Shown: positions 1 through 64,000 of the stretch, in pieces
How the letters are laid out: each line of letters begins with the position of its first letter
Numbering within the stretch: position 1 is the stretch's first letter
DNA from: Candidatus Levyibacteriota bacterium
GTDB taxonomy: Bacteria; Patescibacteriota; Microgenomatia; Levybacterales; UBA12049
Direction: 5' to 3'
NCBI GenBank assembly: GCA_016182235.1
Contig: JACOXT010000003.1
Coordinates: 258,209 to 322,208 of the forward strand
DNA length: 64,000 nt
Program-made: the position numbers and the translations under genes
The notes under the pieces: generated by a model
Told to the model about the DNA's origin: nothing
The model's input: the letters and a program-made list of their open reading frames with translations, nothing else
Database searches by the model: none

Positions 1-1
1 G

Positions 2-673
2 CAGAAACAAATACGGGAGCTTTCAAAAACCGACATAACTATTTTTACTCAGGACGATGTATTATTTGATAAAAATATATTATCGTCTGTTTTAAAAAGA
101 TTTGCCAAAAATCCCAAAACAACGATGATTTCTATTCCATATCTCCCAGTTAAAGCAACCAGTTTTTTTGAAGAGGTGATAAATGTGGGAACTAATATTG
201 TAAATAAGACTGTGGGGTATTGGAATAACGGGGATAATTACCTGTCATGTATTGGAAGATTTATGGCTTTTAGGACAGAAACTCTTAAGAAATTCAGAAT
301 GCCCAAAATTGCCGTATCCGACAATTATTATTATTTTGAAAACAAAAAAATGGGAGGAGAATATGAATATGCGCAAGAAGCAACTGTATATTTTAAGAAT
401 CCTCAAAACATGAAAGAACACTTAAGAAAAAGCAGCAGGTTCCAACATTCGCAAAAAGAGGTGATTCGTTATTTTGGAGATCTTTCTAAAGAATATACGA
501 TACCTAAGAGCGTGTTGGCTCGGGCGGCGATTCAGGAATTTTTAGAGAACCCAATTAATACTTTTCTTTACATATTTGTTTTTGCTTACACAAGAATTTT
601 AAAAATGAAACCTAAAGCTGTTTTAAATCCAATTTGGGAAGTTGATTTATCAACAAAAAAAGTTAGTAACTGA
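2..673 (+). CDS. glycosyltransferase family 2, C-terminal part (5' end lies outside the window)
   Basis: The frame of the listed ORF 125..673 stays open back to nt 2. The upstream translation reads ...TDITIFTQDDVLFDK, a GT2 DxD-type motif, and the gene sits in a glycosyltransferase cluster. Confidence 0.6.
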   Translation, partial: QKQIRELSKTDITIFTQDDVLFDKNILSSVLKRFAKNPKTTMISIPYLPVKATSFFEEVINVGTNIVNKTVGYWNNGDNYLSCIGRFMAFRTETLKKFRMPKIAVSDNYYYFENKKMGGEYEYAQEATVYFKNPQNMKEHLRKSSRFQHSQKEVIRYFGDLSKEYTIPKSVLARAAIQEFLENPINTFLYIFVFAYTRILKMKPKAVLNPIWEVDLSTKKVSN

Positions 674-675
674 TT

Positions 676-1851
676 GTGAGAAAATTAAGAATTCATGTCA
701 TTAACAAATATTTTTATCCGGTTACAGGAGGAGGTGAGGTTAATATTCAAGAAACGCATAAGCACTTTCTGAATAAGGGCTGGACTGTTACTGTACATTC
801 CTCTCAAGACACTCTGACTGAAAAAAATGTTCTAGCAAAATATGATGAGATAGAAGGAATTAAAATTATGCGGTATCCTTATAGAAAATTTGGATTTTTT
901 CCTAGAATTGACTGGAATGAAACGGATGTTATTTCTCTTCATAATTTTAATATATTCCCTCACTTTCAAATAATGCTTTATGTTATATGGTTGAAGTTAC
1001 TAAAAAAGAAAAAATTTATATTCGGTCTTACTCCTCATGGAGGCTTTAATCCAGAATGGATAACGTTTGGTAGGTTAGCTGGAATAATAAAAAAAATTTA
1101 TCATTATACTGTTGGAGTCGTTCTAATTAATGCAAGCTTAGATATAGTAAGAGCAGTATCTGAGTGGGAACATGATCAGCTTGTTCTAAAAGGCGTAAAC
1201 AAGAAAAAAGTTGTTACACTTACTAATGGAATAGAAAATGAAGCATATCTTGATATTGAAAAGCTCGCCAGCAAAGAAACTAAAGAAAAAATTAAATCTT
1301 ATGGAAAATATATTTTACAAGTAGGAAGAATTCATCCAATCAAAAACTACGAAATAACAATAAAAGCCTTAGTCAAGTTAAAGGATATAAATTACTTGAT
1401 TGTAGGGCCGGATCAGGATTTGCAATATAAATTAAAACTTAAAAATCTTATTAAGAAATTAAAACTCGATGAAAGAGTCAAGTTTCTTGGATCAGTGACA
1501 GGTATTGACAAATTTTATATTATGAAAAATGCGGAGCTTATGGTTCACATGGCGAGCTGGGAAAGTTTTTGCAATGTAGTTCATGAGGGGATGAGTCAGG
1601 GATTGGTTTGCATAGTGTCAGACAGAACTGCTTTGCCACATCTCGTAAAAGATGGAGTCAATGGTTATTGTCTCGATGTTTATGATGATGAGGCATTGGC
1701 TAAAAAAATTAAATTTGTTTTGGAAAATAAAAACTCGCCAGTAATTAAAGGCATTAAAAAAAGAAATATCCAACTTGCTAAAGATCATACATGGGAAAAC
1801 GTTTCAAAAGAAGTTGAAAGATTCTATTTAAATCTTTACAAAAGTATTTAA
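676..1851 (+). CDS. glycosyltransferase family 4 (GT-B, RfaB-like)
   Basis: 391 aa with a GTG start. The C-terminal half has the typical GT4 layout (...VHMASWESFCNVVHEGMSQGLVCIVSD...VNGY), resembling the EX7E region. Confidence 0.7.
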   Translation: MRKLRIHVINKYFYPVTGGGEVNIQETHKHFLNKGWTVTVHSSQDTLTEKNVLAKYDEIEGIKIMRYPYRKFGFFPRIDWNETDVISLHNFNIFPHFQIMLYVIWLKLLKKKKFIFGLTPHGGFNPEWITFGRLAGIIKKIYHYTVGVVLINASLDIVRAVSEWEHDQLVLKGVNKKKVVTLTNGIENEAYLDIEKLASKETKEKIKSYGKYILQVGRIHPIKNYEITIKALVKLKDINYLIVGPDQDLQYKLKLKNLIKKLKLDERVKFLGSVTGIDKFYIMKNAELMVHMASWESFCNVVHEGMSQGLVCIVSDRTALPHLVKDGVNGYCLDVYDDEALAKKIKFVLENKNSPVIKGIKKRNIQLAKDHTWENVSKEVERFYLNLYKSI

Positions 1852-1856
1852 CCTCT

Positions 1857-3410
1857 ATGAGAATTGTAAGAAAAATACTAAATCTATTGTTTTATCTTTT
1901 CGTGGTTGCTATTTTAGCGTTGTCTCTCCGCGGAAACCTCGGGAGTCCTAACAGTATTGAGATGAATTCGGTGGAATGGAAAAGAGAGGGACCTTTCGAA
2001 CTATCCCCGGAACGTGGAAGAATTGCGCTCGTCTACTCACTGGTTGAAAATAAATCATTCATATTTGATTTGAATATTACAAAATTCACAGCGCCCGATG
2101 TCGCTCAAAGAAAGGATGGGGAATTCGTTTCTCTCTTTGCTCCGGGCGTATCCTTTACTGCAATACCAGGGTATGTTATCGGGAAATATTTCGGTGCTTC
2201 GCAAGTAGGAGCATACGCAACAAGTACATTATTCGCGTTATTAAATGTTGTTTTAATCCAGTTTATTGCAAGAAGATTTGGCGTGACTAAAGCTGCATCT
2301 ATGATTGCAAGTTTGACATATTTATTCGCATCTCCTGCGTTTGCTTATGCCATTAATCTTTATCAGCATCACATCTCAACGTTCCTAATATTATTGTCAG
2401 TTTATATATTGATTAGTTGGAAAAATATTTGGTCTCTTGCGGGCATTTGGTTTTTGTTTGCCGCATCTATTGTGATTGATTATCCAAACGTGGTTCTTTT
2501 ATCGCCAATAGCGATATTTGCCTTAACAAGAATATTTGTTTTTAAGACCGATCAAGAGAAATTAGTGATTAAGTTTAAATACTTCGCATTCTTAACTTTT
2601 TTTACAGCACTCATTCCAATCGGATTTTTTATGTGGTCCAATATAGAATCTTACGGTAATCCTTTGCAACTATCAGGAACTCTTGAGAGAGTTAAGGTAG
2701 TCCAAGACGAGTCGGCTCTTACGGATAGGCAGTTAGTGCAACGCGAATTGGAAGGGAAAAATCCCGATAAAAAAGAGAAAACTGCTACAGGTTTCTTTCA
2801 AACAAGGAAACTACTTGACGGATTTTACATCCATATACTTAGTGATGAAAGAGGAGTTCTTTGGTATACGCCCGTCATGCTTTTTGGAATTATTGGCGCT
2901 TGCCTTCTTTATAGAAAAAAAACTACGATATATGTCGTTTTGATTGGGATTGTTGGTTTAAACATTATCTTATACTCAATGTGGGGAGATCCGTGGGGCG
3001 GTTGGGCATTTGGTTCAAGATACCTAATTCCAAGCTATGCCATTTTGTCCGTCTTTATAGGGATTGCGCTGTCATATTTTAGAAAGAGCTATATTTTTCT
3101 TGCCATATTTTTGCCCGTTTTTATTTATTCTGTTCTTGTTAATGCACTAGGAGCAATTACTACGAGTACTATACCGCCGAAGATTGAAGCGGTTGCGCTT
3201 GAAAAATTATCCGGAGTTGAGGAAAAATACTCATTCAATAGAAATATAGATTATCTTTTGTCAAATCAGTCAAAATCATTTATCTGGCGTACTTTTGCGA
3301 AAGATAAAATCCCTGCAGTTAGTTATTATTGGATTCTCGTTTCCTCAGTCTTAATTGTTTCAGGAAGCATTCTGGCATATATGAAATTAATGGAAAGTAG
3401 GGATGAATAA
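1857..3410 (+). CDS. polytopic membrane protein, GT-C fold (ArnT/PMT-like) glycosyltransferase candidate
   Basis: 517 aa with more than 10 predicted TM segments. It sits in a glycosylation operon, and its stop overlaps the start of the next gene. Confidence 0.45.
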   Translation: MRIVRKILNLLFYLFVVAILALSLRGNLGSPNSIEMNSVEWKREGPFELSPERGRIALVYSLVENKSFIFDLNITKFTAPDVAQRKDGEFVSLFAPGVSFTAIPGYVIGKYFGASQVGAYATSTLFALLNVVLIQFIARRFGVTKAASMIASLTYLFASPAFAYAINLYQHHISTFLILLSVYILISWKNIWSLAGIWFLFAASIVIDYPNVVLLSPIAIFALTRIFVFKTDQEKLVIKFKYFAFLTFFTALIPIGFFMWSNIESYGNPLQLSGTLERVKVVQDESALTDRQLVQRELEGKNPDKKEKTATGFFQTRKLLDGFYIHILSDERGVLWYTPVMLFGIIGACLLYRKKTTIYVVLIGIVGLNIILYSMWGDPWGGWAFGSRYLIPSYAILSVFIGIALSYFRKSYIFLAIFLPVFIYSVLVNALGAITTSTIPPKIEAVALEKLSGVEEKYSFNRNIDYLLSNQSKSFIWRTFAKDKIPAVSYYWILVSSVLIVSGSILAYMKLMESRDE

Positions 3411-5040
3411 AATGAATAGTACAAAGACTCTTAATATTTCACTAAATAATTCTTCTTTTGCAAAAAAGATATCTCAATTTTGGGCAAGATACCATGTGTC
3501 TATCATTATAACCCTCCTTATTATCGCGTCGGTATTTGCTTTTGGTGTTTATTATTTGAATGGGTTAGGGTTGTCTTATAATGATGCTCGTTCGCATCTT
3601 GATATCGGACGGCGCGTTGTTGAAGGGTTAAAACCTGGGCTTGCTCAGCTTGGTTCAGTATGGCTTCCTCTTCCCCATATCCTAATGGTTCCAACGATTT
3701 GGAATGATTTTTTCTGGCACTCGGGCCTTTCAGGAGCAATTCAGTCTATGGTTTCTTTTGTCACAACAGCGGTAATAATCTATATGTTCCTGAAAAAAAT
3801 TGGGGTTTCAATATTTGGCAGGATTATTGGAGTTTTAATTTTTACTCTCAATCTCAATATTTTATACCTTCAGTCAACTGCAATGACAGAACTTCTTCTT
3901 ATCGCGACAATGACTACAGGAGTTTACTATCTTATGCTTTGGTCGAAAGATGAAAGAATATTAGATCTTATAAAATCAGCTTTTTTTGTTATGCTTTCGA
4001 CGCTTGTTCGATATGACGGATGGTTTTTACTTATACTCTCAATTATTCTCATCGCGATAGAAGTTTTGAGGAAAAAAGGGTATAAGGTGACTGAGGGAAC
4101 AGTTATTTTATTTGCAACACTTGCAGGATTCGGTGTTGCACTGTGGTTTTTATGGAATCTTTTGATCTTTAAAGACGCACTGTACTTTATTTACGGGCCT
4201 TATTCTGCCCGCGCGCAACAGCTTCAGCTTGAAGAAGCAGGAGTATTAGCAACCAAAGGTGATATTTTCTTCTCAACAAAAGTTTATCTTTACGCGCTTT
4301 TATACAGCTCAAACGCTTTCATTACGATTTTAGGATCTATCGGAGCGGTTATTTTCTGGCTGGACAAAAAAATAAAAACATCGATCAAGATTGTATCAAC
4401 CGCTCTTTTTGCTCCTCTTGCTTTTAACATTTTAGCTCTATATTTGGGCCACTCAGTTTTATTCGTCCAAGGGTTATCAGGCGACACATGGTTTAATGTC
4501 CGATACGGAGTAATGATGATGCCCCCAATTGCCATATTTGTTGGTTATCTTACGCATAAAGCAACATCATTGAAGTATGTTTTGGTGGGTCTTATTACTT
4601 TTGTTTTATTCTTTTCTTTTGTAAATCTTGACGCGGTTACAATTGACGACGCAAGAGTTGGATCAAGTCAGAAAAATGTTTCGGAGGTAAGTAATTGGTT
4701 AAAAAACAATGCTGACAAAGATGGATTTATTCTTATTTCCGCTGCCTCGCATGATGCTATAATATTTTCTTCAGGTTTTCCCATGAGTAAATTTATCCAT
4801 GAAGGTACGGGAGCCTATTGGGAAAGCGCAACAATCTCTCCTGACCGTTGGGCGCGCTGGATTGTCATGAGGACAAATGACGTAAACGATTCAACATTTA
4901 AACTTGTAAGCGAAAGCAAAGCGTATGAGTTAGGTCGATACACTCTTGTTAATCATTATCCATTCGCGGATATATATGAAATTAAGCCGGAGTTTGTTGA
5001 GAACCTAAACACTGAGTTTTCAATTAGAATAAGCAAATAA
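3403..5040 (+). CDS. polytopic membrane protein, GT-C fold (ArnT/PMT-like) glycosyltransferase candidate
   Basis: 545 aa and multi-TM, with an acidic first loop (SYNDARSHLDIGRR) and a C-terminal soluble domain. It overlaps the upstream gene by 8 nt. Confidence 0.45.
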   Translation: MNKMNSTKTLNISLNNSSFAKKISQFWARYHVSIIITLLIIASVFAFGVYYLNGLGLSYNDARSHLDIGRRVVEGLKPGLAQLGSVWLPLPHILMVPTIWNDFFWHSGLSGAIQSMVSFVTTAVIIYMFLKKIGVSIFGRIIGVLIFTLNLNILYLQSTAMTELLLIATMTTGVYYLMLWSKDERILDLIKSAFFVMLSTLVRYDGWFLLILSIILIAIEVLRKKGYKVTEGTVILFATLAGFGVALWFLWNLLIFKDALYFIYGPYSARAQQLQLEEAGVLATKGDIFFSTKVYLYALLYSSNAFITILGSIGAVIFWLDKKIKTSIKIVSTALFAPLAFNILALYLGHSVLFVQGLSGDTWFNVRYGVMMMPPIAIFVGYLTHKATSLKYVLVGLITFVLFFSFVNLDAVTIDDARVGSSQKNVSEVSNWLKNNADKDGFILISAASHDAIIFSSGFPMSKFIHEGTGAYWESATISPDRWARWIVMRTNDVNDSTFKLVSESKAYELGRYTLVNHYPFADIYEIKPEFVENLNTEFSIRISK

Positions 5041-5056
5041 TTATAAGAATATAAAT

Positions 5057-6082
5057 ATGTTTATAAAAATATATGTTTTATTATTATTGATTTTAACAGT
5101 AACTGTCGGGATTTTTTTTCTTAATAAGGCTGACGATTTTAAGTTAAAGAATCCAGTGTCTCCTGAAAGGAAAGATCTTAGGAGAATTACCTCAGTTGAC
5201 ACAATGAAATATTCAAGAGATATTGCACGGGAGAAGCTTAAAGATTTGTCTTTTGACAATACTATAGAAAAACAAGTGAGAGATGTTGCTGCAACAGGAG
5301 CAACTCATGTGGCGGTAGGTACTCCTTATGATGACGAGTTCTTGCCATACCTAGACCGTTGGGTATCAACAGCAAGAAAATATAATCTCAGCGTCTGGTT
5401 TCGCGGAAATTTATCTGGGTGGGAAAAGTGGTTTGATTATCCTACAATTGGAAGGGATGAACATACGGCAGGGATAGTTAAATTTATTAATAACAACAAA
5501 TCTCTTTTTGAAGACGGAGATATTTTTGTGACTTGCAATGAATGCGAGAATGGCGGACCGGGAGATCCAAGGCATAATGGAGATGTTGCGGGTCATAGGG
5601 AGTTTCTGATCAAGGAATACAAGGAAGCAAAAAAGGCATTTGAGAAAATAGGTAAAAAGGTAGCTGCAAATTTTAACTCTATGAATGGAGACGTCGCTCG
5701 TTTAATTATGGACAAGGAAACAACAAAGGCGTTAGGCGGAATTGTTGTTGTAGATCATTATGTAAGAAGTCCCGAAGTTTTGGCAGAAGATCTAAAAAAC
5801 ATAGCGGAAAAAAGCGAAGGCAAAATAGTCCTTGGAGAATTCGGTGTGCCAATTCTGGACATAAACTCAGATATGACAGAAGAAGAGCAAGCGGATTGGA
5901 TAAACGAAGCTTTGGCACGAATATTTCTGATCCCAGAAGTAATAGGTGTAAATTATTGGGTAAATTTGGGAGGATCTACAAGTATTTGGAACGAAAATGG
6001 AAGTAAGAAATCCTCTGTTGATGTTATAACAAGTTATTACACAAAAAATAAGAAGAAGCTTCCTCGAAATCCTATTTTTTAA
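5057..6082 (+). CDS. membrane-anchored clan GH-A (GH5-like) TIM-barrel glycoside hydrolase candidate
   Basis: N-terminal TM segment. The NECENG and LGEFG motifs are spaced like the acid/base and nucleophile glutamates of clan GH-A enzymes. Confidence 0.45.
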   Translation: MFIKIYVLLLLILTVTVGIFFLNKADDFKLKNPVSPERKDLRRITSVDTMKYSRDIAREKLKDLSFDNTIEKQVRDVAATGATHVAVGTPYDDEFLPYLDRWVSTARKYNLSVWFRGNLSGWEKWFDYPTIGRDEHTAGIVKFINNNKSLFEDGDIFVTCNECENGGPGDPRHNGDVAGHREFLIKEYKEAKKAFEKIGKKVAANFNSMNGDVARLIMDKETTKALGGIVVVDHYVRSPEVLAEDLKNIAEKSEGKIVLGEFGVPILDINSDMTEEEQADWINEALARIFLIPEVIGVNYWVNLGGSTSIWNENGSKKSSVDVITSYYTKNKKKLPRNPIF

Positions 6083-6145
6083 TCTTATAGAAATCATCTT
6101 AAATTTATCTATTTGGCTTTTTAATAATCTAAATTATTAGAAGAT

Positions 6146-6174
6146 TTGACTTATAGTTGATCTTATGTTATCCT
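6146..6174 (+). promoter_or_regulatory. sigma70-like promoter (TTGACT-N17-TATCCT) for the sortase-substrate gene
   Basis: The hexamers were read directly with 17-nt spacing. They are followed by a pyrimidine-rich 42-nt leader that has no Shine-Dalgarno sequence. Confidence 0.4.
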
Positions 6175-6216
6175 ATAACCCTAAGGTTTTCTGCCTCTGT
6201 CCTCTGCCTCCATTTT

Positions 6217-6813
6217 ATGAAAAGCAAAATTTTTGTCTCTCTATTAATTTTGTCTTTATTAATTAGCCTTACAGATTTTGCTTCAAAAGCGTCTGCAATA
6301 GAAGCTCCTAATTTTCCATTATGTACAAGTCCTCAAGGAGAAGTTCTCGCAAGTTACTCGAGTGGAACGCATGGAGTTCCAGGCGATTCAACAACCTATT
6401 TGGGAGAGGATGTTGTTTTTAAAGTAAATGAAAATCAAGTTCTTCAGTGTTTGTGCACGATTGATGGTCAAGGCATCCAGACAAACTGGTGGCAATTTGA
6501 GGCCCTTTCTATAGATCAAATAGAAACTCTCAAGAGTCAAGGGTGGATTTTTGTGCCGGATGGATCTTTGTGGGGACTTAAATCTGTGCCCTATTTTGCT
6601 AAAAATGCAGGATTTGCCTGTAGACCCCCCGGACAGCCTGGTGCAGGAGGAGAAGTAATTTCTGTAGGAGCAAAAGGAGAAATATTAGGTGTTTCTCTTG
6701 CTCCAACTGGAAATATAGTATATATTTTAGGAGCCTTTTTGATAGGAGGAATTTTAATATTAGCAGGCGTACTTCTAAGATTAAAAACAAGAAAACATCT
6801 CGGAATAAAGTAA
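6217..6813 (+). CDS. secreted surface protein with a C-terminal sortase sorting signal (LAPTG + TM + basic tail)
   Basis: I take the start at the internal ATG that gives the signal peptide MKSKIFVSLLILSLLISLTDFASKASA. The C-terminus reads LAPTG-NIVYILGAFLIGGILILAGVLL-RLKTRKH, and a sortase gene lies directly downstream. Confidence 0.7.
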   Translation: MKSKIFVSLLILSLLISLTDFASKASAIEAPNFPLCTSPQGEVLASYSSGTHGVPGDSTTYLGEDVVFKVNENQVLQCLCTIDGQGIQTNWWQFEALSIDQIETLKSQGWIFVPDGSLWGLKSVPYFAKNAGFACRPPGQPGAGGEVISVGAKGEILGVSLAPTGNIVYILGAFLIGGILILAGVLLRLKTRKHLGIK

Positions 6814-6947
6814 GTTTTTTTTCCACAAGATTAACATCGCTTGGTGTTTTAATTCTTTTTTTAGGAGGAATACTTATTTATCAGCATTATACGCCTCAAA
6901 GACCCCCCTTCAAGAATTTTAAACCCACTTCACAGGGGGAGCGTCAA

Positions 6948-7331
6948 GTGAGAGTTCTAATACCGTCATTGAATATGGATCTAGAGATTTTTCCTGCAAA
7001 AATTGTAAATAATAGGTGGGAGATAACTGCTCAAGGCGTTTCATATCTTTCCTCGTCACCGCTTCCGGGAGAAAAAGGAAATAGTGTTTTATACGGCCAT
7101 AACTGGACTAATATTTTGGGTAATTTAATAAAAATAAAACCAGGAGAGGAGATAGTTATAGTTTCTAATAGAAATAATAAGAGGACTTTTGTGGTGGAAC
7201 ATATATCCGTTGTGGATCCAGAGAATACCCAAATACTTGCAAATACCAGCGATAGACGAATAACTTTATATACTTGTTCAGGTTTCTTGGATTCGAAGCG
7301 TTTCGTCGTGACCGCTCTTCTTAAATCTTAA
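6948..7331 (+). CDS. sortase (cysteine transpeptidase)
   Basis: Catalytic His context LYGHNW, catalytic Cys in ITLYTCSG (TLxTC motif), and a downstream Arg (SKRF). The GTG start is preceded by AGGGGGAG. The frame is open further upstream and encodes a TM-like segment with no canonical start (see findings). Confidence 0.75.
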   Translation: MRVLIPSLNMDLEIFPAKIVNNRWEITAQGVSYLSSSPLPGEKGNSVLYGHNWTNILGNLIKIKPGEEIVIVSNRNNKRTFVVEHISVVDPENTQILANTSDRRITLYTCSGFLDSKRFVVTALLKS

Positions 7332-7389
7332 TTTATTTTAAGTCACTTTAGAAAATATGAAGCTTGAATTATAATTATTTTATACTCTT

Positions 7390-7977
7390 ATGGAAAACGA
7401 GATTAAAAAAGCTGTTGAAATATTAAAAAGAGGAGGGATAATTATTTTTCCAACGGACACTGCTTATGGAATAGGTTGTAGAATAGATAATGAAAAATCA
7501 ATAAAGCGTTTATTTGATATTCGGAAAAGACCGGTAAAACAGGCAACTCCTGTTTTGGTAGACTCAATTAAAATGGCGCAACGTTATTTACAGCCAATTC
7601 CGATAGGGGTAAAAGAGGAATTAATGAACAAGTATTGGCCGGGGGCACTCACTATAATACTTCGTTGTCTCAGAACAAAGGTCCCAAGTTTAGTAAGAGG
7701 AGGAAGAGGCACCCTTGGAGTAAGAATGCCAAATCATGAAATTATAAGGACTGTCATTGGGCGTCTTGGCGTTCCGGTTCTAGCCCCTTCTGCGAATTTT
7801 CATGGCAATAAGACGCCATTCAGATTCAAAGATTTAAATCCTAAACTCGTAAGCAAAGTAGATTATGCATTGCAACACGATTCAAGTTTAGGTAAAACTG
7901 TTTCGACAGTGATTGACTGCTCAAGAAAACCTTGGAAAGTAATAAGACAAGGAGCGATAAAAATTTCTAAGTTCTAA
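7390..7977 (+). CDS. tsaC: L-threonylcarbamoyladenylate synthase (TsaC/YrdC)
   Basis: YrdC signature GGIIIFPTDTAYGIGC; ~195 aa; adjacent to tsaB. Confidence 0.85.
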   Translation: MENEIKKAVEILKRGGIIIFPTDTAYGIGCRIDNEKSIKRLFDIRKRPVKQATPVLVDSIKMAQRYLQPIPIGVKEELMNKYWPGALTIILRCLRTKVPSLVRGGRGTLGVRMPNHEIIRTVIGRLGVPVLAPSANFHGNKTPFRFKDLNPKLVSKVDYALQHDSSLGKTVSTVIDCSRKPWKVIRQGAIKISKF

Positions 7978-7994
7978 TTACTAATGCCTAAGAT

Positions 7995-8306
7995 ATGACT
8001 ACATTGATTATTGATACAGCTAATAATAGACCAATAACTGTAGGGGTGAAAATTAATGGTGAAGACTTTAAGAGTACTGAAAATATAACTTCAAGGAGTT
8101 CACGAATTGTTCTTTCTATGATTGATTCAATTTTGAGGAAACATAAGATAAGATTAAGGGATATAGATGGGATTTTGGTAAATACAGGACCAGGGTCGTT
8201 TACTGGCTTGAGGGCAGGGATCGCTATTGCCAATGCCTTATCATATACCCTAAAAGTTCCAGTTAATGGCAAAAAATTAGGCGCAAAAATCACTCCTAAA
8301 TATTAG
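7995..8306 (+). CDS. tsaB: tRNA t6A biosynthesis protein TsaB, truncated (N-terminal domain only)
   Basis: GPGSFTGLRAGIAIANAL motif. Only 103 aa. Confidence 0.65.
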   Translation: MTTLIIDTANNRPITVGVKINGEDFKSTENITSRSSRIVLSMIDSILRKHKIRLRDIDGILVNTGPGSFTGLRAGIAIANALSYTLKVPVNGKKLGAKITPKY

Positions 8307-8321
8307 TGATATAATAAATTA

Positions 8322-9206
8322 ATGCTAGATTTTTTTCACCATCTCTTTGTTCCAAGAGACTTAAATAATCATAGAGCGAAAATTTTACACAATTCAAATC
8401 TTCTCCTTGCAATAGTTTTTCTTATTCTCACAAGTTTTTTTGTTCAAAAAGTAAGTCAAGCTTTCCCCTCAATTCTTGGAGTCTCAACGGATATTACCAT
8501 AGATGCCCTTTTTCTTTTAACCAATACTAAAAGACAAGAAAACGGTATTCATTCTTTGTCGTTAAATGCGCAATTATCTGAGGCAGCTTCGAAAAAAGCA
8601 GATGATATGTTTCAATACGGCTACTGGGCGCATAATTCACCAGAAGGTAAAACTCCTTGGGTATTTATAAAAGGAGCGGGTTACAATTATGTTTACGCCG
8701 GAGAGAACTTGGCACGAGGATTTACTTCAACAGAAGATGTTATAAATGCCTGGATGGAAAGCCCAACACACAAAGCTAATATGCTCTCCTCAAATTATCA
8801 AGATGTTGGATTTGCAGTAAAAATAGGACAACTTGATGGCGAGGAAACGGTTTTGATTGTTGAGGAATTCGGTAATCAAAATATCCCTATTATAGCCGCG
8901 AAGCCTGTCCTCGAGCCTAAGTCTGTAGAGAGAGAACTAAGTTCTATCCAGACAGAAGCTATTATGGAAAAACCGCTTGTCCAAAATACACCATCTTTCA
9001 ACAAGCCACTACTGGATAAAGCGTCTGTTTCCTCCAATGTAAATAAAGTGGCGCTTTCCATTTTCGTTTTTTCACTATTTATAGATATGATTGTTGTAGA
9101 GAGAAAAAAGATTGTCAGATTTGTTGGCCATAATTTAGATCACATATTTTATCTTTTGCTTGTATTTTTACTTATCGGCGCATTAAGTAAAGGAGTTGTC
9201 ATTTGA
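8322..9206 (+). CDS. CAP/SCP (YkwD-like) domain protein with N- and C-terminal TM segments
   Basis: Motifs YGYWAHNSPEGKTPW, GENLARGF and WMESPTHKANML. GATATAAT lies 6 nt upstream of the ATG. Confidence 0.7.
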   Translation: MLDFFHHLFVPRDLNNHRAKILHNSNLLLAIVFLILTSFFVQKVSQAFPSILGVSTDITIDALFLLTNTKRQENGIHSLSLNAQLSEAASKKADDMFQYGYWAHNSPEGKTPWVFIKGAGYNYVYAGENLARGFTSTEDVINAWMESPTHKANMLSSNYQDVGFAVKIGQLDGEETVLIVEEFGNQNIPIIAAKPVLEPKSVERELSSIQTEAIMEKPLVQNTPSFNKPLLDKASVSSNVNKVALSIFVFSLFIDMIVVERKKIVRFVGHNLDHIFYLLLVFLLIGALSKGVVI

Positions 9207-9463
9207 TGATTGAATCCTTATCTAAAAAACATATCTTTTATTATTTAGCACTTATTCTCATACTAATTCTCGGATTTTTATTAGCCTACATCAACTCCTC
9301 AAATAGACAGATTCAAATATTGGCAGTCGTTTTTACTGCCATCTCCTATGTTTTCTGGGGAATTCTGCACCATTTATTTAATCATGACTTAAGTATGAAA
9401 ATTATGGTAGAATATGTACTTATTGGCAGCTTGGGCTTAGCAATAATATTAATTCTTTTATGA
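9203..9463 (+). CDS. small membrane protein (3 TM), unknown function
   Basis: 86 aa and hydrophobic. Its start overlaps the upstream stop (ATGA). Confidence 0.5.
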   Translation: MMIESLSKKHIFYYLALILILILGFLLAYINSSNRQIQILAVVFTAISYVFWGILHHLFNHDLSMKIMVEYVLIGSLGLAIILILL

Positions 9464-9472
9464 CCCGTTCTA

Positions 9473-9498
9473 GGCTTCGACTGAGCTCAGCCGAAGTC
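9473..9498 (+). terminator. GC-rich palindromic hairpin (GGCTTCGACTGAGCTCAGCCGAAGTC), terminator-like
   Basis: 13-bp arms with one mismatch, centred on GAGCTC, 10 nt after the stop codon. It belongs to the GC-rich hairpin repeat class seen elsewhere in the window. Confidence 0.4.
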
Positions 9499-9530
9499 TT
9501 AACTTAGGGTCATAGTGAACTTGTTGAACT

Positions 9531-10268
9531 ATGAAAGGTATAATCTTAGCTGGAGGACTAGCAACACGTCTTCGTCCGTTGACTTTGGTAACAAATAAAC
9601 ATCTTCTTCCTATATACAATAAGCCCATGATTTATTATCCACTTGAAGCTATGAAAAAGTCGGGTATAAAAGAGGTTCTTTTAATTACTTCTCCCCATCA
9701 TGCCGGAGACTTTACAAACCTTTTAGGCAATGGTGAAGAATTTAATCTAAAACTTTATTATGCGATACAAAAAAACCCGACAGGAGGAATTGCGGATGGA
9801 TTGAAACTTGCCCGGGAGTTCGCGAAAAACGAAAAAATTTTGGTTATTCTTGGGGATAATATTTTTGATTTCAATCTGAAAAAAGCTATCGAAAAGTTTG
9901 ATAAAAGACAAAAAGGAGCAGTGGTGTTCGGTATAGATATGGATACAAAATCTAAACAATATGGAGTAATTGAGATTGGAAGAACCGGAAAAGTATCATC
10001 AATTGAAGAGAAACCGGATAATCCTAAGTCCAGAATTGCCCAGACGGGAATTTATATGTATGATGATAGAGCTTTCGATTTTATAGATAAGCTGAGGCCT
10101 TCCGGAAGAGGTCAGCTTGAGATAACTGATTTAAATAATTGTTATCTTAAAGAGGGAACGTTGGAATGCGAAACAATTGATTGGTGGATAGACGCTGGAA
10201 CTTCACATGACGAGTTACTAAGAGCAAATAATTTAGTTGCAGAGAAAGTAAAAAAAAGAAAGTTATAA
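9531..10268 (+). CDS. sugar-phosphate nucleotidyltransferase (short-form glucose-1-phosphate thymidylyltransferase-like)
   Basis: N-terminal MKGIILAGGLATRLRPLT signature; 245 aa; clustered with rfbB. Confidence 0.75.
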   Translation: MKGIILAGGLATRLRPLTLVTNKHLLPIYNKPMIYYPLEAMKKSGIKEVLLITSPHHAGDFTNLLGNGEEFNLKLYYAIQKNPTGGIADGLKLAREFAKNEKILVILGDNIFDFNLKKAIEKFDKRQKGAVVFGIDMDTKSKQYGVIEIGRTGKVSSIEEKPDNPKSRIAQTGIYMYDDRAFDFIDKLRPSGRGQLEITDLNNCYLKEGTLECETIDWWIDAGTSHDELLRANNLVAEKVKKRKL

Positions 10269-10299
10269 CTCAAAGCAAATAAATTTCTATGGCAAATGT

Positions 10300-10908
10300 A
10301 TGACCCAAAAACCCAAGACAGATAATGAATGTCTCGCGGAGCGAGATCCTGCTTCGCAGGAGAAAATCACTTCCCAGAAAACAGTATTTAAAACAAAGCT
10401 TTTTAATGTTGAGGAAATAGATTATTTAGATAAAAATAAATACAAGAAGATAGATTTTGTTGCCAAGCGTATATCAACAGTTACAGTATTACCGCTAACA
10501 GATGACAATGAAATTTTTTTAGTGCGTCAATATAGAAGAATGTTAAATAGGACTACGCTTGAGGCTGTTGCCGGATATATTGAAAAACGAGAAACCATAT
10601 TGGAAGCCGCAAAAAGAGAACTTAAAGAAGAGACAGGCATAATAGCAGTACAATGGGAGGAGATAGCAAGAGTAGAAATGGCAGCTAGTGCATTTAATGG
10701 GAAATTACACTTGTTTATGGCAACTGGTTTGGATTATGAAGAATCCACGCCTGATGAAGAAGAAGAGATATCAGTGATTAAAATACCCCTTTTGGATGCA
10801 GTAGAAAAAGTAATGGCTGGAGAGATTAATCATACAGACAGCATGATTGGAATATTAATGCTGTATAAGATAAGAGCTCCAAGAAAAACAAGACAATCAA
10901 AATCATGA
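10300..10908 (+). CDS. NUDIX hydrolase
   Basis: Nudix box GYIEKRETILEAAKRELKEETGI. Confidence 0.8.
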   Translation: MTQKPKTDNECLAERDPASQEKITSQKTVFKTKLFNVEEIDYLDKNKYKKIDFVAKRISTVTVLPLTDDNEIFLVRQYRRMLNRTTLEAVAGYIEKRETILEAAKRELKEETGIIAVQWEEIARVEMAASAFNGKLHLFMATGLDYEESTPDEEEEISVIKIPLLDAVEKVMAGEINHTDSMIGILMLYKIRAPRKTRQSKS

Positions 10909-10921
10909 AAGTTCTATAACT

Positions 10922-10951
10922 GGCGGTGCTGGAGTTTACCCAGCACCAGCC
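10922..10951 (+). terminator. hairpin terminator candidate after the NUDIX gene
   Basis: GGCGGTGCTGG-AGTTTAC-CCAGCACCAGCC, followed by TTTAGTATTT. Confidence 0.5.
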
Positions 10952-10991
10952 TTTAGTATTTGGCTTAAGGAAATAAAATTAATGTTAAAGC

Positions 10992-12023
10992 ATGGATAAA
11001 TCTAGAAAAAGAATACTTGTTACGGGTGGTGCTGGGTTTATAGGCAGCAATTTTATTCTTTATTGGTTGAAGAAGTATCCTAATGACAAGATTATAAATC
11101 TTGATAGTTTAACTTATGCCGGGAATTTGGAGAATTTAAGGTTAATTGAGAGAAACCTCAATTATTCATTTGTCAAGGGAAATATCTGTGATTTAGATAT
11201 TGTTGAAAAGTCAATGCAGGGTGTAGATACAGTTGTACATTTTGCTGCGGAGAGTCATGTGGATCGGTCAATAAAAAAGCCCTCAGATTTTATATTAACA
11301 AATGTTGTTGGTACGCAAATATTACTTGATGCGGCTTTAAGAAATGACGTTAAGAGATTCCACCACATTTCTACAGATGAGGTTTATGGGAGCCTTGAAT
11401 TACGCGATACGAATAAATTTAATGAACGAACAAATTATAATCCCAGAAGTCCATATTCAGCAAGCAAAGCAGGATCAGATCATTTAGTAAAGGCATATTA
11501 TGAAACTTATGGTTTGCCAATCACCATTAGCAATTGCTCCAACAACTTCGGACCATATCAATTTCCAGAAAAGATGATTCCTCTTGCGATAACAAATGTA
11601 ATCGAGGATAAAAAAGTTCCAGTTTACGGAGATGGTCTTTATGTCAGAGATTGGCTTTATGTAGAGGATCACTGTCGAGCGATAGATTTAATATTGCAAA
11701 AAGGAAAAGTTGGAGAGACTTATTGTATTGGCGGTTTAACAGATGACATTAACAACCTAACTGTGGCTCGTAAAATACTTAAAATTCTTGGTAAGGATGA
11801 AAACATGCTTGAATTTGTAAAAGATCGTCCAGGGCACGATAGGAAATATGCTATTGATTGGTCAAAGATAAAGAGTGAGCTTGGATGGGGCCCGTTACAT
11901 AGTTTCGACGAGTGGCTTGAGAAAACTGTTGAATGGTACAGAAATAATGAGAGATGGTGGAAGAGATTAAAGACTAAAGAATTCCAAAAATACTACGAAG
12001 AGCTGTACGGGGACTTGGATTAA
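10992..12023 (+). CDS. rfbB: dTDP-glucose 4,6-dehydratase
   Basis: GGAGFIGSNF Rossmann motif, the YSASK catalytic motif, and RmlB-like sequence over the full length. Confidence 0.85.
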   Translation: MDKSRKRILVTGGAGFIGSNFILYWLKKYPNDKIINLDSLTYAGNLENLRLIERNLNYSFVKGNICDLDIVEKSMQGVDTVVHFAAESHVDRSIKKPSDFILTNVVGTQILLDAALRNDVKRFHHISTDEVYGSLELRDTNKFNERTNYNPRSPYSASKAGSDHLVKAYYETYGLPITISNCSNNFGPYQFPEKMIPLAITNVIEDKKVPVYGDGLYVRDWLYVEDHCRAIDLILQKGKVGETYCIGGLTDDINNLTVARKILKILGKDENMLEFVKDRPGHDRKYAIDWSKIKSELGWGPLHSFDEWLEKTVEWYRNNERWWKRLKTKEFQKYYEELYGDLD

Positions 12024-12054
12024 GTAAGAGAATTTGTAAATTTTCTAAGTGCAA

Positions 12055-12606
12055 TTATTTATTAGGTTTATCCAGAGCATTCTGAGGACGAATAATTTCG
12101 TTAAGAAATCTAAAAGTTTTAGGGGTTCTTCTTTGAGTGATGGTTTGTGATTGAAACTTTGCTCTAGGGAAGAAATCGTAATGCCGTATCGTTAAAATCT
12201 CTACTCCTTCTTTTGTGGTAATGCTGTTTTGGGTACTTCTTCCTTCAAAGAAAAGTTGATCACTAATACTTTGGAATCCCTTATATCTACTTTTGCATAC
12301 GAAAATATAACCTGGTTCATAACCATACATTCCTGCATCATCTGTCAGATCAACGTTAATTTTTGGGCAGTAGATAATTCGTTGTAAAACCTCTGGTGTA
12401 AAAAATTTCCTAAGCTCTTCTTCAGATGGCTCATGCTCTCTGTTTAGCTCAGTGCGGATCTTGTCGTCGCTTGGATAGCCATTTGGTATTTTTAGAAAAG
12501 GTATATCATACTCTTCAATTTCAGGAAGAGGGGAATCAAGATCATTTTTAGGTTGGAATTTCTCTATATCTTTACCTTCGTCGCTGTTCATAAATGTTAT
12601 TAACAT
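12055..12606 (-). CDS. hypothetical protein (orphan; not recognised)
   Basis: 183-aa ORF convergent with rfbB. A TTGACT-N17-TATTAT promoter abuts the first ATG, so the second ATG (12591) may be the true start. Confidence 0.5.
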   Translation of the reverse strand: MLITFMNSDEGKDIEKFQPKNDLDSPLPEIEEYDIPFLKIPNGYPSDDKIRTELNREHEPSEEELRKFFTPEVLQRIIYCPKINVDLTDDAGMYGYEPGYIFVCKSRYKGFQSISDQLFFEGRSTQNSITTKEGVEILTIRHYDFFPRAKFQSQTITQRRTPKTFRFLNEIIRPQNALDKPNK

Positions 12607-12808
12607 AATATTAAATTAATTTTAAATAGTCAATGGTAAATTGTCGTACGACCCCCTGGGGTCGAGTCTCGATAAACATCCAAAACCAAGAGATGATTTA
12701 ATTTCCTTAATGACATGACAACTTTGAGGAAGGCGAAATTACTACAGCACTTGTAAAGGGAATTTTATAAATTGAAAAACTCATTATGTTTTCAGAATCC
12801 GACCGTTT

Positions 12809-12840
12809 AATAGTTCAATAGTTTAAACTATTGAACTATT
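12809..12840. promoter_or_regulatory. perfect 32-bp palindrome of four AATAGTT heptads (operator candidate 1)
   Basis: AATAGTTCAATAGTTTAAACTATTGAACTATT equals its own reverse complement. Related copies lie at 13863 and 14362. Confidence 0.6.
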
Positions 12841-12982
12841 GTTTATATCGTGCGGCGACCCCGCGGGTTGAGCCTAGTTTTTCACTATCACCGTACTACA
12901 GTGCGTGGTAGTTATACAGATAGAATTACCATTTAACTTATTGGTTGATATTATGTACATGTGTAACAGGGGTTTATGAAGC

Positions 12983-13405
12983 TTATTTATAGTTCTCAAG
13001 CATAACTACTGTGCCATCGGTTATCTTACCATGTGCTTTGGCATCGGCGCTAATTAGTTTGGCATACTCGTCTTTTGCTGTTGCTACAAACAGTGCATCA
13101 TACGCGGCAATATTATAGGCTTCCATAATTTCTATTGTTTGATCTAATATTGCTTGAGATGATTCTTTTATGACTAGAGGCAAAGAAAAAAGATCACTTA
13201 TGCTTTTCTTTATTGCTTCAGCCGGCATGTGCTTACCCTTTTTGAGGGTGTTGATAATCTCAATTATGATAAGACTTGGAACAATCAAAAGGATTACGTT
13301 ACCCAACATGTCTTTGTAAATTTCATGAGCAATCTCAACACTTGATTCATTTTCTTGATTAAACCATTTAAGAACTACAGAGGTATCTACGACGTAAGTT
13401 TCCAT
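12983..13405 (-). CDS. vapC: PIN-domain toxin VapC
   Basis: N-terminal VVDTSV, plus the conserved acidic residues (IIEI, AYDALF, SAD) of PIN nucleases. It sits 3 nt downstream of an AbrB-type antitoxin gene. Confidence 0.8.
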   Translation of the reverse strand: METYVVDTSVVLKWFNQENESSVEIAHEIYKDMLGNVILLIVPSLIIIEIINTLKKGKHMPAEAIKKSISDLFSLPLVIKESSQAILDQTIEIMEAYNIAAYDALFVATAKDEYAKLISADAKAHGKITDGTVVMLENYK

Positions 13406-13408
13406 AGT

Positions 13409-13705
13409 TTAGAAATGAGTATCTCTATCGTGGCGTAAGAATTTAGTCAAATTGACACCTTGCTTGCCTAACTTGCTAATCCGTTTCATATCTTCCCATA
13501 TTCTTTCGCCCTCTTCCTTCGTCAACTTTTTTTTGGGATGTTGAGGGTGGGAAATAGGCACACGTTCCACTCTAAACCCAGAGGGTGTAGTCTCAATTTT
13601 TACTGTTAATTCTTCATCATGCCAATTTAAAGCCTCCCTTATTTCATTAGGAACTGTTAACTGACCCCTTTCTCTTACTCTAGTAATTTTCTGTATGTAA
13701 TTCAT
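13409..13705 (-). CDS. vapB: SpoVT/AbrB-type antitoxin VapB
   Basis: RGQLTVPNEIREAL swapped-hairpin motif. I chose the ATG at 13705 because TTGACA-N17-TATTCT-N7 precedes it. The track start at 13741 is a TTG inside the -35 hexamer. Confidence 0.7.
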   Translation of the reverse strand: MNYIQKITRVRERGQLTVPNEIREALNWHDEELTVKIETTPSGFRVERVPISHPQHPKKKLTKEEGERIWEDMKRISKLGKQGVNLTKFLRHDRDTHF

Positions 13706-13712
13706 ATAAATC

Positions 13713-13741
13713 AGAATATCAGAATAATCGTATTGTGTCAA
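13713..13741 (-). promoter_or_regulatory. promoter of vapBC (TTGACA-N17-TATTCT), 7 nt before the ATG
   Basis: The hexamers were read on the minus strand. The geometry implies a leaderless or near-leaderless transcript. Confidence 0.45.
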
Positions 13742-13862
13742 TATGGCAAAGTATGTATAATTGTGTTAATGAAGATTTTGGGGACGGCGGAGCTACCACA
13801 ATATCTGTAAAAGGATTTTTGTAACTCAAAAAACTCACTTCATATTCAAAATCCAGTCGTAT

Positions 13863-13890
13863 AATAGTTCAATAGTTTAAACTATTGAAC
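13863..13890. promoter_or_regulatory. heptad palindrome copy 2 (24-bp perfect core GTTCAATAGTTTAAACTATTGAAC)
   Basis: AATAGTTCAATAGTTTAAACTATTGAAC. It lies 7 nt beyond the stop of the YerC/TrpR-like gene. Confidence 0.55.
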
Positions 13891-13897
13891 CAAAGCA

Positions 13898-14356
13898 TTA
13901 AAACTTTTCTCTAATAATTTTTCTTTTAACTAATTCTTTTCCTTTTTTGCTTTTATTTTCAAAAGCTATACTTCCAAAACGTTTTGGCGGAGATAATTTG
14001 ATTAATATTTCTTCTACCTTATCGACTAGCGCTTCTTTGTTTTGTGCTTTTAATATGCTATCGACGACTTTTCTATAGCCGCTTTTTCCGTTTTTTAGCC
14101 AAAAAGAAACGCGCATAATCGTTGCGCGAGAAACTTTTAGCGTATCGTCAATCTCATCGTAAGTTTTCCCCTTAGCTAATAACACTGCTATTGCCAGCCT
14201 TTTTATAAGCATAATTTTTTCTGTAGGGGAAAGCAGATCATCTATAAAGTTCTTAGCCTCACCAGGTGTTCTAATATCTACGATTGTTTTTAAAAAAACC
14301 TGAAAAATTCTGTTTTCTAATTCTTTATCAAGGAATCTTCTGGAGACTTTTGTCAT
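13898..14356 (-). CDS. YerC/YecD (TrpR-like) helix-turn-helix DNA-binding protein
   Basis: Pattern LLSPTEKIMLIKRLAIAVLLAKGKTYDEIDDTLKVSRATIMRV, typical of TrpR-like YerC proteins. The gene is bracketed by the heptad palindromes. Confidence 0.7.
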   Translation of the reverse strand: MTKVSRRFLDKELENRIFQVFLKTIVDIRTPGEAKNFIDDLLSPTEKIMLIKRLAIAVLLAKGKTYDEIDDTLKVSRATIMRVSFWLKNGKSGYRKVVDSILKAQNKEALVDKVEEILIKLSPPKRFGSIAFENKSKKGKELVKRKIIREKF

Positions 14357-14361
14357 GTTGT

Positions 14362-14393
14362 TATAGTTTAATAGTTTAAACTATTAAACTATA
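14362..14393. promoter_or_regulatory. perfect 32-bp heptad palindrome (operator candidate 3) overlapping the regulator's own promoter
   Basis: TATAGTTTAATAGTTTAAACTATTAAACTATA. On the minus strand, TTGACG (14401-14396) -N17- TAAACT (14378-14373) places the -10 at the palindrome centre. The palindrome ends 5 nt before the ATG. Confidence 0.6.
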
Positions 14394-14466
14394 TGCGTCA
14401 AGATCAAGATCTAGGATTAAGTTACAAAATTTAATAAAAGATTTCTATAGATGATATAATCATTGA

Positions 14467-15345
14467 ATGAAGATTTTGGGGATGGGGTTGAGGGGGCTTG
14501 TGGGATCAAGAATTGTTGAGCGACTTCAAGATAAGTATGAATTTGAATCTTCAGGCGTTGATATAACCAATAAAGACGCAAGTGCTCAAATAAAAGATTC
14601 TAATGCCGCTATAGTCCTTCATTTAGCCGCAAAGACAGATGTGGATGGGTGCGAAAAGGATAAGCCCTTAGGTAGTGAAGGAGAAGCTTGGAGGGTTAAT
14701 GTAGAAGGAACAAGAAATATTGCCGATGCGTGTAGAGAGACTAATAAAAAGTTAATCTATTTTTCAACTGATTTTGTATTTGATGGAACCAAGGACTTTT
14801 ATGTTGAAGATGATACTCCAAACCCGGTAAATTGGTATGCACGGACGAAATATGAAGGAGAAAAAATTGTTCAGAGTCTATCAACGTCTTGGTTAATAAT
14901 TAGAATTGCCTATCCTTATAGAGCAAATTTTAAAAAATTAGATTTCTTCAGAGCAATTCTGAAACGATTACAAAAGGGCGAAAAGGTAAATGCGGTTACC
15001 GATCATATTTTCACGCCAACTTTTATTGATGATATTGTAGTCGCCTTGGACAATTTAATTGAAAATAACTCAACTGGAATTTTTCATGTTGTTGGTAGCC
15101 AAGCTTTGACTCCATTTGAGGTTGCCTCTATTATTTGTAAAACTTTTGGTTACGATCAAAGTCTTATCGTAAGAACTACAAGGTCGGAATTTTTTAAGAA
15201 TAGAGCAACTAGGTCTTTTCAACTACACCTTAGAAATGATAAAATAGCAAGATTAGGTGTAAAAATGAAGACTTTTGAAGAGGGAATTAAGGAGATAAAA
15301 AGACAGATGGAAAATTCGGAATTCAAAATTACAAATACTAAATAA
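14467..15345 (+). CDS. dTDP-4-dehydrorhamnose reductase-like (RmlD family) NAD(P)-dependent reductase
   Basis: 292 aa with RmlD-like organisation (LHLAAKTDVDGCE, YARTKYEGE). TATAAT lies 6 nt upstream of the ATG. Confidence 0.65.
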   Translation: MKILGMGLRGLVGSRIVERLQDKYEFESSGVDITNKDASAQIKDSNAAIVLHLAAKTDVDGCEKDKPLGSEGEAWRVNVEGTRNIADACRETNKKLIYFSTDFVFDGTKDFYVEDDTPNPVNWYARTKYEGEKIVQSLSTSWLIIRIAYPYRANFKKLDFFRAILKRLQKGEKVNAVTDHIFTPTFIDDIVVALDNLIENNSTGIFHVVGSQALTPFEVASIICKTFGYDQSLIVRTTRSEFFKNRATRSFQLHLRNDKIARLGVKMKTFEEGIKEIKRQMENSEFKITNTK

Positions 15346-15359
15346 ATTCTAATCTTCAA

Positions 15360-15409
15360 AATATCAAATTCAAAACGTCTTGAATTTTGGAAATTGTTGA
15401 TTTGATATT
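15360..15409 (+). terminator. long AT-rich imperfect hairpin, terminator candidate
   Basis: AATATCAAAT...ATTTGATATT outer arms with an inner TTCAA/TTGAA pairing, 15 nt after the stop codon. Confidence 0.35.
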
Positions 15410-15449
15410 ATTTGGGATTTGGTGCTTAAGATTTAGCATTTAAATTGTT

Positions 15450-16742
15450 ATGGTTATTACTTTTGTCGGACATGGATACGTTGGGTTAGTTACTGCTTCG
15501 GTCTTTGCTGATTTAGGAAATACTGTTTGGGTTATCGGGCATACCCCAGAGAAGATAGAAAATCTTAAAAAGGGCATACTTCCTATTTATGAGCCAGGAC
15601 TTGAGGAAATTGTTAAAAGAAATGTTAAGGCAGAAAGACTTTTGTTTACTCTTTCTTATAAAGATGCAATTCCAGCTTCAGAAGCGATTTTCATAGCTGT
15701 TGGTACTCCACCCAAAAAAAATGGTGAAGCTGATTTGTCGGTTGTATACGATGTAGCAAAAAAAATAGGAGAAAATTTGCAAGACTATACGGTCGTAGCT
15801 ACAAAAAGCACAGTTCCAGTTGGAACCAATAAAAAAGTAAAGAAGATTATTGAAAGAGCTAAGCCTAAAGGGGTAAGGTTTAACATAGCGTCCATCCCAG
15901 AGTTTTTAAGGGAAGGACAGGCTATTTCTGATACACTCCACCCAGATAGAATTGTGATAGGAACTGATTCAAAAGAAGCAGAAAAAATACTAATTAGACT
16001 ACATAGTCCGATTGACGGCAGTTATGTTTTGACAGATATTGAGACAGCTGAAATGATTAAGTACGCTGCTAATTCTTTTCTGGCAACCAAAATCTCCTTT
16101 GCAAATGCTATTGCTCATCTATCTGAATTAACAGGTGCTGACGGATTGAGGGTTTTGGGGGCGATAGGGCTTGATAAAAGAGTTGGAAGTGAATTTTTGT
16201 TTGCCGGTGCGGGTTATGGAGGAAGCTGTTTTCCAAAAGATGTGAAAGCAATGATCGCGATTGCAAAAAAAGCGGGTTATAACTTTTCTCTCCTTAAAGA
16301 CGTAGAAGCAATTAACCGTGAGGCCATGTTTAGAATCGTTGAAAAATCAAAGAAGCTAGTGGGAGGAAATCTAAAGGATAAAACTATTGGAATACTTGGA
16401 TTATCTTTTAAGCCCAACACCGATGACATGAGAGATGCTCCTTCTATTGTTGTAGTCAATAAGCTATTGGAGGACAATGCGAAAATTAAAGCCTATGATC
16501 CAGTAGCAATGGATAACGCGAAAAATATTTTAAAGAAAGTTGAGTTTCATCCGGATTCCTACTCTGTCGCCAAAGATTGCGACATCTTAATTGTCATGAC
16601 GGAATGGAATGAATTTAGGCAACTTGATTTATTGAGAATAAAAAATTCTATGAAAAAACCAATTCTGCTAGATGGAAGAAATATTTATGAGCCTCAAACG
16701 TTGCGAGAAATGGGATTTATCTACCAGGGAGTTGGACGATGA
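15450..16742 (+). CDS. ugd: UDP-glucose 6-dehydrogenase
   Basis: N-terminal GHGYVGLV Rossmann motif and the catalytic GGSCFPKD motif; 430 aa. Confidence 0.9.
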   Translation: MVITFVGHGYVGLVTASVFADLGNTVWVIGHTPEKIENLKKGILPIYEPGLEEIVKRNVKAERLLFTLSYKDAIPASEAIFIAVGTPPKKNGEADLSVVYDVAKKIGENLQDYTVVATKSTVPVGTNKKVKKIIERAKPKGVRFNIASIPEFLREGQAISDTLHPDRIVIGTDSKEAEKILIRLHSPIDGSYVLTDIETAEMIKYAANSFLATKISFANAIAHLSELTGADGLRVLGAIGLDKRVGSEFLFAGAGYGGSCFPKDVKAMIAIAKKAGYNFSLLKDVEAINREAMFRIVEKSKKLVGGNLKDKTIGILGLSFKPNTDDMRDAPSIVVVNKLLEDNAKIKAYDPVAMDNAKNILKKVEFHPDSYSVAKDCDILIVMTEWNEFRQLDLLRIKNSMKKPILLDGRNIYEPQTLREMGFIYQGVGR

Positions 16743-16869
16743 CCCTCCTTCGTCCCCCTACGTTAAAGCTGCGAGGGGACTACGGAAGGATCATGCTTCC
16801 GAAGCTAAAGTTTTGGAGAAAATTAATTATGATTAAAAAAGATATTTTGGGAAAAAGGAGCGAAGGAGC

Positions 16870-17829
16870 ATGAATAAAGTTCTTATCACTGGAGTGACTG
16901 GATTTGCTGGAAGCTATCTCGCGGAATATTTAGCGAATTTAAAAGAGTATGAAGTTTTTGGAACTTATTTGTTGGAAGAAAGCAAAATAAACATAGATAA
17001 AGTAAGAGATAGAATAAAGTTGATAAAAATAGACTTATCTTCAGAGAACTCCGTTTTCGATCTCATCAAAAAAATTCGTCCCACTTTAATTTTTCATTTG
17101 GCTGCCTTGACTTCACCGGCTGATAGTTTTAAAAACCCAGTAAAAACTATGACGGATAATATAGCGCTTCAAATTAATATTCTGGAGGCAGTCAAAAAGT
17201 ATAATTTACTTAATACTAAAATTTTGATTGTGTCTTCAGCAGATGTTTATGGGTTGGTTAAAAAGAAAGATTTGCCAATGGATGAAGATACGAAATTAGC
17301 TCCAACAAGTCCTTATTCTGTATCCAAAGTAGCTCAGGATTTTTTGGGATTTACATATTATTTATCTTACAATCTTAAAATAGTTAGAGTCAGACCGTTT
17401 AACCATATTGGGCCAAGGCAATCTCCAAATTTTGTAGTGGCGTCATTTGCTAAACAAATTGCAGAGATAGAAAAAAGAAAAAGAAGTAATGTTTTGCGTG
17501 TTGGAAATCTTGAGGCAAAACGAGATTTTACAAATGTGAAAGATATAGTTCGTGCGTATGTATTAGCAATAGATAGAGGAGAAATTGGTGAAGTATATAA
17601 TATTGGGTCTGGTAGGTCTTACAAAATCTCAGATATCCTTGATAGATTGATATCAATGTCAACATCGAAAATAAAAATAGAAAAAGAAGATTCATTAATC
17701 AGACCGAGCGATAATCCGGAGCTATTATGCGACTGTCGCAAATTTGAACGGCTGACCAATTGGCGCCCCGAATTTTCAATTGATGAAACATTAAAAGACA
17801 CGCTAGACTATTGGAGGAATATAATTTAA
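16870..17829 (+). CDS. rmd: GDP-4-dehydro-6-deoxy-D-mannose reductase (Rmd-like SDR)
   Basis: [15 protein letters not shown], and [10 protein letters not shown]...[11 protein letters not shown]...RDFTNVKD...VYNIGSG, matching the pattern I recall for Rmd proteins. It is adjacent to gmd. Confidence 0.65.
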
Positions 17830-17840
17830 AATATTATTTT

Positions 17841-18812
17841 ATGAAAAGAGCCTTAATAACAGGTATTACAGGACAAGATGCATCGTATCTTGCAGAGTTT
17901 TTGCTAAATAAAGGATATAAAGTTTATGGGACTACAAGACGATCGAGTACCATCAATAATGAAAGAATAGAGCATTTACAGGATAAAATTACGATTATTC
18001 AGGGAGATTTGTTGGACCAAAGTTCATTGTCTTCAGCACTTTTAGAAGCAGAACCGGATGAGGTCTATAATTTGGCTGCGCAATCATTCGTTCAAACGTC
18101 ATGGAATCAGCCTGTTTTGACAGGAGAATTTACAGCCTTAGGCGTTACGAGACTTCTAGAGGCGATTAGAGTGGTAAATCCGAAAATAAAGTTTTATCAA
18201 GCATCTTCTTCAGAAATGTTTGGTAAGGTAACAGAGACACCTCAAAAAGAAACTACGCGTTTCCATCCAAGAAGCCCGTATGGTGTTGCAAAAGTTTATG
18301 CCCATTATATAACTGTTAATTATCGAGAAAGCTTTGGTATTTTTGCGTGCTGCGGCATTCTTTTTAACCACGAATCCCCAAGACGAGGAATAGAATTTGT
18401 TACAAGAAAGATTAGTCGCGGTGTTGCCCGCATAAGTTTAGGAAAGCAAAAAAAACTAGAATTAGGAGCCTTAGAGCCCAAACGAGATTGGGGATTTGCC
18501 GGAGATTATGTTGAGGCAATGTGGCTTATGCTTCAGCAGCCTGTAGCTTCAGATTTTGTGGTTGCAACAGGCGAAAATCATAGTGTAAGGGAATTTTTGA
18601 AACTTGCTTTTAAGACGGTCGGAATCGATGATTGGAACAGATATATAATATCGAATAATCCTTCACACATGAGACCCGCAGAAGTTGATTATTTGATTGG
18701 AGATGCAAGCCGCGCTCGTAAAATTTTGGGATGGAGGCCAAAAACGAGTTTCAAAGAACTCGTTGAGATGATGGTTAAGGCTGATCTAGAAATTGAGAAA
18801 AAAGAAAAATAA
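17841..18812 (+). CDS. gmd: GDP-mannose 4,6-dehydratase
   Basis: [22 protein letters not shown] start (internal ATG chosen), then SSEMFG, YGVAK and [10 protein letters not shown]. Confidence 0.9.
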
Positions 18813-18815
18813 TTT

Positions 18816-19787
18816 ATGCAGACGGTATTAGTTGCAGGAGGAGCGGGGTTTATTGGCTCCCATCTATGCAATAGTTTATTGAAAGATAAATATAAAGTTA
18901 TTTGTATAGATAGTTTAATAACAGGGGATAAGAAAAACATTGAACCTCTACTCAAAAACCCAAACTATAAATTTATCCAAGAAGATATTACTAGGCCTTA
19001 TGAAAAATGGTTGTCACCGATAACGAAGAATAGCAGATTGGATTATGTATTTCACTTGGCGAGTCCCGCTTCCCCCAACAAAAAAAGTAAAAAAAGCTAC
19101 ATAAACTATCCAATCGAAACTTTACTTGCGAACTCGTTGGGAACATATAATCTCTTAGAGATGGCTCAAAAGTTTGAATCCAAGTTTTTATATACATCTT
19201 CTTCTGAAATTTATGGAGATCCTGCAATTTCTCCGCAAAAAGAAACATATTTTGGCAATGTTAACCCAAATGGCATACGTTCTGTTTACGACGAAGGGAA
19301 AAGATTTGGCGAGGCAATGACTTTTGGATATGTTAGAAAGTACAATCTGGATGCAAGAATTATTCGTATTTTTAATACTTATGGGCCAATGATGCAGAAA
19401 GATGATGGAAGAGTAGTATCTAATTTTATCAATCAGGCAATAGAAAATACATCTCTTACAATTTATGGTAAAGGAACACAGACTAGAAGCTTTTGTTTTA
19501 TCGATGATATGGTTTTGGGAATAAAAAGAGCAATGTTTTCTTCTCTATCGCGAGGTGAAGTGTTTAATTTGGGCCATACGGAAGAGAAAACAATTTTGGA
19601 GCTAGCTAAGCTTATTAAAAGCCTGACAGATTCCCAATCGGAGATAGAATTTGAAGAATTGCCTGTCGATGATCCGAAGACCAGAAGGCCGGACATTACC
19701 AAAGCAAGAGAAATTTTAGGATGGGAACCAAAAATAACAATAGAAGAAGGTCTTAGGAAAACTGTAGCATATTTTGAAGATTTGTAA
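18816..19787 (+). CDS. uxs: UDP-glucuronate decarboxylase (UDP-xylose synthase)
   Basis: GGAGFIGSHL, YDEGKR, RIFNTYGP...DDGRVVSNF and TRSFCFIDD. Together with ugd this gives a UDP-xylose route. Confidence 0.85.
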   Translation: MQTVLVAGGAGFIGSHLCNSLLKDKYKVICIDSLITGDKKNIEPLLKNPNYKFIQEDITRPYEKWLSPITKNSRLDYVFHLASPASPNKKSKKSYINYPIETLLANSLGTYNLLEMAQKFESKFLYTSSSEIYGDPAISPQKETYFGNVNPNGIRSVYDEGKRFGEAMTFGYVRKYNLDARIIRIFNTYGPMMQKDDGRVVSNFINQAIENTSLTIYGKGTQTRSFCFIDDMVLGIKRAMFSSLSRGEVFNLGHTEEKTILELAKLIKSLTDSQSEIEFEELPVDDPKTRRPDITKAREILGWEPKITIEEGLRKTVAYFEDL

Positions 19788-19793
19788 ATTAAT

Positions 19794-21041
19794 ATGAATA
19801 TTGTTGTTGTTACAGCCACTTATAACGAGAAAGGTAATATAGAGCGGCTTATCGATATTATTGAGACAGAGGTATTCCCAAAAATAAAAAGTCATAAGAT
19901 GCGTCTTCTTGTTGCGGATGACAACTCTCCTGACGGGACGGGAGAAGCAGTAAGAAGACTTATGAAAAAATGGAAAAATCTTAGCATAAACTCTGGAGAG
20001 AAAAAAGGACTAGGTGCTGCTTATCTTCGAGCAATAACTTCTGCGATTGAAGAATTTGACGCAGATGTGATTTTTGAAATAGATGCTGATTTGTCTCATG
20101 ATCCAAAAGAGATCCCGAACTTTCTTAAGAAAATGGAAGATGGATACGATATTGTTACAGGAACACGTTATAGTGAAGGAGGATCAATGCCTGAAAATTG
20201 GCCACTTCACAGAAAAGCATTTTCAGTGATCGGAAATTTATTGGTAAAAATCATTACAGGAAGGTTTTATATCTATGATTGGACGGGAGGATTTAGAGCG
20301 ATTAAAAGGGAAGTCTTTCTTAAAGAAAAAGATAAGCTGATTTCATTTCAGGGATATACATTTCAAGTTGCTTTTCTTTATAAAGCGTTATTAGACGGAT
20401 ATAAGATTGGACATGTCCCCATTCATTTCAAAGACAGAACATTGGGACGATCTAAAATCGCTCCCCTTGAATACATAGTAAATCTTTTAAAGTATGTAAT
20501 TTGGGAGAGAATTTACGAACTTCGACGGTTTATTAAATTTTTGATAGTTGGATCGACAGGATTTATTACCCAGATAGCGACACAAGAAGTAGCTGTTCGA
20601 AGCGGCCTCGCGTATGCGATCTCCTTGATAATAGGCTCAAGTCCGTCATCTCCTATATTAGAAAGAGATATATTGGCGCTCCGAGATGGAATCGGAGGGG
20701 GATTTGGGGCGGAAGCGGCGATTATTTCCAACTTTATGTTCAATAATTTTTGGACATTTAACGATGCAAGAAAACTAAAAGTAAAATCGCCATTTTTTTT
20801 GAGACTTATTAAATTCAATCTGACATCTGTCGCGTCTATATTTATTCAATCTTTTTCAATTTGGTTTTTTGTCCAACTTTTGGGCGTTAATCTTAACATT
20901 GGGGGTTTTACTATTCCGACCCGGCTTGTTGTTGTAGTCCCAACGATTATTTTGTTTGTTATACCGTTAAATTATTTCATTTATAATAAGATAATCTGGA
21001 AAACTCAGTATCTTAGAAATGTAAATGATGCAAAGGTATAG
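19794..21041 (+). CDS. polyprenol-phosphate glycosyltransferase (GT2, DPM1-like) fused to a C-terminal GtrA-like membrane domain
   Basis: N-terminal VVVTATYNE...ADDNSPDGT...EIDADLSH GT2 motifs. The C-terminal ~170 aa has 4 TM segments resembling GtrA. Confidence 0.75.
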   Translation: MNIVVVTATYNEKGNIERLIDIIETEVFPKIKSHKMRLLVADDNSPDGTGEAVRRLMKKWKNLSINSGEKKGLGAAYLRAITSAIEEFDADVIFEIDADLSHDPKEIPNFLKKMEDGYDIVTGTRYSEGGSMPENWPLHRKAFSVIGNLLVKIITGRFYIYDWTGGFRAIKREVFLKEKDKLISFQGYTFQVAFLYKALLDGYKIGHVPIHFKDRTLGRSKIAPLEYIVNLLKYVIWERIYELRRFIKFLIVGSTGFITQIATQEVAVRSGLAYAISLIIGSSPSSPILERDILALRDGIGGGFGAEAAIISNFMFNNFWTFNDARKLKVKSPFFLRLIKFNLTSVASIFIQSFSIWFFVQLLGVNLNIGGFTIPTRLVVVVPTIILFVIPLNYFIYNKIIWKTQYLRNVNDAKV

Positions 21042-22554
21042 GACGCTTATTATTCTTTTGATTCTTCTTTTCATATCTTCCTTTCTTAGGCTTTATAAGA
21101 TAGAGGATTATATGACTTTCTTGGGGGACGAGGGAAGAGATGTTTTGGTTGTTTATAATATTTTGCATGGCGACTTAACTCTTCTTGGTCCGACTGCCTC
21201 CGTTGGAGGATTTTTCTTAGGACCTATTTATTACTATTTCATGGCTCCTTTTTTGTGGCTTTTTAATTATAGCCCTTTGGGGCCAGCCGTAATGGTTGCC
21301 CTTTTTGGAGTCGCGACTGTAATCTTAATATATAAAATTGGAAAAGAATTTTTTTCCACTTCTGTTGGGCTTATCGCGTCGCTTTTCTACGCGGTAGCTC
21401 CTTTAATTATTATCCATTCTAGATCCTCATGGAATCCAAATGTGGTTCCTTTTTTCTCGCTTCTAACTTTGTATACCATATATAAGGCTTTAAATAGAAA
21501 TACTCAGAGACTTTTTATTCTGGGGGGATTTCTGCTTGGGATTACTATGCAACTTCATTATCTTGCGCTTTTTTTGGGGATTATAATTTCTATATATGTT
21601 GTTTTAAGTCGGAGATCATTGTCAAAATCGCTTAAAGATCATATATCTATTTTTATAGGTTTTTTGGTCGGATGGTCTCCATTTTTGGCTTTTGAAGTTC
21701 GCCACGGATTCCCAAACATTATAAGTTTATTTAATTTTGTTTTTCACTCCGGATACACAGGAGGCAATAGTGATTTTTTCAAAATCATCACCGACGTTTC
21801 TTCCAGATTGTTTGGCAGATTAGTTACCAATTTTCCATCACCTGAAAAAATAGAGCTATACACAAAAATGGATATAACAGTGTGGTATTATTTTACGCTT
21901 TTTTTGGGGGTAGCAAGTGTTTTGCTCTTGATTATTAAATGGCACAAAGCCTACAAGGAACATTCATTGGATTTTAGTAAATATAATTTACTGTTAATCT
22001 GGTTAATTGTAGGGGTAGGGCTTTTTGGATTTTATAAAAAGCCTATTTATGATTATTATTTTGGATTCATGTTCCCTCTGCCGTTTTTTATTGTTGGGAT
22101 TTTTCTTGCAAATCTATGGAAGAGTCGGTTTGGGAAAATCTTTAGCCTGTTAATCTTATTATTTATCTTATGGCTTAACTATTTAGGAGTTCCTTATAAA
22201 GCCTCCGCAAATAGACAGCTTCTTCAGACAGAGACTATCTCAAAATTCGTTCTTAGTAAGACGGATAACAAACCTTTTAATTTCGCACTCATAACCGGGG
22301 GAAATTCCGATCATGCATATAGGTATTTTTTTAAGATTTGGGATAGGGATCCAAAGACTATATTAAATCCCGAGAGAGATCCTAAGCGAAAAACAGTTAC
22401 AGACCAGCTATTAATTGTTTGCGAGGTCAGACCTTGTTACCCGCTCGGAAACTCTCTTTGGGAGGTAGCAGGATTTGGAAGAGGGGAAATTGTTGGAGAA
22501 TGGGATGTCTCTGTGGTGAAAGTTTACAAACTTGAGCACTACCAAGAGCCATAA
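21025..22554 (+). CDS. ArnT/PMT-like (GT-C, GT39/83-type) membrane glycosyltransferase
   Basis: Multi-TM, with a first-loop FLGDEGRD acidic motif; 509 aa. Its start overlaps the upstream GT2 gene. Confidence 0.6.
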   Translation: MMQRYRTLIILLILLFISSFLRLYKIEDYMTFLGDEGRDVLVVYNILHGDLTLLGPTASVGGFFLGPIYYYFMAPFLWLFNYSPLGPAVMVALFGVATVILIYKIGKEFFSTSVGLIASLFYAVAPLIIIHSRSSWNPNVVPFFSLLTLYTIYKALNRNTQRLFILGGFLLGITMQLHYLALFLGIIISIYVVLSRRSLSKSLKDHISIFIGFLVGWSPFLAFEVRHGFPNIISLFNFVFHSGYTGGNSDFFKIITDVSSRLFGRLVTNFPSPEKIELYTKMDITVWYYFTLFLGVASVLLLIIKWHKAYKEHSLDFSKYNLLLIWLIVGVGLFGFYKKPIYDYYFGFMFPLPFFIVGIFLANLWKSRFGKIFSLLILLFILWLNYLGVPYKASANRQLLQTETISKFVLSKTDNKPFNFALITGGNSDHAYRYFFKIWDRDPKTILNPERDPKRKTVTDQLLIVCEVRPCYPLGNSLWEVAGFGRGEIVGEWDVSVVKVYKLEHYQEP

Positions 22555-22658
22555 AGTCCCCAGGTGCAATCATAATCCACTCGAGGGTGTAGTCGATAAT
22601 ATTAAGACTATATCTACGCACCTCAAACTATAAGCTATTGTGATATAATACGTAGCCT

Positions 22659-23915
22659 ATGACACAAGAAAGGATGTCTCAGGGTGACACTCAGGAAACA
22701 TTGCGACCAAGGCCATTAACTCATGGTGAGTTTTATCTAGCCATGGTAGAAAGACCTGATCCGAATGGAGTAGGTCTTAGACCTGAATGGAGAAGTTTTT
22801 TTGTAGGACAAGAGAGAGCATATAAACAATTAACCAGTGCTTTAACCGAATCACCTGCTGGCACTGTGGTTGTACTTGCAGAACATTTAGGTACAGGCAA
22901 GGACACCCTAATAGACGTTGTGACTTATGACCTTATTTCTCAGGGGAAGACCAAGAAACAAGATATTCTATATGTCAATTCCAGATTTCATCTTGAAGAA
23001 AATCGAAGTTTTGAAAACATGGTTTTTGAAAGTTTTATGCCATGGCCTAAACCACCAGAAAACTGGCGTGAGTTAAAGCCAAAAATTCTCCTCTTAAAAG
23101 AGTTAGATTATATTTGGGGTTATAGCAAAGAACAGACTAAAGAAGATTTAAGAAGAAAAATAGCAGTTGCTGGCAAGTATTTAGGAAAAGAAGTTGAGAT
23201 ATTAATGTTGGTTGGAGATAAGAATTTATTGGATAGAGAAATAATTGATGTAGCAGGATCTCCATTTGAACCAATTTATATCCCACTTGATCCTCTTACT
23301 CCTGATGTGTTGAAGGAAACTTTACGTCAGCGTTTTGCATATGTGCTAGAACGCTCACCAGAAGAAATAGACGTTGATCCAATGATTGACCCAGACTTTT
23401 TAGCTACTCTTATTCCAAATACTGAATATCCTATTGCTAATATGAGGGGCACATTGGTAATATTTCAAGAGATTGGAAGAAATATAAAACCTACAGAGGA
23501 GTTGGTGCGAATCTCAGTAGAGTTGGTTAAAAAAAACTATGCAGAGGAATTTTATGATATATATTCGCGAGCTGACAAAGAGACACAAGAGCTTTTGCTT
23601 TGGTTAGTAAAACATATCAATGATCATGACAATGGTAAAACCATGATGAGGGCAATGTCTCCTGAAGAAATAATGGAAGCATGCCCCTTGGACTTTGATT
23701 CAAACGAAATAAAAGAAGAAATAATCCACCAACTTATTGAAAGTGTAGGTTTATTAGAAGTGGATCCAATTAAAGGTTTATATCTTCCAAGACAAAAGTT
23801 CTTTTTGATGGCAGCTTCTGTACCTACGCTATCCAAGTCACAAATGGACGCTTTAATATGGAAGAGAAATCAGGCTAAAAGAGAAGAGCAAGAAAGGATA
23901 AGGCGCGATGAATAG
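22659..23915 (+). CDS. hypothetical protein with divergent P-loop/AAA-like motifs (orphan)
   Basis: VVVLAEHLGTGKDTL (Walker-A-like, with D in place of S/T) and ILLLKELDYIW (Walker-B-like). The C-terminal helical region may be a winged helix. I do not recognise a family. Confidence 0.4.
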   Translation: MTQERMSQGDTQETLRPRPLTHGEFYLAMVERPDPNGVGLRPEWRSFFVGQERAYKQLTSALTESPAGTVVVLAEHLGTGKDTLIDVVTYDLISQGKTKKQDILYVNSRFHLEENRSFENMVFESFMPWPKPPENWRELKPKILLLKELDYIWGYSKEQTKEDLRRKIAVAGKYLGKEVEILMLVGDKNLLDREIIDVAGSPFEPIYIPLDPLTPDVLKETLRQRFAYVLERSPEEIDVDPMIDPDFLATLIPNTEYPIANMRGTLVIFQEIGRNIKPTEELVRISVELVKKNYAEEFYDIYSRADKETQELLLWLVKHINDHDNGKTMMRAMSPEEIMEACPLDFDSNEIKEEIIHQLIESVGLLEVDPIKGLYLPRQKFFLMAASVPTLSKSQMDALIWKRNQAKREEQERIRRDE

Positions 23916-25188
23916 AGAAGGTGAAGGATCATTGGCACAATCTCAAGAATCAAACCTCTATCTTCCAGCCAGATTCTTAGAGGGAAGAGGAATGGAGAGG
24001 GGAGCTCTTCCGTTAATGCTTGCGCAAATTGTAAAAGAACTAGATACGTTGCCATTAGTGCGTTCACCAGATGATCTTCCTGAAGAAATAAGGTATTTAC
24101 GAAATTCTAAAGATGGAATTCTTATCATGGTGAGCAGGAGAAGGCCAACATCTATTGGATTTAGCGGGATAACTGAAAGAGAACATATCTATGGTTATTT
24201 TGCTGAAGCTTATGAAGAAGTGAAAGGAATCCCGCAGCATAAGATAAATAATCCCTCTAGAGTTTGGAGTGGAGCATATGAAAGAGTAGACATAAGTGAT
24301 AAAGGAGATTATCGTGATGCTGGCCTTACACCAACAAACTTTATTGAGACTAGAAGACGTTCACTTGGATTATCTATAGAAAGCGATTTAGCTTTATCAG
24401 GAGGAGCAAGGCAATTTCAATTAACAGAAGGTGAGGAAACTGAAGTAATTGAGCAACACAGCATAAGCGAAACAGGAGCTTTAGTAGTCCCGGAAAAACA
24501 AGTCATAGCTAAGCTTTTTGGAGTAGCGAATGAGCAGGCAGAGAAGATGAAGCACATGGGACGAGAGATAAAAGATTTAATTAGAGGACATTTTGCTCCA
24601 ACCAATCAGGGTATATCAACTGAAGTTGGTTTAAATCACCTCGTAGTGACAAGTGGTGAAGAGAAATCTTCGTCGTTCATAGATTTATCTAACAAGTTAG
24701 GGCTTGTACCGCATACAATTCCATTTTGGAAAATGGCAAGTGATTTAGGTCCCTATATCAGGAACATTATAAGAAGAGGTGGAAAGGCTTCTGAAGCATT
24801 TCCTTTAGATAAGATTGAGAACATTGAATTCTATAATTCTGATTCAATTAGATTATTCAGAGAGCAGCATGGTACATATCCATTAGTAGTTACTTTTGAT
24901 ATGAGATCACTGGGTAGAACTGTACACAAAAGAGACATGTCAGATGCAAGGAATCATCTTCTTGGTAATATTAGTGAGGAAGGTATAAAACATCCATTAT
25001 TTGCTATAATTGAAATCAGTGATAATTCAGAAGACATGCCGACTGTTGTGATACGTCAAGGGGCTGGAAGATATTTACTAAAAAGTGAAAATATTGAAGA
25101 TATGCAAGGATTACTTGTAAAAATTGGAGTAGATTACGCACTGACTAAACAAGTTCGTGGATTAAGTGCTTTGGTTTCAGCCCTATGA
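23908..25188 (+). CDS. hypothetical protein (orphan), translationally coupled to the upstream gene
   Basis: 426-aa ORF. Its start overlaps the upstream stop by 8 nt (ATGAATAG). No motif recognised. Confidence 0.45.
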   Translation: MNREGEGSLAQSQESNLYLPARFLEGRGMERGALPLMLAQIVKELDTLPLVRSPDDLPEEIRYLRNSKDGILIMVSRRRPTSIGFSGITEREHIYGYFAEAYEEVKGIPQHKINNPSRVWSGAYERVDISDKGDYRDAGLTPTNFIETRRRSLGLSIESDLALSGGARQFQLTEGEETEVIEQHSISETGALVVPEKQVIAKLFGVANEQAEKMKHMGREIKDLIRGHFAPTNQGISTEVGLNHLVVTSGEEKSSSFIDLSNKLGLVPHTIPFWKMASDLGPYIRNIIRRGGKASEAFPLDKIENIEFYNSDSIRLFREQHGTYPLVVTFDMRSLGRTVHKRDMSDARNHLLGNISEEGIKHPLFAIIEISDNSEDMPTVVIRQGAGRYLLKSENIEDMQGLLVKIGVDYALTKQVRGLSALVSAL

Positions 25189-25217
25189 GATATTATTAAG
25201 GATTAATTAATTTTATT

Positions 25218-25961
25218 ATGACTGATATGACTTTGGAAAATAGAACAAATACAGAAAAATTATTATTTAACCCAGAAGATTATACGTTAAAAGAAATTCT
25301 AAGTCCCAAACATTCAGCTCTACTCGTAGTTGATGTTCAGAATGATTTCTGTGACCCGAAAGGAAAGTTTGCTGGTTGGGGAAGAGATATAAGTCAGATG
25401 CAGGAGATAGTTCCCCATATACAACATTTAATCGATACCGCACATAAAGCTCAAGTTCCAGTTATTTTTACAAGAGGATTCGAAGATGTTAAGTTTCGTA
25501 GCGGCCCTGATTTGAGACGCGCTGTTAGGTGGGAAGAAAAAGATGGCGATGGGAGTGTAAATTCTGAGTCGGGGACTTTTGGATCAGAATTTTATAAGGT
25601 TAAGCCGGAAGAAGGAGATATAGTTGTTGAAAAACATAAATGGTCAGCGTTTGCTGGGAAAGATAGAGATGGAAAAACTCTCCAAGAAATACTTGAAGAA
25701 CTTGGCGTAAAAACTTTGGTAGTAACGGGAGTTGTGGCAGAGACTTGCGTTGAAACAACAGTTAGAGATGCTTATGATAAAAATTATTTTGTAGTTATTC
25801 CAAGAAACAGTGTGGGTTCTAATGACCAAGAACAATTAGAAACAAGGATGAAATATTGGGAAAAAGGTTTTATAGGAGATGCCGTGACAGAAGAAGTTAT
25901 TAGACAAAACTGGCTTGCCAAAGTCCAATCTCCTCAACTTAGCCAAGTTTCAGAACAATAA
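25218..25961 (+). CDS. isochorismatase-family cysteine hydrolase (nicotinamidase-like)
   Basis: Catalytic triad context: LLVVDVQNDF (Asp), EKHKWSAF (Lys), VVAETCVETT (Cys). Confidence 0.8.
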   Translation: MTDMTLENRTNTEKLLFNPEDYTLKEILSPKHSALLVVDVQNDFCDPKGKFAGWGRDISQMQEIVPHIQHLIDTAHKAQVPVIFTRGFEDVKFRSGPDLRRAVRWEEKDGDGSVNSESGTFGSEFYKVKPEEGDIVVEKHKWSAFAGKDRDGKTLQEILEELGVKTLVVTGVVAETCVETTVRDAYDKNYFVVIPRNSVGSNDQEQLETRMKYWEKGFIGDAVTEEVIRQNWLAKVQSPQLSQVSEQ

Positions 25962-25962
25962 G

Positions 25963-25993
25963 AAAAACCCCTACCGCATGGCAGGGGTTTTTG
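25963..25993. terminator. rho-independent terminator, probably bidirectional
   Basis: AAAAACCCCTACC-GCAT-GGCAGGGGTTTTT directly after the stop codon, with an A-run on one side and a T-run on the other. A second palindrome, ATCCTTCGAAGGAT, lies at 26007-26020. Confidence 0.8.
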
Positions 25994-26034
25994 ACTTTAA
26001 AGATTTATCCTTCGAAGGATATTCCTTCCAAATC

Positions 26035-26178
26035 TTAGGACTTACCGATCTTGTACATTCCTGTCCCGCAGACTGGACACTTTCCCTTCATTGCTGGCTT
26101 GCCATTTTTCATGGTTACTGCCTGAGCATTTGGGTCATCTCTTTTTGCTCTGCATTTTACACAATACATCGATGCCAT
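26035..26178 (-). CDS. small zinc-ribbon protein (DUF5679-like), 47 aa, missing from the ORF track
   Basis: GGGAGGTGAAG is followed 6 nt later by the ATG. The translation is MASMYCVKCRAKRDDPNAQAVTMKNGKPAMKGKCPVCGTGMYKIGKS, with CxxC...CxxC. Confidence 0.75.
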   Translation of the reverse strand: MASMYCVKCRAKRDDPNAQAVTMKNGKPAMKGKCPVCGTGMYKIGKS

Positions 26179-26205
26179 ATTTCTGTCTTCACCTCCCTTC
26201 AGTTT

Positions 26206-26475
26206 TCAATAAGTTATATTAGGAAATACAATTATTCGATTTTTCAAAAGAAAGAAGAGAACAATCTGCACACCAATAATAGAAAGAGTTAGAATTCCTG
26301 TTTTTAAAATATCTTGCCTGATATAGGAATACGGTGAAACCGTAATCGCAGTTTGTGATTTTGCTGCCGAAGGTAGATGGATAGAGGGTTGGTCCTTGTT
26401 CTCCAAAGAATAAACAAAATGCTCTCGTCTTATGTCGGCTAATTTTTTTTGTTCTAAAGTTTTGTGTTTAGCCAT
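26206..26475 (-). CDS. small protein with a C-terminal TM segment, unknown function
   Basis: 89-aa ORF directly upstream of, and co-oriented with, the DUF5679-like gene. Confidence 0.5.
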   Translation of the reverse strand: MAKHKTLEQKKLADIRREHFVYSLENKDQPSIHLPSAAKSQTAITVSPYSYIRQDILKTGILTLSIIGVQIVLFFLLKNRIIVFPNITY

Positions 26476-26538
26476 GCAATAGCAAAAGACTACACTATTG
26501 ACTAGGCTAATGTCAATAGGCTAAGATATGTCTATCCT

Positions 26539-27000
26539 ATGGCACCTGATTTTCTCTTTTTAATTCTCGGTGTTATTATTTTATGGCTGGGAGCGCTTTC
26601 TATATTCCTTTGGAGCACAATCTCTCATTACAATAAATTGTCAAAAGGATTAACAGATAAGAGTCTTAAATCCGTGCTTGAGAATCTTTTAAAGAACCTG
26701 ACTAAAAATAAAGAGGATATTGATTATTTAAAATCCTATTGTGATAGAATACATAAAGAGGGATTTTTTCATATCCAAAAAATAGGTCTTATTCGCTTTA
26801 ATCCCTTCAAAGATACAGGAGGCAATCAGAGTTTTATATTGTCAATGGTAGATGGTAATAATACCGGGGTAATAATTTCCGGTCTTTATGCACGTTCCGG
26901 TACCAGATGGTATGCAAAAAAAGTTGTAAAAGGAAAATCCTTAGAACATGAGTTATCAGATGAAGAGAAAATGGCACTTCGTGAAGCAAAGTCTTTATAG
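26539..27000 (+). CDS. DUF4446 family protein
   Basis: N-terminal TM segment plus IGLIRFNPFKDTGGNQSFILSMVD...GLYARSGTRWYAKKV, as I recall for DUF4446. Confidence 0.7.
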   Translation: MAPDFLFLILGVIILWLGALSIFLWSTISHYNKLSKGLTDKSLKSVLENLLKNLTKNKEDIDYLKSYCDRIHKEGFFHIQKIGLIRFNPFKDTGGNQSFILSMVDGNNTGVIISGLYARSGTRWYAKKVVKGKSLEHELSDEEKMALREAKSL

Positions 27001-27003
27001 TTT

Positions 27004-28158
27004 ATGAGTAAAAATACAATTTTAAGCGTTGCATTAATAATTATAACATACATAGTATCTGCAGAAATATCATATGCCATATTTTCCCAAAGTGCTAAAA
27101 CCTCCGAACCCTTGGAGCCGCCAGTAGCATCAGATGGATTATCATTTGATGACAGTCTTCCTAAAACAGAACCATGTCCTTTGAATGGACAGAAATATTC
27201 TAAACAACAAAGACAATGGTGGGAGAAACATCGGCCACTTGGAGTAATGATAGAAAACCATGAAGAATCAAGACCTCAAGCGGGATTATCATCTGCAGAT
27301 TTTATATATGAAGCAGTAGCTGAAGGCGCAATAACGAGATTTCTAGCAGTATTTTATTGTAATGATGCTGAGTTAGTTGGGCCTGTGCGAAGCGCTAGAA
27401 CTTATTTTCTTGACTGGATTTCAGAATACGGCGACTATCCTTTATATGCGCACGTTGGCGGAGCAAATACGCCAGGACCCGCAAATGCCTTAGGACAGAT
27501 AGCAGATTATGAATGGAACATGTATAATGATCTCTCTCAATTTAATCTCAGCTACCCAACTTTTAAAAGAATAGAGAGTCCCAATGGCAGACAGGTAGCA
27601 ACCGAACATACGATGTTTTCGACAACTGAAGAATTATGGAGAGTTGCGGATAAACGTAAATTAACCAACGTTAATGAAGACAAAGAGTCGTGGGATGAAG
27701 ATTTCGTAGAATATAAATTCAAAGATGATGCTAAGGAAGCAGATAGACCTCTTAGTCAACTGATTCACTTGGAATTCTGGGAAGATTACAATCAGTATGC
27801 AGTCGATTGGACTTACGACAAAACAAGTAATAGCTATAAAAGAGCTAACGGCGGCAAGCCGCATATTGACAAAAATACAGGTAAAGAAATCACGGCAAAA
27901 AATATTGTAGTTTTATCAATGATAGAGACACATGCTAACGATGGTTATGAAAATAATGTTCACTTATTATATAAAAATAAAGGAACCGGGAAAGCTCGTG
28001 TATTTATGGATGGAGAGGAGATTGTAGGTACGTGGACGAAAGACGATAGAACGTCACGAACACTGATTTTTGATAGCAATGGAGAACAAATAAAGTTTAA
28101 TAGAGGATTATTGTGGTTTGAAATTCTGCCTACAACTGGAGTAGTGAATGTTAGCTGA
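27004..28158 (+). CDS. DUF3048 (YerB-like) secreted protein
   Basis: RPLGVMIENHEESRPQAGLSSADFIYEAVAEGAITRFLAVFY pattern, with an N-terminal anchor. Confidence 0.7.
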   Translation: MSKNTILSVALIIITYIVSAEISYAIFSQSAKTSEPLEPPVASDGLSFDDSLPKTEPCPLNGQKYSKQQRQWWEKHRPLGVMIENHEESRPQAGLSSADFIYEAVAEGAITRFLAVFYCNDAELVGPVRSARTYFLDWISEYGDYPLYAHVGGANTPGPANALGQIADYEWNMYNDLSQFNLSYPTFKRIESPNGRQVATEHTMFSTTEELWRVADKRKLTNVNEDKESWDEDFVEYKFKDDAKEADRPLSQLIHLEFWEDYNQYAVDWTYDKTSNSYKRANGGKPHIDKNTGKEITAKNIVVLSMIETHANDGYENNVHLLYKNKGTGKARVFMDGEEIVGTWTKDDRTSRTLIFDSNGEQIKFNRGLLWFEILPTTGVVNVS

Positions 28159-28723
28159 TTTAATTACATCAAAATCTCGGGTAAAATTACTAAATGTTTT
28201 TCTAGAGCATCCCTCGGAAATTTATCACGTTAGGGGGCTTGTAAGAAGAACCGGAGATGAGATTAACGCAGTAAGAAGAGAGCTTTTGTATTTGGAAAAG
28301 AAGGGAATTTTACTTAGAGAGCCGCGCGCAAATAGAGTCTATTATTCTCTGTCCAAAACCTACCCATACTATTTTGATCTTCTAAGAATCGCTGCGAAAG
28401 TGGTAGGACTTGGAGAAGCGATTTTAAAGAATCGCGCTAAGATTGGTAAGATAAAATACGCCATGTTTTCTGGAAGATTCGCAAGACGCATGGAGAAAAA
28501 GCCAACAGATGTTGATCTTTTGATTGTGGGGACAATTGTTCTTCCTGAGCTTGCGGTTCTGATAAGAGACGAAGAAAAAAGACTAAATACAGAGATCAAC
28601 TATACTGTCATGACTGAGGAAGAATTTTCGTTCAGGAAGAAAAAAAGAGATCCTTTCATATTGTCTGTTCTTTTGGGGTCAAGGGTAATGTTAAGTGGCG
28701 ACGAAGAAAGCATGCTTGCATGA
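28148..28723 (+). CDS. winged-helix regulator with a C-terminal nucleotidyltransferase-like domain
   Basis: N-terminal wHTH-like region (RVKLLNVFLEHP...VRGLVRRTGDEINAVRRELLYLEKKGIL) and a C-terminal VDLLIVG segment. Confidence 0.45.
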   Translation: MLADLITSKSRVKLLNVFLEHPSEIYHVRGLVRRTGDEINAVRRELLYLEKKGILLREPRANRVYYSLSKTYPYYFDLLRIAAKVVGLGEAILKNRAKIGKIKYAMFSGRFARRMEKKPTDVDLLIVGTIVLPELAVLIRDEEKRLNTEINYTVMTEEEFSFRKKKRDPFILSVLLGSRVMLSGDEESMLA

Positions 28724-30012
28724 AAAAGAATCCACGATTCCAACTCTTCTTTATTATAATTTTGGCTATCCTAGCTATTTTTGTTAATATCCCGGTTGAG
28801 GGAATTTTCCCTTTTATGAAAAATTTATCTTTCAAAAAAGGCTTGGATCTTGCGGGAGGAACTAGTCTTACGTATAGAGGAGACATGAAGGATGTGGAAG
28901 AAAACCAGAGAGAAAAAGCACTTGATGGAGCAAGGGTCGTGATTGAGCGGAGGATAAATCTTTTTGGGGTTTCAGAGCCGATTATCCAGACTGCGGTAAC
29001 AAATAATGATTACAGGATTATCGTAGAATTGCCAGGAGTTGATATTGATCAAGCAAAAAAAATAATTGGAACTACAGCAGAGCTTTCTTTTTGGGAACAG
29101 GGAGCAAGTATTAGTGCCAAAATAGCAACTCAATCCGCGTATCCTTTGGGGGTTCCAGAGGTCTTGGGAAATAATCCAAAAAAAACTAACTTAACTGGGA
29201 AAGACCTGAAGGAAACTAGCGTTACGTTTGATCCAAATACAGGCAAACCGCAAGTTCAATTAACTTTTACTGATAGCGGAGCAAAAAAATTTGCTGAGAT
29301 AACTGAGAGAAATGTAAATAAAATCGTAGCTATAGTTTTGGATAATGTGGTGATTGAGGCTCCTAGCGTTAACCAGCCAATACTGGGAGGCGATGCGGTT
29401 ATCTCAGGGAGCTTTGATTCTGAGTCCGCGAATGCTTTAAGTACAGCCCTTAATGCAGGTGCTTTGCCTCTGCCTCTTATTCCGCTACAGCAACATGCAG
29501 TTGACGCAACTTTGGGAAACACTTCTCTTTCCAAGAGTTTAATTGCCGGGATTTTGGGGATAGTAATAATAGTTGTTTTTATGGTATTTTTGTATGGAAG
29601 ACTTGGAATTGCCGCTAGCATTGCGCTTATCCTTTACGCTTTATTTGTTCTATCAATTTTTCGACTTAGTAGTCTTACCCCATATGGTATAACCCTTACT
29701 CTTTCTGGTATTGCGGGTTTTATTTTGTCCATTGGAATGGCAGTTGATGCAAATATCTTGATCTTTGAAAGAACAAAAGAGGAACTTCGTCTTGGGAGAA
29801 GTAAAGAAAATGCAATGAGCCTTGGTTTTTCAAGAGCATGGACGTCTATCAGAGATTCAAATATTGCAACTCTTATCACATGTTTTATCTTATATAGTTT
29901 TGGGAATGGGATGGTAAAGGGATTTGCTTTAGTTTTGGCAATTGGAGTTTTGGTGTCAATGTTTTCAGCAATTGTCGTAACAAGAACTTTGTTGAGAGTA
30001 ATTTATCGTTAA
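28720..30012 (+). CDS. secD: protein translocase subunit SecD
   Basis: GLDLAGGTSL, RINLFGVSEP and C-terminal 6-TM SecD/F domain motifs. Followed by secF. Confidence 0.9.
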   Translation: MKKNPRFQLFFIIILAILAIFVNIPVEGIFPFMKNLSFKKGLDLAGGTSLTYRGDMKDVEENQREKALDGARVVIERRINLFGVSEPIIQTAVTNNDYRIIVELPGVDIDQAKKIIGTTAELSFWEQGASISAKIATQSAYPLGVPEVLGNNPKKTNLTGKDLKETSVTFDPNTGKPQVQLTFTDSGAKKFAEITERNVNKIVAIVLDNVVIEAPSVNQPILGGDAVISGSFDSESANALSTALNAGALPLPLIPLQQHAVDATLGNTSLSKSLIAGILGIVIIVVFMVFLYGRLGIAASIALILYALFVLSIFRLSSLTPYGITLTLSGIAGFILSIGMAVDANILIFERTKEELRLGRSKENAMSLGFSRAWTSIRDSNIATLITCFILYSFGNGMVKGFALVLAIGVLVSMFSAIVVTRTLLRVIYR

Positions 30013-30017
30013 GGGTT

Positions 30018-30923
30018 ATGGATATTATTGGTAAGAAAAATTATTATTTTGTTTTGTCACTGGTTATTCTTATTCCAGGACTGGTCGCTCTTATTTTGTG
30101 GGGGCTTAATCTTTCTATTGACTTTACGGGTGGTTCAAGACTTACTCTTGCTTTTAAAGATGAGGTTAGCGAAAAAACAATACAAGGCGTACGTAAAAAT
30201 TTAGAATCTCAAAATATTGAAACATATGTACTAGAAAAATCTGATAACTTGATTTTTGTCCGTACAAGTCCAATAAGCGAAGATCAAGATAATAAACTTA
30301 TTTCCAGCTTGACAAAAAGTTTAAAAGATATACAACAAAAGGAATTCGAAACGATAGGCCCTACAATTGGCAAGGAAACTACACTAAACGCTCTTAAGGC
30401 TGTAGTTATAGCTTCCATACTTATTGTCTTTTATATAGCCTGGTCTTTTAGACATGTTCCAAAACCTGCAAGTAGTATTAGGTTTGGGGTTTGTGCGATT
30501 GTTGCATTAATTCATGACGCATTGGTTGTGGTTGGCATTTTTGCAATACTGGGACACTTTTTTGGAGTTGAAATAGATTCTCTTTTCGTAACAGCAATCC
30601 TTACGATTATAGGATTTTCTGTTCATGATACTATAGTCGTTTTCGATAGAATAAGAGAAAATCTTCGAAAAATGTCTGATTTAACATTTTCTGAGGTTGT
30701 AAATAAGTCAATTATAGAGACTTTAGTTCGTTCACTTAACACCTCTTTAACTGTTGTTCTTGTTCTTGTTTCGTTACTCCTTTTTGGAGGGGAAAGTATT
30801 CGGTGGTTTGTAGTCGCACTTTTAATAGGAATCATTAGCGGCACTTATTCATCTATTTTCAATGCCTCACCTTTTTTAGTCCTTTGGCACGAATTAAGAA
30901 GTAAGAAAAAAAATAAGATTTAA
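30018..30923 (+). CDS. secF: protein translocase subunit SecF
   Basis: GLNLSIDFTGGS, HDTIVVFDRIREN; 301 aa. Confidence 0.9.
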   Translation: MDIIGKKNYYFVLSLVILIPGLVALILWGLNLSIDFTGGSRLTLAFKDEVSEKTIQGVRKNLESQNIETYVLEKSDNLIFVRTSPISEDQDNKLISSLTKSLKDIQQKEFETIGPTIGKETTLNALKAVVIASILIVFYIAWSFRHVPKPASSIRFGVCAIVALIHDALVVVGIFAILGHFFGVEIDSLFVTAILTIIGFSVHDTIVVFDRIRENLRKMSDLTFSEVVNKSIIETLVRSLNTSLTVVLVLVSLLLFGGESIRWFVVALLIGIISGTYSSIFNASPFLVLWHELRSKKKNKI

Positions 30924-31369
30924 GACAGTTCTTCTTTAACAATCTTACTTACCAACCCTCCATCTGCTTTTCCTTTAATCTTGGCCATTAAAATTCCCAT
31001 TACTTTCCCCATGTCTTTGACGCTTGTAGCATTTGTTTCAATAAGCGCATCTTTTACCAATTTTCTAATTCCATCTTCATTCATCTGCTTCGGTAAGTAT
31101 TGTTGCAAAATTTGAAGTTCTTTTGTTTCTTTCTCAACCAGCTCAGGACGATTTGCATTTTTGAATTGCTCAATTGAATCCCTATGCTGTTTTGCCTCTT
31201 TTTGAATAACTGTTAATATATCTTCATCTGTTGCCTCATATCCCGCTCCGCCCTTCTGAATTTCATAATACGTAACTCCCGAAATGAGCATTCGAAGTAC
31301 GGAAGTTTTTAGTACATCTTTTGCCAACATTGATTGCTTGAGTTCTTCTTGAAATTTTTGTTTTAACAT
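30920..31369 (-). CDS. GatB/YqeY domain protein
   Basis: Full-length YqeY pattern (LKTSVLRML...IQKEAKQHRDSIEQF...LQQYLP...GKADGGLVSKIVKEEL). Confidence 0.8.
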   Translation of the reverse strand: MLKQKFQEELKQSMLAKDVLKTSVLRMLISGVTYYEIQKGGAGYEATDEDILTVIQKEAKQHRDSIEQFKNANRPELVEKETKELQILQQYLPKQMNEDGIRKLVKDALIETNATSVKDMGKVMGILMAKIKGKADGGLVSKIVKEELS

Positions 31370-31375
31370 AATTTA

Positions 31376-31840
31376 TTACCTGTATATAATAATCATTCTT
31401 CTTATTATTATGTCATCTTTTGATTTCAAAAAATCACCAGAAAAATCAAACCAAACTCTTTTGAAAGTCTGTCTATCTATAGTTCTTAATCCACCCAATT
31501 CTGGATCCTGCAAATAAACATTTTCTTTGTCAAGATCAACAACTACAGAATAATGTCCATCGTCTGTAGAAAACCAGTCTACTATTACAGGAATATTTTT
31601 ATTAAGGATATAAAGTTCAAGGTCTTTTATATCGGAGAAATCCTTAACTATGCCTCTAAACCCTAACTCTTTTGCTGCTTTCAGCAACCCTTTTGAATCA
31701 ACGCCAGAATGAGTTGTTGCGCCGGCTAGGTCAGCCAACTCTTTTTCACTTCTTTTGGTACCAAAATAATCAAGAACCATTTTCAAAGAAGCAGGTCCAC
31801 AAAGCCCAGATGATTGTCTAAAAGGTTTTACATTTAGCAT
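31376..31840 (-). CDS. stand-alone papain-like cysteine peptidase (C39-like domain)
   Basis: Internal ATG chosen (MLNVKPFRQSSGLCGPASLKMVLDYFG; Cys in GLCGPAS, later HYSVVVD). This start lies 1 nt after the stop of the ABC permease gene. Confidence 0.6.
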   Translation of the reverse strand: MLNVKPFRQSSGLCGPASLKMVLDYFGTKRSEKELADLAGATTHSGVDSKGLLKAAKELGFRGIVKDFSDIKDLELYILNKNIPVIVDWFSTDDGHYSVVVDLDKENVYLQDPELGGLRTIDRQTFKRVWFDFSGDFLKSKDDIIIRRMIIIYR

Positions 31841-31841
31841 A

Positions 31842-32627
31842 TTATCCTTCCATTCTAGCAAATTGCCCTGTATCTTTGGATTTGCTAAACATGATATTAA
31901 AAAACCAGAGGGAAAGCAGAAAGTAGAAAATGTTCCATCCAAACGCGATTCCAATATTAAGAAAGTCGATAGATGGATTTGTAAGGCTTTCTCTTGCTGC
32001 TTCAAAAACATAAGTAGCAGGAAGTAAATATGCTATTGTCTGAAGAGAATTGGGAAGGACGCTAACTGGAAAAAACATAGCGGTTAAGGGTTGAAAAATA
32101 AAAATGCTTCCCCATGCAAAAGCTTGGATTCTCGTACCATATCTAAATATTAGCCCAAGAATGAAAATTCCAACAGACCAAGCAAAAATAGTAAGGTTGA
32201 TAAAGAAAAAGGATAAATTTAAGATACCCATGCTAAAGACGTTAAATTGAAAAACAAGTAACGAAATAATTGCTACGAACATAAAAATTAAAAGCGCTTT
32301 TATTACTCCAGCCATCATCTCAGCTACGATATACTCTCTTAGCGATAAAGGGGTAATGAACATATTGCTTAGATTCTTAGACCATACATTCCAAAGGCTG
32401 CCAACAGACATAGAATATTGTGTAACTCTAATTATTTCCCAAAGGAGCATTCCCAATAGCAGGTAGCGGCCGGCTTGAGGATTATCCTTTGACAAAAAGA
32501 TAAATACGAATCCAAATACAACTATGTTTATTACTGAAAAATAAAAAAGATCTATAATTACCTCCAGAGAGCGTTTGGTAATATACAATTCCTGAAGAAG
32601 TATTGCTTTAATTATTTGAATTGACAT
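31842..32627 (-). CDS. ABC-2 type transporter permease
   Basis: Six TM segments. I chose the ATG at 32627, which is preceded by AAGGAAAG. It overlaps the end of the ATPase gene. Confidence 0.7.
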   Translation of the reverse strand: MSIQIIKAILLQELYITKRSLEVIIDLFYFSVINIVVFGFVFIFLSKDNPQAGRYLLLGMLLWEIIRVTQYSMSVGSLWNVWSKNLSNMFITPLSLREYIVAEMMAGVIKALLIFMFVAIISLLVFQFNVFSMGILNLSFFFINLTIFAWSVGIFILGLIFRYGTRIQAFAWGSIFIFQPLTAMFFPVSVLPNSLQTIAYLLPATYVFEAARESLTNPSIDFLNIGIAFGWNIFYFLLSLWFFNIMFSKSKDTGQFARMEG

Positions 32628-33546
32628 ATTTATCTTTCCTTGCCATTTGCAGAAAGAAGTCTTCAAGCGTTGGCTTCTTTACTTCAATATCGGTAATCCA
32701 TATCCCACTCTCACCAAGTCCAAAAATAATCTTTGGGATAAATCTCTCTTCAGTACTGATTATTACTAGATTATTATCTGTAAGAGCATACTTTTGATTG
32801 TGGTCTTTCAAATATTTTTTAACAGTATTCTTGTCACCGTCAAATATTAATCTTAGCTGAGTTCTTGATATGCGTTTAGTAAGACCAAGAGGGGAATCTT
32901 CCGCAACGATTCTACCATGATCTAAAAAGATTACCCTATCGCAAACTCTGGTAATCTCGTCCATATTATGGCTTGTGTACAATAAAGATATATTTCTTGA
33001 TTTTTTAAGCATCTCAATTAACGAAAGTGTTTTATCTGCAATATCTGGATCTAAGCTGGCGGTGGGTTCGTCCATGAGGATAATCTCCGGATCATTAATA
33101 AGAGCCTTAATAAGGTTGACTCGGGTTTTTTGCCCTGCAGATAAGTCCCAGTAACGAGTTGAGAGCATATCGGTAATTTCAAAATACTCGACAAAATCCA
33201 TTATTTTTTTTCTTGGATTTTTTACTCTATAAAGATTGGCAAAGACCAGTAAGTTTTCCCAAATAGAGATCCTACCCTGGAGAGTATTAAACGCTGATGC
33301 AAAGTTAACTCTTTGTAGGCAATATCGTCGATTGCTGTATAAATCTTTACCAAAATATTTAATAGTGCCATTAGTAGTCTGAGTAATGCCAAGAAGCATA
33401 TGGATTGTGGTTGTTTTTCCTGCGCCATTTGGTCCAAGAAGGCCTAATACTTCTCCTTTTTTCAAAGAAAAAGAAATATCATGAACTGCAGTGAAATCTT
33501 TAAATTTTTTGGTAAGGTTTCTCACTTCTAAAATCGAATTATCCAT
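32608..33546 (-). CDS. ABC transporter ATP-binding protein
   Basis: Walker A GPNGAGKTT, signature LSAGQKTR, Walker B ILMDEPT. Confidence 0.9.
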   Translation of the reverse strand: MDNSILEVRNLTKKFKDFTAVHDISFSLKKGEVLGLLGPNGAGKTTTIHMLLGITQTTNGTIKYFGKDLYSNRRYCLQRVNFASAFNTLQGRISIWENLLVFANLYRVKNPRKKIMDFVEYFEITDMLSTRYWDLSAGQKTRVNLIKALINDPEIILMDEPTASLDPDIADKTLSLIEMLKKSRNISLLYTSHNMDEITRVCDRVIFLDHGRIVAEDSPLGLTKRISRTQLRLIFDGDKNTVKKYLKDHNQKYALTDNNLVIISTEERFIPKIIFGLGESGIWITDIEVKKPTLEDFFLQMARKDKYVNSNN

Positions 33547-33607
33547 AGCTTCTTAGATTGTATCATCTTTAAGGATTTAATTTAAACGGAAGATTTGGAG
33601 AAGTAAA

Positions 33608-33631
33608 TTATCGTTGACTAGACGACGATAA
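33608..33631. promoter_or_regulatory. 24-nt quasi-palindrome TTATCGTTGACTAGACGACGATAA (site A of the second YerC-like gene)
   Basis: 20 of 24 positions are self-complementary. It lies 11 nt past the stop of the YerC-like gene, upstream of the ABC operon. Confidence 0.5.
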
Positions 33632-33642
33632 ATTGTCTAACA

Positions 33643-34053
33643 TTATCTTTTTATATCAGTTCTTTTAATACCGGTATATTCTCTTTTTTTGAATACAAGC
33701 TGGGATCCTCCGATTGAACGATACTTTTTCTCTTTATATTCTTTTTCCACTTTTTTACCTCGTTTTTCAATAAGTTCAAATGCAATAGGACGATTGTCGA
33801 GTTGTCTCATTACCGAAAAAATTGTGTTTTTTCCTACTTTGAGTTCTTTTACAATCTCCTCTATATGTATTCCTGATTTAATATATTCGGCTATAATTAT
33901 TCTTCTTCCGATCTTCATTTTTTCATCATGAGTTAAGAGACCGTTTATAATTTCATCTACTTCATTTCCATCTTTTGCAGCAAGGAATACATCTCGCAGT
34001 CTATTGAAGGCTTCATATATAAGCTCTTTCGTCAGAAATTTGTACCTTCTCAT
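33643..34053 (-). CDS. YerC/YecD (TrpR-like) DNA-binding protein, second paralogue
   Basis: LLTHDEKMKIGRRIIIAEYIKSGIHIEEIVKELKVGKNTIFSV, the same pattern as the 13898..14356 product. Confidence 0.7.
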   Translation of the reverse strand: MRRYKFLTKELIYEAFNRLRDVFLAAKDGNEVDEIINGLLTHDEKMKIGRRIIIAEYIKSGIHIEEIVKELKVGKNTIFSVMRQLDNRPIAFELIEKRGKKVEKEYKEKKYRSIGGSQLVFKKREYTGIKRTDIKR

Positions 34054-34058
34054 ACTGA

Positions 34059-34082
34059 GTATCGTTGTCTAGTCAACAAAAT
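34059..34082. promoter_or_regulatory. site B, related to site A (shares TATCGTTG-n-CTAG; core GTCTAGTCAAC is the reverse complement of GTTGACTAGAC in site A)
   Basis: It starts 5-6 nt upstream of the regulator's ATG, the same placement as palindrome 14362-14393 at the first paralogue. Confidence 0.5.
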
Positions 34083-34152
34083 AAAAATAAAATCTAAAAC
34101 GAAAACATTGTTGTTATAGTAACTTTTATTTTTTAATGTATTGAATCTTATA

Positions 34153-35529
34153 TTATCTGAGACTTTTGATTCTTGTTAGCAAATATTCTCGATTATTTTT
34201 TGATAAATCTTCATCGACCTCTTCGAAAAGTTTTTGGAGAATCTCACCAACCTTTGGACTTGGTTTAATATTCAGTTCTCCCATAATATCATTACCGTCA
34301 ATTGCTAAGTCATTGATAGAAAAAGGCAAAGGCTTGAGTTGGTCTTCAATCCGTTTTTTAAAAAGCTTTAGTCTCCAGCTTTCAGCGGTTTGCGTCCCTC
34401 CTCCCAGCCGATCACCGATTCGAAGATCCATCATGTCTTTTACATTTTCCACTCCAACTCTTCGAATAAATCTTCGGATAGCTGCATCTGTTATTTTTTC
34501 ATCAACTGTAAACATATGCCAACGAATAAGATTGACTGTTTTATCTCGGTCCTGCCTAGAGAATTTTAATCTTTCGCAAATAGCTTTTGCAATTCGTGAT
34601 CCTGCGATTTCGTGATTATGAAAAATAACAAATCCTTGTTCGTCAAATCCTCGGACTTTTGGCTTTCCAACATCGTGAAGAAGTGTTGCGAATCGGACAA
34701 CTGGATCTTCTGAGGGGCAAAATCTTAATGATAAAAGATTGTGGGTAAACACATCGTCCACATGATGTCGGCCAGGCCTTGCCTGAGAAATACCGATGCC
34801 TTCAATGATCTCTGGGAGAATAAAAGTTAAAAGACCTGCGTTTTTTAAGAGCATAACGCCTTCATATGGACTGCCGCTCGCCAAAATTCTAAGTAGCTCA
34901 ATACGTATCCTTTCTCCTGAGATATTGGTAATAAGTTTTGCGTCTGAAATTATTTCTTGCCAGGTTTTTTCCTCAATCGTAAAAGAATGATCGGTTGCGA
35001 TTCGAACAGCCCGCATAAGCCGAAGCGCGTCTTCCTTAAACCGTATTTTTGGATCTCCGACAGCACGAACTATTTTTAGTTTGATATCGTTTTGGCCGTT
35101 GTAGGGATCAATTATTTCAAAGTTTTGGGGTTTACCCTGAGCAAATGAAGGGAGTTGAAGGGCTATTGCATTTATGGTAAAATCGCGGCGGGCGAGGTCT
35201 TCTTCAATTGACTTTCCCCACCGAACAGAATCTGGTCTTCTTCTATCGCTGTAACCCTTTTCAGTCCTGAACGTAGTTATTTCTACGACCATTTTCTTAT
35301 TTCCAACTTCTATTGGGATTCCAACTGTTCCAAATTTATTATCGTAAAAACCATCAAGAAAAAGTTCTAAGATTTGTTCAGGCGTTGCATTTGTAGTCAT
35401 ATCCCAGTCCTTTACTGGTTTTTTAAGAAGTAAATTGCGGACGCATCCTCCAACTAAATATACGTCAAAACCAGCGTTTACAAATTTTTTATAAACAGCA
35501 ATAATTTCTTCTGGAATATGCTTAGTCAT
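34153..35529 (-). CDS. cca: CCA-adding enzyme (tRNA nucleotidyltransferase with HD domain)
   Basis: GGCVRNLLL and DWD in the N-terminal PolyA_pol head; HD domain (LLHDVGKP). Confidence 0.85.
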   Translation of the reverse strand: MTKHIPEEIIAVYKKFVNAGFDVYLVGGCVRNLLLKKPVKDWDMTTNATPEQILELFLDGFYDNKFGTVGIPIEVGNKKMVVEITTFRTEKGYSDRRRPDSVRWGKSIEEDLARRDFTINAIALQLPSFAQGKPQNFEIIDPYNGQNDIKLKIVRAVGDPKIRFKEDALRLMRAVRIATDHSFTIEEKTWQEIISDAKLITNISGERIRIELLRILASGSPYEGVMLLKNAGLLTFILPEIIEGIGISQARPGRHHVDDVFTHNLLSLRFCPSEDPVVRFATLLHDVGKPKVRGFDEQGFVIFHNHEIAGSRIAKAICERLKFSRQDRDKTVNLIRWHMFTVDEKITDAAIRRFIRRVGVENVKDMMDLRIGDRLGGGTQTAESWRLKLFKKRIEDQLKPLPFSINDLAIDGNDIMGELNIKPSPKVGEILQKLFEEVDEDLSKNNREYLLTRIKSLR

Positions 35530-35558
35530 CCTGTTATAGTATAGCAGAAGTATGAAGT

Positions 35559-37313
35559 ATGAAGGATGAAATAAGAAGTAAGAAAAAATGGAAAATCTTG
35601 AGCGAATCAGGAATTAGGAATCAGAAAATGGGAATCAGAAAATTGATAAAAATTTTACTGAATAATCGGGGGATTAAGACGAAGAAAGAGACTGAAGGGT
35701 TTTTGAACCCAAGACTTGAGAGCGTCACCGTTGAGAATGTCGGAATTAATAAAAAAGAACTAAAAAAGGCAATTATTAGAATTAAAGACGCAATAAAGAA
35801 AAATGAACAAATTGTAATTTTTGGTGATTATGATGTTGATGGAATTTGTGGTACAGCCATTCTTTGGGAAACTCTAAATAAATTGGGAGCAAAAGTCATT
35901 CCCTATATTCCTCACCGAGCTGAAGAGGGTTATGGGTTGTCAATTACTGGAATATCAAATATTAAGAATAAAATACCTGTCTCGCCGACAGGCGGGCAAA
36001 ATATAAAATTAATTATAACTGTTGATAATGGGATTGTCGCAAATAAAGCTGTTGAATTTGCAAATAAAAATGAAATAGATGTAATTATTACCGATCATCA
36101 TGTTGCCTCTAAAAAATTGCCAGATGCTTTGGCGATTGTACATACGACCAAACTTTGCGGAACAGGAGTGGCTTGGTTGCTATCTAAAAATGTCATTCTG
36201 AGTGAAGCGAAGAATCCAGGAGATCCTTCGGCTATGCCTCAGGATGACAATATGAATGAAAGTCATCTGGAGCTTGTGGCGTTGGCGACTGTTGCGGATT
36301 TGGTTCCATTACAAGGGGCAAATAGAACTCTCTTGAAGTCTGGATTAGAGAGTTTAGGAAAAACAAAAAGAGTAGGGCTTTTGGAATTATTTAAGGAGGG
36401 AGGATTAGATAAAAATTCAATTGGGGTTTACGAAATAGGACATATTATCGCGCCTCGACTTAATGCTATGGGTCGCCTAGAGTATGCTATGGATAGTCTT
36501 AGGCTTCTTTGCACTAACAATAAAAAAAAGGCGGAAGAATTAGCCATGCTTTTGGGAAATACCAATAGGGAAAGACAGGAATTAACTATGCAAACAGTTT
36601 TACATGCAAAAGACTCAATTTCAGATAATGGGTTATCGTCAAAGAAACTTTTGTTTGTTGCTCATAAGAATTATGAACAGGGTATTATTGGTCTTGTCGC
36701 TGGGAAGATGGTTGATGAATATTATCGTCCGTCAATTGTTGTTTCCATTGGGGAAAAAATAAGTAAAGGATCAGCAAGATCTGTAAGCGGATTTAATATT
36801 ATTGAATTTATTCGAGAGTCCTCCTCGTATCTTGTTGACGCTGGAGGACATCCGATGGCGGCAGGTTTTACAGTCGAAACAACAAAGCTTTTAGAGCTTC
36901 GAAAAGACTTAGAAGAAAGAGTTCAGTCTTTGATTGATGGTGAAACGCTTGCTCGAAGCTTAAATATTGACTGTGAGTTACCGCTGTCTTTGGTTAATCA
37001 AGATGTTTATGATGCCCTCCAAAGATTGGCACCTTTTGGAATGAAAAATCCAGAGCCTGCATTTATGGCAAAGGATGTAGAAATAGAAGATTTGAGATTA
37101 GTAGGTTATAACTCTAATCATTTAAAGCTAAGGCTGAGAGATTCCTCAAAAACAATTGATGCGATCGCATTTGGCATGGGAGAGATGTCAAAAGAAGTAC
37201 ATGTAGGAGACAAAATAAGTGTTGTATATGTAATTGATGAAAATGTTTGGAATGGAAATAAAAAATTACAGCTGAAAATTAAAGATATTAGAAGATTTAT
37301 TTATCTAACTTGA
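35559..37313 (+). CDS. recJ: single-stranded-DNA-specific exonuclease RecJ
   Basis: DHH family motifs (IFGDYDVDGICG, ITVDNGI, VIITDHH), DHHA1 (GGHPMAAG) and a C-terminal OB-like domain. Confidence 0.9.
   Translation: MKDEIRSKKKWKILSESGIRNQKMGIRKLIKILLNNRGIKTKKETEGFLNPRLESVTVENVGINKKELKKAIIRIKDAIKKNEQIVIFGDYDVDGICGTAILWETLNKLGAKVIPYIPHRAEEGYGLSITGISNIKNKIPVSPTGGQNIKLIITVDNGIVANKAVEFANKNEIDVIITDHHVASKKLPDALAIVHTTKLCGTGVAWLLSKNVILSEAKNPGDPSAMPQDDNMNESHLELVALATVADLVPLQGANRTLLKSGLESLGKTKRVGLLELFKEGGLDKNSIGVYEIGHIIAPRLNAMGRLEYAMDSLRLLCTNNKKKAEELAMLLGNTNRERQELTMQTVLHAKDSISDNGLSSKKLLFVAHKNYEQGIIGLVAGKMVDEYYRPSIVVSIGEKISKGSARSVSGFNIIEFIRESSSYLVDAGGHPMAAGFTVETTKLLELRKDLEERVQSLIDGETLARSLNIDCELPLSLVNQDVYDALQRLAPFGMKNPEPAFMAKDVEIEDLRLVGYNSNHLKLRLRDSSKTIDAIAFGMGEMSKEVHVGDKISVVYVIDENVWNGNKKLQLKIKDIRRFIYLT
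35976..35996 (+). repeat. GC-rich mini-hairpin CCTGTCTCGCCGACAGGCGGG inside recJ (encodes PVSPTGG)
   Basis: CCTGTC/GACAGG stem. Local GC is far above the surrounding coding sequence. Confidence 0.5.
36193..36249 (+). repeat. 57-nt imperfect hairpin repeat inserted in frame in recJ
   Basis: GTCATTCTGAG...CTCAGGATGAC termini with internal GAAGCGAAGAATC / GATCCTTCGGC pairing. 19 codons encoding VILSEAKNPGDPSAMPQDD. Confidence 0.6.
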
Positions 37314-37651
37314 TTATTTACTCGACCTAGACCATTAACAATGCTTACTAAATTAGTAGATATATCGTGTTGTTCACGTGCTGTTGCCGCATGAAATTTA
37401 CCTATTATTGCTGTTACATTATTTCGAACTGCTCTCCTGTCAACACCCAATCCTAGGAGATGGTTAGCGTAAGTATTTACACAACTTTCAAAGCCATCTT
37501 TATCTACAACATGGTTTGGGTATATTTGATATACTCCATCGTCATAGCATGCCCCTATAGCTCCTCCGTCAACTGCTCTTCGTAAATTATCAAATACACT
37601 TTGTGCATACGATGAAGAAGCATGTGTTGTCCTGCTTTCTATTTCAGTCAT
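37301..37651 (-). CDS. hypothetical protein (orphan, 116 aa from the internal ATG)
   Basis: ORF convergent with recJ and overlapping its 3' end by 13 nt. I prefer the start MTEIES because an 18-bp palindrome/promoter region lies just upstream. The track start at 37747 abuts another palindrome. Confidence 0.4.
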   Translation of the reverse strand: MTEIESRTTHASSSYAQSVFDNLRRAVDGGAIGACYDDGVYQIYPNHVVDKDGFESCVNTYANHLLGLGVDRRAVRNNVTAIIGKFHAATAREQHDISTNLVSIVNGLGRVNNQVR

Positions 37652-37663
37652 ATAATAAAATAA

Positions 37664-37681
37664 AGTCGCATATATGCGACT
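37664..37681. promoter_or_regulatory. perfect 18-bp palindrome AGTCGCATATATGCGACT
   Basis: 12 nt upstream of the ATG at 37651 (minus strand). Confidence 0.4.
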
Positions 37682-37747
37682 ATTGACTAATAAGATACAG
37701 TTTTTTAAAAAGTCTAGCTTGACGTTTGTCTGACAAAAAGATGACAT

Positions 37748-37767
37748 CTTGTAATCTAGATTACAAG
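37748..37767. promoter_or_regulatory. perfect 20-bp palindrome CTTGTAATCTAGATTACAAG followed by ATTTTT
   Basis: It lies in the divergent region between the orphan gene and aspS. It could be an operator or a plus-strand terminator-like hairpin. Confidence 0.35.
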
Positions 37768-37873
37768 ATTTTTCGAAATGACTTAAAGATTGCTTCGTTA
37801 CGCCAAGTCAGACTACGCTCGCAATGACAGCTTGGACTTGCTATGGTCAACATAAATGATTAAAATATGAATT

Positions 37874-39226
37874 GTGGAGAGAACACTGATTAGAGACACG
37901 ACTGCCAAGATTAACAAAGAAGTTCTTCTTAAAGGTTGGATTAAGACAAGACGAGATCATGGGAATCTTATATTTCTAGATCTATATGACCGGTCAGGTT
38001 TGATACAAATGGTTGTAAATCCCAAAGTCTCCGGAGATTCCTATAAAATTGCTCAAGAAATTAAAACAGAGTTTGTAGTTGAAGTTATAGGCAAAGTGAA
38101 TAAAAGACCAAAAAACGCAGTTAACAAAAACTTATTAACTGGGGAGGTCGAGATTGAGGTTTTAAAAATTATTATTCTTTCAAAAGCAGAGACTCTCCCA
38201 TTTGATATGGGAGGTGAAGATTTAAATCTGGAACTTCCAACTCTTTTGGATCATAGACCTTTAACTCTTCGTCATTTAAAAATTAAATCTATATTTGAGG
38301 TGCAAGAATTTATAGCAGATTCTTTCAGAAAAAAAGCAAAAGATTTAGGTTGCACAGAAATTTTTGTGCCGACCATTTCTGCGTCTGCAACAGAAGGAGG
38401 CGCAGATGTGTTTGGGATAGACTATTATAGTCATAGGGCTTATTTAACCCAGAGTCCTCAGCTTTACAAGCAAATGATGGTGCCTGTATTTGAAAGGGTA
38501 TTTACGATTGCCAAGGCGTATAGGGCAGAACCCTCGGTTACAACAAGACATTTATCCGAGGTGACTCAAATGGACTGTGAGTTTGGTTTTATAGATTTTA
38601 ATATGCTTTTAGATTTGCTGGAAGATGTCGGAAGAGAGACTATAAAAGGCGCAGTGGAAAAGACTTCCCATGTTCTTAAATTATTAAATATTGAGAAGCC
38701 AAAAATAAAAACAAAAATTCCAAGACTAGCTCTAAGAGAAGCACAAGAAATTATTTACAAAAAGTTAGGAAGAGATAATAGGAATGAACCAGATCTTTCG
38801 CCTCAAGATGAAATAGATTTAGGTATTTGGGCAGAAAAAGAGCATGGAAGCGATCTTGTAACAATTACTCATTTCCCAACAAAAAAACGCGCTTTTTATA
38901 CAATGCCTGATCCTACGAAATCAGAATATAGTTTGAGTTATGATTTATTATTTAAGGGGTCGGAAATTGCTTCGGGATCACAAAGAATAAATGATTATTC
39001 AGCAGTCGTTAAAGCGATAAAAGATAGGGGATTAAATCCTAAAGACTTTGAGATGTATTTAATGGCTTTTAAATACGGTATGCCACAAGAAGGGGGATTT
39101 TCTTTTGGACTTGAGAGAATGACGATGAAGTTGTTAAGCCTTACAAATATTCGGGAGGCGAGTTTATACCCCCGGGATATGGAGCGAGTAGATGAAAGAT
39201 TTTCATCAGTATCTAAAAAAGATTAG
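37874..39226 (+). CDS. aspS: aspartate--tRNA ligase, type 2 (archaeal-like, ~450 aa)
   Basis: OB-fold N-terminus (GWIKTRRDHGNLIFLDLYDRSG), class II motifs (TQSPQLYKQ, FRAE, GGFSFGLERM). GTG start with TTGCTA-N17-TAAAAT-N7 upstream. Confidence 0.8.
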   Translation: MERTLIRDTTAKINKEVLLKGWIKTRRDHGNLIFLDLYDRSGLIQMVVNPKVSGDSYKIAQEIKTEFVVEVIGKVNKRPKNAVNKNLLTGEVEIEVLKIIILSKAETLPFDMGGEDLNLELPTLLDHRPLTLRHLKIKSIFEVQEFIADSFRKKAKDLGCTEIFVPTISASATEGGADVFGIDYYSHRAYLTQSPQLYKQMMVPVFERVFTIAKAYRAEPSVTTRHLSEVTQMDCEFGFIDFNMLLDLLEDVGRETIKGAVEKTSHVLKLLNIEKPKIKTKIPRLALREAQEIIYKKLGRDNRNEPDLSPQDEIDLGIWAEKEHGSDLVTITHFPTKKRAFYTMPDPTKSEYSLSYDLLFKGSEIASGSQRINDYSAVVKAIKDRGLNPKDFEMYLMAFKYGMPQEGGFSFGLERMTMKLLSLTNIREASLYPRDMERVDERFSSVSKKD

Positions 39227-40136
39227 AAAACAGACAAGAGTCTTACTGTACATATTCCTGTTTTTTTCTCTTTTAGTTCTGGTTACCGCCTCTATTTTTG
39301 ATATTTTCTTAAGGCAATATATCTTCGAAGAGAAGCTAAATGAATTTCCAATTAACATATCTTCGGATTTATATCCTGTTCTTGCTTCTAAAATTAATTA
39401 CCCTATCACAGCTAAGGCGGCAGTTATAATGGATAGCGACTCAAAAGTTGTATTGTTTTCGAAAAATCCTAATCTTTTGTTCTCCATGGCATCAACCACA
39501 AAGATAATGACAGCGCTTATTGCGCTTGACTACTACAAAATGGGAGATGTCCTGACAATTAGAACAGATAACGTTGAAGGAGTAAGCGTAGGATTTCAGA
39601 AAGAACAGAAGTTCTTTTTTAAAGATATTTTGTATGCGATGCTTCTTCCTTCCGGAAATGACGCGGCATTAGCTTTGGCGCAAAACTATCCCAATGGAGA
39701 ATACGCATTTGTTGAAAAAATGAACGAGAAAGCGAGAAAATTACACCTTGATAACACCAATTTCGCAGATACGGCAGGACTAAAAGATAGAGAGGATTAT
39801 ACTACTGTTTTGGATTTGGCAAAGCTTGCCTCTTATGCCATCCAAAATAAAACCTTTGCCGAGATTGTCGCGACGAAAGAAGTCTCATTTTCAGATATCA
39901 CCGGCGAAAACAATTATAGGGTTTATAATCTAAATAAATTATTGGGAGTTTATGGTGTTAATGGTATAAAGACCGGATATACAGACGAAGCAGGTCAAGT
40001 CTTAGTCACGTCAAAGATGGAAGGAGACAATACTATTATTGTTGTTGTCATGGGAAGTGAAGATAGATTTTCAGACACAGAAAAATTGTTAAATTTGATA
40101 TCAGATAATATTAATTACTTATCCATTCATCCCTAA
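39192..40136 (+). CDS. D-alanyl-D-alanine carboxypeptidase (S11, PBP5-like)
   Basis: SxxK (MASTTKIM), SGN (LPSGND) and KTG (IKTGYT) motifs, with an N-terminal TM segment. Confidence 0.8.
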   Translation: MKDFHQYLKKIRKQTRVLLYIFLFFSLLVLVTASIFDIFLRQYIFEEKLNEFPINISSDLYPVLASKINYPITAKAAVIMDSDSKVVLFSKNPNLLFSMASTTKIMTALIALDYYKMGDVLTIRTDNVEGVSVGFQKEQKFFFKDILYAMLLPSGNDAALALAQNYPNGEYAFVEKMNEKARKLHLDNTNFADTAGLKDREDYTTVLDLAKLASYAIQNKTFAEIVATKEVSFSDITGENNYRVYNLNKLLGVYGVNGIKTGYTDEAGQVLVTSKMEGDNTIIVVVMGSEDRFSDTEKLLNLISDNINYLSIHP

Positions 40137-41142
40137 CTCCCGAAACATAAGCAATAAAATTAACTCCCTGAAAAATAATAACCGGCATAAGATATTCCGA
40201 CTCATCTGCATAATATCCAAGAGAGACATTTTTTATGGATATCTCGTTCTCTTGAGGATAAGATGCGATATAAGCTTTTCCCTGCTTCAGCTGAATAAAT
40301 GCTTCAGATGCAGTTTTTATGCCGTAAGTAGAAGAATCACTGGATATTTCTTTATAAGAATAATGTGCCTCAACTACTTTTAGCATGTTCTGTTCTTTTC
40401 CGACAAGTAAGTTAATACTTGATGTTAAACCGCCTTTATAATAAATAGGCAGATTGTCAATATTTTTTTGAAAAAAGTCCACCCTAACTATATTTGTACT
40501 TGAGATGCTAGTTGCAGGAGTGAGGGAGTTATTAATTATTGAGAACTGAGCGGTTTTAGTTTTTTCGTCACCTATATCTTTGGGAAATAAGGACATTGCC
40601 GCTAGGAATGATCTTGCCTCCTCAGTCGCCTCATTTAATTCATTTGAATTCTCAAAAGTCTCAAGAAACTGGGAATTCATAAATGGAGTTGAGAAAGTAA
40701 AATCTGATGAAAAGATATCAATTGTTATTGTTTTTGGAGGACTTTCTTCTACCCATTGATAGCTATCCTTAGAGATTTGAGTTCCCTCTTTTGCAAATCC
40801 AATTCCACGGATTTTATCCTGAGTTCTCTGAAGAGCTAAAAGATTGGGAACAGTTGGAACTATTTTATATACCTTTATTGTACTGGGAAGTTTTGGCAGA
40901 AGACCAGTTATCGTATCAAGAGTATAAGTAAAATTCCTGTTTTCCGATCCCTCTGGAAAAGAAATTGCTGGAAGTTTTCCAAATGCTATTTTAGGTATAG
41001 AGGAAGAATCGGGGAATATGATATTTTTAAGGGGCGTTAGTGCTTTTATTAGTATAAAAAGAAGAAGTAATACCAATAAGACAATCGCGCCCTTTCTAAT
41101 AATTTCAAGTACTCTTGCCTTAGTACTATTTAAGCTGGGCAT
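40111..41142 (-). CDS. hypothetical membrane-anchored extracytoplasmic protein
   Basis: Internal ATG chosen (MPSLNSTKARVLEIIRKGAIVLLVLLLLFIL), because the longer ORF would overlap the gltX promoter and start. Confidence 0.45.
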   Translation of the reverse strand: MPSLNSTKARVLEIIRKGAIVLLVLLLLFILIKALTPLKNIIFPDSSSIPKIAFGKLPAISFPEGSENRNFTYTLDTITGLLPKLPSTIKVYKIVPTVPNLLALQRTQDKIRGIGFAKEGTQISKDSYQWVEESPPKTITIDIFSSDFTFSTPFMNSQFLETFENSNELNEATEEARSFLAAMSLFPKDIGDEKTKTAQFSIINNSLTPATSISSTNIVRVDFFQKNIDNLPIYYKGGLTSSINLLVGKEQNMLKVVEAHYSYKEISSDSSTYGIKTASEAFIQLKQGKAYIASYPQENEISIKNVSLGYYADESEYLMPVIIFQGVNFIAYVSGVRDEWISN

Positions 41143-41182
41143 ACATATTGAGTATAAAGAATACTTGCTGTACAATGCAAGC

Positions 41183-42430
41183 ATGGTAAGAGTACGTATT
41201 GCCCCTAGCCCAACTGGAATTCCCCATATCGGAAACACCCGTACCGCGCTTTTTAACTTCCTATTTGCGAAACATAATAAAGGGAAATTTGTTCTTCGTA
41301 TCGAAGATACAGATCAAAAAAGAATTGTCAAAGGAGCTAAAGAAGCAATAGTAGAAATTTTAGAATGGCTTGGGATGGACGTAGATGAAATGCATATCCA
41401 ATCAGAAAGATTAGATGAATATAAAAAGTATGCAAAAGTACTTGTTGAGAGCGACTTGGCTTTTGAAGAAGAAGGTGCAATATGGATGAAAATGCCAAAA
41501 GGAAAGATTTTTTCTTGGCAAGACAAAATCGGCAATAAAAAAATATCATTCAAAAGTGATGTTTTGGAGGACTTTGTGATACTAAAATCAGATGGTTTTC
41601 CGACTTATCATCTAGCAAATGTGGTTGACGATCACCTTATGAATATTTCCCATATCATAAGAGGAGATGAGTGGATTTCCTCAACACCAAAGCACATCTT
41701 ACTTTATGAATCTTTTGGCTGGAAGCTTCCTTTATTTGCCCATTTACCTGTTATTTTGGGTCCTGATAAAACAAAATTATCAAAGCGTCATGGTGCAAAA
41801 TCCGTACTGGATTACAGGAGCGAGGGATATTTAAAAGAAGCGCTTATTAATTTCATGGCTCTCTTGGGCTGGGGTCCTTCAGCAAACAAAGAGTTAATGG
41901 ATATATCAGAAATGATAAGCCTTTTTGATCTTTCAGACGTTAATTCCGCAAGCCCAATTTTCGACATCAAGAAATTGGATTGGATGAATGGAGAATACAT
42001 TAGAAGGACTCAGAACTCAAAACTCAAAACTCAAATCTGGGAATATTTAGGTAAGAAATACCCTATTCAAATCATTGAAAAGACGATACCGTTGGCGAGA
42101 GACAGGATTAAAAAACTATCCGATTATCTGCCTCTTTGCGAATTCTTTTTCAAAGAACCAAATAAGTATGAGATTGATCTTTCTCAAAAAAAAGATATGT
42201 TGCGACATGTTTTAAATACTTTAAAAGGTCTAAGAAATTGGAAAGGGGTTGTTCTTGGAGAGAAAATGCAAAAATTAGCTTCGTCACTTAAGATCAGAAA
42301 TAGTGAATTTTTCATGATGCTTAGAGTTGCGATAACTGGAAAGAAAATCTCTCCGCCATTGAATGAATCAATGGAGATTTTGGGTAAAGAAAAAGTGTTG
42401 GAAAGAATTAAGAATGCGATGCCGTTATGA
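41183..42430 (+). CDS. gltX: glutamate--tRNA ligase (short form)
   Basis: Start taken at MVRVRIAPSPTGIPHIGNTRTALFN (HIGH motif); KLSKRH (KMSKS). The track ORF begins 55 codons too early. Confidence 0.85.
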   Translation: MVRVRIAPSPTGIPHIGNTRTALFNFLFAKHNKGKFVLRIEDTDQKRIVKGAKEAIVEILEWLGMDVDEMHIQSERLDEYKKYAKVLVESDLAFEEEGAIWMKMPKGKIFSWQDKIGNKKISFKSDVLEDFVILKSDGFPTYHLANVVDDHLMNISHIIRGDEWISSTPKHILLYESFGWKLPLFAHLPVILGPDKTKLSKRHGAKSVLDYRSEGYLKEALINFMALLGWGPSANKELMDISEMISLFDLSDVNSASPIFDIKKLDWMNGEYIRRTQNSKLKTQIWEYLGKKYPIQIIEKTIPLARDRIKKLSDYLPLCEFFFKEPNKYEIDLSQKKDMLRHVLNTLKGLRNWKGVVLGEKMQKLASSLKIRNSEFFMMLRVAITGKKISPPLNESMEILGKEKVLERIKNAMPL

Positions 42431-43026
42431 TAAACGTTGCTAAAATAATTTCGTTCCTGCTTAGCCCCTTGTTTATTTTGCTTCCTGTTCCTTATATTTT
42501 GGTCGAGAAAGTGAGCAGCAATCACCAATATGCCTTGAAATGGACAATTTTTTCTTATATTTTTGTATTAGCAGTAGCTGTTTTTATTTTGATAGGAGTA
42601 AAACTTAAGATTTTTTCTAATTTTGATGTTTCCAGAAAAGAACAAAGACCCATACTATTTTTATTTGTAGCTTTTACACTTCTTTGCTACGCTATATCTC
42701 TTCTTATCTTCGATGGTCCAAAAGTTCTTAATATAGTGGTTTTTGCTGTTGTTTTAGGATTAATAATTACGAATTTTATAAATCATTGGATTAAAGCAAG
42801 TATCCATCTTGCGACAGTAACTTCATTTTTATTGCTGTTTGGCATTCTTCACAAGGGTTATTATTTTCTTCTTTTGCTTTTAGTTCCTTTACTTGCATGG
42901 GCCAGAATTAGAAGTAAGGAGCATACACCTTTAGAAACCTTAGTTGGAACTCTTTTGGGGATTTTTTTGACGATTGCGGTATATACTTTTAGTAGACTTT
43001 TTCTTATGGGAATGATCTATAATTAA
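42427..43026 (+). CDS. PAP2-like membrane phosphatase candidate
   Basis: Six TM segments, with weak PAP2-type motifs (SRKEQRP; ARIRSKEHTPLETLVG). Adjacent to dgkA. Confidence 0.35.
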   Translation: MINVAKIISFLLSPLFILLPVPYILVEKVSSNHQYALKWTIFSYIFVLAVAVFILIGVKLKIFSNFDVSRKEQRPILFLFVAFTLLCYAISLLIFDGPKVLNIVVFAVVLGLIITNFINHWIKASIHLATVTSFLLLFGILHKGYYFLLLLLVPLLAWARIRSKEHTPLETLVGTLLGIFLTIAVYTFSRLFLMGMIYN

Positions 43027-43028
43027 AT

Positions 43029-43397
43029 ATGATGGTTTACAATAATTCTTTAATAAAGTCTTTTGGGTACGCGTTTGAGGGGGTCTTTCATGCACTTCGA
43101 GAAAATCGTAATTTAAGAATACATTTTACTGTTGCCCTACTTGTTGTCTTATTAGGAATATATCTTCAAGTAAATCACTTTGAAATGGGAATTTTGATAG
43201 TAATGATTATTCTTGTAATATCATCTGAAATGATAAATACCGCGCTTGAGGAAATGGTTAATCTTATTGTAAGCGAACATAGGAAAGCGGCCAAGATAGC
43301 AAAAGATGTGGCAGCCGGTATGGTTTTGGTTACCGCGATTGGATCAGTAATTGTCGGGTCGTTAATCTTTCTTCCCTACATATTAAGGCTTCTTTGA
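43029..43397 (+). CDS. dgkA: diacylglycerol/undecaprenol kinase (DagK family)
   Basis: SFGYAFEGVFHALRENRNLRIH and SSEMINTALEEMVNLI motifs; 122 aa; 3 TM segments. Confidence 0.8.
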   Translation: MMVYNNSLIKSFGYAFEGVFHALRENRNLRIHFTVALLVVLLGIYLQVNHFEMGILIVMIILVISSEMINTALEEMVNLIVSEHRKAAKIAKDVAAGMVLVTAIGSVIVGSLIFLPYILRLL

Positions 43398-44185
43398 TGA
43401 AGAAGATAGGAATAGTTTTTTTGATCTTTACAACTGGCTTCTTGTTTGGAGCGGCAATATTTAGCCAAAATTCCACTCCGAATAAGAATCAAGATGTAAA
43501 AAGCGCTATTTCTTCGGCCACGCCCACAATTCAGCCAACACAAACAAGTGCTCCGACAGCGGCCACAGAAAAAGATTTATCCAGCACCGATTCGGTGCTG
43601 GATTTATACCAGGTCACAAAAGTAATTGATGGGGATACGATAAGTGTAAATATTGATGGAAAGAATGAAGTTATTCGTTTGTTGGGGATAGATTCTCCTG
43701 AGAGTGTTGATCTAAGGGAAGAGGCTCAATGTTTTGGGAAAGAGGCATCCGACAAAGCCAAGATTCTTTTGACAGGAAAAAAAGTTAGCCTTGAATCAGA
43801 TCAGACGCAAGGAGATAGAGACAAATATAAAAGACTCCTTCGTTATGTATTTTTGGAGGATGGCACAAACTTTAATAGGCTAATGATAGAATTAGGTTAT
43901 GCACATGAATATATGTATAAAACCCCTTATAGATATCAAATGGAATTCAAGCTTATGGAAGACAAGGCAAGAGAGAAAAAAGTAGGTCTATGGGCTGACA
44001 ATGCATGCGCAAGTCCGATACAAGGTCCGACCTTGACAGTTGTTGATGATAGCTTTTCTTGCAATGGCAAAACAACTTGCAGCCAGATGGCAAGCTGCGA
44101 TGAAGCGTATTTTTACTTAAATAGTTGTGGGTTGAGTAGATTGGACGCAGACAAAGATGGTGTGCCATGCGAGACATTATGTTAG
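43394..44185 (+). CDS. secreted thermonuclease (SNase-like) with a C-terminal Excalibur calcium-binding domain
   Basis: VIDGDTISV...IRLLGIDSPE SNase motif. The C-terminus reads CSQMASCDEAYFYLNSCG...LDADKDGVPCETLC. Confidence 0.8.
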   Translation: MMKKIGIVFLIFTTGFLFGAAIFSQNSTPNKNQDVKSAISSATPTIQPTQTSAPTAATEKDLSSTDSVLDLYQVTKVIDGDTISVNIDGKNEVIRLLGIDSPESVDLREEAQCFGKEASDKAKILLTGKKVSLESDQTQGDRDKYKRLLRYVFLEDGTNFNRLMIELGYAHEYMYKTPYRYQMEFKLMEDKAREKKVGLWADNACASPIQGPTLTVVDDSFSCNGKTTCSQMASCDEAYFYLNSCGLSRLDADKDGVPCETLC

Positions 44186-44200
44186 ATAGAATGTTATTGG

Positions 44201-45367
44201 TTATCCTCTTTTGAATAACTTAAGGTAATTTTTGCCAAATAGAAGAATAAAGATTGAGAGAAATCCTGAGATTATGTATGGCAAAGCTATATTTAATGAA
44301 GCAAATGCTCCGCCTGTTAGCGGACCGAAAACCCGAGCCAAAGCAGCAAAAGATTGAGCAACTCCCAATACAATTCCTTGCTCATCGGGATCTGACTCAA
44401 GAGATATAAGAGATTGAATATTGACATTAAGTAGACTAAAACCCATAGAAGTAAATGGTCCAGCAATAAGAGCTAACCATCCAAATGGCGTTAAACCAAT
44501 CGAAATTACTGCAATACCGAAAATCACAAGTCCCAGTCTTATCATCTGTATCTCATTTATTTTTTTCAACAGAAGACTTATTAAATATGCCTGAGTTATA
44601 AAAGATCCAAGTCCGATAAGACCAAAATAATATCCGTTTTGCGATTCAGTCCATCCAAATCTCATTTGCGAGAATATGGGAAAAACTCCTATTATTAAGG
44701 CTAAAACAAAGTTTATAAAGAAGAAAAGTATTAGGAGAAAAGACATGTTTTTGGGGCGCAAAACTTCTCGTGTAACTTTATAATTAAAAAGCTCTATTTT
44801 AATGTCTTTTTGGAGTAGTTTATTTGATTCAGGAAGAATAATAAAAATTAGAAAAGTATTAATTAAGGAGAGTATAGCTGGGATGAGAAATGGAGCTCCG
44901 ATTCCAAATTTTTCTGATACAACTCCGCCTAGAAGCGGTCCTATTATAAATCCTAGACTAAAAGAGGCTCCAAGAAAGCCCATTCTCTTTGTTCTTTCGT
45001 GTTTAGTAGAACTGTCGGCAATATAAGCTTGCGCGACCGAAAGACTGGCGCTTCCGATTCCAGCAACTATTCTTGCTATAAAAATAATTAAAAGAGCTTG
45101 AGAGAAAAAAATTAAAGAATAAGAAATGGCATTTATGAAAGAACTTACAATCAAAACTGGTTTTCGGCCATATTTGTCCGAAAGCCTTCCCAATATGGGT
45201 GAGAAAAGGAACTGGAATAAGGAAAAAAGAGCAATAATAACTCCAACCAAAAAGACATTTCCGCCGACCCTTTCAACCAGGAGAGGAAGAATCGGAATAA
45301 CTATCCCGAATCCCAGCAAATCGATAAAAACCACAAGAAGTAAAATGAAAAGCTTTCTGTCGAGCAT
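44201..45367 (-). CDS. MFS transporter (DHA1/tetracycline-efflux-like)
   Basis: 12 TM segments, with GRLSDKYGRKP (MFS motif A). Confidence 0.75.
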   Translation of the reverse strand: MLDRKLFILLLVVFIDLLGFGIVIPILPLLVERVGGNVFLVGVIIALFSLFQFLFSPILGRLSDKYGRKPVLIVSSFINAISYSLIFFSQALLIIFIARIVAGIGSASLSVAQAYIADSSTKHERTKRMGFLGASFSLGFIIGPLLGGVVSEKFGIGAPFLIPAILSLINTFLIFIILPESNKLLQKDIKIELFNYKVTREVLRPKNMSFLLILFFFINFVLALIIGVFPIFSQMRFGWTESQNGYYFGLIGLGSFITQAYLISLLLKKINEIQMIRLGLVIFGIAVISIGLTPFGWLALIAGPFTSMGFSLLNVNIQSLISLESDPDEQGIVLGVAQSFAALARVFGPLTGGAFASLNIALPYIISGFLSIFILLFGKNYLKLFKRG

Positions 45368-45401
45368 AAAAGTTTATTGTATCAATAAATAGATAGGGGG
45401 T

Positions 45402-45899
45402 TCAATGCTTATCTGGAGGAGATTTATATAATTTAAGGCCTAGAATTATTATTAAAAGAGAGATTGCGATTGGGGTTATGACTGGGCCAACCCAGGCAAT
45501 AGGAATTAAGAAATATACATCAACATCAAAAAGAGTTTTTGGCCAGCCGGTTAAATATTTTAGAAAAATATAGTAAAAAATATCCCATACTCCAAAAGCG
45601 ATTAAAAATGCTCCCAATCTTTGTTTCCACTTTTCCGCGGAAAGAAAAGCGAGTGATGCTAGCATAATCATTGTTGCTGCCTCTCTTTGTAACTCAGCGG
45701 CAGTAATCTTAGCATCGTTTAGGATTGGAATATCGGGCAAAATGAATGCAATTACACCTAAATTAAGAAGAGTTTTATAGTTACTTTGTACATAAGTGTT
45801 GCTGATATGAAAAATCTCCCGAAGATAAAATACAACAGTTGCCTCAACAAAAGCAAATGCTATTGAAAAGATTATCAACGAAATTAATCTTGCTTTCAT
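45402..45899 (-). CDS. membrane protein, unknown function
   Basis: 165 aa with 5 hydrophobic segments. Confidence 0.45.
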   Translation of the reverse strand: MKARLISLIIFSIAFAFVEATVVFYLREIFHISNTYVQSNYKTLLNLGVIAFILPDIPILNDAKITAAELQREAATMIMLASLAFLSAEKWKQRLGAFLIAFGVWDIFYYIFLKYLTGWPKTLFDVDVYFLIPIAWVGPVITPIAISLLIIILGLKLYKSPPDKH

Positions 45900-45983
45900 G
45901 TAGAAAGTATATCATTCCTCATAGATTAATTATATCAAGATTGTGGAAGGTCGGTAGATTTGATAAAATTAAGCTCGTATTGC

Positions 45984-46034
45984 CGGATCGTCTAATGGCC
46001 ATGTCATGCGACATGGTCCTGTCGAATGACAGGA
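45984..46034 (+). other. copy of the tRNA-Gln 5' part (GGATCGTCTAATGG) followed by twin 18-nt hairpins
   Basis: CCGGATCGTCTAATGG matches nt 3-18 of the tRNA-Gln 330 nt downstream at 15 of 16 positions. It is followed by CCATGTC-ATGC-GACATGG and TCCTGTC-GAAT-GACAGGA. There is no matching 3' acceptor strand, so it is not a tRNA. Confidence 0.55.
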
Positions 46035-46040
46035 TAGGAT

Positions 46041-46307
46041 ATGTTTTATTATGTTTACATTTTATTGTTAAACAATAATAAGTTGTATACTGGGAGCTCA
46101 GGAGATCTAAAAAGAAGAGTTAAATATCATAATAATGGGTTAGTTAAGTCAACCAAAAACTATAAACCGGTTAAACTAATTCATTACGAAGCTTATTTAG
46201 AAAAAGGTGATGCTTTGAGACGAGAAAGGTATTTGAAGACAACAGAAGGGAAAAGATTTTTAAGACAACAAATTAAATTATTACTTAAGAAGATTGACTA
46301 TAAATAA
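46041..46307 (+). CDS. GIY-YIG nuclease superfamily protein (UPF0213/YhbQ-like)
   Basis: YYVYILLLNNNKLYTGSSGDLKRRVKYHN matches the GIY...YIG...R...H(N) pattern; 88 aa. Confidence 0.8.
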   Translation: MFYYVYILLLNNNKLYTGSSGDLKRRVKYHNNGLVKSTKNYKPVKLIHYEAYLEKGDALRRERYLKTTEGKRFLRQQIKLLLKKIDYK

Positions 46308-46312
46308 ACAAT

Positions 46313-46386
46313 TACGGGATCGTCTAATGGTAGGACGTAAGACTCTGAATCTTACTATCTAGGTTCGAATCCTAGTCCCGTAGCCA
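46313..46386 (+). tRNA. tRNA-Gln (anticodon CUG), CCA encoded
   Basis: Manual cloverleaf. Acceptor TACGGGA/TCCCGTA (U1-A72), D arm GTCT/GGAC, anticodon arm TAAGA-CTCTGAA-TCTTA, T arm CTAGG-TTCGAAT-CCTAG, discriminator G plus CCA. Confidence 0.85.
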
Positions 46387-46404
46387 AGACGTGCAGATAA
46401 ATAT

Positions 46405-46440
46405 GCTGTTTCACTTTTCAGGTGAAGGTTCGGTGAAGAT
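46405..46440 (+). repeat. cassette-boundary element, copy A (divergent)
   Basis: GCTGTTTCACTTTTCAGGTGAAGGTTCGGTGAAGAT; hairpin TTCAC...GTGAA. It lies 19 nt after tRNA-Gln. Confidence 0.45.
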
Positions 46441-46479
46441 CCATAATGAAACTTACCTTTGGTTTGGTATAATAAAAAT

Positions 46480-47622
46480 ATGAAAAGGAAAAGTATTTAC
46501 TCTTTAATTATTTTGGTTGCATTAGTTGCATTGGGATTGTCTGGTTTCTTCAACAAAGACTCATCTCTATCGGAACGCAAAGTTATCTGGAAACACAATC
46601 TAGAGACTAAAGGCATAATTAGAAGTGCTAATCTTTATGCAAAAGAAGATCTAATTTACGTGAGTAGTTATTACGGGCCTTTTTTACTTGAAATTGACAG
46701 TTCATCTGGACAGATAAAAAGAGAGTTTAAAGTAGGAGAAGGAATTAGGAGCTCAGATCTAACTGATAAAATTTTTTACTATAATACAATGGACAGATAT
46801 GACATAAAAAATAATTATATTCATGCTCTCGATATTTCTACAGGAGTTGAAAAGTGGACGCAAAAAATAGAAAACCCAGAAGAAGAATATGTCCCACTTT
46901 CTCTAAAAGCAGATGTCGGGAAAGTCTATCTTAATGAAGGATTCAGAAAAGTTCATGCTCTAGATAGTGAAAACGGAAAAAAATTATGGAGCTTCGGGAT
47001 TGAACTTTCTACAGAAAAGGTAATCAATGAGTCACCGCTTATAAGTACAGGAAAATCTGTAGTTATCTTGGGTTTTGATGATGGTATAGTGTATGCACTT
47101 GATTCAGAATCAGGCAAGGAATTATGGAAGTTTGACACTGATCATCCCAGGCATCCCAGGCCCGAGGAAATTCTAGTTACCAATAAGATAGTTTATGTTG
47201 CATCTTATAGCACTACTGGGGATACTGTTTATGCCCTCGATACTGAAACCGGACAGATTGAGTGGCAATTTTCAACCGATGGTAACCCAAACACTTCGAT
47301 GACATCTCATGAGGACATTTTATTTGTAGCAAAAGCACATGGGTATTTACATGCTGTTGATGGTAGGAGCGGCAAGGAATTATGGAAGTTTAAAACTGAC
47401 GATTTTCCTAGTAATCTTGTAGTTTCAGGCAATCGAATCTATTTTGGTAAAACTGAATATCGTGAACCGTTTCCCGCTGGGGGGCATATTTACGCTGTCG
47501 ATACTAAAAATGGAAGGCAAATATGGGACTATGAGACTCAAGGTACGATATCAGGCGTAGTTGCTACTAATGGTATTGGATACTTTTCTATAGGTAATGG
47601 AGAAATGATAGCAGTAAAATAA
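46480..47622 (+). CDS. PQQ-like beta-propeller repeat protein with an N-terminal anchor
   Basis: Repeated G(K/Q)ELWKF...(Y)ALD blades. ATG chosen 6 nt after TGGTATAAT; the track TTG start lies inside the promoter. Confidence 0.7.
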   Translation: MKRKSIYSLIILVALVALGLSGFFNKDSSLSERKVIWKHNLETKGIIRSANLYAKEDLIYVSSYYGPFLLEIDSSSGQIKREFKVGEGIRSSDLTDKIFYYNTMDRYDIKNNYIHALDISTGVEKWTQKIENPEEEYVPLSLKADVGKVYLNEGFRKVHALDSENGKKLWSFGIELSTEKVINESPLISTGKSVVILGFDDGIVYALDSESGKELWKFDTDHPRHPRPEEILVTNKIVYVASYSTTGDTVYALDTETGQIEWQFSTDGNPNTSMTSHEDILFVAKAHGYLHAVDGRSGKELWKFKTDDFPSNLVVSGNRIYFGKTEYREPFPAGGHIYAVDTKNGRQIWDYETQGTISGVVATNGIGYFSIGNGEMIAVK

Positions 47623-47867
47623 TTTTCGATATTATTTCCATAAAACCCCAGACTTAATTGAAAGTTCTTGTATGTGAATAGGTGATTGATACAATGACAC
47701 TTGTATTAATTTCGAGCAAAAATCGTGCGCACAAAAAAATAGCGGAGGCGCGGCGGGGGGCACATTCGGCAAGCTCAGTGTAAAGGCGCCGCGCAACATT
47801 ACAAGCCGAGCGGAGCGAGGCGAGATAACACATTGAGGTTCGACATTTTCGATAAGCGGCCAGCCAA

Positions 47868-48257
47868 ATGGCAACTGGGGTGAACCCAAGACTTCTTAAA
47901 GAAAAAATAATGCCTAAATTTGATATTCCGTTAGTTTTCTCCCAAATAGTTTCAGTTTATGATGTTCCTGACAAAGACAAGGGGAAACCGCATCCTTTTA
48001 TGGTAGAAAAGATTTTATCTGCACAACGCATTTCTGCGGAAGAAACTGTGCTTGTAGGAGATGCGAGAAACGACGTACTGATGGCAAGAGCAGCCGGTGT
48101 TACTCCAATTGTTGTGCTTACTGGTCATCTTAATGAGGCAGAAGCAAGAGGATTGGGAATTGCCCATATTATTCCAGATGTTACACATCTTGAGAGCGTA
48201 TTATCTCGCCTTCAGCGCTTGGAAGGACAAACAATAAATGGTAAGGAAAGACTGTAA
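47868..48257 (+). pseudogene. truncated duplicate of the HAD hydrolase gene (C-terminal ~128 codons only)
   Basis: Nucleotide-level similarity of roughly nine in ten positions (by eye) to 50337-50723. It lacks the N-terminal DxD catalytic motif, and homology breaks at ~47871 next to a GC-rich island. Confidence 0.65.
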
Positions 48258-48262
48258 AAGAA

Positions 48263-48297
48263 GGTAGCGAGGCTGTTTCACCTTCCAGGTGACGATC
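48263..48297 (+). repeat. cassette-boundary element, copy B
   Basis: GGTAGCGAGGCTGTTTCACCTTCCAGGTGACGATC, 5 nt after the stop of the truncated HAD gene. Confidence 0.6.
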
Positions 48298-48305
48298 TTT
48301 AGAGT

Positions 48306-48728
48306 TTATTGTGATTTGGGAAGGTCAAGGTTTTCTTCGATAGCATCAACGCGTTTTTCGAGTTTACCATGATGCATTATTACTTCAGAAAGAATTACAG
48401 ATATATCTTCCTGCGCTCTATCTAACTTTTTATCAACATTGTCAATCTTTGAGCTAAGTTTGTGATCTACGGCATCGATTTTTGAACTTAACCTTTTATC
48501 TACAATATCAATCTTTGAGCTTAACTTTTGATCTACAGCATCAATTCTTGAGCTGAGTTTGTGATCTACGACATCAATCTTTGAACTTAGATTTTTATCA
48601 ACATTATCAATCTTTGAGCTAAGGTTTTCATCTGCAAAATCGATCTTTGAACTTAGTCTATGATCGGTTACTCCAACTTCTTCTTTGACAATTACCCTAA
48701 TTTGCTGCAAGTCGTTTTTTGTTAACAT
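48306..48728 (-). CDS. coiled-coil-like protein built from eight 11-residue repeats (LSSKID-x-VD-x-K)
   Basis: 140 aa. Central HRLSSKIDFADENLSSKIDNVDKNLSSKIDVVDHKLSSRIDAVDQKLSSKIDIVDKRLSSKIDAVDHKLSSKIDNVDKKL. Confidence 0.6.
   Translation of the reverse strand: MLTKNDLQQIRVIVKEEVGVTDHRLSSKIDFADENLSSKIDNVDKNLSSKIDVVDHKLSSRIDAVDQKLSSKIDIVDKRLSSKIDAVDHKLSSKIDNVDKKLDRAQEDISVILSEVIMHHGKLEKRVDAIEENLDLPKSQ
48399..48668 (-). repeat. 33-bp tandem repeat array (about 8 units) encoding the 11-mer repeats
   Basis: The unit TCAATCTTTGAGCTAAGTTTGTGATCTACGGCA recurs with few substitutions. Confidence 0.8.
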
Positions 48729-48826
48729 ACAAGTACTATACTTTTTTTATGAAATTCTGTCAATCTATAAAATAGGTTCTAATGTATTCAAATACCCGCA
48801 GCCAAAATCTAAATCTAGCTATTCCA

Positions 48827-48860
48827 GGTGGCGAGGCTGTTTCACCTTCCAGGTGACGAT
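48827..48860 (+). repeat. cassette-boundary element, copy C
   Basis: GGTGGCGAGGCTGTTTCACCTTCCAGGTGACGAT; it differs from copy B at one position over 34 nt. Confidence 0.6.
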
Positions 48861-48966
48861 TTCACTCCTCTCCAGTATGCTCAAGATACATTCGTCAATG
48901 TCTTACCGATGTGGTCAGCCAGTACAATCTATTGACTAATAATTTGTAATATGAAAAACTGGACCT

Positions 48967-49890
48967 ATGGATCCAAATCAACAAGCTCAATCAATTCAAC
49001 CAGAAACTTTTCTGAAACCAGATTTACCACAACCAATTAATGAAATTCCTTCTTCGAGAAATAAATTGAAATTAATTTTGTTAATAATTACCCTTTTGGT
49101 TATAGTTGGACTGGGGACATATTATTTAAGCGTAAAACAAAATAAATTAAATCAACAAGTAACCATAACTCCCACTGTTGCTCAGCTATCCCCAACGCTG
49201 ATAGAGACAAATACGCAGCAGAAAAATATTAAAATATCTCCTTCTGTTCCATCCATAAAGCCATCCAACACGCCAATCCCTCCAACTTCTACCACAGCTC
49301 CAACTGCGATCCCATTAGGGATTTATATGCACTTACTTGACAATAAGACTGGAGAACCTATCTCAAGTGATGGGATAAGAATTACCATAAACGGAGAAGG
49401 ACTTAACAGAACTGTTGAAAATCAAGCAGAAGTTTATTTTGAGCTTTCCTCCCCCGGAACTTATGAAGTTATTCCAAATAGTCCATCAAAATATCAACCC
49501 GATGTAGTTTATTGCAATGACAATAGTAAATGCTTTGCTACTTCGTCCGTATTTTGCGGTACAAAAGTAATAATCACTCAAGGAAAAATTGACGTTTGGT
49601 GTAAATATGAATATTTGGATGATGTTAATCTTAGCTCAATAGACCCTAACTCTGGATCGGTTGGAAGCGCAATTACCCTTCGAGGATCCGGATTTGGTAC
49701 ATCAAAAGGATCTGTCAGTTTTTATAATTCAAACGGGCAAGCTTCAGGAGGAGCACCAATAACCAGCTGGACTGACATAGAAATAAAAGCCAATGTTCCA
49801 GGAATTCTTGCAGGAAATTCTACTTATCAGGTTGAAGTTGAAAGTTATTATGGATTCAAAAGCAACAGAGCTACTTTTACTGTTAAATAA
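48967..49890 (+). CDS. membrane-anchored protein with a Pro/Thr-rich linker and a C-terminal IPT/TIG-like domain
   Basis: N-terminal TM segment, PT-rich spacer, and a C-terminal SIDPNSGSVGSAITLRGSGFG...VSFYN...YQVEVES pattern typical of IPT/TIG. Confidence 0.55.
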   Translation: MDPNQQAQSIQPETFLKPDLPQPINEIPSSRNKLKLILLIITLLVIVGLGTYYLSVKQNKLNQQVTITPTVAQLSPTLIETNTQQKNIKISPSVPSIKPSNTPIPPTSTTAPTAIPLGIYMHLLDNKTGEPISSDGIRITINGEGLNRTVENQAEVYFELSSPGTYEVIPNSPSKYQPDVVYCNDNSKCFATSSVFCGTKVIITQGKIDVWCKYEYLDDVNLSSIDPNSGSVGSAITLRGSGFGTSKGSVSFYNSNGQASGGAPITSWTDIEIKANVPGILAGNSTYQVEVESYYGFKSNRATFTVK

Positions 49891-49916
49891 ATTAAACTAT
49901 CATCCTTAAAGAATTA

Positions 49917-49950
49917 GGTGGCGAGGGTGTTTCTCCTTTCAAGCGGAGAC
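49917..49950 (+). repeat. cassette-boundary element, copy D (compensatory stem variant)
   Basis: GGTGGCGAGGGTGTTTCTCCTTTCAAGCGGAGAC; the stem is TCTCC/GGAGA instead of TCACC/GGTGA. Confidence 0.55.
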
Positions 49951-50009
49951 TTCTATCGTAGAAAAAAACAGATTCTGGCTGCTAGCGATGAATTTGATAT
50001 AATCGCGTT

Positions 50010-50723
50010 ATGATCAAGCTTATAATATTTGATTGGGATGATGTCTTTACTAAGGGCTCAACAGAAGGTTACTTTAGATCTTATCATCAAGCGTTAGTTT
50101 CTGTTGGAGTAAATTTAAGTCCAGAAGAAGAGAAAAAAAGAATTTTAGCCAAATGGGGTTCTCCTGTTGAAGAAGAATTAGGCGAACTATTGCAAGAGCA
50201 CCCGCAGCTTCTTGATGAAGCTGTAGTCAATTACGAAAGAATTCTTTTTAGTAATACGTTTGTCGATTGCCTTTCTCTCGTTGAAGGAGCACGATCATTA
50301 TTAAAGCGACTAAGCGAAAATTATACACTTACTGTTGCGACTGGTATAAATCCAAGACTTCTAAAAGAGAAAATAATGCCTAAATTTGATATTCCGCCAG
50401 TTTTCTCCCAAATAGTATCAGTTTATGATGTTCCTGACAAAGACAAAGGAAAACCACACCCTTTTATGGTAGAGCAGATTTTGACTGCGCAACATGTGCT
50501 ACCAGAAGAAGCTGTGCTTGTAGGAGATGCGAGAAACGACGTACTGATGGCAAGAGCAGCGGGTGTCACTCCAATAGTGGTATTAACTGGTCATTTGAAT
50601 GAGACAGAAGCAAGAGAAATGGGAATTCCCCATATTATTCCAGATGTTACACATCTTGAGAGAGTATTATCTCACCTTCAGCGCCTGGAAGGACAAACAA
50701 TAAATGGTAAGGAAAGACTGTAA
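50010..50723 (+). CDS. HAD-superfamily hydrolase (phosphoglycolate phosphatase-like)
   Basis: Motif I IIFDWDDVF and motif IV VGDARNDVLMA. TATAAT lies 6 nt upstream of the ATG. Confidence 0.8.
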   Translation: MIKLIIFDWDDVFTKGSTEGYFRSYHQALVSVGVNLSPEEEKKRILAKWGSPVEEELGELLQEHPQLLDEAVVNYERILFSNTFVDCLSLVEGARSLLKRLSENYTLTVATGINPRLLKEKIMPKFDIPPVFSQIVSVYDVPDKDKGKPHPFMVEQILTAQHVLPEEAVLVGDARNDVLMARAAGVTPIVVLTGHLNETEAREMGIPHIIPDVTHLERVLSHLQRLEGQTINGKERL

Positions 50724-50752
50724 AACCGATACAGTCAAATATTATTAATTCT

Positions 50753-51277
50753 ATGGAAATCATCAGGGCAAAACACTTTATTCTACGGCCTTTTAAAAAG
50801 GGTGATGAGGAGTCGCTGGTAAAAAATATTAACAGCAAAAATATTTATCGTGCAACTCTTAATATTCCATATCCGTATACAATGAAGGACGCACTGCAAT
50901 GGATAAAGAAAAATGAAGATCTTCAAAAACAAACTTCTAGAACGTCAATTAATTTCGCTATTGACATTAAGGGAGATATTGTAGGAGGCATTGGTTTATC
51001 ATATATAGAAAGTTATAAGGCAGAGATTGGATATTGGCTTACAGAATCTTATTGGGGAAAAGGAATCGTGACAAAAGCAATAGGAAAAATAACTCAATTT
51101 GGGTTCGAACATTTAGGACTGAAACGGATTTATGCTGATGTGTTTTCTTTTAACAAAGCATCAATGAGAGTGTTGGAAAAGAATGACTATCAGCTCGAAG
51201 GTATACTTAGAAAAAATGTTTTAAAAGATGATAGATTGTTAGATGAATACCTTTACGCAAAAATTGTTAAAGGGTAG
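50753..51277 (+). CDS. GNAT N-acetyltransferase (RimJ/RimL-like)
   Basis: FAIDIKGDIVGGIGL...WGKGIVTKAI...N..S.RVLEKNDYQLEG pattern. Confidence 0.8.
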   Translation: MEIIRAKHFILRPFKKGDEESLVKNINSKNIYRATLNIPYPYTMKDALQWIKKNEDLQKQTSRTSINFAIDIKGDIVGGIGLSYIESYKAEIGYWLTESYWGKGIVTKAIGKITQFGFEHLGLKRIYADVFSFNKASMRVLEKNDYQLEGILRKNVLKDDRLLDEYLYAKIVKG

Positions 51278-51324
51278 TAGCGGGGCTATTTCACCTTCCA
51301 AGTGACGATCTGCAGGTGACAATC
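51272..51324 (+). repeat. cassette-boundary element, copy E (overlaps the GNAT stop codon; extra GGTGACAATC half-repeat)
   Basis: GGGTAGTAGCGGGGCTATTTCACCTTCCAAGTGACGATCTGCAGGTGACAATC. Confidence 0.55.
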
Positions 51325-51358
51325 TCACATTACTCGTATAAAATAAACTTAATGTAAA

Positions 51359-52462
51359 ATGAGATCTCACGAGTTTGAGTCTATAAACCTTGAAAGATCT
51401 AATACTAATATAAGCATTACCAGGGACTTAAGGGAAAAGTGCTTTATTAAAGATGGGTCTCCTTTATGGTGGGGTACTGATCATGCTCCCGATCCCAGAG
51501 AATATATTTCATTCGATGAATTTATAGGAAGGTTAGTCTATTTAGGTAATTGTCGTGTAACATCTTCCGATGCTGCGCTACTAGGATTGCCATCTAGGGA
51601 GAAAGATGTATACTTATATCCTGATCCACGAGTGCCAATATCTGTTATTGAATTGGACGTTAATGGTCAAAACTTGCCATTGTTGATAACTGTAAGGCCC
51701 TACCATGAGAAAGAACTTGATTCTAGTCCATTTCCTGTCTTTCTGAATGAACACAGATCTATAGAGGAACTTCCTGATTATATTACTTCAGGTGGAGTTA
51801 TAAACCTTCCAGAGCATTTTTTTCCTCATATAAGAGGTTTGTTTGTTGGTAAAAGAGGAAATAATCATTTTTGGTACCCACTGCATACAAGTAGTTGGAG
51901 AGATTTTGGTAGAGACATTGAACAAGCTTTAGCGGAAAAGAAGCTATCTTTTATTGGGCTATATCAACCTCCCATGTCAGACGAAAGAACTTATGGCGAA
52001 GTCTGGAATGAATTAAAAGGAAAAGGTGATTTGGTTGAACAGAGAAGCCCAAAATGGATAGATTTTCCTAGCGTTGAAGTATCTGTTGAGGAATTTATTA
52101 AAGATCATCAAAGATCTGATTTGTTGCTTTTTTATCCCATACGACTTGAAGGTATAGATAATACCTTGCCACTAGTAATTACTTCAAAGACGCACAAAGA
52201 AAGTAAAGTTAGAAGACCAATTGTATTAGGTATTTATGCGGAGAATGGTTTAAGCGGAAGATCTAGGAGGAGTGGAATACTACGAATAAAACAACTACAA
52301 CTTGCAGAAGATATAAGTAGAGTTATTTCTGAGGATTTTGGAATTCCGGTGGATACTTTACTATTCACTCCTCAAAAAGGAAGACCAAAGTATCAACGTG
52401 TCTCTTCTACAACTTTGGATAGCGAGGTTGTTTCTCCTATTTTAGGTGTGGGGTGTAAATGA
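51359..52462 (+). CDS. hypothetical protein (orphan, 367 aa)
   Basis: Long ORF with no motif I recognise. Its stop overlaps the next start (ATGA). Confidence 0.45.
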   Translation: MRSHEFESINLERSNTNISITRDLREKCFIKDGSPLWWGTDHAPDPREYISFDEFIGRLVYLGNCRVTSSDAALLGLPSREKDVYLYPDPRVPISVIELDVNGQNLPLLITVRPYHEKELDSSPFPVFLNEHRSIEELPDYITSGGVINLPEHFFPHIRGLFVGKRGNNHFWYPLHTSSWRDFGRDIEQALAEKKLSFIGLYQPPMSDERTYGEVWNELKGKGDLVEQRSPKWIDFPSVEVSVEEFIKDHQRSDLLLFYPIRLEGIDNTLPLVITSKTHKESKVRRPIVLGIYAENGLSGRSRRSGILRIKQLQLAEDISRVISEDFGIPVDTLLFTPQKGRPKYQRVSSTTLDSEVVSPILGVGCK

Positions 52463-52908
52463 ATAAGAGCAACAAAACAATAACGATCTGCTCTAGTGCC
52501 TCGTTTTACAAAGATGTACTTGAGATTGAGAGAAAGCTTAAGAAATTAGGATTTCAAGTTAAGATCCCCCAAACTGCATACAAGATGCAAAAAAGCGGAA
52601 ATTTTAAGGTTGAGGATTATAAAACTTGGTTTAGAAATAAGGATGACTATAGGAGAAAGACAAAGCTTATGAATGATCATTTCAAGAAAGTAATTCAGGG
52701 AGACGCCATTCTTGTAATAAATAAAGAAAAGAAGGGAATCGCAGGATATATAGGAGGAAATACTTTAATGGAAATGACTTTAGCTTATTATCATAAAAAG
52801 AAGATTTTTATATGGGATGAGATTGATAGTAGCTTGCCTATTGAAGAAGAAGTAAGAGGGTTGAATCCAATCTTTGTTGAGAAGAATTTATCAAGAATTA
52901 TTATCTAG
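52459..52908 (+). CDS. nucleoside 2-deoxyribosyltransferase-like (NDT/DUF4406-type Rossmannoid) protein candidate
   Basis: ITICSSASF N-terminal strand, DAILVIN, and GYIGGNTLMEMTLAYYHKKKIF (G..T..E...A). This resembles the NDT-like superfamily layout. Recognition by eye only. Confidence 0.4.
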   Translation: MNKSNKTITICSSASFYKDVLEIERKLKKLGFQVKIPQTAYKMQKSGNFKVEDYKTWFRNKDDYRRKTKLMNDHFKKVIQGDAILVINKEKKGIAGYIGGNTLMEMTLAYYHKKKIFIWDEIDSSLPIEEEVRGLNPIFVEKNLSRIII

Positions 52909-52966
52909 TGATGTATAACAACTTTATGGATTTGGCGAAGAGGCATTGTGTGTCGAGAGGAGGAAT

Positions 52967-54052
52967 CTAGAACCAGCGCCTGTATTTGAAATACCAAAGC
53001 ATAGGAAGAACAGGCAGTATTGCTCCTAAAATAACAAGAATAAACATTGTATAAGGTCCAAAGAAATTCCAAGATCCGGTTTGTATTCCTCCGGGTAGGA
53101 AAACGTTCATTCCGTAAAAGGTTCCTATGACTGTAGCAGGAACGGTAAGCGTAAAAAGTATAGTCAGAACCGTCATAATTTCATTGGTTCTTGATCTTAA
53201 CAAGAATTCATTGCTTTCCGATATGCCCTCTATTAACTCTTTGCTATCTTCAAGTCTATGACCTATTTTTTTTAAATGGTCATGAACATTACTCCAATAA
53301 GACGTCATATTGCCGTTTAATGTTCTATATTCGCCTGCCTCAAGATGTTTAAAAAGAGGCAGAATTGGTTTTATCATAGTGTGGAAAAAAACAAGGTTTC
53401 GTCTGGTGATAGAGATTTCCTCAAGAGCTGTTTTGGTTCTTTTGTTTTCGAGCTCCTGGTCAATTTTTTCGATCATTACAATAAGTTCGTTGATTATCGG
53501 AAAGCAGTTGTCTACGAGCGCATCAATTATTTTATATGCAAGAAATACGCTTCCCTGGCCCATAAAGTAGTCCCTATTATGAAGAGTTTTTTGACATTGA
53601 GAAAAAATATGGTTGATAGGAGTAAGGACCCCTTCATGAAGAACTACAATGTATTCTTTTCCAATAAATAAATTGACATGGGATGTTAGAATTCTTCTAG
53701 CGCTAACTGAGGTGAAATGAAAAATTGGCAAAGAGGAAAGAGCCGCATGAGGAATATTGAGAAGCTGCGCTATTGAATGTCTGTATCCTTTTTCATTATT
53801 GCCGTTTCCATTACCATTTGTAGCATTTGAATTTACGCCGTTGCCGTTTTGTTTAAAAAAAGGAAAATCCAAAACAATAAGAGTATAATTTGGATACTCT
53901 TGTATTTTTGGCACTTGAGTTCTATGAATATAGTCTTCGAGATCCAAAGAATTGAAGCCAAAGTTTTTCTTGAGATCTTTAATCTCGAGTTCATGCGGAT
54001 TGGTTACATCTACGAATGAAAACTTATTAAAGTTAACTGTTTGAGCGTTCAT
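52967..54052 (-). CDS. corA: magnesium/cobalt transporter CorA
   Basis: C-terminal two TM segments with the YGMNV (GMN) motif; 361 aa; an Asn/Gly-rich insertion near residue 70. Confidence 0.85.
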   Translation of the reverse strand: MNAQTVNFNKFSFVDVTNPHELEIKDLKKNFGFNSLDLEDYIHRTQVPKIQEYPNYTLIVLDFPFFKQNGNGVNSNATNGNGNGNNEKGYRHSIAQLLNIPHAALSSLPIFHFTSVSARRILTSHVNLFIGKEYIVVLHEGVLTPINHIFSQCQKTLHNRDYFMGQGSVFLAYKIIDALVDNCFPIINELIVMIEKIDQELENKRTKTALEEISITRRNLVFFHTMIKPILPLFKHLEAGEYRTLNGNMTSYWSNVHDHLKKIGHRLEDSKELIEGISESNEFLLRSRTNEIMTVLTILFTLTVPATVIGTFYGMNVFLPGGIQTGSWNFFGPYTMFILVILGAILPVLPMLWYFKYRRWF

Positions 54053-54193
54053 TAAAGAGTACTATATTTAAATATTAGACCTAACTAGCTATTTGTCAAT
54101 CCCTAAATTTCTATTGACCAAATGTGAATTTTATATTATAGTTTGTTAAAAGGCAAGCATAACCTAAACAGTGTCGGAATCTATTATAGGCTA

Positions 54194-54222
54194 TTGACAA
54201 TTAGCAGATGTTATGCTAGATT
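54194..54222 (+). promoter_or_regulatory. promoter of lon (TTGACA-N17-TAGATT), 6 nt before the ATG
   Basis: The hexamers were read directly and there is no Shine-Dalgarno sequence. A second TTGACC-N17-TATAGT lies ~80 nt upstream. Confidence 0.5.
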
Positions 54223-54228
54223 GCTAAT

Positions 54229-56580
54229 ATGGAAAAAGTTATTCCTTTAATACCAATACGAGACGGGGTAGTTTTCCCAAATACAGATTCGGTATTAACA
54301 TTTGGCAGACCAAAAAGTTTGGCCGCCCTTGAAGCCTCATTTACGAGCGAAAGAATCGTATGTTTCGTTCTCCAGAAAAATTCGAAGCTTAATGACCCCG
54401 CACCTATGGACTTATATACTGTTGCAACTCTTTCCCGAATTGAACGCATGACAAGAACAGAAGGAGAAATAATAGCACAGGTTAGGGGAATTTCTAGGGT
54501 TAAGATAAACTCGATTGAAGAACATGGATCGTATCTTATAGCCAAGGTTGTTGAGATGCCAGATGTAGCCGATAACAGCCCGGAAATAAAAGCACTTTGT
54601 AATCACCTAACAAATGAATTTCGAAGAGCGATGAATCTTGGAAAGAGTGTGGATTTCCTGGTGTTCATGAATATCATGTCTGATAATTCTCCCCATGAGC
54701 TTGCGGATCTTATCGCGTCTGTTTTGGATGTCAAGCCTTCTGAAAGGCAAGAACTTTTAGAAATAACTAACGTTAGAACAAGACTTGAGAAAATAGCGGA
54801 TTTTCTTACAAAAGAACTTAAAGTCTTGGAGCTTGAGAAACGTATCGCGTCAAAAACCCAAGAAAGGTTTGAAAAAGGCGCAAGGGAAGCGATTTTAAGA
54901 GAAAGGCTTAAGACGATAGAAAAAGAGCTTGGAGAAGAAGAAGATAGCGGAACACGTGAGTACATGGAAAAAATTAAAGAAGCTAAAATGCCCGAGGAAA
55001 TCGCTGAAAAAGCTAGAAAAGAAGTTAAAAAGCTTTCCCAAATGGCCCAATTTAACCCGGAGGCAGGTTACATCAGGAATTATCTCGATTGGTTAGTCGC
55101 CCTTCCTTGGGGAATAAGAAGTAAAAACAACGTAAATATTAAGAATGCGGAAAAGATTTTGGATGAAGACCACTATGGATTGAATAAGGTTAAAGAAAGA
55201 ATAGTTGAGTATTTGGCGGTTCACAAACTTTCAGGGAAAATGAAAGGTCCAATACTTTGTTTTGCAGGACCTCCGGGAGTTGGTAAAACATCAATTGGAA
55301 AATCAATCGCAAGATCACTGGGAAGAAAATTTGTGAGAGTTTCTCTTGGAGGGATAAGAGATGAGGCAGAAATTCGAGGACATAGACGTACTTATGTTGG
55401 GGCACTGCCCGGTAGGATTATTCAAGGTATTAAAGACGCAGGTACCAGAAACCCGATTTTTATGCTTGATGAAATTGATAAAGTCGGAGCGGATTTTAGA
55501 GGCGATCCTTCTTCAGCGCTTTTGGAGGCGCTTGATCCAGAGCAAAACCACCAATTTTCGGATCATTATTTAGAAGTTCCCTTTGATCTCTCAGACGTAA
55601 TGTTTGTGACAACAGCAAATGTGCTAGATACGATTCCGCCAGCCTTAAGAGATAGGCTTGAAATTATAAATTTCTCTGGCTATACTCTTGATGAGAAATT
55701 TAAAATAGCCCGTGAGTTCTTACTAAAAAAACAAATAGAAAGTCATGGTTTGACAACTGAGAAAGTTAAGCTTTCTGATGAAGCGCTGAAATTTGTTATA
55801 GAGCACTATACAAGAGAGGCGGGAGTCAGGAGCTTAGAAAGACAAATAGCGACAATTCTTCGAAAGATTGCCAAGCAAATAGCAGAAGGCAAAAAGACAA
55901 AGATTCTTGTCACAGAAAAAGATGTCCCGAAGTATTTGGGTCCAATCAAGATTAGCTCTACTCTTCTTGAGAAAAAAGACGAAATTGGCATGTCAACGGG
56001 ACTTGCTTGGACAGAAGCAGGCGGAGACATATTGTTTATAGAGGTTGCTCTCATGCCGGGGAAAGGTCAGCTAATCCTTACAGGTCAGCTCGGGGATGTA
56101 ATGAAGGAATCCTGTCAAGCCGCGATGTCTTACATTAGGGCTCGAGCGGGCCAACTTGGGCTTCCTGAGAAGTTTTATCAGAAAATTGATGTTCATATCC
56201 ATGTTCCCGAAGGGGCAGTTCCTAAAGATGGTCCTTCTGCTGGAATTCCAATAGCAACAGCAATAATATCAGCTCTAACTAAAATTCCTGTAAATAGAAA
56301 AGTTGGGATGACTGGAGAAATAACTTTAAGAGGCAGAGTTATGGAAATTGGCGGGCTTAAGGAAAAAGTAATTGCTGCTCATAGAGCGGGAGTCAAGACA
56401 ATTGTTCTTCCGAAAGAAAATAGAAAAGACCTTGAAGATATTCCTAAGGAAGTTTTGAAAGATCTGAGATTTAAATTCGTTTCTCACATGGATGAGGTTT
56501 TAGGAATTTCCCTTAAAGAGTCCTTAAAAGTTAAAAAAATTGATGGCGTTCCAACTCATCAACCTTTCCTCCACGCGTAG
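54229..56580 (+). CDS. lon: ATP-dependent Lon protease
   Basis: LON N-domain, Walker [10 protein letters not shown], Walker B MLDEIDK, and the protease Ser in DGPSAG with a downstream Lys. Confidence 0.95.
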
Positions 56581-56615
56581 CTTATTCTTTAACTTAGCCC
56601 TATTTCTGGTTTGTG

Positions 56616-56689
56616 TAGCCCCAAGGGGACTCGAACCCCTGATCTTCACCTTGAGAAGGTGACGTCCTAGACCACTAGACGATGGGGCC
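56616..56689 (-). tRNA. tRNA-Glu (anticodon CUC), CCA not encoded
   Basis: Manual cloverleaf on the minus strand. Acceptor GGCCCCA/TGGGGCT, D arm GTCT/GGAC, anticodon arm TCACC-TTCTCAA-GGTGA, T arm AGGGG-TTCGAGT-CCCCT, discriminator A. Confidence 0.85.
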
Positions 56690-56757
56690 TTAGACTTCCT
56701 ATATTTTACCTCAAAAACTCTTTCTAGGCAAACTAGTTTGTTCTCCTATTTATTTTC

Positions 56758-57528
56758 TTGTATAATTTTGTGGTGAAGCAAATATTCCTGTCAGTAGTGA
56801 TTCCTTCGTATGATGAGATGGCGAATCTTCAGAAAGGAGTTCTTGACAAAGTCGAGCATTTTTTAAATAAAAAAAAATATTCATATGAAGTTATTATTGT
56901 TGATGATGGTTCGACAGATGGAAGTATTGTGTTTGTGAGAAGATTTGTAAAAGAGAATCCTGATTTTAGATTGATTGAAAATTCCCATTTAGGTAAGGCA
57001 GGAGCAGTGACAAAGGGAATACTTGAGGCTAATGGAGCATATATCTTGTTTACTGATATGGATCAAGCAACACCCATTGAAGAGTTAGACAAGCTTTTGT
57101 CCTGCTTTAAAGAAGGTTATGATATTGTCATTGGGTCTAGAAATTCTCAAAGGAGAGGGTCGCCCTGGACCAGAATATTAATGGCCAAAGGAATGATATT
57201 TTTGAGGAATGTTTTGATAAATATTCGTGGAATTACCGATACACAATGCGGATTTAAAATGTTTAGGCACGACGTTGCCCAAAAACTCTTCAAAAGAATT
57301 AATTCACTACACAAAGGTTTTAATCGGGTATTTGGTTCAAGCGTCTCAGCAGGATTTGATGTAGAGGTGTTACATATTGCGCAAAAGATGGGTTACAAAA
57401 TTAAAGAAGTTCCGGTCAATTGGCTTTATGTAGAGACAAGAAGAGTAAATCCCATAAACGATTCCATCAAAGGTTTTTTTGATCTAGTAAAAATAAAAAT
57501 TAAAGATATTAAAGGAGAATACCGCTGA
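56758..57528 (+). CDS. glycosyltransferase family 2 (polyprenol-phosphate sugar synthase-like)
   Basis: LSVVIPSYDE...IIVDDGSTDGS...TDMDQAT motifs. The true start is probably the GTG at 56770 or 56773, since TGTATAAT (56759-56766) lies inside the track ORF. Confidence 0.8.
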   Translation: MYNFVVKQIFLSVVIPSYDEMANLQKGVLDKVEHFLNKKKYSYEVIIVDDGSTDGSIVFVRRFVKENPDFRLIENSHLGKAGAVTKGILEANGAYILFTDMDQATPIEELDKLLSCFKEGYDIVIGSRNSQRRGSPWTRILMAKGMIFLRNVLINIRGITDTQCGFKMFRHDVAQKLFKRINSLHKGFNRVFGSSVSAGFDVEVLHIAQKMGYKIKEVPVNWLYVETRRVNPINDSIKGFFDLVKIKIKDIKGEYR

Positions 57529-57563
57529 AAAAGTTTTCAAATTTCAATTTTCAATTTTCAATT

Positions 57564-58727
57564 TTGAGTATGGGGTATTTGGCTGGGATTGTTGGATTGT
57601 TTTTTTATTCTTTTACTCAGATCGATCTTGGTCTTACTTTATCAGAATGGTCTATATGGCAAGCTGTGCAAAAATTTTTCCAAAATATAGGGTATTTTCA
57701 AAGGCCGCTTTCAAGCTTTATTTTCACCCTTATTATCTTAATACTTTTCTTATTTTATATTCTGATTCTTTGGGCAGTCAAAAAAAATAAGTTTACAAAG
57801 AGAAACGCTTGGTTTTTGATTGCATCAACCTCTATTATTTTGACATTTTCTTATAACGCTTTCTCTTATGATTTATTCAATTATATTTTCGACGCGAAAA
57901 TCATAACATATTATCATCAAAATCCATATTTTCAAAAAGCGCTTGATTATCCTAATGACCCAATGCTTTCTTTTATGCACTGGACCCATAGAACTTATCC
58001 TTACGGTCCTGTCTGGCTTTTATTAACAGCTCCTTTATCATTAGGAATACAATTTTTTTTACCCACTTTTTTTCTTTTCAAGACACTTACATCCTTAAGT
58101 TTTTTAGGAACTACTTTTTTTATTGGTAAAATTCTTAATAAAGTTTCTCCAAAAGATGAAATTCTCGGAACAGTCTTTTTCGCGCTCAACCCATTGGTTA
58201 TAGTAGAAAGTTTAGTTTCTGCACACAATGATATAACTATGATTTTCTTTGCTCTATTCGCTTTATATCTAATAATAGATAGAAAATATATTCGTTCATT
58301 TATATTACTCTTTATATCAATAGGAGTTAAGATTGCTACGATTTTTTTGTTACCTATTTTTGTTTACATACTTCTAAAAGTAAATAAAAAGTTAAGTTGG
58401 CAAAGAATATTACATCTTAGTATTTTGATGATGGTGATTGCTATAGTCTTAGCATCATATAGAACAAATTTTCAGCCATGGTACCTTTTATTTGTTTTGC
58501 CGTTTGTCGCCTTGTCGCCAAGATATTATTTTGTAATTCCAGGCCTTGTGTTTTCTTTAGTTTCTCTTTTACAGTATTTGCCTTTTTTATATACAGGTAA
58601 TTGGAATGAGCCTATTCCTTCAATACTTTCCGTTATGGTATATAGCTCTGTTTTTCTTTCTCTTTTTAGTGTTTTATTTTTTAGATTCGCATTTCTCAGG
58701 AGAGAAAGTGATAAGATAAGCATATGA
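57564..58727 (+). CDS. polytopic membrane protein, GT-C-like glycosyltransferase candidate
   Basis: ~10 TM segments and a conserved-looking loop HWTHRTYPYGPVW. It lies between the GT2 and ArnT-like genes. Confidence 0.4.
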   Translation: MSMGYLAGIVGLFFYSFTQIDLGLTLSEWSIWQAVQKFFQNIGYFQRPLSSFIFTLIILILFLFYILILWAVKKNKFTKRNAWFLIASTSIILTFSYNAFSYDLFNYIFDAKIITYYHQNPYFQKALDYPNDPMLSFMHWTHRTYPYGPVWLLLTAPLSLGIQFFLPTFFLFKTLTSLSFLGTTFFIGKILNKVSPKDEILGTVFFALNPLVIVESLVSAHNDITMIFFALFALYLIIDRKYIRSFILLFISIGVKIATIFLLPIFVYILLKVNKKLSWQRILHLSILMMVIAIVLASYRTNFQPWYLLFVLPFVALSPRYYFVIPGLVFSLVSLLQYLPFLYTGNWNEPIPSILSVMVYSSVFLSLFSVLFFRFAFLRRESDKISI

Positions 58728-60241
58728 GTCTTCTTAAGAAATATAAGATTGAGACAATCGTGTTGGTATTGTTGATATTTTTATATTTTCTGACTCGTTT
58801 TTATAATATTTTATCCCTGCCTATTTTTACAGATGAAGCAATATACATTCGGTGGGCGCAAATTGCCAAGCAGGATGCGAGCTGGCGATTTATTTCGCTA
58901 ACTGACGGGAAACAGCCGATGTTTGTTTGGCTGACTGTGATTGCGATGCGCTTCATAAGCGATCCCTTATTAGCGGGAAGGTTGGTTTCAGTCGGAGCAG
59001 GATTTTTTACATTGATCGGGATGTTTTTTTTAGGTAGGGAGATTTTCAGAAATCGTTTAATTGGACTTATCTCAAGTGGTATATATGTAATTTTTCCAAT
59101 GGCTTTGGTTTACGATAAGATGGCTTTATATGATAGTTTGGTCGGAACTTTTACGATCTGGAGCTTATTTCTTACTGTACTATTAGTTCGTAGAATTCGA
59201 TTGGATGTTGCCCTAATTTTGGGAATGGTCGTAGGCGGTGGAGTTCTTAATAAAACCTCAGGATTTTTTAACCTCTATCTTCTTCCTCTGTCATTAATCT
59301 TGTTTGATTGGAATAAAAAAGAGAGAATGCAAGGGTTAGTAAAGTGGGTGGGGTTGATATCTATTGCGGTAATAATGACCTATGGGTTCTATTCTATTCT
59401 GAGGCTTTCTCCATATTTTCATATAATAGATGAGAAAAATACGATCTTTGTTTACCCTTATAGAGAATGGATAGAGCATCCGTTGGACTTTTTTATAGGT
59501 AACTGGAAAGCCTTGTGGGATTGGATGAATTTATATTTAACCTCGCCGCTTCTTATTGCTTCTGTAGCATCCTTTTTTATCGCAAGGTCTTATGCAAAAG
59601 AAAAGATACTTCTTTTTCTTTGGTTTATCATACCCATTATTGCTTTAGCAATTTTTGGTAAAACACTATATCCCCGTTTTATCTTTTTTATGACACTATC
59701 CTTGTTGCCTCTTATTGCCTATTCATTAATTGCCCTCTATCAAAAAGTTAAAACAAGACCTTTATTTGTTTTGTTTTTAATAATGTTTTTTTTCTTTGTT
59801 TTTAGAGCTGATTTTTTTATACTGACTGATTTTGAAAATGCTCGTATTCCTGTATCTGACATAAGACAATATGCAACTGATTGGCCATCAGGCGGAGGAG
59901 TTAAGGAGGCTGTAGAGTTTTTCCAAAACGAAGCCAAAAATCAGAAAATTTATATTGCTACTCAAGGAACCTTTGGGCTCATGCCTTATGCATTTGAAAT
60001 TTATCTAATTCAAAACCCAAATATCGCAATTGAGGGTTTCTGGCCGATATCAGACACAATTCCTCAAAAGGTTTTAGAAAAGAGCAAGTTTATGCCTACA
60101 TACTTCGTATTTTATCAACCCTGCTCTTCGTGTCAGGAAACAGGAGTTGCCCCTGTAGTATGGAGCCAGCTTGATCTGATCTATCAATATGAGAAGAAAC
60201 AGCCGTATAGATACTTATCTCTATATAGAGTTAAACAATGA
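58724..60241 (+). CDS. ArnT/PMT-like (GT-C) membrane glycosyltransferase
   Basis: First-loop motif LPIFTDEAIYIRWAQ; multi-TM; 505 aa. Confidence 0.6.
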   Translation: MSLLKKYKIETIVLVLLIFLYFLTRFYNILSLPIFTDEAIYIRWAQIAKQDASWRFISLTDGKQPMFVWLTVIAMRFISDPLLAGRLVSVGAGFFTLIGMFFLGREIFRNRLIGLISSGIYVIFPMALVYDKMALYDSLVGTFTIWSLFLTVLLVRRIRLDVALILGMVVGGGVLNKTSGFFNLYLLPLSLILFDWNKKERMQGLVKWVGLISIAVIMTYGFYSILRLSPYFHIIDEKNTIFVYPYREWIEHPLDFFIGNWKALWDWMNLYLTSPLLIASVASFFIARSYAKEKILLFLWFIIPIIALAIFGKTLYPRFIFFMTLSLLPLIAYSLIALYQKVKTRPLFVLFLIMFFFFVFRADFFILTDFENARIPVSDIRQYATDWPSGGGVKEAVEFFQNEAKNQKIYIATQGTFGLMPYAFEIYLIQNPNIAIEGFWPISDTIPQKVLEKSKFMPTYFVFYQPCSSCQETGVAPVVWSQLDLIYQYEKKQPYRYLSLYRVKQ

Positions 60242-62649
60242 AGGCAAACCGCAATTATCTTTGGGTTTTTATTCTGTTTATACTCATAACGCTTTTTTTC
60301 TTCTATAAGAGTTTATTGAATGGATATATTCCTTTTCCGGGAGATCTTCTTGTTGGCGAATACGCGCCGTACAATTCATATCCCTTTTTGGGATATGCGC
60401 CATCCGGGTATCCAAACAAGGGACAGGATTTTGACGTTTTAAGACTTTTATATCCAGAGAAAGAATTTTCTATCAGTATTTTCAAAAATCTTGAGTTGCC
60501 ATTTTGGAACCCATACAATTTTTCTGGCAATCCCCATATCGCCAGCTTACAATCCGGATCGTTCTATCCTTTCAATCTGATATTCTTTTTCCTTCCCTTT
60601 GTATATGGTTGGACAGTATTTATAATACTCCAGCCAATTCTAAGTACGATATTTACTTTTCTATTCGCAAGAGAGCTTAGTTTAAGCACTAGAAGTTCTA
60701 TTTTTTCCTCTCTGGTGTTTACCTTTTCTTCGTACTCTATCGTATGGATGGAATATGGGAATATTGGTCATTCTATTTTGTGGATGCCTTTTGTGCTGTT
60801 TCTGTTTATAAAAAATCTTAAAAATCCTAGCATCTTGAAATCAGTATTAATATCACTGTCATTAACTTTCTCAATTCTGGCGGGATATATTCAAACAGCA
60901 TTTTATGTATATATTTTCGTAACAGCATTTGTTCTCTTTTATACTTTTTTCATCGACAAAATGGATAGAATCAAAAAATTATCTATATCCTGTCTTGTCA
61001 TTGTGTCGTCGGTATTGTTATCGGCAGTTCAACTTTTGCCGATGTTTGAGCTAATTTTTCAATCCGCACGGATACCATACTCCCAGCCCGAGTTCCTGAA
61101 ATTACTGATTCCTTCATTCCATGCCATTACTATGTTTGTTCCTGATTTTTTTGGTAACCCTTCTACAAGGAACTACTGGATTAATGGGACATATATAGAA
61201 AGAGTATCTTATATCGGCGTAGTACCTCTAATTTTTATCTTTATTAGTTTTTTTAGAAAACAATATGCATACTTTTGGTTCTTTGCAGTCAGCGCAGTTG
61301 TTATTCTACTTTTATCATTCGATACATATCTTGCCAGAACTATATACTTTTTCCAGATTCCTTTTGTTTCAACAGCAGTTCCTACAAGAATAATGTTCTT
61401 GTTCTGTTTTTCAGCAAGTATTCTCTCCGGATTTGGACTTGATGCATTCCTAAGAGAACAAAATAAGAAAATATTTTTAAGGGCAATTTATATTTTGTGC
61501 GGAATATATATATTAACATGGCTGTTTGTGTTTATTTCACCGACATTGTGGAAAGATTCTACTTGGATTTCTAACTTACAAATATCGAAAAGAAATCTGA
61601 TTTTACCAACCGGCATCTTTTTAGTTAGCGCATTTGTTCTTCTTATAAATTTTCACATAGGCAAACATAGAAAGTTTGCTATTATATTCCTATTGTCTTT
61701 AAGCGTATTTGATTTATTTTATTTTTTTCATAAAATTACACCCTTTGCGCCAAAAGAAACTATTTATCTGGATACAGAGGTGCTAAGGGCGCTCAAGGAG
61801 ATCCAGGGAATTAATCGTTCATGGGGATATGGAAGCGGATACATAAGCACCAATCTCCAAACCCATGAAAAAATCTTTTCTACAGATGGATACAACGCTT
61901 TACATATTAGACGGTATGGAGAATTATTAGCTTCTTCAAAAGACGGTAAAATCCCATCTTTAATACCAAGATCAGATCCGATGATAGCCTCCGGTTATGG
62001 CTTAGGAAACTTGAGGGAGAATAAATACCGTCAAAGACTTTTGAATTTGCTAGGAGTTAAGTACGTACTTAATAAGATAGAAAATAAAGCCGAACCTGCC
62101 CAGGATTATCAAATATTTGATGATGAAACATATAGCCTTATCTGGCAGGAATTTCCCTGGCAGATCTATGAAAACAAAAAAGCATTGCCTCGTATCTTTT
62201 TTTCGTCAGATTATGTGGTTGAGAGTGACAAAAATAGGATTATTCAGATGATTCATGATGATGGATTTAACCCTAGAGAGAAAATAATTTTAGAAGAGTC
62301 AATATTGCCAAAAGTTGATTTGTCTGACGATAAAAATGCGAAAATTGTAGTTGAAAAATACACTCCGAATAAAGTTATTTTAGAGACGGATGCGAAAACA
62401 AATATGATTTTATTTCTTTCCGATAATTACTATTCTGGCTGGACAGTGAGTATTGATGGAGAAGATGATAAGATATATAAGGCAGACTATTCGTTTAGAG
62501 CGGTACCGGTTAAAAAAGGTAATCATGAAGTTATATTTTCATATTATCCTGAGTCTTTTGATTTAGGTATTAAAGTTAGTTTAATTACTTTTGGGTCATT
62601 GATCTTATTGGTGTTCGTTAAGAGATTTAAAATAAATGTTCAAAAATAG
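60238..62649 (+). CDS. YfhO-family membrane glycosyltransferase-like protein
   Basis: 803 aa and multi-TM. C-terminal DNYYSGWTVSIDGEDDKIYKADYSFRAVPVKKGNHEVIFSYYP, typical of YfhO. Confidence 0.65.
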   Translation: MKANRNYLWVFILFILITLFFFYKSLLNGYIPFPGDLLVGEYAPYNSYPFLGYAPSGYPNKGQDFDVLRLLYPEKEFSISIFKNLELPFWNPYNFSGNPHIASLQSGSFYPFNLIFFFLPFVYGWTVFIILQPILSTIFTFLFARELSLSTRSSIFSSLVFTFSSYSIVWMEYGNIGHSILWMPFVLFLFIKNLKNPSILKSVLISLSLTFSILAGYIQTAFYVYIFVTAFVLFYTFFIDKMDRIKKLSISCLVIVSSVLLSAVQLLPMFELIFQSARIPYSQPEFLKLLIPSFHAITMFVPDFFGNPSTRNYWINGTYIERVSYIGVVPLIFIFISFFRKQYAYFWFFAVSAVVILLLSFDTYLARTIYFFQIPFVSTAVPTRIMFLFCFSASILSGFGLDAFLREQNKKIFLRAIYILCGIYILTWLFVFISPTLWKDSTWISNLQISKRNLILPTGIFLVSAFVLLINFHIGKHRKFAIIFLLSLSVFDLFYFFHKITPFAPKETIYLDTEVLRALKEIQGINRSWGYGSGYISTNLQTHEKIFSTDGYNALHIRRYGELLASSKDGKIPSLIPRSDPMIASGYGLGNLRENKYRQRLLNLLGVKYVLNKIENKAEPAQDYQIFDDETYSLIWQEFPWQIYENKKALPRIFFSSDYVVESDKNRIIQMIHDDGFNPREKIILEESILPKVDLSDDKNAKIVVEKYTPNKVILETDAKTNMILFLSDNYYSGWTVSIDGEDDKIYKADYSFRAVPVKKGNHEVIFSYYPESFDLGIKVSLITFGSLILLVFVKRFKINVQK

Positions 62650-64000
62650 AATTTATTTTGCGTATCTTATCTTATTTGTAATTTTCTTAGTTGCGTTTCT
62701 TCTACGCTTCTACAGGTTGAATGAGTTTCCTGTGGGGTTCCATATTGATGAAGCCTCTCTTGGATATAACGGATACTCATTGCTTTTAACAGGTAAGGAT
62801 GATAACGGTAATTTTTTCCCTCTATATATAGACATGTTTGGTGACAACAGGCCTTCAGGTTATCACTATTTAACAATTATTCCCATAATGCTTTTTGGCC
62901 TAACGGAATTTGCCACAAGATTTTCCGGAGCTTTTTTTGGTGCGTTAACAATTTTTTCCATTTATTTTTTGGTGTATGCAATTTTTGAAAATAGAAAAAT
63001 AAGCATAGTTTCCGCTTTACTCCTTGCGATTGCGCCGTGGCACATAACGCTTTCCCGCGCTAGTAGCGAAGCGATAGTGGCTTTATTTTTGGTTATTCTT
63101 GGATTTGGATCTTTGGTTCTTGGACATAAAAGACAACAATATATTTGGGCTATTGTTGGAGTAATTTCTTTGACGGCAAGCTTCTTTTTCTACCATACCC
63201 CCAGGGTATTTGTTCCCTTACTTTTTTTAGTCTTACTTATATTGTTTTTTATTTTAGGAAAAAATTATAAAAATAAACTTTGGCCCTTTTTCGTTGGATG
63301 TTTAATATTCATAGTTATAATCTCGGCATGGTTAGTTTTTTCTATACCTGGTGGCACCGGAAGATTCAATCAGATAAATATTTTTAATTCTTTTGAGACG
63401 AACTTTTTTCAGGAACAACAGATTAGGGAAGATGCCAAAGCCGGCTCAAATCATATTGAATCTCGTTTTTTCCACAATAAAATATCCAACGTTATGCTGA
63501 TTTTTATATCTAATTATTTTGATTACTTTGGATTGAACTTTCTTTTTGCAGAAGGTGGCTTACCGATTTGGTATAGCATTCCCAGAGTTGGTCTTTTGTA
63601 TCTTGTAGAATTGCCTTTTATAATTATTGGAATATATTATCTAATTAAAGAAAAGAATACTTACTCTAAAATTCCATTAGTCTGGGTATTAATTGCCCCA
63701 ATTGTACCCGCAATAACAATGGATGATGTTCCAAATATAAATAGGTCTGTTGCTCTTTTTCCTATGCTAAATATAATTGCCTCTATTGGCTTTTTTTCGT
63801 TTATAAAAGATATTAAATATAAAAAGCAAATCTCTATTATGATTGGAGTTCTTCTGCTTGTGAATACCTTTTATTTTCTCCATCAGTATTTCTATAACGC
63901 AAAAACTCATAAGCCTTGGTACCGCAATAATGGCTTTTCGGAGATGATGAGTGTGGTTAATAAAAACTATCAAAGTAATGACGCAGTTATTATGTCCAAG
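62636..64000 (+). CDS. ArnT/PMT-like (GT-C) membrane glycosyltransferase, 3' end outside the window (absent from the ORF track)
   Basis: I translated from the ATG at 62636: MFKNRIYFAYLILFVIFLVAFLLRFYRLNEFPVGFHIDEASLGYNGYSL... The frame stays open for 455 codons to the window end. Confidence 0.7.
   Translation, partial: MFKNRIYFAYLILFVIFLVAFLLRFYRLNEFPVGFHIDEASLGYNGYSLLLTGKDDNGNFFPLYIDMFGDNRPSGYHYLTIIPIMLFGLTEFATRFSGAFFGALTIFSIYFLVYAIFENRKISIVSALLLAIAPWHITLSRASSEAIVALFLVILGFGSLVLGHKRQQYIWAIVGVISLTASFFFYHTPRVFVPLLFLVLLILFFILGKNYKNKLWPFFVGCLIFIVIISAWLVFSIPGGTGRFNQINIFNSFETNFFQEQQIREDAKAGSNHIESRFFHNKISNVMLIFISNYFDYFGLNFLFAEGGLPIWYSIPRVGLLYLVELPFIIIGIYYLIKEKNTYSKIPLVWVLIAPIVPAITMDDVPNINRSVALFPMLNIIASIGFFSFIKDIKYKKQISIMIGVLLLVNTFYFLHQYFYNAKTHKPWYRNNGFSEMMSVVNKNYQSNDAVIMSK

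Follow-up and report, generated by a model that had tools for sequence, protein, structure and literature searches.

What is the purpose of two copies of one palindromic motif that enclose a small regulator gene, one beside its start codon and one just past its stop codon? The question is raised by the gene of a 136-aa helix-turn-helix (HTH) protein in the stretch of 64,000 nucleotides of Levybacteria DNA analysed here, which is referred to as the window. CPR bacteria (Patescibacteria) have tiny genomes and few regulators, and almost no cis-regulatory elements have been characterised in them. The original prediction regarded the palindromes as private operators of a YerC-like regulator, which would control itself and the ABC exporter genes downstream, and it named a minimal mobile HTH cassette as another possibility. 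The coordinates and sequences that it gave for the gene and for both sites proved accurate, and recomputation returned the same self-complementarity of the downstream site and the same offset from the stop codon (Table 1).

The regulator and its two palindromes

The 136-aa protein is 100% identical to HYT07_01880 from a Candidatus Levybacteria MAG, and 263 homologues were found, the named ones being almost all from Levybacteria. Membership in the Pfam family Trp_repressor (PF01371) is marginal, with 27.6 bits at a gathering cut-off of 27.0, and a precomputed match to the same family is present on most homologues. The AlphaFold2 model (pLDDT 87) displays the all-helical TrpR fold with its HTH. 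All of the top 30 PDB structures retrieved by Foldseek are TrpR or TrpR-like (probability 0.99–1.00, TM-score to target 0.6–0.8), and the best of them, 3frw, 1trr, 3g1c, 3kor and 1tro, reach TM-scores of 0.7–0.8. The A1 alignment profile likewise matched the TrpR-like structures 3kor, 3g1c and 3frw, with E = 1e-6 to 3e-5. The fold is shared with TrpR and YerC, but the equivalog models are not: the protein scored 21.6 bits against NCBIfam TIGR01321 for TrpR proper (cut-off 67.25) and 17.3 bits against TIGR02531 for YerC/YecD, that is, HisR (cut-off 42.2). The earlier label “YerC-like” is therefore too specific. The best reading is that of a TrpR-fold repressor family which is confined to Microgenomates CPR bacteria and is not a YerC/HisR equivalog, and the label on these CPR genes should not be understood as “histidine repressor”. 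Pfam annotation of the window and of the orthologue loci showed no trp genes among the neighbours, which in the window are a CCA-adding enzyme, an ABC transporter and YqeY. PADLOC and PHROG searches for a defence or phage affiliation of the protein returned zero matches.

In the model, the recognition helix starts at K75, and the HTH residues V73, G74 and T77 are invariant in the homologue alignment. The core is followed by a conserved C-terminal extension with strands at residues 111–114 and 123–126 of the model. In the alignment of 59 sequences, its residues G115 and K122 never vary, and Y106, G116, Y126, G128 and R131 vary rarely, if at all. Canonical TrpR and YerC proteins, with a length of about 100 aa, are devoid of this extension, and the structures of TrpR, YerC and HisR stop near alignment residue 100–110.

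Table 1. Coordinates in the window of the bracketed regulator gene, its flanking sites and the sister unit
Feature	Position	Strand	Sequence or basis
TrpR-fold regulator gene, 136 aa	33643..34053 (stop codon within range)	−	ORF and translation
HTH region, residues about 62–87	33793..33870	−	IHIEEIVKELKVGKNTIFSVMRQLDN; model helices 64–71 and 75–87
Conserved C-terminal extension, residues about 100–136	33646..33756	−	Long-helix end and beta-hairpin, ...KKYRxIGGSxLVFKKKEYTGFKR...
Site B, putative upstream operator	34059–34082		GTATCGTTGTCTAGTCAACAAAAT; gene strand ATTTTGTTGACT/AGACAACGATAC; edge 5 nt from ATG, centre 17 nt before ATG
Site A, putative downstream operator	33608–33631		TTATCGTTGACTAGACGACGATAA; gene strand TTATCGTCGTCT/AGTCAACGATAA; begins 11 nt past stop codon
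Sister unit, 152-aa TrpR/YerC-like first paralogue	13898..14356	−	Pfam Trp_repressor, 58 bits
Sister-unit upstream palindrome	14366..14389		GTTTAATAGTTTAAACTATTAAAC; counterpart beside ATG in L166–L169
Sister-unit downstream palindrome	13867..13890		GTTCAATAGTTTAAACTATTGAAC; counterpart 0–20 nt past stop in L166–L169

Ten of the 12 symmetric pairs of site A are complementary (20/24 positions), a level attained by just 11 24-mers of the window. Together, sites A and B form an 18-nt inverted repeat in which 17/18 positions are complementary (33613–33630 against 34060–34077). The motif TATCGTTG-n-CTAG has exactly two copies in 64 kb, one at each end of the 136-aa gene, and the 11-mer GTTGACTAGAC, which had been noted to recur as its reverse complement, is found only at 33613 (+) and 34067 (−). 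Exactly two matches to TATCGTTGNCTAG were obtained in the window and none in 100 dinucleotide-preserving shuffles. CTAG itself is under-represented in the window, with 100 occurrences against 126–209 expected. In the closest relative (locus L170; loci are given by L numbers), whose protein is 86% identical, site A is conserved despite a 47-nt indel between the stop codon and the site.

The sister unit encodes a 152-aa protein with 27% identity to the 136-aa protein over the TrpR-like core and a score of 42.6 bits against NCBIfam YerC/YecD, just above the cut-off of 42.2. Its bracketing by AATAGTT-type palindromes at both ends, as originally described, was confirmed and recurs in 4/4 further genomes (L166–L169); these palindromes are indeed unrelated to the sites of the 136-aa gene. 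A third identical copy of GTTCAATAGTTTAAACTATTGAAC lies at 12813–12836, beyond an inserted AbrB/MazE–PIN gene pair. A third subfamily of 144–146 aa is bracketed in the same way (L159, L172), and C-terminal extensions are common to all three bracketed families. On CPR contigs, two canonical YerC-like genes of 90–100 aa are flanked by a site at just one end.

Bracketing and co-variation in orthologue loci

A survey of flanks in related genomes had been set as a test beforehand, and it revealed both systematic bracketing and co-variation. In 42 orthologue loci of Microgenomates CPR genomes, both gene ends are closely adjoined by a palindrome of about 24 bp that is centred on CTAG, and only two sites per locus were found within ±3 kb. 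The best 20-nt match between the upstream and downstream flanks of the same locus averaged 17.0 compared with 14.3 for mismatched locus pairs, and 0/10,000 permutations reached the observed mean (42 loci). The palindrome arms are alike within one genome and unlike between genomes. Since the bracket recurs in dozens of other genomes, the pattern in the window is far beyond chance, and the bracket is a real, conserved regulatory layout.

Site statistics were calculated for 26 loci with CTAG-weighted centring, from which mis-centred ACTGTA-core sites (L016, L019, L030, L031) were excluded. The half-site consensus is G-T-a-Y-C-G-T-N-G-W-C-T, and the full site reads GTaYCGTnGWCT/AGWCnACGRtAC. T at position −6 is present in 104/104 half-sites and CT is conserved at −2/−1, while position −5 is free. 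In the majority of lineages, CGTnG arms enclose one CTAG at the centre; in L011, L012, L028, L032 and L039, the site contains a pair of CTAGs with 8-bp spacing. The upstream site is centred 10–58 nt before the ATG, with a mode of 15–19, and the downstream site 11–42 nt past the stop codon, whatever gene comes next (26 loci). Both sites keep beside the ORF even where the intergenic regions are 200–870 nt long.

The sites co-vary not only with each other but also with the part of the protein that is expected to recognise them. Site distance correlated with the distance of the HTH region when the rest of the protein was controlled for (partial Mantel r = 0.35, reached by 1/5,000 permutations), and the converse partial correlation, between site distance and the rest of the protein, was 0.16. 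Recognition-helix types group with site types, and paralogue pairs sharing one genome differ in their sites (L011/L027, L014/L018). Together with the flank matching, these data bear out the claim that each TrpR-like paralogue has a private palindrome and that protein and site co-vary. Judged from the sequences, the CTAG-centred palindrome at each end is most likely a binding site of the regulator itself.

A metagenome scan with the motif matched at least 120 stretches, and most of the matches listed were due to chance on GC-rich contigs. Among the matches listed, about 10 credible “orphan” sites of the extended motif lie beside unrelated genes on other CPR contigs, and no functional theme was found among them; the scan was rejected as a definition of the regulon. 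Such sites beside unrelated genes indicate that the regulon is not just the regulator itself.

Proposed self-repression and other readings

The preferred reading, to which a probability of about 0.6 is assigned, is that the TrpR-fold regulator represses itself via two cognate operators enclosing its own gene, with the 3′ copy as a second operator that acts preferably through looping or a roadblock. We infer DNA binding, the sign of regulation, and the looping or roadblock at the 3′ site from the arrangement described above. Binding to the palindrome of about 24 bp would probably involve one symmetric dimer or dimers in tandem. Sigma-70-like promoters were called by consensus matches only; the best one ends 17–22 nt upstream of the site centre in about 10 loci, so that the site would span roughly +1 to +24, and the window itself offers no clear-cut promoter for the regulator. 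The upstream operator would lie just past the predicted −10, where it would take in the transcription start and almost all of the short leader, and binding there would thus repress transcription of the regulator. The downstream operator, which is kept within about 0–30 nt of the stop codon, would be the second operator of the unit. Two bound complexes may bridge, possibly through the C-terminal extension as a proposed contact between dimers, and thereby form a DNA loop of some 450 bp that contains the gene and would also block RNA polymerase at the 3′ border of the gene in either direction. Each paralogue would have evolved its own operator sequence, and for this reason the units should not cross-talk.

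The centre-to-centre distances of 441–506 bp show no helical phasing (Rayleigh p = 0.66, 26 loci). This lends no support to looping, but loops of such a size tolerate phase changes. Looping also leaves the tight 3′ anchoring not fully explained because a partner site need not sit exactly at the stop codon.

The original prediction assigned different roles to the two sites. Site B would serve autoregulation, and site A would be the operator of the downstream unit of ABC ATPase, ABC-2 permease and C39-like peptidase, which would make the protein a dedicated exporter regulator. Site A does lie within the 96-nt spacer ahead of the co-directional ABC ATPase gene (32608..33546), and the order of regulator, then ABC genes, is also seen in L002, L003, L005, L029 and L171. 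In a few lineages, the downstream site adjoins the next start, being 24 nt (L015) and 16 nt (L025) before recX and 17 nt before the next gene in L039. Nevertheless, this role of site A is unlikely, since the site tracks the stop codon of the regulator: its centre lies within the narrow range given above, as against 16–650 nt from the start of the next gene. It is retained next to ABC, MetK, YqeY, RecX, GatC and RRF genes, and likewise where UppS or an M23 peptidase is encoded convergently (the RecX, GatC, RRF, MetK and UppS neighbours were checked with Pfam). Where the ABC pair precedes the regulator (L001, L026), a third site upstream of the ABC genes was sought within ±3 kb and none was found. 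The predicted ABC −35 in the window (TTTAAA-18-TGnTACAAT, 33586..33557) lies 22 nt downstream of the end of site A, so a bound protein would not occlude the ABC promoter, and the C39 gene is missing from ABC-carrying relatives.

The palindromes might instead function mainly as RNA hairpins of the regulator mRNA, with a leader hairpin at the 5′ end and a terminator or stabiliser at the 3′ end. The predicted transcription start coincides with the left edge of the upstream palindrome, which therefore makes up essentially all of the leader, and the downstream copy occupies the expected position of a terminator. On the sense strand of the upstream sites, G–U-compatible mismatches outnumber A–C mismatches by 20 to 7, which would allow the leader a further role at the RNA level, and one orphan site lies between convergent genes (L073/L161). 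As the main function, however, hairpins are quite improbable. They leave unexplained that a single sequence is common to the 5′ and 3′ copies and co-varies with the HTH region, as well as the invariant CTAG/CGT positions and the free position −5 inside the “stem”. The G–U bias is lacking at the downstream sites (13 vs. 14), and the gene-strand hairpins of the window are weak (−3.9 and −5.6 kcal/mol, z about −0.8), no better than shuffles. No terminator-like site followed by a T-run turned up in the scan, Rfam gave no match at E <= 1, and neither a known cis-regulatory RNA nor an intrinsic terminator with a GC-rich stem and U-tract was recognised. An RNA panhandle between the 5′ and 3′ sites is ruled out by the random orientation of the cores (12 direct vs. 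10 inverted).

The remaining reading treats the palindromes as recombination sites or termini of a minimal cassette that could move or be excised, in which the HTH protein would be the site-recognition subunit and catalysis would be provided in trans. The tight bracket at both ORF ends in three subfamilies would suit such an element, and variable genes adjoin the sites on either side. Recombinase core sites have a layout resembling the 9-bp arms around a 6-bp, often asymmetric, core that are observed here, and both paralogues have weak matches to IS630 transposase HTH models. Some rearrangement breakpoints also coincide with the sites. L123 has the CCA enzyme, one solo site and YqeY without the regulator gene, as one empty allele, but its flanks share only about 70% nucleotide identity with the nearest gene-bearing relative and are too distant to separate deletion from insertion. 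L153 and L144 are 94% identical as far as the site and unrelated past it, and at paralogue 1, the toxin–antitoxin gene pair lies between duplicated site-plus-flank segments.

The cassette is nevertheless largely not supported and appears very unlikely. The order and orientation of CCA enzyme, regulator and YqeY are kept in all of the about 14 syntenic loci, with no flipped copy seen, and their conservation at only 60–70% protein identity indicates a long history of vertical descent. With 12 loci direct, 10 inverted and 4 tied, the asymmetric cores are randomly oriented relative to each other, which does not fit a dedicated excision or inversion system or terminal inverted repeats. The protein of 136 aa has no catalytic domain, no recombinase is encoded within ±3 kb, where the neighbours are housekeeping genes, and the PADLOC and PHROG searches were empty. 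With just 27% identity, the paralogues are not recent copies. Palindromes can also serve as passive rearrangement hotspots. An IS630/Tc1 or MITE-like element with a DDE domain was not recognised, HTH_Tnp_IS630 remaining below threshold (20.7 vs. 21.3 bits), and no near-identical copies of the 136-aa gene accompany it, the other copy in the window being the distant paralogue. Consistently inverted terminal repeats with varying insertion sites were not found either, nor was an invertible or excisable segment, given the constant gene orientation in the syntenic loci and the lack of an adjacent recombinase.

Self-repression through two operators could be part of a broader picture, which is put forward tentatively and is rather doubtful. 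The site–gene–site unit might be a self-contained module of a previously undescribed type, whose gene is sealed in a loop or insulator by its own two operators; alternatively, the sites might also be recombination points for the excision, loss or insertion of the unit or of adjoining cargo. Families of these units, whose site specificities do not cross-react, would have radiated among the Microgenomates CPR bacteria. The recombination-point alternative would accord with three observations: the lone site in L123, breaks in synteny that fall at sites, and the toxin–antitoxin insertion with a duplicated site at paralogue 1.

Known systems and wider meaning

Escherichia coli TrpR is similar to the 136-aa protein in fold (Foldseek 1tro and 1trr; Pfam PF01371), and the putative CPR operators, like those of TrpR, are palindromes of about 20–24 bp around CTAG. 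The E. coli trp operator has the layout CTAG-N4-CTAG, and the two CTAGs 8 bp apart in some CPR lineages follow the same spacing. TrpR has operators at trpEDCBA, aroH and trpR, and the putative CPR operator likewise lies at the regulator's own promoter. In contrast to TrpR, the CPR protein is 136 aa long and ends in a conserved C-terminal beta-hairpin extension, its site in most lineages has one CTAG at the centre between CGTnG arms, another putative operator lies directly past the stop codon, and the neighbourhoods are without tryptophan genes. The TrpR operator has been described as a 20-bp palindrome with GNACT half-sites (PMC9413887).

HisR (B. subtilis YerC) is a TrpR-family histidine repressor with 20-bp palindromic, lineage-specific operators of the consensus cacTTTAnnnnnnTAAAgtg (PMC9413887). 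Its sites lie upstream of his and transporter genes, and about half of the genomes also have one ahead of hisR itself; paralogue pairs occur in a few genomes, and no bracket around hisR is reported (PMC9413887). The CPR regulators resemble HisR in family, in palindromic lineage-specific sites, in a site before their own gene and in paralogue pairs. Their site consensus, however, is unrelated to cacTTTAnnnnnnTAAAgtg, and the neighbourhood holds the CCA-adding enzyme, ABC transporter and YqeY genes rather than genes of histidine biosynthesis or uptake.

Enclosure by operators has a precedent in other families. Lambda OL and OR flank cI-rex, and thus the repressor gene itself, and both lambda CI (OL/OR) and LacI (O1/O2) have pairs of cognate operators that are separated by a few hundred bp and either enclose the regulated gene or follow it. 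Unlike in these systems, looping in CPR bacteria is proposed here from sequence without conserved helical phasing, the second site keeps to the stop codon of a small gene, that of the regulator itself, and the protein belongs to another family. REP sequences flank RAYT transposase genes, and the terminal repeats of IS630/Tc1 elements are bound by the N-terminal HTH of the transposase. Such elements are alike in that cognate repeats lie on both sides of a gene for a DNA-binding protein, repeat families are specific to individual paralogues, and some extra copies lie elsewhere. In contrast, the CPR protein is without an HUH or DDE catalytic domain, only two copies of its site are present per ±3 kb with none elsewhere in the 64 kb, site orientation is random, and synteny is conserved.

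The layout with one putative operator at the transcription start and another pinned to the stop codon was not found described for TrpR, HisR or YerC and is apparently undescribed. The dozens of naturally co-varying TrpR-fold protein/operator pairs in three subfamilies are a ready data set for deriving a recognition code and for obtaining repressor–operator parts that do not cross-react.

Two other promoter arrangements for the regulator were rejected. The TTGACT of the site fails as a −35 element in the window on account of its spacing to any −10 element, and a leaderless start is unlikely in the window lineage, where the −10-like GATACT is only 4 nt from the ATG. As a separate observation, a leaderless pattern fits many other genes of the window. 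This suggests that the Levybacteria genome relies mainly on leaderless-type promoters, which would affect the reading of all its intergenic signals.

The regulator gene and its paired palindromes

The 136-aa regulator gene is flanked by two palindromes, sites A and B, which form an inverted repeat with 17 of 18 positions complementary. The 64 kb contain exactly two copies of the sequence TATCGTTGNCTAG, whereas 100 shuffles gave no match at all. When up to two mismatches are allowed, the second half of each site matches too, and the only other match is an unrelated one with two mismatches at 42087. Site A belongs to a set of just 11 24-mers in the window that reach 10 or more of 12 palindromic pairs; CTAG itself is rarer in the window than expected. 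The first paralogue carries AATAGTT-type palindromes at both ends, and these are unrelated to sites A and B. Re-examination of the window sequence confirmed the original prediction's description of the sites, gene and paralogue in every detail.

Coordinates of the regulator gene, its sites and further features of the window
Feature	Position	Strand	Remarks
136-aa regulator gene	33643..34053	-	ORF and translation
Site A, TTATCGTTGACTAGACGACGATAA	33608-33631		11 nt beyond regulator stop
Site B, GTATCGTTGTCTAGTCAACAAAAT	34059-34082		5 nt ahead of regulator ATG
First paralogue	13898..14356	-	152 aa, 27% identical to 136-aa protein
Perfect 24-nt CTAG-centred palindrome ATCTTGTAATCTAGATTACAAGAT	37746-37769		Overlaps ATG of ORF 37301..37747
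ORF, 148 aa	37301..37747	-	
Second palindrome AAAGTCGCATATATGCGACTTT	about 37661-37684		60 nt further in from ATCTTGTAATCTAGATTACAAGAT
Third copy of GTTCAATAGTTTAAACTATTGAAC	12813-12836		Region 12700-13890
AbrB/MazE-like and PIN gene pair	13409..13741, 12983..13405		
C39-like peptidase gene	31376..32011	-	Follows ABC-2 permease gene

The protein is identical to HYT07_01880, and a Candidatus Levybacteria MAG is the source of the window. It scores 27.6 bits against Pfam Trp_repressor (cut-off 27). Its scores against NCBIfam TrpR (21.6 bits, cut-off 67.25) and YerC/YecD (17.3 bits, cut-off 42.2) are below threshold, so it is the equivalog of neither. An AlphaFold2 model based on 59 homologues reached a pLDDT of 87, and its best PDB matches were all TrpR or TrpR-like (3frw, 1trr, 3g1c, 3kor, 1tro). 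In the alignment and model, residues ~100–136 add the end of a helix and a beta-hairpin, in which Gly, Tyr and Lys positions are conserved. The family is narrow: a search of 1.8 billion representative proteins gave only 47 clusters (50% identity) at E <= 1e-10. B. subtilis YerC is HisR, a TrpR-family repressor that depends on histidine and has palindromic operators of 20 bp (PMC9413887). Neither its motif nor its regulon matches the findings for the 136-aa regulator.

Co-variation of protein and site among relatives

One genome per species was scanned, which gave 45 loci encoding relatives of the regulator. Nearly every locus has CTAG-centred palindromes just 5' of the ATG and just 3' of the stop, and these two sites are the only ones within 3 kb on either side. 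The palindrome arms are alike within a genome and different between genomes; ACCGTCGACTAGTCGACGGT (locus L024), TACGATGTTCTAGAACATCGTA (L025) and GTATCGTAGACTAGACTACGATAC (L015) are examples found on both sides. When the two flanks of one gene were compared, their best 20-nt match averaged 17.0, against 14.3 for mismatched locus pairs, and the mean of 17.0 was reached in 0 of 10,000 permutations. The survey of flanks that the original prediction had called for revealed near-universal bracketing with matching ends. In the closest relative (L170, 86% identity), both sites are kept despite a 47-nt indel between the stop and the downstream site.

The half-site consensus, read towards the dyad, is G-T-a-Y-C-G-T-N-G-W-C-T, with an invariant T at position -6 and a free position -5. 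Several lineages have tandem CTAGs 8 bp apart, and they share this layout with the E. coli trp operator. The trp operator half-sites have been described (PMC9413887). Site divergence tracks divergence of the HTH region when the rest of the protein is controlled for (partial Mantel r = 0.35; reached by 1 of 5,000 permutations), and site types group with recognition-helix types. The sites also differ between paralogues of the same genome (L011/L027 and L014/L018). The within-genome match, the Mantel correlation and the paralogue pairs bear out the proposal of a private site co-varying with its protein, and a private operator is strongly supported.

The bracket is a family trait. The 152-aa family was examined in four more genomes; in all of them, TTCAATAGTT..AACTATTGAA-type palindromes lie beside the ATG and 0–20 nt past the stop, and in L167 and L169 palindrome variants are common to both sides. 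Both examples found of a third, distant subfamily (144–146 aa) are bracketed as well, by GACCCGTTGACTAGTCAACGGGTC in L159 and TACTCATGTACTAGTACATGAGTA in L172. All three bracketed subfamilies exceed the TrpR core of ~100 aa. Two canonical YerC-like genes (90–100 aa) on CPR contigs have a one-sided site only. No description of the site-gene-site layout was found in the literature searched.

Operator, hairpin or recombination site

The upstream site is centred 10–58 nt before the ATG (mode 15–19 nt) and the downstream site 11–42 nt past the stop, and both spacings hold even in intergenic regions of 200–870 nt. In about 10 loci, the best sigma-70-like promoters end 17–22 nt 5' of the upstream-site centre, which places the operator over +1 to ~+24. 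The most likely reading is negative autoregulation, in which a TrpR-fold dimer would bind the operator covering the transcription start. The gene would be closed off by a repression loop or roadblock, to which a second cognate operator at the stop codon would contribute the other end. That the protein binds the sites, that it represses, and what the 3' site does are inferred. Helical phasing was not detected in the centre-to-centre distances (441–506 bp).

The original prediction also had site A controlling the downstream unit of ABC ATPase, ABC-2 permease and C39-like peptidase, for which the comparative data give no support. The next gene lies 16–650 nt from the downstream site and is convergent in about 10 loci. 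Housekeeping genes that share no theme surround the regulator (Pfam-checked: CCA-adding enzyme, ABC transporter, YqeY, MetK, RecX, GatC, RRF, UppS). Close relatives have the order CCA enzyme, regulator, variable insert (ABC pair, MetK or nothing) and YqeY. L001 and L026 have the ABC pair on the upstream side of the regulator, without an extra site. In the window, 22 nt separate the end of site A from the -35 predicted for the ABC promoter further downstream.

A secondary role as a leader hairpin may be added to autoregulation, since a G-U bias at upstream sites (20 vs 7), absent at downstream sites (13 vs 14), leaves room for it. Sense-strand hairpins of the window's sites are no more stable than shuffles, Rfam gave no match, and no terminator-like site was found. 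A role in recombination has a low probability. A metagenome scan for CGTTGWCTAGWCAACG returned at least 120 stretches. Among the matches listed, most are chance matches on GC-rich contigs, 12 adjoin TrpR-like genes, and about 10 are low-GC orphan sites with the extended consensus beside unrelated genes. One orphan site abuts an ATG with the spacing seen at the regulator (L153), and another lies between convergent genes (L073/L161). In the syntenic interval of contig L123, which has no regulator gene, a solo site (5213–5228) separates the CCA-adding enzyme gene from YqeY, exactly at the regulator's position in relatives. L153 and L144 share 94% identity over 655 nt; their homology ends where the site lies (660 in L153, 7680 in L144), and past it they are unrelated. 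An apparent gene loss and a rearrangement breakpoint thus fall at palindromes. The orphan, solo-site and breakpoint cases point to either a small regulon or rearrangements at palindromes, and it is they that leave recombination its low probability. The asymmetric cores (ACTAGA vs TCTAGT) are direct in 12 cases and inverted in 10, with 4 ties, which argues against terminal inverted repeats and a dedicated excision or inversion system. The gene's orientation is identical in all syntenic loci, and the mobile cassette offered as an alternative in the original prediction is not supported by the comparative data. The same mixture of core orientations also speaks against a 5'-3' RNA duplex of the two sites.

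Further palindromes, contig ends and promoters

The palindrome ATCTTGTAATCTAGATTACAAGAT occurs once in the window, and the ORF whose ATG it overlaps has no Pfam-like HTH, PADLOC or PHROG match. The palindrome is similar to operators seen in another subfamily (CAGTAATCTAGATTACTG in L033/L036), and a TrpR-like regulator whose gene lies beyond the window may have it as an orphan operator. The third copy of the first paralogue's palindrome, GTTCAATAGTTTAAACTATTGAAC, lies beyond the AbrB/MazE-like and PIN gene pair. Copies 2 and 3 adjoin ~100 nt of homologous sequence, and a 5'-end fragment of gene 14467 (ATGAAGATTTTGGGGA) has a second copy at 13773. The arrangement suggests that insertion of the toxin-antitoxin pair came with a duplication of the site and flank.

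Five orphan sites (L054 5506, L101 1941, L114 569, L144 7680, L153 660) share a ~75-nt conserved one-sided element, TAATTCAGATGAATTAACTCAGATGTTTTAAAAGATTAAAGTAAATTCAA.CCTA.CCAATC, with no match in Rfam. Contigs L072, L080, L086, L088, L117 (both ends) and L135 (sample Ga0210059) start or stop right at CGTTGTCTAGACAACG, a palindrome, and their inverted flanks of ~200 nt are identical. The probable cause is that assembly broke off or folded back at the palindrome; a small element with palindromic ends is less likely.

The C39-like peptidase gene is absent from relatives with the same ABC pair (L002, L003, L005, L029, L171) and is a lineage-specific addition. The 170-nt overlap of its listed ORF with that of the permease probably means that one of the two genes has a mis-set start codon. 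Many window genes (for example 8322, 14467, 22659, 44201, 45402, 50010, 54229) have a TGnTAnnnT-type -10 ending 5–8 nt ahead of the ATG; a Shine-Dalgarno-like motif is present at only 10 of 63. The Levybacteria genome appears to produce mostly leaderless or near-leaderless mRNAs; the regulator is an exception, with a leader of ~25–30 nt made of the palindrome.

Follow-up and report, generated by a model that had tools for sequence, protein, structure and literature searches.

A 64-kb window, the whole stretch of DNA analysed here, carries a short repeated element that recurs among accessory-type genes between a tRNA-Gln gene and corA, and the question is what this element is. A sequence-only reading had likened the arrangement to a cassette array or tandem islets. 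The element is instead very probably the REP of a REP/RAYT ("REPtron") system in Candidatus Levybacteria and neighbouring Microgenomates. A REP is a small DNA repeat, parasitic or domesticated, that is spread by a single-strand transposase, RAYT. No earlier description of a REP/RAYT system in the candidate phyla radiation turned up in the literature searched.

Six copies of the element (A-F) were found in the window, every one of them on the + strand:

46313..46386, + strand: tRNA-Gln(CTG), conserved gene bounding the hypervariable interval on the left, outside the REPs
46387..52966, no strand: hypervariable interval from tRNA-Gln to corA, containing all six REPs
46393..46440, + strand: REP copy A, degenerate, 19 nt past tRNA-Gln (nhmmer and sequence)
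47871..48259, + strand: truncated HAD duplicate (3' part), sharing about 90% identity with 50337-50725
48262..48297, + strand: REP copy B, canonical
48826..48861, + strand: REP copy C, canonical, 1 mismatch to B
49916..49952, + strand: REP copy D, arms TCTCC (49932-49936) and GGAGA (49945-49949), 8-nt loop
51275..51325, + strand: REP copy E, overlapping the GNAT stop codon
52417..52451, + strand: REP copy F, degenerate, intragenic

With nhmmer and a cross-genome profile, the copies gave E-values of 1e-12 (B), 4e-12 (C), 2e-9 (D and E), 2e-7 (A), and 4e-5 (F). All five copies reported earlier (A-E) were thus recovered with values of 1e-12 to 2e-7, copy F had been missed, and a degenerate copy suspected near 52935 gave no nhmmer match even at E<=10. 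Neither pattern searches nor the nhmmer profile detected further copies in the remaining ~58 kb of the window, in agreement with the sequence-only reading; the pattern searches yielded 4-5 matches in the window vs 0.01-0.06 expected from shuffles. By our own calculation, the chance of six copies falling inside 6.1 kb of 64 kb is about 5e-5, and that of one orientation for all six is about 0.03.

The element consists of a conserved ~34-nt sequence, AGGTRGCGAGGCTRTTTCACCTTYCAGGTRGCGA, with sharp boundaries. Its core is the hairpin TCACCT-TCC-AGGTGA, present as described before, as are the altered arms of copy D, and direct GGTRGCGA boxes stand on both sides of it. These boxes (in full AGGTRGCGA) are real, strongly conserved, and spaced 24-25 nt apart, except that copy A has lost its 5' AGGTRGCGA box. 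It had also been proposed that changes in the arms preserve the structure, and this holds in part. Some compensatory change is seen (stem pair counts of CG x21 vs AU x3, both sides changed), and the covariation score of 0.169 compares with 0.112 in shuffles, 0/500 of which reach 0.169, while slid controls score lower. The covariation is nevertheless modest, most of the stem being invariant, and the fold is weak: the stem has only 5-6 bp, folding as DNA gives -1.5 to -4.8 kcal/mol, and the z-scores are not significant. Most of the conservation is in the primary sequence, and about 15 of the conserved bases are unpaired.

The genetic partner of the element became visible in other genomes. In L009, inverted copies (6644-6680, - strand; 7387-7419, + strand) bracket an ORF at 6717-7382 that has a Pfam Y1_Tnp match above the cut-off (E 7e-8), and the copy 3' of this gene is identical to copy B of the window in 31 of 33 bases. 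Homologues also directly adjoin the element in L018, L025, and L019. Among the NCBIfam models, NF047646 (REP-associated tyrosine transposase) fits all four proteins best, with E-values of 1e-12 to 5e-14; its scores of 45-52 bits stay under the curated cut-off of 80, and the IS200 model does far worse. The bracketed gene product of the relatives has ~222 aa with a C-terminal extension, and the motifs PNHFH (HUH motif) and SRYIHLNP (Tyr motif) are invariant. An AlphaFold model (pLDDT 90.8) predicts a RAYT fold, for which the top PDB match is 4ER8_A (E 1.4e-6), compared with about 1e-3 for IS608 and ISDra2 TnpA, although only about 14% of residues are identical to 4ER8 in the structural alignment. 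The 4ER8 structure shows the RAYT of E. coli in complex with a REP hairpin.

In a reverse test, four more homologues (L030, L032, L033/L034, and L035/L036) were retrieved on the basis of protein sequence alone, and 4/4 genes lay between two inverted copies of the element in a lineage-specific version, with arms (AACCT/AGGTT, ACACCT/AGGTGT, and CCACCT/AGGTGG) that co-vary. The same sequence family flanks RAYT genes as inverted pairs, and element and enzyme co-diversify. The gene context is kept as prfA-RAYT-ftsEX in L030 and L035 (85% identity) and as pilin-RAYT-prepilin peptidase in L009 and L033, the neighbours being constant across genomes at 78-85% identity, and each RAYT protein cluster occurs on few contigs only. 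This conserved chromosomal context in genome pairs fits a vertically inherited, single-copy RAYT gene, which is also how RAYTs elsewhere behave (PMC5581495).

One could read the Y1 gene and its flanks as an active, ordinary IS200/IS605 insertion sequence, of which the solo elements would be decayed ends or PATE-like derivatives, but we consider this improbable. The Pfam Y1_Tnp match, a Y1 HUH fold with its catalytic motifs, a structure resembling IS608 and ISDra2 TnpA, the apparently low copy number of the element, and the NCBIfam RAYT score under its cut-off agree with it, and members of this family likewise recognise sub-terminal ssDNA hairpins with a guide or tag sequence nearby, as may be proposed here by analogy. 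The flanks, however, are inverted copies of one 34-nt unit rather than the same-strand LE/RE hairpins of IS200/IS605, no tnpB accompanies the Y1 gene, and both structure and NCBIfam favour RAYT over IS200. Furthermore, the extended ~222-aa protein is encoded by an apparently single-copy, syntenic gene with constant neighbours and few contigs per cluster, far outnumbered by solo 34-nt units.

The REP reading also agrees with the distribution of the element. Apart from a few high-GC chance matches, scans of GTDB genomes and JGI metagenomes placed the element exclusively in Patescibacteria/Levybacteria contigs of low GC content (0.32-0.40); a profile scan of relatives, suggested earlier as a check, thus found the element beyond this genome. 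Copies in relatives are dispersed, independent of orientation, beside core genes, and even within an ORF: one follows glgA in antisense (L005), one adjoins RNase HII (L001), and one lies within a DegT-like gene (L007). A 720-kb contig of a relative has only 2 exact-pattern matches and one further, nhmmer-detected copy flanking the RAYT gene. As a separate observation, L001 contains a toxin-antitoxin pair between 60-nt direct repeats that hold a REP-like variant.

A family of terminators, put forward earlier as the simpler explanation, or of mRNA 3'-end stabilising hairpins, with a primary function at the RNA level rather than in mobility, appears unlikely. Copies B, D, E, and F do lie at ORF ends or just past them (B starts 4 nt past the truncated HAD copy's stop codon, and its end is 8 nt short of the 3' end of a convergent gene), a small hairpin is conserved, and REPs elsewhere act as 3'-UTR elements (PMC3733652). 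On the other hand, none of the copies has a T tail or is called terminator-like, the fold is weak, what is conserved is mainly primary sequence with its unpaired bases, and the remaining 58 kb contain no further gene end with the element. Copy C lies between divergent gene starts (48728, - strand; 48967, + strand) and thus 3' of no ORF, and with the antisense copies of L005 and L007 the orientation to genes is not fixed. As REPs, the copies may still have a secondary role in mRNA 3'-end stability.

Very unlikely is a cassette array, in which an attC- or att-like site would allow a recombinase encoded elsewhere to insert and excise ORF units beside tRNA-Gln. The resemblance is real: repeated, structured, uniformly oriented elements (six of six) separate short accessory ORF units (GNAT, HAD, orphans) in a variable region, the truncated HAD duplicate ends 2 nt from the 5' edge of copy B, and the toxin-antitoxin pair of L001 sits within direct repeats. 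Pfam recognised the PQQ propeller, truncated HAD, IPT/TIG, HAD, and GNAT genes as described before, whereas the 367-aa and 149-aa proteins had no Pfam match and the label "NDT-like" for the latter was not confirmed. The segment beside tRNA-Gln is also variable, as had been suspected, and its gene order is not invariant: relatives keep the flanks (Lon-CorA on one side, tRNA-Gln/SNase-DAGK-GluRS on the other, with tRNA-Gln in the corresponding position of L040, L041, and L042) and have entirely different genes between them. Yet this interval is equally variable in the relatives and holds no REPs there; its variability is therefore independent of the element, and a cassette array is not needed to explain it. 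Nor does the window contain attC cores (RYYYAAC/GTTRRRY), IntI or any other integrase or recombinase, as already remarked in the sequence-only reading. The element measures 34 nt vs 57-141 nt for attC and is no imperfect palindrome with R''/R' ends, it occurs singly elsewhere in both orientations, beside core genes and within an ORF, and its demonstrable partner is a Y1 HUH transposase rather than a tyrosine or serine recombinase. Finally, the array order is identical, without polymorphism, in Logan contigs that represent this organism in three samples.

It is hardly conceivable that the direct AGGTRGCGA boxes are an operator for a regulator co-regulating the accessory genes, since despite their strong conservation and the position of several copies 35-105 nt upstream of ORF starts, the neighbouring genes of different genomes share no relationship, some copies stand between convergent genes or within ORFs, and the consistent association is with inverted pairs flanking a transposase gene.

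The REP reading is closest to GTAG-type REP plus RAYT systems such as E. coli REP/BIME with TnpA-REP (4ER8) and the REP-RAYT of Pseudomonas/Stenotrophomonas. Shared features are a ~34-nt extragenic repeat in which a GT(A/G)G-containing tag precedes a small stem-loop on the 5' side, dispersed solo copies mostly after ORFs and occasionally intragenic, and inverted copies bracketing a syntenic, co-diversifying Y1 HUH transposase gene. In contrast to known systems, the host belongs to the candidate phyla radiation and its genome measures about 0.6-0.8 Mb, the tag does not abut the hairpin foot but stands about 11 nt away from it, the short stem is followed by a second AGGTRGCGA box, 3'-edge micro-duplications are frequent, and the copy number is apparently low. 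Classical REP families comprise tens to hundreds of copies. The copies of the window, moreover, are co-oriented singlets with genes between them and not inverted doublets (REPINs/BIMEs). The element otherwise agrees with published REP traits, namely 20-40 bp, a GTAG/GTRG tag, stems of 5-13 bp, frequent clustering, positions mostly downstream of ORFs, occasional intragenic units, and REP-flanked RAYT genes; the known GTAG REP hosts listed in the same source are Proteobacteria, Cyanobacteria, Chloroflexi, and PVC (PMC3733652).

By analogy with E. coli TnpA-REP (PMC3479197), the RAYT would bind, cleave, and disseminate the element. From its single chromosomal copy between two inverted elements, the ~222-aa Y1 HUH transposase would recognise the single-stranded element through the hairpin CACCT-loop-AGGTG and the 5' GT(A/G)G-containing box AGGTRGCGA, and would nick and rejoin the strand via a 5'-phosphotyrosine intermediate, thereby seeding solo copies in tolerant extragenic DNA. 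The window has no RAYT gene (tblastn, nothing at E<=10) and the best 120 RAYT homologues include none on its source contig, so that a cognate enzyme in this genome is unproven; presumably it is still encoded outside the window. The six copies would have built up between tRNA-Gln and corA, where gene flux has its hotspot, some of them probably by local copying, given that B, C, and E have the window-specific tail GGTGACGAT in common; E and F now overlap or supply gene ends. Copy F makes up the final ~15 codons of the 367-aa ORF, and the following ORF starts right beside it.

Micro-duplications at the 3' edge of the element are frequent. Copy A, with the hairpin TTCAC/GTGAA, continues into a partial tandem repeat of its right arm. 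The extra half-repeats noticed earlier in C and E are a partial extra left arm and a duplicated right arm (CAAGTGACGATCTG / CAGGTGACAATCT), respectively; in E the right arm is mutated (AAGTGA), and the tandem duplicate CAGGTGACAATCT restores pairing in the predicted fold. B and C, by comparison, differ by the single mismatch reported before, counted over 35 positions rather than 34.

Direct reading of the region bore out the five copies (A to E) of a ~35-nt structured element that the sequence-only reading had announced, all on the plus strand, together with the single base that separates B from C and the altered arms TCTCC/GGAGA of D. A sixth copy (F) had escaped that reading, and the degenerate copy it proposed near 52935 gave no match even at E≤10. 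The copies found in the window are:

46393-46440, plus strand, copy A, 19 nt after tRNA-Gln, without the 5' box
48262-48297, plus strand, copy B
48826-48861, plus strand, copy C
49916-49952, plus strand, copy D, with arms TCTCC/GGAGA
51275-51325, plus strand, copy E, with a duplicated right arm, overlapping the GNAT stop codon
52417-52451, plus strand, copy F, supplying the last ~15 codons of the 367-aa ORF

All six lie within 6.1 kb at a spacing of 0.5-1.9 kb and in direct orientation; co-orientation of six out of six copies has a chance probability of about 0.03. Pattern searches returned 4-5 matches in the window compared with 0.01-0.06 from shuffles, and pattern and profile searches of the other 58 kb found zero further copies, as had been noted by eye. 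The base composition of the window reveals no island. The gene labels given to the intervening ORFs held for the PQQ propeller, the truncated HAD, the IPT/TIG protein, the HAD, and the GNAT, all of which were recovered by Pfam, while nothing was obtained for the 367-aa and 149-aa proteins. A 140-aa protein (48306-48728, minus strand) contains at least six tandem 33-nt (11-aa) repeats of the type LSSKID.VD.K, and its Pfam matches are weak, apolipoprotein-like, and all below threshold.

Alignment and an nhmmer profile define a conserved unit of ~34 nt with sharp bounds, AGGTRGCGAGGCTRTTTCACCTTYCAGGTRGCGA, whose primary sequence is kept although the flanks are unrelated. It consists of a small hairpin (CACCT-TYC-AGGTG) that is flanked on both sides by an AGGTRGCGA box. 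The stem (CACCT/AGGTG) is 5-6 bp long and the loop 3 nt, and a GT(A/G)G motif is almost invariant at unit positions 3-6, ~11 nt from the foot of the stem. The stem is retained with changed arms in copy D and in the types found at four loci fetched from relatives or metagenomes (L019, L030, L032, and L035). Across 28 aligned sequences of the hairpin region, the inner four stem pairs are invariant; at the fifth, 21 sequences have C-G and 3 have A-U, a change on both sides. Covariation scored above all 500 shuffles and all slid controls, in agreement with the earlier suggestion of a maintained structure, for which this support is modest. The hairpin itself is weak, with folding energies of -1.5 to -4.8 kcal/mol and non-significant z-scores.

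Many copies carry tandem duplications of the right arm or tail at their 3' edge, 8-23 nt in length and with up to four units in L035. In the window they occur at 46427-46440 and 51300-51325, and in relatives at L005 2150-2180, L006 40-70, L009 6620-6650, L027, L030 9900-9950, L032 (9890-9950, 7080-7100, and 8075-8095), L033 (9900-9960 and 10705-10725), and L035 6560-6620. Because of their frequency, these duplications suggest a mechanistic footprint, either of a cleavage and rejoining point or of slippage promoted by the hairpin.

The GTDB genome set and JGI metagenomes were scanned with one degenerate pattern covering copies B to E. Apart from a few high-GC chance matches, all hits fell on low-GC (0.32-0.40) contigs of Patescibacteria/Levybacteria, and searches of viral contigs and plasmids gave no match. 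In the relatives, solo copies are found in several settings, beside core genes and in either orientation: a single copy follows glgA in antisense (L005), another lies between two minus-strand genes (L007), and a third adjoins RNase HII (L001). Given these varied contexts, the element behaves as a dispersed repeat rather than as a terminator or a cassette boundary. Copies were also located on separate contigs or at distant sites (L001 and L003; L021 and L024), and the copy number looks low. An intragenic example, with 3 mismatches in 33, is found at L007 1653-1683 (likewise L019 803-833), where it is in frame near the N-terminus of a DegT-like aminotransferase ORF, encodes EVAKLFHLPGG, and is of the same type as the copies flanking that genome's own transposase gene. 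Two low-GC contigs with the Levybacteria-type element (L004, CAYZZF010000016; L006, CAYZZF010000028) belong to a MAG labelled "uncultured Gammaproteobacteria", which is probably a binning or labelling error.

A candidate partner gene was found beside the element in relatives. In L009, a 221-aa ORF lies between two inverted copies whose AGGT heads point inward; it matches Pfam Y1_Tnp (PF01797) with 33 bits against a cut-off of 23, and homologues of this Y1 gene lie directly beside the element in L018, L025, and L019, the last with a related element of longer stem (AATCCACCT-GGG-AGGTGGATT). For four of four proteins the best NCBIfam model was NF047646, REP-associated tyrosine transposase (RAYT), with E-values of 1e-12 to 5e-14 and 45-52 bits, which is below its cut-off of 80; the IS200 model was far weaker for the same proteins. 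The motifs PNHFH (HUH) and SRYIHLNP (Tyr) are invariant across the aligned homologues. Sequence-only PDB searches were uninformative (nothing relevant with a single sequence, only weak ISDra2 matches with a profile), so that a structure-based search was needed. An AlphaFold model (pLDDT 90.8) had 4ER8_A as its top Foldseek match in the PDB (E 1.4e-6), a structure of the E. coli RAYT in complex with a REP hairpin, with the TnpA proteins of IS608 and ISDra2 behind at ~1e-3. Profile matches and predicted fold identify the Y1 protein as a putative RAYT. The family comprises at least 2,886 proteins of ~222 aa in Levybacteria, Daviesbacteria, and Gottesmanbacteria, which the source records describe only as "transposase".

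The association was also approached in reverse, with four further homologues chosen by protein sequence alone. All four were flanked by an inverted pair of a lineage-specific element, with arms AACCT/AGGTT in L030 and L035, arms ACACCT/AGGTGT in L032, and the canonical element in L033, from which it follows that element and enzyme co-diversify. An inverted pair thus surrounds the gene in L009, L019, L025, L030, L032, L033, and L035, and L018 has the 3' copy only; inverted pairs were seen only around RAYT genes. The gene lies between prfA and ftsEX in both L030 and L035, where the proteins are 85% identical, and between pilin and prepilin peptidase in both L009 and L033. Each protein cluster occupies few contigs. 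Single-copy, vertically inherited RAYTs have been described previously (PMC5581495), and the kept gene neighbours in these two genome pairs resemble them. A conserved TTGACA (CCT[C/G]TTGACA) before the gene abuts the head of the upstream REP (L009 6681-6716; L025 upstream of 1703; L030 and L033 upstream of 10001), and this REP may overlap the transposase promoter.

The element is very probably a REP, and the system a REP/RAYT pair ("REPtron"). GTAG REPs have been described as 20-40 bp long with stems of 5-13 bp and a tag that also occurs in the degenerate forms GTRG or GTGG; they are often clustered, mostly after ORFs, and some are intragenic, and RAYT genes are flanked by them (PMC3733652). 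The Levybacteria element broadly fits these traits, with GT(A/G)G as its putative tag. It differs from the classical REP in the ~11 nt that separate this putative tag from the stem, in having a second direct box beyond the stem, in an apparently low copy number, and in the frequent short tandem duplications at its 3' edge. REPINs and BIMEs are closely spaced inverted REP doublets or alternating clusters, an organization that none of the six window copies shows, as they are co-oriented singlets. The E. coli TnpA-REP binds single-stranded DNA that carries the hairpin and, 5' of it, a GTAG tag; it nicks via a phosphotyrosine intermediate and is capable of strand transfer (PMC3479197). By analogy, the Levybacteria enzyme would recognize the hairpin plus the box containing GT(A/G)G and would seed solo copies into tolerant extragenic DNA.

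The interval in which the window copies lie is variable in its own right. Relatives found via CorA keep a common framework, with Lon-CorA on one side and tRNA-Gln on the other, followed beyond the tRNA by SNase-DAGK-GluRS-peptidase S11-AspRS. Between CorA and tRNA-Gln(CTG) the genes differ in every Levybacteria relative examined: the window interval (46387-52966) has its counterparts in L040 (11063-12837; Pterin_4a, His_Phos_1, and HAD), L042 (11039-13561; SNase/LTD, AdoMet_dc, and DUF2000), and L043 (3085 onward; orphans, DUF6899, and a GNAT). Different genes between syntenic flanks mark the interval as a true gene-flux hotspot. The relatives' intervals contain no copy of the element, and the flux is therefore independent of it. 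No integrase is in view at this tRNA-adjacent hotspot.

It is nevertheless conceivable, if very improbable, that the co-oriented REPs act as same-strand left and right ends as in IS200/IS605, so that the RAYT would peel out and paste the inter-REP units as single-stranded circles and thereby build the tRNA-Gln hotspot. If true, this would be an HUH-transposase-driven gene-cassette system in candidate-phyla-radiation bacteria. Hints in its favour are the co-orientation of all six copies, a segmental duplication that ends next to copy B, a toxin-antitoxin pair in L001 bracketed by a REP-like repeat, and the 3'-edge micro-duplications on many copies. No RAYT gene was found within the 64-kb window. 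Local copying is the simpler explanation of the co-orientation, given the window-specific tail common to B, C, and E. Replication-strand bias was rejected as its cause, as the REP strand outside the window is G-rich in 7 cases and C-rich in 9, which is no bias.

The duplicated segment is the 3'-terminal 389 nt of the HAD gene, present at 47871-48259 and 50337-50725 with ~90% identity. In the upstream copy the 5' part is missing, and only 2 nt separate its end from REP B. This HAD repeat is a point at which short-read contigs from the same organism break off. Logan contigs of that organism (SRR12113420, SRR12113430, and SRR12113383) show an identical gene order and break at repeats, and are thus uninformative on polymorphism within the species. 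In L001 (likewise L023 and L017), two 60-nt direct repeats with one mismatch (1406-1465 and 2145-2204) surround a Phd/YefM antitoxin and a RelE/ParE-like toxin; they lie on the strand opposite to these genes and contain a REP-like variant with another hairpin, AGGTAGCGAGGCTATTTCGCCGTTCGGCTGA. Between the PQQ gene and the truncated HAD copy, 47700-47870 is far GC-richer than its surroundings (~36% GC); a structured RNA was rejected for this segment (fold z-score -0.6, no Rfam match, no copy in the window or any fetched locus).

The cassette-array reading first put forward for the region is not supported. Integron attC sites are 57-141 nt long, with R''/L''...L'/R' cores (RYYYAAC...GTTRRRY) and an adjacent intI. 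As the sequence-only reading had itself conceded, the copies do not fit: all are without the cores and of the wrong length. Its statement that no recombinase is present was sustained for the Pfam-scanned ORFs in and next to the array, which include no integrase. Together with the solo occurrences elsewhere and the HUH partner, these features speak against cassettes; the array very probably belongs to a REP/RAYT system and reveals no new kind of cassette system. Intrinsic terminators have a G+C-rich stem followed by a T run and are oriented with the upstream gene. No copy is among the terminator-like sites, the orientation to genes varies, and C lies between divergent starts, which disposes of the simpler terminator explanation. 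Rfam, at gathering threshold and at E≤1, matched only the two tRNAs in 46000-53500. The element translates as GSEAVSPSR* in frame 1 and VARLFHLPG in frame 2, the latter continuing the HAD frame past the stop codon in copy B; a coding remnant was rejected, as B, E, and F do not share one frame relative to their upstream ORFs and the intragenic copy is of the REP type native to its genome.

To our knowledge, nearly all characterized REP/RAYT systems are from Proteobacteria and a handful of other phyla, and our literature search found no description in this phylum. The data indicate that Levybacteria, Daviesbacteria, and Gottesmanbacteria harbour a large REP/RAYT family in their ultra-small, streamlined genomes, with at least 2,886 homologous Y1 proteins and a cognate REP checked at the RAYT loci examined. 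For annotators, this provides a name for the recurrent 34-nt motif and for genes labelled only "transposase", and it draws attention to REPs as a source of broken assemblies and remodelled gene ends in these MAGs. For biochemistry, it offers a compact, sequence-defined REP/enzyme pair with unusual tag-to-stem spacing and two direct boxes, in which the 3' micro-duplications may mark the point of cleavage or joining.

Two further arrangements near RAYT genes were observed. L033 differs from L009 by the insertion of a HepT/MNT toxin-antitoxin pair directly 3' of the downstream REP of the RAYT gene, and a ~115-nt duplication of the prepilin-peptidase gene's 5' end brackets this insert (L033 10802-10916 and 11718 onward; compare L009 7565-7677). 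In L032 (Daviesbacteria), more REPs (6431-6463, 7094-7112, and 8090-8108) separate small ORFs just upstream of the RAYT gene; these adjoin a YD-shell/Ntox33 toxin gene and DUF4279/DUF6984 and have a cassette-like look as in the window.
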